NCBI GenBank assembly: GCA_043819795.1
Contig: JBDREN010000220.1
Location: forward strand, 1-14,369
Reading direction: 5' to 3'
From: Elusimicrobiota bacterium
GTDB lineage: Bacteria > Elusimicrobiota > Elusimicrobia > UBA1565
DNA length: 14,369 bases
Positions 1 to 14,369 of this stretch are shown piece after piece; within the stretch, counting starts at the first letter, position 1; every line of letters starts with the position of its first letter. Below the pieces are notes generated by a model. That model did no database searches and was not told the DNA's origin. It was given only the letters and a program-made list of their open reading frames with translations. The translations under genes and the position numbers were made by a program.

Positions 1-2
1 AG

Positions 3-92
3 GCCACCGCCATGTTCATGCGCATCCTGCAGATCGACCCCGACAACGCCCAGGCCAAGAAGGCCCTCGAGCGCCTGCGCCGGAAACAATGA
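3..92 (+). CDS. 3' end of a TPR-like protein (partial, runs off the window start)
   Basis: Frame 3 reads ATAMFMRILQIDPDNAQAKKALERLRRKQ*. ILQIDPDNAQAKKAL resembles the end of a TPR repeat. Its TGA (90-92) overlaps the kinase ATG (89-91) as ATGA. Confidence 0.65.
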   Translation, partial: ATAMFMRILQIDPDNAQAKKALERLRRKQ

Positions 93-1465
93 GCATCAGG
101 ACCAAGCTCGCCCTCGTCCTCAGCGCGGGCATCGCCGCGGCCACCGCCGCGGCCGGGATGGGCTTCGTCCAGCTGCAACGCTCCGCCCTGCGCGGGGCCG
201 AGGAGGAGAAGACGCGCCTGCTCATGGAGAGCGTCGGGCGGATAAGCGGGGAGTCCCTGCTGGCCGGCGATCCGCTCATGCTGCTCGACTACCTGGCCTT
301 CCTGCGCCGGGACCGCCCGGAAGTGCACCACTGCCGGGTGCGCCTCGGGGGCGGCTGGCAGGACGTGGGCGGGAAAGCCCCGCCGCAACCTCCCGGGGGG
401 ACCGTCATGAGGGCCGTCTCGACGCCCGCGCCCGACGCGGACCGGCGACGCGGCCTGCCCGCCGTCTCGGTCGAGGTCTATTTCTCGTCGCGCGTGCTCG
501 CGGACCGCGAGCGCGCGGCCTTCGAGGCCATGGTCCGGAACGTCTCCCGGTCCGGAGGCATCGTCGTCCTGGCGGGCCTGCTCCTGTCGATCCTGCTGAG
601 CCGCACGATGACGCGCCGGCTCGTCCGCATCGAAGGGACGCTCGAGGCGATCGGGAAGGGCCGGCTGGGAGAGGTGGCCGACGCCGGGGGCTCCGACGAG
701 ATCGCCCGCCTCGCCCGCGGGGTCAACGAGATGTCCGAAAAGCTCAAGGAGCTCGAGCAGATGAAGAAGACGTTCATCGCCTCGGTGACCCACGAGCTCC
801 GCTCCCCGCTCGGCGCGATCGAGAGCCAGGTCAAGGCGATGCTCTTCGACCCTCCCGCCACCGAGGAGGAGGGCCGGCGCAGCCTGGAGCGCATCCGCAA
901 GAACGCGACGCGCCTGGAGCATTTCGTCGCGAACCTGCTGGAGATGTCCAAGATCGAACGGGGCAAGCTGGACTATCGCCCCCGGCCGGCCGACCTGGGC
1001 TCGATCGTGGAGGATACGGCCCTGTTCCTCGAGCCGTGGGCCAAGGAAGCCGGGCTGTCGATCACGACGGACGTCGAGCCCGGACTGCCCACCGTCCGCA
1101 TCGACCCGGACCTGATCGCCCAGGTCCTGACCAATTTCGTATCCAACGCCGTCAAGTTCACGCGCCCCGGCGGGCGCATCCGCGTCACCGCGAGGAGGAC
1201 GCCCGTCGGCACGCCGGGGCCGCCCGGCGTCGAATGCGCGGTGAAGGACACGGGAGTGGGCATCCCCGCCGAGGCCCTGGGCTCGATCTTCTCGCCCTTC
1301 GAGAGGGTGCGCAACCCGATCCGCGCCACGGGCGCCGGCCTCGGGCTCGCGATATCCAAGTCCATCATCGAGACGCACGGCGGGACCATCGGCGTCGAAT
1401 CGAAGGTCGGCGTAGGAAGCCGCTTCCGATTCCTCCTGCCGCTCAAGCCGGTCCGGAGGCGGTAA
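89..1465 (+). CDS. Membrane-bound HAMP sensor histidine kinase (HisKA + HATPase_c)
   Basis: Two hydrophobic segments (LALVLSAGIAAATAAAGMGF; GIVVLAGLLLSILL), HAMP (GSDEIARLARGVNEM), H-box VTHELRSPL, N-box NFVSNAVKF, G1 DTGVGI, F-box IFSPF, G2 GAGLGLAI. Confidence 0.95.
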   Translation: MSIRTKLALVLSAGIAAATAAAGMGFVQLQRSALRGAEEEKTRLLMESVGRISGESLLAGDPLMLLDYLAFLRRDRPEVHHCRVRLGGGWQDVGGKAPPQPPGGTVMRAVSTPAPDADRRRGLPAVSVEVYFSSRVLADRERAAFEAMVRNVSRSGGIVVLAGLLLSILLSRTMTRRLVRIEGTLEAIGKGRLGEVADAGGSDEIARLARGVNEMSEKLKELEQMKKTFIASVTHELRSPLGAIESQVKAMLFDPPATEEEGRRSLERIRKNATRLEHFVANLLEMSKIERGKLDYRPRPADLGSIVEDTALFLEPWAKEAGLSITTDVEPGLPTVRIDPDLIAQVLTNFVSNAVKFTRPGGRIRVTARRTPVGTPGPPGVECAVKDTGVGIPAEALGSIFSPFERVRNPIRATGAGLGLAISKSIIETHGGTIGVESKVGVGSRFRFLLPLKPVRRR

Positions 1466-1467
1466 TA

Positions 1468-1508
1468 CGCGCACCTGGAGATCCGCGATGCGGATCTCCA
1501 GGTGCGCG
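1468..1508. repeat. Perfect inverted repeat, 19-bp arms, 3-nt loop; possible terminator, RNA stabiliser or REP-like element
   Basis: cgcgcacctggagatccgc (1468-1486), gat, gcggatctccaggtgcgcg (1490-1508). Starts 2 nt after the kinase stop. No poly-U tail. Confidence 0.85.
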
Positions 1509-1621
1509 CTTCCTCAATTGGTGCTTCATGTCGGACGCGCCGCGTCCGACCTTTCAATGCCGTTCGTGCCGGATTCACGCAATATTTTCGTCACTTTTTC
1601 ACCCTACGGTATTGGCAGGTC

Positions 1622-3100
1622 ATGCACGGCATACGCATTCTGACGATCGCGCTGTTCGCGGCGTGCCTCGGCGCCTCCCCCTTATGGGCGGAGGCGGAGG
1701 AGCAAGAGATCGCCGCGCGCCTGGAACGGGACGCGACCGCGGTCCTCGAGCGCATGTTCGGGCCCGGGCGCGCCGAGGTCCTCGTCACCGTCGAAGGGGA
1801 ATCCTCCCAGATCCAGACGCAGAGCGAGATGATCACGCCCATCAGGCGGGAGCCGCCGACGGAGCGCCCGGACATGCCCGGATACGAGCCGTCCAAAGAC
1901 GAGGTCGATTACTACCAGAAGGACCTGGAGAGCTCGGCCCGCCGGGCGAGCTTCCTGATCAAGAGAATCCTGCTGACGGTCGTCCTCGACGAGACCCTCA
2001 CCTCGGCCCAGGAGAACGACGTACGCCGCGTCCTTCCGGACCTCCTGCGCATGGACGTAGAGCGCGGCGACGAGATGGCCGTCCTGCGGGCCAAGATACT
2101 GCCGCCCTGGAAGGCCCTCTGGGCGAGCCCCAAGGGGCTGCATACGCTCTCCCTCTCCGGCGCCGGGGCGGTCCTGATCATCTTCATCTGCGTGTTCGTC
2201 TGCGTCGTCGCCTACGTCGCTTCCGTGCGCATCTCGCGCGCCTTCGCCGTGGCGGTCGTCTCCAGGTTCTCCCAGGAGAGGCCTCCCGCGGCGCCCCGTC
2301 CCCCCTCCTTCGCCGCGGGTCCGTACGCGTCCGGCGAGGGAGATCTGCTGCTTCCGGGCGGCGCGCCCAGCATCATCGAGACCATCGGCGAGTTCTCCCC
2401 GTTCGGGGCCCCGCCCGCCATCGGACGGCGCTTCGATTTCCTCGCCGCGCGCGAGCCGGCCGACGTCGCGGAGCTGCTGTCCAAAGAGCCGGCCGCGGAC
2501 CTGGCGCTGATGTTCGCGTATCTGGCGGACTCCGACCCGGACCTCGCCAGCCGCGTCTTCGCCCAGCTTCCGCCGGAGATCCAGGCCGACGCGTCGCAGG
2601 CCCTCGTCGACCTCGAGACGGTGGACCCCGTACGCCTGGGGATGATCGAGAGCCGGCTGAAGTCCATGATCGAGTTCGGCGTCCGCGGGCCGGAGCGGCT
2701 CGCGAGGATCCTGAGCCGCATGGCGCCCGAGAAGCGGGAGTCGGTCCTCGGCACCCTGACCACGCGCGACCCCGAGGGCGCCGAGCTGGTGGAGCGGACG
2801 GTGTTCCCGTTCGAAAGCATCGCCGAGTTCAAGTCCCACGAGCTCCGGCGCCTCATCGCGACCGTGCCGTACGAGGACTGGGGCGTGGCCCTGCGCGGGG
2901 CGCCGCGCAAGCTCGTATCGAGCGTCCTGGCCGAGCTCCCGGCAGAGGCGCGCCAGATCGTCAAAGTGGCCGCCGAGTCGCCCCAGTCAAAGGAGAACGT
3001 TCTCGAATGCCGCTCCAAGATACTCTCATGGATCTCCGCGCTCTCCGCGAAGGGGCAGCTCATGATCGCCCCTCACAGCGCCCCCCGGGGATTGGCCTGA
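1622..3100 (+). CDS. FliF C-terminal ring-building (RBM3-like) domain fused through one TM helix to FliG middle and C-terminal domains
   Basis: ATG 1622 after ggcaggt gives a signal-peptide-like N-terminus (MHGIRILTIALFAACLGASPLWA). RBM3-like LE...VLERMFGPGRAEVLVTV...IKRILLTVVLD...RGDEMAV; TM GAVLIIFICVFVCVVAYVASV; FliG-like FDFL...KEPAADLALMFAYL...DPEGAELVERTVFPFE...VALRGA...ALSAKGQLMI. Confidence 0.8.
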   Translation: MHGIRILTIALFAACLGASPLWAEAEEQEIAARLERDATAVLERMFGPGRAEVLVTVEGESSQIQTQSEMITPIRREPPTERPDMPGYEPSKDEVDYYQKDLESSARRASFLIKRILLTVVLDETLTSAQENDVRRVLPDLLRMDVERGDEMAVLRAKILPPWKALWASPKGLHTLSLSGAGAVLIIFICVFVCVVAYVASVRISRAFAVAVVSRFSQERPPAAPRPPSFAAGPYASGEGDLLLPGGAPSIIETIGEFSPFGAPPAIGRRFDFLAAREPADVAELLSKEPAADLALMFAYLADSDPDLASRVFAQLPPEIQADASQALVDLETVDPVRLGMIESRLKSMIEFGVRGPERLARILSRMAPEKRESVLGTLTTRDPEGAELVERTVFPFESIAEFKSHELRRLIATVPYEDWGVALRGAPRKLVSSVLAELPAEARQIVKVAAESPQSKENVLECRSKILSWISALSAKGQLMIAPHSAPRGLA

Positions 3101-3125
3101 GGTTCCGACCGCGAGCCCCCGGGCG

Positions 3126-4544
3126 ATGAGCCGCGACGACCTCAACGCCACCCGGCGCCGGATGCGCGACCTCCTCGACCAGGCCGCCGCCCTCGAGAGC
3201 TCGGCCGCGTCCGAGCCCCCTCTTCCTCCGGGCCGCTCCGGATCGGACGCCCGCCTCCGGGAGGCTCTCGAGCTCAAGCGCCGCGTCGTGCGCAGGCTCG
3301 CCGCGGTCCAAGAGAAGCTCAACGAGCAAAAGGCGCGGGGGCAGGCCGCCGAGAGGGCTTCGAGCGGGCAGAAGCGCGAGCTGGAGGCCCAGCTGGAGGA
3401 GGCCAAGAGCGCCCTGCGCAAGGCGGCGCTCGCCTGGGAGGAGCAGCGGTCCGTCCTCGAGGCCAAGCTGCACGAGGAACGCCGGGCGCTGGAAGCCGCG
3501 CGCGAAGAGCTCGAGAAGGCGCGGGCTCCCTTCAACGAGCAGCGCGCGGAGCTCGAGGCCCGCATCCGGGAGCTCCACTCCCGCCTCCAGAACGCCCGGG
3601 CGGCCTGGGAGCGCGAGAGGCTCGCTCTCGAGTCGAAGGTCGAGGAGACCAACGAGAAGTTCCAGGCCGCGTACGCCATGGTCGAGCACGACCGCGCGCG
3701 ACGGGACCGGGAGCACGCCGAGCTTCGCGGCCTCCACGAGAAGCTGCGCCGGCGCTTCGAGAAGGCCCGGGAGGCCTGGCGGCGCAAGAGGGAGTCCCTG
3801 GTCTCCCGCCTGCGGGAGGCCCGCGAGAGAGCGCAGGCGGCCGAGACGGAAGCGCGCAAGGCCGTCGAGATGTCGCCGGTGCCCCCCGTCGAGCCCGTTC
3901 TCGAGCCCGTCTGGCGGCGGATCAGCGCCCTCCTGCTCAAGCCCCTCTCCCAGGGCTACGCCCACCTGCGCACCTTGGCGGCCGCCCCCCTTCCGAAGGG
4001 GCAGCGGGCGGTCCTGAGGCTGGCGGCCGGGAACCTCGCGCAGGCCCTCGACCGCGTCAAGATCGTCGGGCAGTTCCTCGAGGAGGGCGGACCGGCGCCC
4101 GCTCCGGGCCAAGTGGAGCGGAGCGTGGAAGCCGCCCTCCCGGAATGGGAGGCCGCCTTCCGCAAGAGGAGGATCGCCATCGTCCGCCAGCTGGGCGCCG
4201 GCCTGCCGGCGGTCCGGTTCCGGCAGGAGACGCTCCGCGTCGCGCTCTACCAGGCGATCCGCAACGCCTACGACGCGATGCCTCGAGGCGGACGCCTGGT
4301 CGTGCGCGCCGACAAGGACCGGGAGACGGGCGGCGTGCGCGTCACGTTCTCCGATACGGGGCCGGGCTTCTCCGAGGAAGCGCTCGAGTCCCTCTTCATG
4401 CCGTTCTCCTCGCGGAAGACGGATCGCCTCGGCCTGGGACTCGCCCTCATCCGCGCCACCCTGCGCGGCTGGGACGGCGACGCGGAGGCCGGGAACGTCC
4501 CCGGCGGGGGAGCGGCCCTTACGCTGCGCTTCCCCCCCGCGTAG
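3126..4544 (+). CDS. Cytoplasmic coiled-coil protein with degenerate DHp and HATPase_c domain (probable pseudo-histidine kinase)
   Basis: About 200 aa of E/R/A/L-rich coiled coil, H-box-like ISALLLKPL without His, N-box QAIRNAYDAM, G1 DTGPGF, F-box LFMPF, G2 LGLGLAL. No TM segment. Confidence 0.85.
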   Translation: MSRDDLNATRRRMRDLLDQAAALESSAASEPPLPPGRSGSDARLREALELKRRVVRRLAAVQEKLNEQKARGQAAERASSGQKRELEAQLEEAKSALRKAALAWEEQRSVLEAKLHEERRALEAAREELEKARAPFNEQRAELEARIRELHSRLQNARAAWERERLALESKVEETNEKFQAAYAMVEHDRARRDREHAELRGLHEKLRRRFEKAREAWRRKRESLVSRLREARERAQAAETEARKAVEMSPVPPVEPVLEPVWRRISALLLKPLSQGYAHLRTLAAAPLPKGQRAVLRLAAGNLAQALDRVKIVGQFLEEGGPAPAPGQVERSVEAALPEWEAAFRKRRIAIVRQLGAGLPAVRFRQETLRVALYQAIRNAYDAMPRGGRLVVRADKDRETGGVRVTFSDTGPGFSEEALESLFMPFSSRKTDRLGLGLALIRATLRGWDGDAEAGNVPGGGAALTLRFPPA

Positions 4545-4574
4545 AGCCCGCCCGCCCGGGCCGACCCGGTCCCC

Positions 4575-5285
4575 TTAGGTGCTCTTTAGGACGTAACCGA
4601 CCCGGACCACGGTCTGCAGGCGCCGGCCGAAGGAGCCCAGCTTGCGCCGGAGCGTCTCGACGTGCTTGTCGACCGTCCGCGTCGTCATGGTAGGATCCCC
4701 GTGCCAGACCGCCTCGAGGAGGGCTCCCCGCGTCAGCACCCGGTTGCGCTGGCGCAGCAGATAGAGGAGGAGGTCGAATTCGAGGCGGGTCAGCTTGACC
4801 TCCCTTTTCTGCAGCAGGCATACGCGCCGCTCGGGAAACAGCGTCAGGGCGCCGAGCCGGATGGAGTCCTCCACGGAAGGCTTCCCCGTGCGGCGACGAA
4901 GCAGGACCTCGACGCGCACCAGCAGCAGCTCCCGGTCGAGCGGCTTGAGGAAGTACTCGTCGGCGCCGGCGTGGAGCCCGTCCACGATGTCCTTTGTGCT
5001 CTTCTGCCGGCCCGACATGGAGACGATGAGCATGTCCCGGCTCTTCGGGTCGGCTCGCAGGACCCGGATGATCTCCTTTCCGTCCATGCCGGGAAGCTGC
5101 ATGTCCAGCAGCACGGCGTCAGGGCGGCTCCTCAGGATGGAGTCGAAGAAGCGTCCGGGAGTGGGGTAAAGCGCGGTGTCGTAGCCTTCCCCGTCGAGGA
5201 GCCGCTCGAGGTAGTCGCCCAGCTCGGGATCGTCCTCGACGACCGCGATCCGGTACCCCCGGGGAGGCACGCCGCGACCGCTCAT
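4575..5285 (-). CDS. OmpR/PhoB-family DNA-binding response regulator
   Basis: Likely start ATG 5285 (MSGRGVPPRGYRIAVVEDD), overlapping the upstream stop as ATGA. REC: EDD, LLDMQLP, FLKP. Winged helix: LTRLEFDLL...RTVDKHVETLRRKL...TVVRVGY. Confidence 0.95.
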   Translation of the reverse strand: MSGRGVPPRGYRIAVVEDDPELGDYLERLLDGEGYDTALYPTPGRFFDSILRSRPDAVLLDMQLPGMDGKEIIRVLRADPKSRDMLIVSMSGRQKSTKDIVDGLHAGADEYFLKPLDRELLLVRVEVLLRRRTGKPSVEDSIRLGALTLFPERRVCLLQKREVKLTRLEFDLLLYLLRQRNRVLTRGALLEAVWHGDPTMTTRTVDKHVETLRRKLGSFGRRLQTVVRVGYVLKST

Positions 5286-5659
5286 GCCTCTTCCGGGCTC
5301 AGGGCGGCCTTGACGCGCGACAGAAGGTCCTCGATCTCGAAGGGCTTGACCACGTAGTCGGTGCCGCCCGAACGCAGCCCTTCGGAGACGCGCGCGACGG
5401 CCGAGCGCACGGTGCAGAAGATGATGGGCGTGTCCGGACGCGGACCGTCGGCGCGGATCTTCCGGCAAATCTCGAAGCCGTCCATGTCGGGCAGGCGGAC
5501 ATCGAGCACGACCAGGTCGGGCTTCTCCTCGGCGTACGCCTTCAACCCCTCCTCCCCGTTGGCGGCCGTCACGACGGCGTAGCCCTTCTTGCCAAGGAGG
5601 TGGCTGATAAGCGAGCGGTAGTCGTCCTCGTCTTCGACGATAAGGATCTTCTTGGGCAT
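5282..5659 (-). CDS. Single-domain response regulator (receiver only)
   Basis: KILIVEDE, VLDVRLPDMDG, FCT, VVKPF; 125 aa with no output domain. Confidence 0.95.
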   Translation of the reverse strand: MPKKILIVEDEDDYRSLISHLLGKKGYAVVTAANGEEGLKAYAEEKPDLVVLDVRLPDMDGFEICRKIRADGPRPDTPIIFCTVRSAVARVSEGLRSGGTDYVVKPFEIEDLLSRVKAALSPEEA

Positions 5660-5668
5660 ACAGCCGAT

Positions 5669-5697
5669 AGTTTAGAGGGCCCCTGTTACCTTGTCAA
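5669..5697 (-). promoter_or_regulatory. Sigma70-type promoter for the two response regulators
   Basis: Minus strand TTGACA (5697-5692), 17 nt, TAAACT (5674-5669), 9 nt, ATG 5659. Confidence 0.75.
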
Positions 5698-5728
5698 GGC
5701 GTAGGGATCAGGCGTAGGGATCAGGATC
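5697..5728. repeat. Tandem 13-bp direct repeat plus partial third copy
   Basis: aggcgtagggatc at 5697-5709 and 5710-5722, followed by aggatc (5723-5728). Confidence 0.85.
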
Positions 5729-5730
5729 TT

Positions 5731-5771
5731 GGACTCTTGAAGAAATTCCCGCGGAATTTCTTCAAGAGTCC
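5731..5771. repeat. Perfect inverted repeat, 19-bp arms, 3-nt loop
   Basis: ggactcttgaagaaattcc (5731-5749), cgc, ggaatttcttcaagagtcc (5753-5771). Lies 15 nt downstream of the fibre gene stop on the - strand. Confidence 0.85.
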
Positions 5772-5786
5772 GCTCAGGTTGGCCCC

Positions 5787-8117
5787 TTATCGCGCGAGGG
5801 TTCGCTCCACCTGGGCCAGCTTGGCCTCGAGCGCCTCGTTGCGCGCGCGGAGCTCCTTAACGGCCTCGATGAGATGCATCTGGATCTGCAGACCGTAGTG
5901 GATGCGCTTGTAGCCGTCGTCTCCCGCGACCACCCAGTCCGGGAACACCTTCTCCACATCTTGGGCGACGAGGCCGTATTGCGTGCCGGAGCCGAGCGCG
6001 CTGTCAATGAACTCGAAGCTCACCGGCTCCAGGCGGGCGATTTTCTCCAGGGAGCCCGACAACGGCGCGACGCCCGTTTTGAGCCTGCTGTCCGATGAGC
6101 AAGAGCCCGCGATGCAGTTCCCGCTGTCCCTGTACCCGCCGCTCACGTTCACGTCGCCGTCCGCCACGTCCAGCTTGTACGCGGGGCTCGCCGTATCGAT
6201 GCCGACGTTGCCGCTGGGCGCGATCACCAACCGGGGAGTCGAATCATTCTGCCCCCTGATCTTGAAAATCTTGTCTACGGGGCCGACCCCCAGCTCCCAG
6301 TAGAGGTCCGAGCCCGTGGCCTGGTCCATGCGGATAAAATACTCGTTGGTGCCCCTGATGTAGATCCCGGTCTTGATGTCGGTGGTCGCCGCCGAGCCGA
6401 TGTTCAGCAAGCCGAAGTCGTTGCTGCCATAACGCCCCAAATACATATCCCCGTCCACATGAAGCCTCTTGAGCGGGCTCGTCGTTCCGACGCCCACGTT
6501 GCCGTTGCTGCTGTCGATATGGAAGAAGACGTTGTCCGTATGGGTGGCGATCTGGAACGGCGATCCCGTTTCCGTGGTGACATTCTTCCCTATCTTCCAG
6601 TCGTTACCCCCGGCGGAACCGATATACAAATAAGACGATTTTACGCCGCCCCCCTCCCGATAAAGATGCAGCAACTGAGCCACTGAAGAACTCTGGACAT
6701 GAAGGGGAGCGTTCGGACCCGTCGTCCCGATGCCCACGTTGCCGCCCGACTCAAAAATAGCGGAATCGCCCAGCGTTTCGGCGCCGGTGAATTTAGGCAG
6801 ATAGTCCGCCGTCCCGCTGCCGCCGACACCTCCGCCGCCCGATGGCCAGGAGGTGATCTCGTCGCCGCCGAGGTTGAATGCCGCTGCCTTCACCGTCCCG
6901 GCGACGTCCAGCTTCTTCGTGGGGCTCGCCGTCCCGATGCCGACGCTGCCGTCGGGTATCACTGTATTCCTGTCGCTGGCCAGGATGATATCTCCATCCG
7001 GATGCGTCGTCTGGATCGTGAAGGGGCCTATATTCGATTCCAGCACCATCATGCCGGCATATATCTTGCCGTTGCCGTAGACCGCGATCCCCTCGGAAGC
7101 GCCGAGATCCAGGAGCCGGCTCCCCGTGGGATTCTGGACGTATCGCGTCTTGAGGGTTCCTCCGCTTCCCATATCCAGGACCGGCCAGTTGTTCCCCGAA
7201 TCGTTCCTCATCTGCAGGATGGGACCGTTCCCGGATTCCAGGTCGAGCTTGACCGCCCAGTTCTTCGTTCCGCCGACCCCGGACAAGCGGATGACGCCGT
7301 CAGCGTCATTGCCTATCGTCTCCCCGCTCTTCATGGTCAGCGTCCCGTCGACGTGGAGCGCGGTCGCCGGGTTCGTCGTACCGATGCCGACCTTGCCGCC
7401 GTCGTAGTAGATCAGCCCCGTCCCCTCCGTCCACAGGCTCGAGCCCCCGCCGAGGCTCACCGGCGTTCCGTTCTCGCGGAGCTGGCCCGTGAAGTTGATG
7501 TCGCCCGCCACGTCCAGCTTGTAGCCCGGGCTCGTCGTCCCGATCCCCATATTGCCTGACGGATCGAGGAACGCCGCCTGAACGCCGTTCCTGGTCTGGA
7601 TACTCAATCCCGGGTTATCGGTATACGTGATCTGATTGAGGGCGGAGCCGCCGAAGTTCAGCGCCGGAGGGCCTCCGTGCTCGGACGCGATGCTCCCGCC
7701 GTCCCCTCCCATGTTGAAGATCCAGCCCCCGACCCTCGCGCTCCCCGCCACGTGGAGCGTCTCGGAAGGGGAAGCCGTTCCGATGCCGACTTTCCCGTCG
7801 TTGTCGACGAAAAGGGCGTCCGTCGGGCTGCCGTCCGCCGCGTCGAGCGAATTGCCGTCCCCCGCCCCGGGGTCTCCCGTGTCGCCCTTGGGGCCCTCAG
7901 GCCCTTGAGGTCCGGTATCGCCGGCATCGCCCTTCGGGCCCTGCATACCGATCTCGCCCGGGTTTATGAGCTTGAAACGCAAAGTGCCGTCGTCCTCCGT
8001 CTTGATGATACGCTTGTTCCCTCCGGAGTCCTTTCCGCGCATGACGCCGCTGTCTTCGGCCGATACGTATACCGAGCACAAACCGAGCGCCAGCCCCGAC
8101 AGAATCAGTCTTTTCAT
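5787..8117 (-). CDS. Secreted trimeric fibre/adhesin-like protein with collagen repeat, GNVGIGT repeats and C-terminal intramolecular chaperone (Peptidase_S74-like)
   Basis: ATG 8117 with GGAGG RBS; signal peptide MKRLILSGLALGLCSVYVSA; about 11 Gly-X-Y triplets; seven GxVGIGTxxP-type repeats; SDSRLK...GLVAQDVEKVFPDWV...Y...LIEAVKEL plus terminal coiled coil. Confidence 0.85.
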   Translation of the reverse strand: MKRLILSGLALGLCSVYVSAEDSGVMRGKDSGGNKRIIKTEDDGTLRFKLINPGEIGMQGPKGDAGDTGPQGPEGPKGDTGDPGAGDGNSLDAADGSPTDALFVDNDGKVGIGTASPSETLHVAGSARVGGWIFNMGGDGGSIASEHGGPPALNFGGSALNQITYTDNPGLSIQTRNGVQAAFLDPSGNMGIGTTSPGYKLDVAGDINFTGQLRENGTPVSLGGGSSLWTEGTGLIYYDGGKVGIGTTNPATALHVDGTLTMKSGETIGNDADGVIRLSGVGGTKNWAVKLDLESGNGPILQMRNDSGNNWPVLDMGSGGTLKTRYVQNPTGSRLLDLGASEGIAVYGNGKIYAGMMVLESNIGPFTIQTTHPDGDIILASDRNTVIPDGSVGIGTASPTKKLDVAGTVKAAAFNLGGDEITSWPSGGGGVGGSGTADYLPKFTGAETLGDSAIFESGGNVGIGTTGPNAPLHVQSSSVAQLLHLYREGGGVKSSYLYIGSAGGNDWKIGKNVTTETGSPFQIATHTDNVFFHIDSSNGNVGVGTTSPLKRLHVDGDMYLGRYGSNDFGLLNIGSAATTDIKTGIYIRGTNEYFIRMDQATGSDLYWELGVGPVDKIFKIRGQNDSTPRLVIAPSGNVGIDTASPAYKLDVADGDVNVSGGYRDSGNCIAGSCSSDSRLKTGVAPLSGSLEKIARLEPVSFEFIDSALGSGTQYGLVAQDVEKVFPDWVVAGDDGYKRIHYGLQIQMHLIEAVKELRARNEALEAKLAQVERTLAR

Positions 8118-8249
8118 GACAGCCTCCCGTCTCAAAATGCGCGAAGATCCCTTCAAGTTAATACCCCCCAAACTAAAAAAAGTCAACTCCCAGCGCCCCG
8201 TCTATCGGCCGGAGGGCGGAGTCTCGTTCTTCCGGAGGGTTTGGGCGGG

Positions 8250-9596
8250 TCAGACGCTGATGGACTGGCGCTCGCGGGCCGCGGTGCAGAGCAGCGGGCT
8301 GCGGGCCTGGCGGACCCTCTCTTGGCACTCGTCGAGGTACTGGTCCATCATCTCATCGGTGTGGACGGGGTCATGGTGGAACAAGACGAGGTGCTTGCAG
8401 CCCGCGGCGAGCCCGCGATCGACGGCGTCGTTGAACGTGCTGTGCCCCCATCCGCGCTTGAGATTGTACTCCTCCTCGGTGTACTGCGCCTCGCAGACCA
8501 GGATGTCGCTGTCGCGCGCGAACTCCACGATCGCCTTGTCCTGCTTGCGGGTGATGTCGCTGTCCCCGTTGAGGCGCCGGTAGCTCTCATGGTCGCTGAT
8601 GTAGGTGACCGACTTGCCGTAGGCCTCGAAGCGGAAGCCGATCGCGATGCCCGGGTGGTTGAGGAAGTGGTAGCGCACCCGCACCAGGCCGATCTCGATC
8701 GGCCCCTCCATCTCGAAGAAACGCAGCTGGCAGGCTAGGCTGGTCAGGGGCACCGGGAAATAGTCGGCGGCCATCTGCCCGCTGAAGACGCGCCCGAGGC
8801 TCTTGCCGGCTCCGTGCACGCTGTAGACGCTGAAATTGTTGCGTTTGACGTAGAAAGGGGTGAAGAACGGGAAGCCCTGTATGTGGTCCCAGTGGGTGTG
8901 CCCCACGAAGATGTGGCCCTCGATCGGCTTGTCCCCGAACTCCTTGAGGAGCGAGACCCCGAGCTCCCGGATGCCCGACCCGCAGTCGATGATCACGAGC
9001 CGCCCCCCGATGCGAAGCTCGGTGCAGACGGTATTGCCCCCGTAGCGGACCGTGTCCGGGCCCGGAGCCGGGGAGGACCCGCGGGTGCCCCAGAATCGGA
9101 CCTTGACCTCCGTCTCCGCGGAGCCGGACACGGGAGCGCTCTCCACCGGACCCTTTACCGCGACAGAGCGGCTGAAGGAACCGCTCTCCCCCGCCGCCAG
9201 AGCGGCCTGCTCGGGAGCGCTCCGGCAGTCTCTCCCCAGCAGCTCTCGGACCTTATCCCTGAGGTCCTCCGCCTTGTAGGGCTTGGTCAGATAGTCGTCG
9301 GCCCCGGCGTTCTTCGCCTCCTGGATGTCGGTATCGTAGGACTTCGAGGAGGTGATGAGGATGCGGGGACCCGCGGAGCCCGTCTTCTCGCGCAGCTTCT
9401 CGCAGACCTGGATCCCGTGCATCCCCGGCAACATCAGGTCCAGCACGATCAGGTCCGGCAGGTACGATAAAGCCTTCTCAACGCCTTCCTTGCCGTCATA
9501 GACCTGCTCGACTTCGTACTCTTCCCTTTTGAGTATCTCGGTCGCGTAGGCGGCGAGCGCGATGTCGTCCTCGACGACCAGTATCTTACCTTTCAT
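8250..9596 (-). CDS. Receiver domain fused to a metallo-beta-lactamase-fold hydrolase (RNase Z/phosphodiesterase-like)
   Basis: N-terminal REC (VVEDD, LDLMLP, ITS, LTKP). MBL motifs FWGTRGS, YGGNT, IDCGSG, HTHWDH, NHPG, ISDHE, WGHS, FHHDP. Confidence 0.92.
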   Translation of the reverse strand: MKGKILVVEDDIALAAYATEILKREEYEVEQVYDGKEGVEKALSYLPDLIVLDLMLPGMHGIQVCEKLREKTGSAGPRILITSSKSYDTDIQEAKNAGADDYLTKPYKAEDLRDKVRELLGRDCRSAPEQAALAAGESGSFSRSVAVKGPVESAPVSGSAETEVKVRFWGTRGSSPAPGPDTVRYGGNTVCTELRIGGRLVIIDCGSGIRELGVSLLKEFGDKPIEGHIFVGHTHWDHIQGFPFFTPFYVKRNNFSVYSVHGAGKSLGRVFSGQMAADYFPVPLTSLACQLRFFEMEGPIEIGLVRVRYHFLNHPGIAIGFRFEAYGKSVTYISDHESYRRLNGDSDITRKQDKAIVEFARDSDILVCEAQYTEEEYNLKRGWGHSTFNDAVDRGLAAGCKHLVLFHHDPVHTDEMMDQYLDECQERVRQARSPLLCTAARERQSISV

Positions 9597-9606
9597 CTCA
9601 GCCGCT

Positions 9607-9638
9607 AAGAGGGTAACAGACCCTCTTTAAGAAATCAA
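9607..9638 (-). promoter_or_regulatory. Putative sigma70 promoter overlapped by an 8-bp inverted repeat (operator-like)
   Basis: Minus strand TTGATT (9638-9633), 17 nt including an extended TG, TACCCT (9615-9610). Inverted repeat aagagggt-aacag-accctctt at 9607-9627. Confidence 0.5.
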
Positions 9639-9691
9639 GAGTCATCGACCAAAATCACGCCTTTGTAAAATATGCAATAAAATAAAGCGCT

Positions 9692-12517
9692 TCATCCTCC
9701 GTCCAAGGCGCGAAGAGTGTCTTGAAGGCTCGCATGCTTTGCCTCGGCCTCCTGGCGCCGCTGGCGGACCTTGGCGACCTCGGACTCGGGGGCGCGCTCG
9801 ACGAAAGAGCGGTTCGCCAGCTGAGCCTCGCAGCGCCGCAGATCTTTGTCCACTCGGTCAGCTTCCTTGGCCAGCCGAACGCGCTCCTTGGCGATATCGA
9901 GGATCCCCGCCAGCGGCACGTAAAACGTGAGCTTCCGGGCCACCGCCGTCGCGGACTGGGGCGGCCGGCCGCCCGAGGCGGCTTCGAGCGTCTCGAGACG
10001 CGCCAGGTGCGTGACCGTGGCCGCGTCCTGGGCGAGCGTCCCGGCCTCGGTCTTCTCCCCCGCGTAGAACGCCTTGATCCTGAGCCCGGGCGGGACGTGC
10101 AGCTGGGACCTCAGGGCCCGGATCGCGCGGACGGCCTCCATCAAGAACCCCATGCGGCCGGTCGCCTCTTCGTCGGCCCATCCCGACGGGTCCGGAGCGG
10201 CGGCGCCGAGCACGAACTCGGCCGTCTCCCCGGAATAGGGCCGCAGGGCGGCGAAGAGCTCCTCGGTGATGTAGGGCATGAACGGATGCAGGAGCTTCAG
10301 GGTCCCGGAAAGGACCTGCACGAGGATCGTCCTCACGGCCGGGGCGCGCTTCTCGTCGCTCAGGCCCAGCTTGGCCAGCTCCACGTACCAATCGCAGAAC
10401 TTGTCCCAAAGGAACCCGTAGACCTCATCGGCGGCCGCCGCCGTGTTGTAGACCTCCATATGGCCGCGGACGCGGGCGACGCACGCCTCGAACTCCGCCA
10501 GGATCCAGCGGTCGGGCAGGTCCAGAGACGCGCGGTCCAGCGCGCCCAGGCGGTAGCCCCCCTCGGGCGCCGTCTCGGGCACGTTCATGAGCACGAAGCG
10601 CGTCGAGTTCCAGATCTTGTTGGCGAAGTTCCTCGGGCCGACGATGGAGTCCTCGGAGAACGGGATGTCCCTCCCGGGGTAGGCCTGGGACGTCAGCGCG
10701 AAGCGGAAGGCGTCGGTCCCGAACTTGTCCATCGAGATGAGCGGGTCGATCACGTTGCCCAGGGACTTCGACATCTTCTTGCCGTGCTTGTCGCGCACGA
10801 TCCCGTGGATGACCGCGTGATCGAACGGCACCGCGTCCCGGAAATAGAGGCCCATCATCTGCATGCGGGCCACCCACAGGTACAGGATCTCGTATCCCGT
10901 CACCAGGACGCTGGTCGGATAGTAGAACTTCAGATCCTCCGTCTCCTGCGGCCAGCCGAACACCGAGAGCGGCCAGAGCGCAGAGGAGAACCAGGTGTCG
11001 AGAACGTCGGTGTCCTGCAGGAAACGGGACTTGCCGCAGCAGGCGCAGGGCTTCCCGGGGGAGAAGGCGATGGGGCCCTCCGTCTTTCCGTCGCCGGAAC
11101 GGAACTGGTAGCGCCCCTCGGCCGCGATCGTCTCCAGCGAAACGCCGTCCGCGAGCAGGTCCCGGACCGGCCGGTCCGGGCCGCCCTCTCCATCGGCCGC
11201 CGGCACGAAGAGCCTGTCACCCAGGCACTCCGCGCAATACCAGATCGGGACCCGGTGGCCCCACCAGATCTGCCGCGAAAGGCACCAGTCCCGGATGCCG
11301 AGCAGCCACTGCCGGTACGGCTTGGTCCAGGAGCCCGGATAGATCGTGAAGTCGCCCTTGTCGACGGCCGCCAGCGCCTTCTTGGCGAGCGCGCCCATCT
11401 TCATGAACCACTGCTCCGAGACCAGCGGCTCGATCGCCTGTTGGCAGCGGTAGCAGACGCCCACCGCGTGGCGGTAGTGCTCGGCCTTCTCGAGGAGCGG
11501 CTTCCCGTCGGCGCCTAAGAGGGCCTCCAGATCGGCCACCACTCGCTCGCGCGCCTCCTCGCGGGAGAGCGCGGCGTACTTCTCGCCGGCGGCCTCGGTC
11601 ATCTTCCCGTCGAGCCCGATCACCAGCCGGGGGCCGTCCATCTCCTCGAGGTGCCGCTGCCAGATGTCGAAGTCGTTGGGATCGTGGCCGGGAGTCACCT
11701 TGACCGCGCCGGTCCCGAACTCCCGGTCGACGTGCTCGTCGGCGACCACCGTCAGCGAGTGCCCAGTGAGCGGCAAGGAGAGCTTCTTGCCGACCAGGTC
11801 CTTATAGCGCGCATCGTCCGGGTGCACGGCCACGGCCGTGTCCCCCAGCATGGTCTCCGGCCGGGTGGTGGCCACGGTGACGAAGCGCCCGGGGTCGTCC
11901 GAGAAAGGATAGCGCAGGTGCCACAGGTGCCCCTTGCGGTCCTCGTACTCGACCTCGATGTCCGAGAGCGCGGTCCCGCAGCGCACGCACCAGTTCACCA
12001 TGCGCTCGCCGCGGTAGATGAGGCCCTTCTTGTAGAACTCACGGAACGAATGGTAGACGGCCTTGGCCCGGGCCTCGTCCATCGTGAACGCCTCGCGCCC
12101 GAAATCCAGGCTGCAGCCGAGGTGGGTGAGCTGGCCGAGGATGGTCTTCTTGCAGTCCCGCACCCACACCTGCATACGCTCGAGGAACTTCTCGCGGCCC
12201 AGCGCCTGGCGCGTCTGGTTCTCGGCCCGGAGCTGCTTCTCCATGACGTTCTGGGTCGCGATGCCCCCGTGATCGGTGCCCGGCACCCAGCAGGACTCGC
12301 GCCCCTGAAGCCGGTGGTAGCGGATCATGACGTCCTGGAGGGTGTTGTTGAGGGCGTGTCCGATATGGAGCGCGCCCGTGACGTTGGGCGGCGGGATGAC
12401 GATAGTGAAGGACCGCTTGCCGTCTCGCGACGGGCGGGAAAAGAACAGCCGCGCCTTTTCCCAGGCGGCCATCCACTTCTTCTCGACGAAACTTGGAGAG
12501 TAGGTTTTCTCGAGCAT
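9692..12517 (-). CDS. valS: Valine--tRNA ligase
   Basis: Start MLEKTYSP at ATG 12517; PPPNVTGALHIGH, GTDHGGIATQ, ATTRPET, GTGAVKVTP, DWCLSRQIWWGH, DVLDTWFSS, KMSKS, C-terminal coiled-coil arm. Confidence 0.98.
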   Translation of the reverse strand: MLEKTYSPSFVEKKWMAAWEKARLFFSRPSRDGKRSFTIVIPPPNVTGALHIGHALNNTLQDVMIRYHRLQGRESCWVPGTDHGGIATQNVMEKQLRAENQTRQALGREKFLERMQVWVRDCKKTILGQLTHLGCSLDFGREAFTMDEARAKAVYHSFREFYKKGLIYRGERMVNWCVRCGTALSDIEVEYEDRKGHLWHLRYPFSDDPGRFVTVATTRPETMLGDTAVAVHPDDARYKDLVGKKLSLPLTGHSLTVVADEHVDREFGTGAVKVTPGHDPNDFDIWQRHLEEMDGPRLVIGLDGKMTEAAGEKYAALSREEARERVVADLEALLGADGKPLLEKAEHYRHAVGVCYRCQQAIEPLVSEQWFMKMGALAKKALAAVDKGDFTIYPGSWTKPYRQWLLGIRDWCLSRQIWWGHRVPIWYCAECLGDRLFVPAADGEGGPDRPVRDLLADGVSLETIAAEGRYQFRSGDGKTEGPIAFSPGKPCACCGKSRFLQDTDVLDTWFSSALWPLSVFGWPQETEDLKFYYPTSVLVTGYEILYLWVARMQMMGLYFRDAVPFDHAVIHGIVRDKHGKKMSKSLGNVIDPLISMDKFGTDAFRFALTSQAYPGRDIPFSEDSIVGPRNFANKIWNSTRFVLMNVPETAPEGGYRLGALDRASLDLPDRWILAEFEACVARVRGHMEVYNTAAAADEVYGFLWDKFCDWYVELAKLGLSDEKRAPAVRTILVQVLSGTLKLLHPFMPYITEELFAALRPYSGETAEFVLGAAAPDPSGWADEEATGRMGFLMEAVRAIRALRSQLHVPPGLRIKAFYAGEKTEAGTLAQDAATVTHLARLETLEAASGGRPPQSATAVARKLTFYVPLAGILDIAKERVRLAKEADRVDKDLRRCEAQLANRSFVERAPESEVAKVRQRRQEAEAKHASLQDTLRALDGG

Positions 12518-12523
12518 GGACGG

Positions 12524-12529
12524 ATTATA
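12524..12529 (-). promoter_or_regulatory. -10 box of a probable leaderless valS transcript
   Basis: Minus strand TATAAT-ccgtcc-ATG: consensus -10 six nt before the start codon, with no SD. Confidence 0.65.
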
Positions 12530-12566
12530 GGAAAAGAGACCGGCCGCCGAAAAGCGAGACCCTCCC

Positions 12567-13427
12567 TTACTTGGCGCCGCTGTTCGGGTTCCTGGCGAAA
12601 CGATTCTGCTCGGCCGACACGAAGCTCGCCAGGCTCCGGGAGATCGCGCGGGCGACGCGGTCCTGGAAGTCGGGGTCGGCCACGATCGCGGCCTCATCGC
12701 GGTCGCGGAGGTTGCCGATCTCGATGAGGACGCTCGGGATCCGGGGGCTCTTGAGCACGGCAAAAGGCCCCCGGTCGACGTAACGGACGTTCTTGATGCC
12801 GGCCTTTCGCAGCGCCCGCCCCAGGTGCTCGGCGAGCCGTCGCGAGCGGGAGATCTGGGACCTCGGCGGCGGCGGCAGGATCCTCTCGCCCGGCTCCCTC
12901 GGGGGCCCTTTGGGGATGCGGGGGTTCCGGCCGTAGACGTACGCGATCACGCCCCGCCCCTTGCGCCCGCGCACGTTGTCGACGTGGATCGAAACGAAGG
13001 CCTGCGCGCCGACGGCCTCGGCGCGCAGGACGCGGTCGGTCAGCGACACGAACTCGTCGGACCAGCGCGTCAGGAACGGTGAGATGCCCGCCTTGCCCGC
13101 GAGATGATCCGCGACGCGCTGCGAGATCCGCAGGACGATGCCTTTCTCCACGCGGCCGTAGACCACGGCCCCGTCATCCTTGCCCCCGTGCCCCGCGTCG
13201 ATCACAACGACCTTGGGCAGTATGCGGGGAGGAAGCCCGGCCGCACCGCCGCCCCGGCTCACTTGCTCAGGGGGCGGAGTGCGGCCTCCCCGGAGGGGAG
13301 CGGTGCCCGGCCCCATAAGAGATTGCGTGGGGGCCGTGGTGCGGCCTCCCTCCCGGTCGGCCGTCCATGTCGGGGCGGCGCACAACAGCGGGACCGATAA
13401 CGCCGCGCAGAAGGCCCGAAATAACAT
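12567..13427 (-). CDS. N-acetylmuramoyl-L-alanine amidase (Amidase_3), exported
   Basis: Signal-peptide-like N-terminus, Pro/Gly linker, Zn and catalytic motifs IDAGHGG, VEK, LTR, FVSIH, PSVLIEIG. Confidence 0.93.
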   Translation of the reverse strand: MLFRAFCAALSVPLLCAAPTWTADREGGRTTAPTQSLMGPGTAPLRGGRTPPPEQVSRGGGAAGLPPRILPKVVVIDAGHGGKDDGAVVYGRVEKGIVLRISQRVADHLAGKAGISPFLTRWSDEFVSLTDRVLRAEAVGAQAFVSIHVDNVRGRKGRGVIAYVYGRNPRIPKGPPREPGERILPPPPRSQISRSRRLAEHLGRALRKAGIKNVRYVDRGPFAVLKSPRIPSVLIEIGNLRDRDEAAIVADPDFQDRVARAISRSLASFVSAEQNRFARNPNSGAK

Positions 13428-13484
13428 TCGCCAATTACTTAACAGGAATATGCGATTTTTTCAAGTGTTTTCTTGTTTCTCGCC

Positions 13485-13513
13485 TTGACCGTGAGGACCG
13501 GAAGTGATACTTT
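13485..13513 (+). promoter_or_regulatory. Putative sigma70 promoter for the hypothetical gene
   Basis: TTGACC (13485-13490), 17 nt including an extended TG, TACTTT (13508-13513). A second -10-like TACGAT at 13522-13527. Confidence 0.55.
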
Positions 13514-13532
13514 GGGTCCTATACGATATACG

Positions 13533-14234
13533 ATGAAGGCCCAGAAATTATTCAACGAGACGTTCTTCGGCTTTCTCGAGAAGCTCTTTCTGATCGTATC
13601 GTTCGGGGAGATCTCCGGGTTCGGGCTGACGCAGGCGCAGCACGCCCTGTCCTCCAAGTACTCCGGCCTGCTGAAGAACCTGCTCCAAAGCCCCGCCTAT
13701 GCCGGGATGCTCGGACAGCCCACGGCCCTGCTGGCGCGCGACCTGCCGTCCCAGCTGACCCGGAAGCTCACGGACCGGGCGTTGGAGAAAGCCGTCGGCT
13801 CCGTCGAAGGCGCCTGCTTCATCTATGCCCACACCCTGCTGGACACGGCCCTGTCGGATTATTGCCGCGCGGCGGCCATGGCCGATCCCAAGGGCTGGCG
13901 CGCGCTCGCCGCCAAAGCCGCGTCCCCGGACTCGAAGGCCATGGCCGCGGGGGCGGCTTACGAGCGGCGGCGCGGCCCGCTCATCGAAAGGGTCGATCTC
14001 TTGACGGCCGGCTGCCGCCCCCCGGCCGGCTGGGCGCCGGCCCCGGGCATCCGCCTCGACCGCCGGAGGATCGAGCGGCTGGACCGCCTGAGGGAGCGCG
14101 CCGTCCGCGAGGGAGGGAAGGTCCCCAGGGCCGAGGACGAGATGCTCTTCATGGTGCGTACGGCCCTGTACCTAGCGACGCTGCTCTGCTTGCGCTACGG
14201 CTTCCGCATCGACCCGGCCGTCCTGCTGCGCTAG
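13533..14234 (+). CDS. Hypothetical alpha-helical protein
   Basis: ATG 13533 (MKAQKLF) downstream of a promoter-like signal; GC-rich third codon positions like neighbouring genes; no family recognised with confidence. Confidence 0.75.
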   Translation: MKAQKLFNETFFGFLEKLFLIVSFGEISGFGLTQAQHALSSKYSGLLKNLLQSPAYAGMLGQPTALLARDLPSQLTRKLTDRALEKAVGSVEGACFIYAHTLLDTALSDYCRAAAMADPKGWRALAAKAASPDSKAMAAGAAYERRRGPLIERVDLLTAGCRPPAGWAPAPGIRLDRRRIERLDRLRERAVREGGKVPRAEDEMLFMVRTALYLATLLCLRYGFRIDPAVLLR

Positions 14235-14369
14235 CAGCCCGTGGCAAAAGTATTTCGGATGGCGAAATCGCCTGGAGCGAGCCGAGCCAAGGCGCGACGA
14301 GGGAGCATCCCTCGACGGGATGTGACCGAGGAGCAACGCAGGCGCAGGCCGCTTCCAGGCGATTGCAGG
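14235..14369. repeat. Structured intergenic element (MITE/REP-like or ncRNA), truncated by the window end
   Basis: Outer stem aatcgcctgga (14266-14276) / tccaggcgatt (14354-14364); inner stem catccc (14306-14311) / gggatg (14317-14322). Confidence 0.5.

Follow-up and report, generated by a model that had tools for sequence, protein, structure and literature searches.

A FliF(RBM3)–FliG fusion of Elusimicrobiota as a candidate one-chain rotor of a flagellum-free, MotAB-driven envelope motor

FliG and the stator proteins MotA and MotB are treated as a flagellar signature. In the flagellum, the rod receives loops that project from the top of the FliF collar (10.1101/2020.12.05.413195), and torque in E. 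coli is described as involving the pairing of R90 with D288/D289 and of E98 with R281 (PMC12505986). A natural FliF–FliG fusion, described as lacking RBM3, is known from Chlamydia (Bergeron 2016, PMC4768692), and engineered Vibrio FliF–FliG fusions are reported to form rings with a flexible FliG part (10.1101/2023.02.06.527414). In Bacteroidota, CTD-bearing adhesins are anchored by PorP-like barrels (PMC9143113), which are described as being moved by a motor-driven ring or track (PMC12635249). Many motAB, flbD and fliG homologues were reported in flagellum-less free-living Elusimicrobiota by Uzun et al., who called their role 'enigmatic', and main-text passages of that report mention neither a fusion nor a barrel (10.1101/2022.07.08.499144). 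Searches by term within four further reports (10.1101/765248, 10.1101/2023.11.21.568195, PMC13277936 and 10.64898/2026.06.07.730766) gave nothing on the present system, and no description of its gene cassette was found in the literature covered, which lay mostly outside subscription journals.

The window, the whole 14,369-nucleotide stretch of DNA analysed here (assembly GCA_043819795.1, contig JBDREN010000220.1), encodes a FliF–FliG fusion whose features and neighbours are listed in Table 1. The profile of its RBM3 region matches residues 237–429 of E. coli FliF, and this domain is presumably periplasmic, behind a signal peptide whose cleavage site was placed from the sequence pattern. At the collar tip, P86 is one of two invariant columns in an alignment of 45 diverse fusions; a hydrophobic-PG motif is present in the N-terminal region of 217 of the 236 fusions, while the LPG motif is absent from four flagellar FliFs of Elusimicrobiota. 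By position only, this tip may be the counterpart of the FliF loop. The protein is 43–48% identical to its orthologs over the full length. Three public read runs contained only short pieces of window positions 1–5700, none of them spanning the FliF/FliG junction, and so neither support nor contradict it. The fusion is real and conserved, neither a flagellar gene nor a chimera. The initial annotation had read an RBM3-TM-FliG(M,C) architecture with a signal peptide, which Pfam, profiles, hydropathy and a structure model together confirm. It had also claimed the loss of RBM1/2 and FliG-N, and this stands as well: a profile built from five FliFs detected RBM1/RBM2 in none of the 236 fusions and gave no significant match among the genes of the window's own genome, and a linker replaces the FliF-C/FliG-N joint.

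Table 1 Features of the window around the FliF–FliG fusion.
Feature	Position (nt)	Strand	Basis or remarks
Final 29 codons (3' end) of the gene for a 665-aa PorV/PorP-like outer-membrane barrel bearing C-terminal TPRs	1..92	+	Translation equals the C-terminus of C66:350-2347
Membrane HAMP-HisKA-HATPase sensor kinase	89..1465	+	Pfam; H-box present; same place in orthologous loci, between barrel and fusion
FliF(RBM3)-TM-FliG(M,C) fusion	1622..3100	+	492 aa
Predicted Sec signal peptide	1622..1690	+	Residues 1-23; hydropathy peak 3-21; homologs align from about residue 24
RBM3 split ring-building motif with beta-collar hairpin	1691..2101	+	Pfam and profile match
(L/M)PG motif, tip of collar hairpin	1874..1885	+	P86 conserved
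Single TM helix, equivalent of FliF TM2	2159..2251	+	Hydropathy 172-210, peak 3.09; model helix 180-217
Disordered Pro/Gly-rich linker, in place of FliF-C/FliG-N joint	2273..2422	+	pLDDT <50 over 218-267
FliG middle domain	2429..2671	+	
FliG C-terminal domain	2753..3067	+	Pfam
Cytoplasmic coiled coil fused to HATPase domain, no recognisable H-box	3126..4544	+	Pfam
Two response regulators, OmpR-type and single receiver	4575..5659	-	Pfam

The fusion resembles the flagellar motor core in its RBM3/collar fold, TM2 and FliG-M/C folds, and the family resembles it in a stator with plug and peptidoglycan anchor and in the flbD-motA-motB order. It differs in being one chain without TM1, RBM1/RBM2 or FliG-N, in occurring in a genome without export gate, rod, hook, filament or FliM/N, and in the loss of R281 and R297 in most members. 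The initial annotation knew FliF–FliG fusions as Salmonella mutants; the natural one of Chlamydia, with a complementary architecture, had already been described (PMC4768692). Like the protein studied here, it is a natural fusion in a non-flagellated bacterium, but it is described as combining an SctJ-like part with FliG-M beside an injectisome, whereas the Elusimicrobiota fusion combines RBM3 only with FliG-M/C and is accompanied by stators, FlhA not being found. Specifically, profile searches of the fusions and of the window's own genome did not find injectisome- or Chlamydia-type features (SctJ-like RBM1/2, SctV/FlhA). The engineered or selected fusions of Salmonella and Vibrio are likewise covalent rotors, reported to form rings and to support rotation (10.1101/2023.02.06.527414, PMC4768692), but they retain RBM1/2 and work within a full flagellum.

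The rest of the barrel gene at the left edge of the window lies on contig C66, which an exact 141-nt overlap joins to the window contig (C220); C19, C66 and the window are linked in this way, with no other exact overlaps found at those ends. The joined locus encodes, in order, a giant surface protein, the barrel with TPRs, the HAMP kinase, the fusion, the coiled coil-HATPase protein and the two opposite-strand response regulators. The barrel matches the NCBIfam model PorV_fam with an E value of 2e-18 and 66.9 bits, below the cut-off of 90. The giant gene comprises an open frame of 9,999 codons followed by another of 1,057 codons, in which the same repeats carry on and a T9SS-like CTD forms the C-terminus; its coding signal, on C19(-)/C66, changes frame once, about 5,060 nt before the window, owing to an assembly indel or a real frameshift. 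In most cassette types a coiled-coil gene comes after the fusion. Relatives of the window's copy carry a second kinase and motB-motA between the coiled-coil gene and the response regulators, all of which are missing here. The motAB of these relatives find their best own-genome matches, at 35–38% identity, in the stator of the C56 cassette, and an ortholog of their subfamily's stator was not found elsewhere in the genome, the best matches being the stators of other cassettes.

Further along the window, positions 5787–8117 (-) after the regulators encode a secreted, fibre-like protein of 776 residues that combines a collagen stretch with a Peptidase_S74 chaperone domain. Locus L036, too, has a collagen-like gene close to the cassette. 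Positions 8250–14234 hold a gene for a receiver and metallo-beta-lactamase-fold protein, valS, an Amidase_3 protein gene and a 233-residue ORF that matches no Pfam family; these seem to have no connection with the cassette. A repeat of about 140 nt (14229–14369) closes the contig; the genome contains 32 matches to it that are 90 nt or longer, including one in the C218 cassette before flbD. Rfam gave no match in the window.

Among 251 Elusimicrobiota genomes, FliG_C was found in 92 (up to six matches per genome), MotB_plug in 101, both in 91 and FlhA in 6; FlhA is absent from 86 of the 92 FliG-positive genomes. Two large small-genome families, probably gut lineages, have FliG in only 1/79 and 1/70 genomes. 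From 150 listed of 230 matches we hand-picked 60 loci, and 55 fusions (two loci with two) were left after setting aside four flagellar loci with separate fliF/fliG, one duplicate, one truncated gene and one short unfused gene. In these hand-picked loci, a PorV-like gene lies at most two genes upstream of 39 of the 55 fusions (chance about 1.5% in the window's own genome), motA lies within six genes of 35, and one or both accompany 54; the giant genes that precede the barrels have T9SS-like CTDs at their ends. Some cassettes have no barrel or no stator. For the window's subfamily, counted over loci with sufficient flank, the PorV-like gene is present in 18 of 20 (2.5 kb or more upstream), a CTD gene in 16/18, and motA in 13 of 16 (6 kb or more downstream). 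The orthologous loci share the same gene order, with flanking kinases in nearly all. Across dozens of families, full-length frames and gene order are conserved, while orthologs of the window's copy are patchy within the taxonomic order.

A variant cassette on metagenome contigs (L117–L123) consists of a gene for an ATPase that we take to be ExeA-like, one or two tandem fusions and a long coiled coil, with flbD-motAB in two loci; a cheW-cheY-cheA-MCP-like operon adjoins the cassette back to back in four of the seven. Among Atlas clusters, the combination of the two domains recurs under the labels Cloacimonadota, Bdellovibrionota, Pseudomonadota, Thermodesulfobacteriota, Balneolota and others, which serve as leads only; the taxonomy of 3 of 30 named clusters gave two Elusimicrobia/Elusimicrobiota and one Ca. 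Saganbacteria, and one archaeal label is probably a binning error. A plasmid search returned ordinary FliG only (6 records), and a word-indexed protein search with a 45-row alignment returned almost only the window's own subfamily. In a FliG tree, from which two duplicate and four unaligned rows were left out, deep nodes have a support of 0.17–0.4, so the tree does not establish the monophyly or origin of the fusions.

The window's own genome (4.99 Mb, 90.3% complete, 241 contigs) contains five FliG_C genes, all of which have RBM3 (local profile) and a TM helix ahead of FliG. Downstream of three of these fusions lie motA and motB, accompanied in one case by flbD, which gives three motAB cassettes, none in the window. 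FlhA, FliP, FliM, the FliM/N C-terminal domain, rod and flagellin families were not found in this 90.3%-complete genome, with positive controls. Four flagellar loci from Elusimicrobiota were compared with it as well: their rod and hook genes and those for FliE, FliH and FliF have no counterpart there, the only matches to structural genes of these loci being FliG, MotAB and FliI-to-ATP-synthase. CheA/CheW/MCP were not found with three distant queries, while PilB/PilT/PilC are present. The initial annotation had noted no flagellar gene in the window and proposed a non-flagellar role; the genome-wide search, in which export, C-ring, rod, hook and filament families were not found, supports such a role. 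What found no support is its picture of an orphan gene and a lone self-assembling ring: the gene is one of five paralogs, has motA beside it in most orthologous loci with enough flank, and is part of a cassette that also encodes a PorV/PorP-like barrel and T9SS-tagged surface proteins and begins just left of the window.

On C56 (L014:10139-12622), a histidine kinase is in frame with the FliF–FliG rotor in a protein of 828 residues, and relatives keep frames of 820–860 residues; the charge pairs of this rotor and its stator are lost. A c-di-GMP-I riboswitch lies ahead of the C218 cassette (L013:5153-5232). The most degenerate fusion, on C214 (L015:3531-8481), has genes for a TPR protein and a pair of coiled-coil proteins after it but no barrel or stator, and L101 is arranged likewise. 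C100 encodes a stand-alone RBM3-only protein of 205 residues (L113:9299-9913; E 2e-10 to the local profile).

The genome encodes 29 CTD proteins (C-terminal matches, local profile) and 29 PorV-like barrels. The C218 barrel matches PorV_fam with 110.9 bits, over the cut-off of 90, and CHU_C exceeds its cut-off in orthologous loci, marking CTD-tagged cargo. An SprA-like protein of 1838 residues (L115:4010-9523, C134) matches TIGR04189 with an E value of 1e-41 and 142 bits, below the cut-off of 200. The SprA-like gene occurs in 228 of the 251 genomes, including most of the two large small-genome families without the motor, so retention of the translocon does not depend on having the motor. Elusimicrobiota seem to share T9SS-like secretion as a core trait. 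The system resembles Bacteroidota T9SS/gliding in its putative SprA-like translocon, in carrier-type barrels beside CTD-tagged giant proteins, and in a proposed ion motor and ring as energiser; it differs in that the Elusimicrobiota ring would sit in the inner membrane and derive from FliF/FliG, and in carriers that bear TPRs and no tail cysteines. Coupling through disulfides of the Bacteroidota type was rejected, with tail cysteines in 0/33 and 0/26 barrels. GldM was found in 0/251 genomes and, like GldN, in 0/1 for the window's own genome, by searches that gave no true positive in control genomes either.

The cassette stators match flagellar MotA/PomA/MotP models best (E 1e-39 to 1e-64) and TolQ barely, and their plug and OmpA anchor set them apart from ExbBD/TolQR. 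P173 and P222 of MotA are kept in 53/53 proteins and D32 of MotB in 60/69; five of the remaining nine have Asn and are encoded by the second of two tandem motB genes (L075, L079, L089, L099 and L100), which suggests a heterodimeric MotB with one proton path. Position 281 of the rotor is basic in only 11 of 87 fusions and position 297 in one, while an acid at 288/289 is present in 80/87. Of 50 cognate stator–rotor pairs, 37 keep at least one charge pair; in the window's subfamily 5 of 13 do so and eight keep none. The torque-helix positions R281/D288/D289 (E. coli numbering) correspond to E442/V449/A450 in the window's fusion, and the interface is most eroded in both kinase-linked subfamilies. 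Judged from these counts and substitutions, the family resembles a motor whose electrostatic interface is reduced, and the window's copy ranks among its least motor-like forms. Across the 50 pairs, stator and rotor distances are correlated (Mantel r 0.87, compared with no more than 0.17 in shuffles), which indicates co-inheritance, not residue coevolution. E98 is acidic in 7 of 10 pairs with a basic 281 versus 10 of 40 without, a comparison confounded by kinship, and Q98 also occurs in two flagellar MotAs of the phylum.

The reading that we favour, at a probability of roughly 0.55, is that the fusion is the one-chain rotor ring of a flagellum-free, MotAB-driven envelope motor acting on T9SS-type adhesin carriers. 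Its directly observed basis is the architecture, the cassette, the failure to find flagellar export, rod, C-ring or filament genes, and the intact proton-path residues of the stators. In the proposed mechanism, the signal peptide would be cleaved and the RBM3 domains would polymerise into a periplasmic S-ring with a β-collar, one TM helix per subunit bringing FliG-M/C to the cytoplasm, where a dedicated peptidoglycan-anchored MotA5B2 stator would rotate the ring via FliG-C. The proline of the collar tip is invariant even though a rod is missing, so some other periplasmic partner is expected, and the adjacent TPR-bearing barrel is the obvious candidate: the LPG tip would engage its periplasmic TPRs. 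The barrel would in turn hold the giant CTD-tagged surface protein, exported through the phylum's SprA-like translocon, and rotation would pull, load or move this adhesin, as GldLM and the GldKN ring do in Bacteroidota. Because PorP-like carriers are moved by a motor-driven ring or track there, the cassette would be a flagellar engine doing that energy chain's job. The main motor of the genome is probably the C218 cassette; the window's copy, from a kinase-flanked subfamily and with stator genes and torque-helix charges lost, may be a passenger, sensing or decaying subunit. Several points count against the motor reading: the scarcity of a basic 281 and of R297, the missing charges of the window's copy and most of its subfamily pairs, the floppy FliG part described for an engineered FliFG ring without FliM/N (10.1101/2023.02.06.527414), the SprA-like gene in most genomes of the motor-less families, cassettes without barrel or stator, the variant with the ATPase upstream instead, and the lack of cysteines for Bacteroidota-style disulfide coupling.

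The main rival, especially for the window's subfamily and the C56 kinase–rotor fusion, is a load or surface sensor, in which stator, rotor and adhesin barrel form a mechanical antenna that is read by the co-encoded kinases and regulators and does little or no useful work. Though unlikely overall, it has its best chance in the kinase-linked subfamilies, the window's copy included: kinases surround that subfamily in nearly all loci, the C56 paralog and its relatives carry a kinase in frame with the rotor, these two groups have the most eroded charges, and a c-di-GMP riboswitch precedes the main cassette. Most cassette types, however, have no kinase, the same genome holds similar barrel-kinase-regulator clusters without a rotor (C158, C172), and the proton-path residues are conserved. 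An improbable alternative is a non-rotary, SpoIIIAG-like ring or conduit, with MotAB as a Ton/Tol-type energiser pulling the barrel and FliG as a mere scaffold. The flagellar-type stators, with plug and OmpA anchor, argue against it, as does the constant retention of the stator-contact domain FliG-C, with an acidic helix in 80 of 87 fusions; it would account for the family-wide loss of R281 and R297, for the failure to find FliM/N, which would stiffen a C-ring, and for the stand-alone RBM3 protein, and RBM3 folds are reported to form non-rotary rings elsewhere (PMC4768692).

We see little chance that the fusion plays an accessory part in type IV pilus twitching or in some other gliding machinery, with the T9SS-type neighbours as incidental cargo. 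Twitching or Gld gliding was raised by Uzun et al. (10.1101/2022.07.08.499144), pilus genes are present in the genome and one variant cassette adjoins a che operon, but the linkage to PorV in 39/55 fusions speaks against this, and pilus genes near a fusion were seen only in L103, among annotated neighbours inspected without a systematic count. Scarcely probable, too, is a relic of a lost flagellum or, for the window's copy alone, a gene decaying after stator loss. The missing kinase-motB-motA, the lost torque charges and the patchy orthologs would suit decay; the full-length frames and conserved order across dozens of families, the full-length identity to orthologs, and flagellated members (G062, G228) that retain a canonical fliF/fliG operon plus the fusion do not. 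Finally, an ordinary flagellar rotor gene outside its operon or a misassembled chimera can be dismissed as extremely improbable, since the incompleteness and fragmentation of the assembly, which would allow for it, are countered by six flagellar families not found with working controls, the lack of matches to rod or hook genes, FliE, FliH or FliF from four same-phylum flagellar loci, the FliG-positive genomes without FlhA and the same fusion in many genomes.

The system does not qualify as a flagellum, GldM and GldN of the recognised T9SS motor were not found by the searches above, and it appears to belong to no described family; together, the data point to an undescribed ion-driven envelope motor. 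A wider picture, which we offer tentatively and at somewhat less than even odds, is that free-living Elusimicrobiota drive a type IX-like secretion and surface-adhesin system with several one-chain rotors, each with its own MotAB, turning or pulling PorV-type carriers of adhesins of 5,000–12,000 residues, which would yield a new form of surface motility or of prey or host capture, with kinase-linked paralogs reading the load. The findings caution that fliG/motAB annotations are unsafe for calling motility. If true, a phylum-wide cassette of RBM3, FliG-M/C and stator wired to T9SS-type carriers would mean that the flagellar engine has been reused with neither its axial parts nor its export gate, and would extend T9SS-like secretion to a phylum for which no description of such secretion was found in the literature covered. 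No working FliG–MotAB motor outside the flagellum would precede it, and it would be a natural minimal three-protein rotary motor, offering a three-protein rotor–stator set for reconstitution, and it would provide a candidate answer to how flagellum-less Elusimicrobiota, including magnetotactic ones, move.
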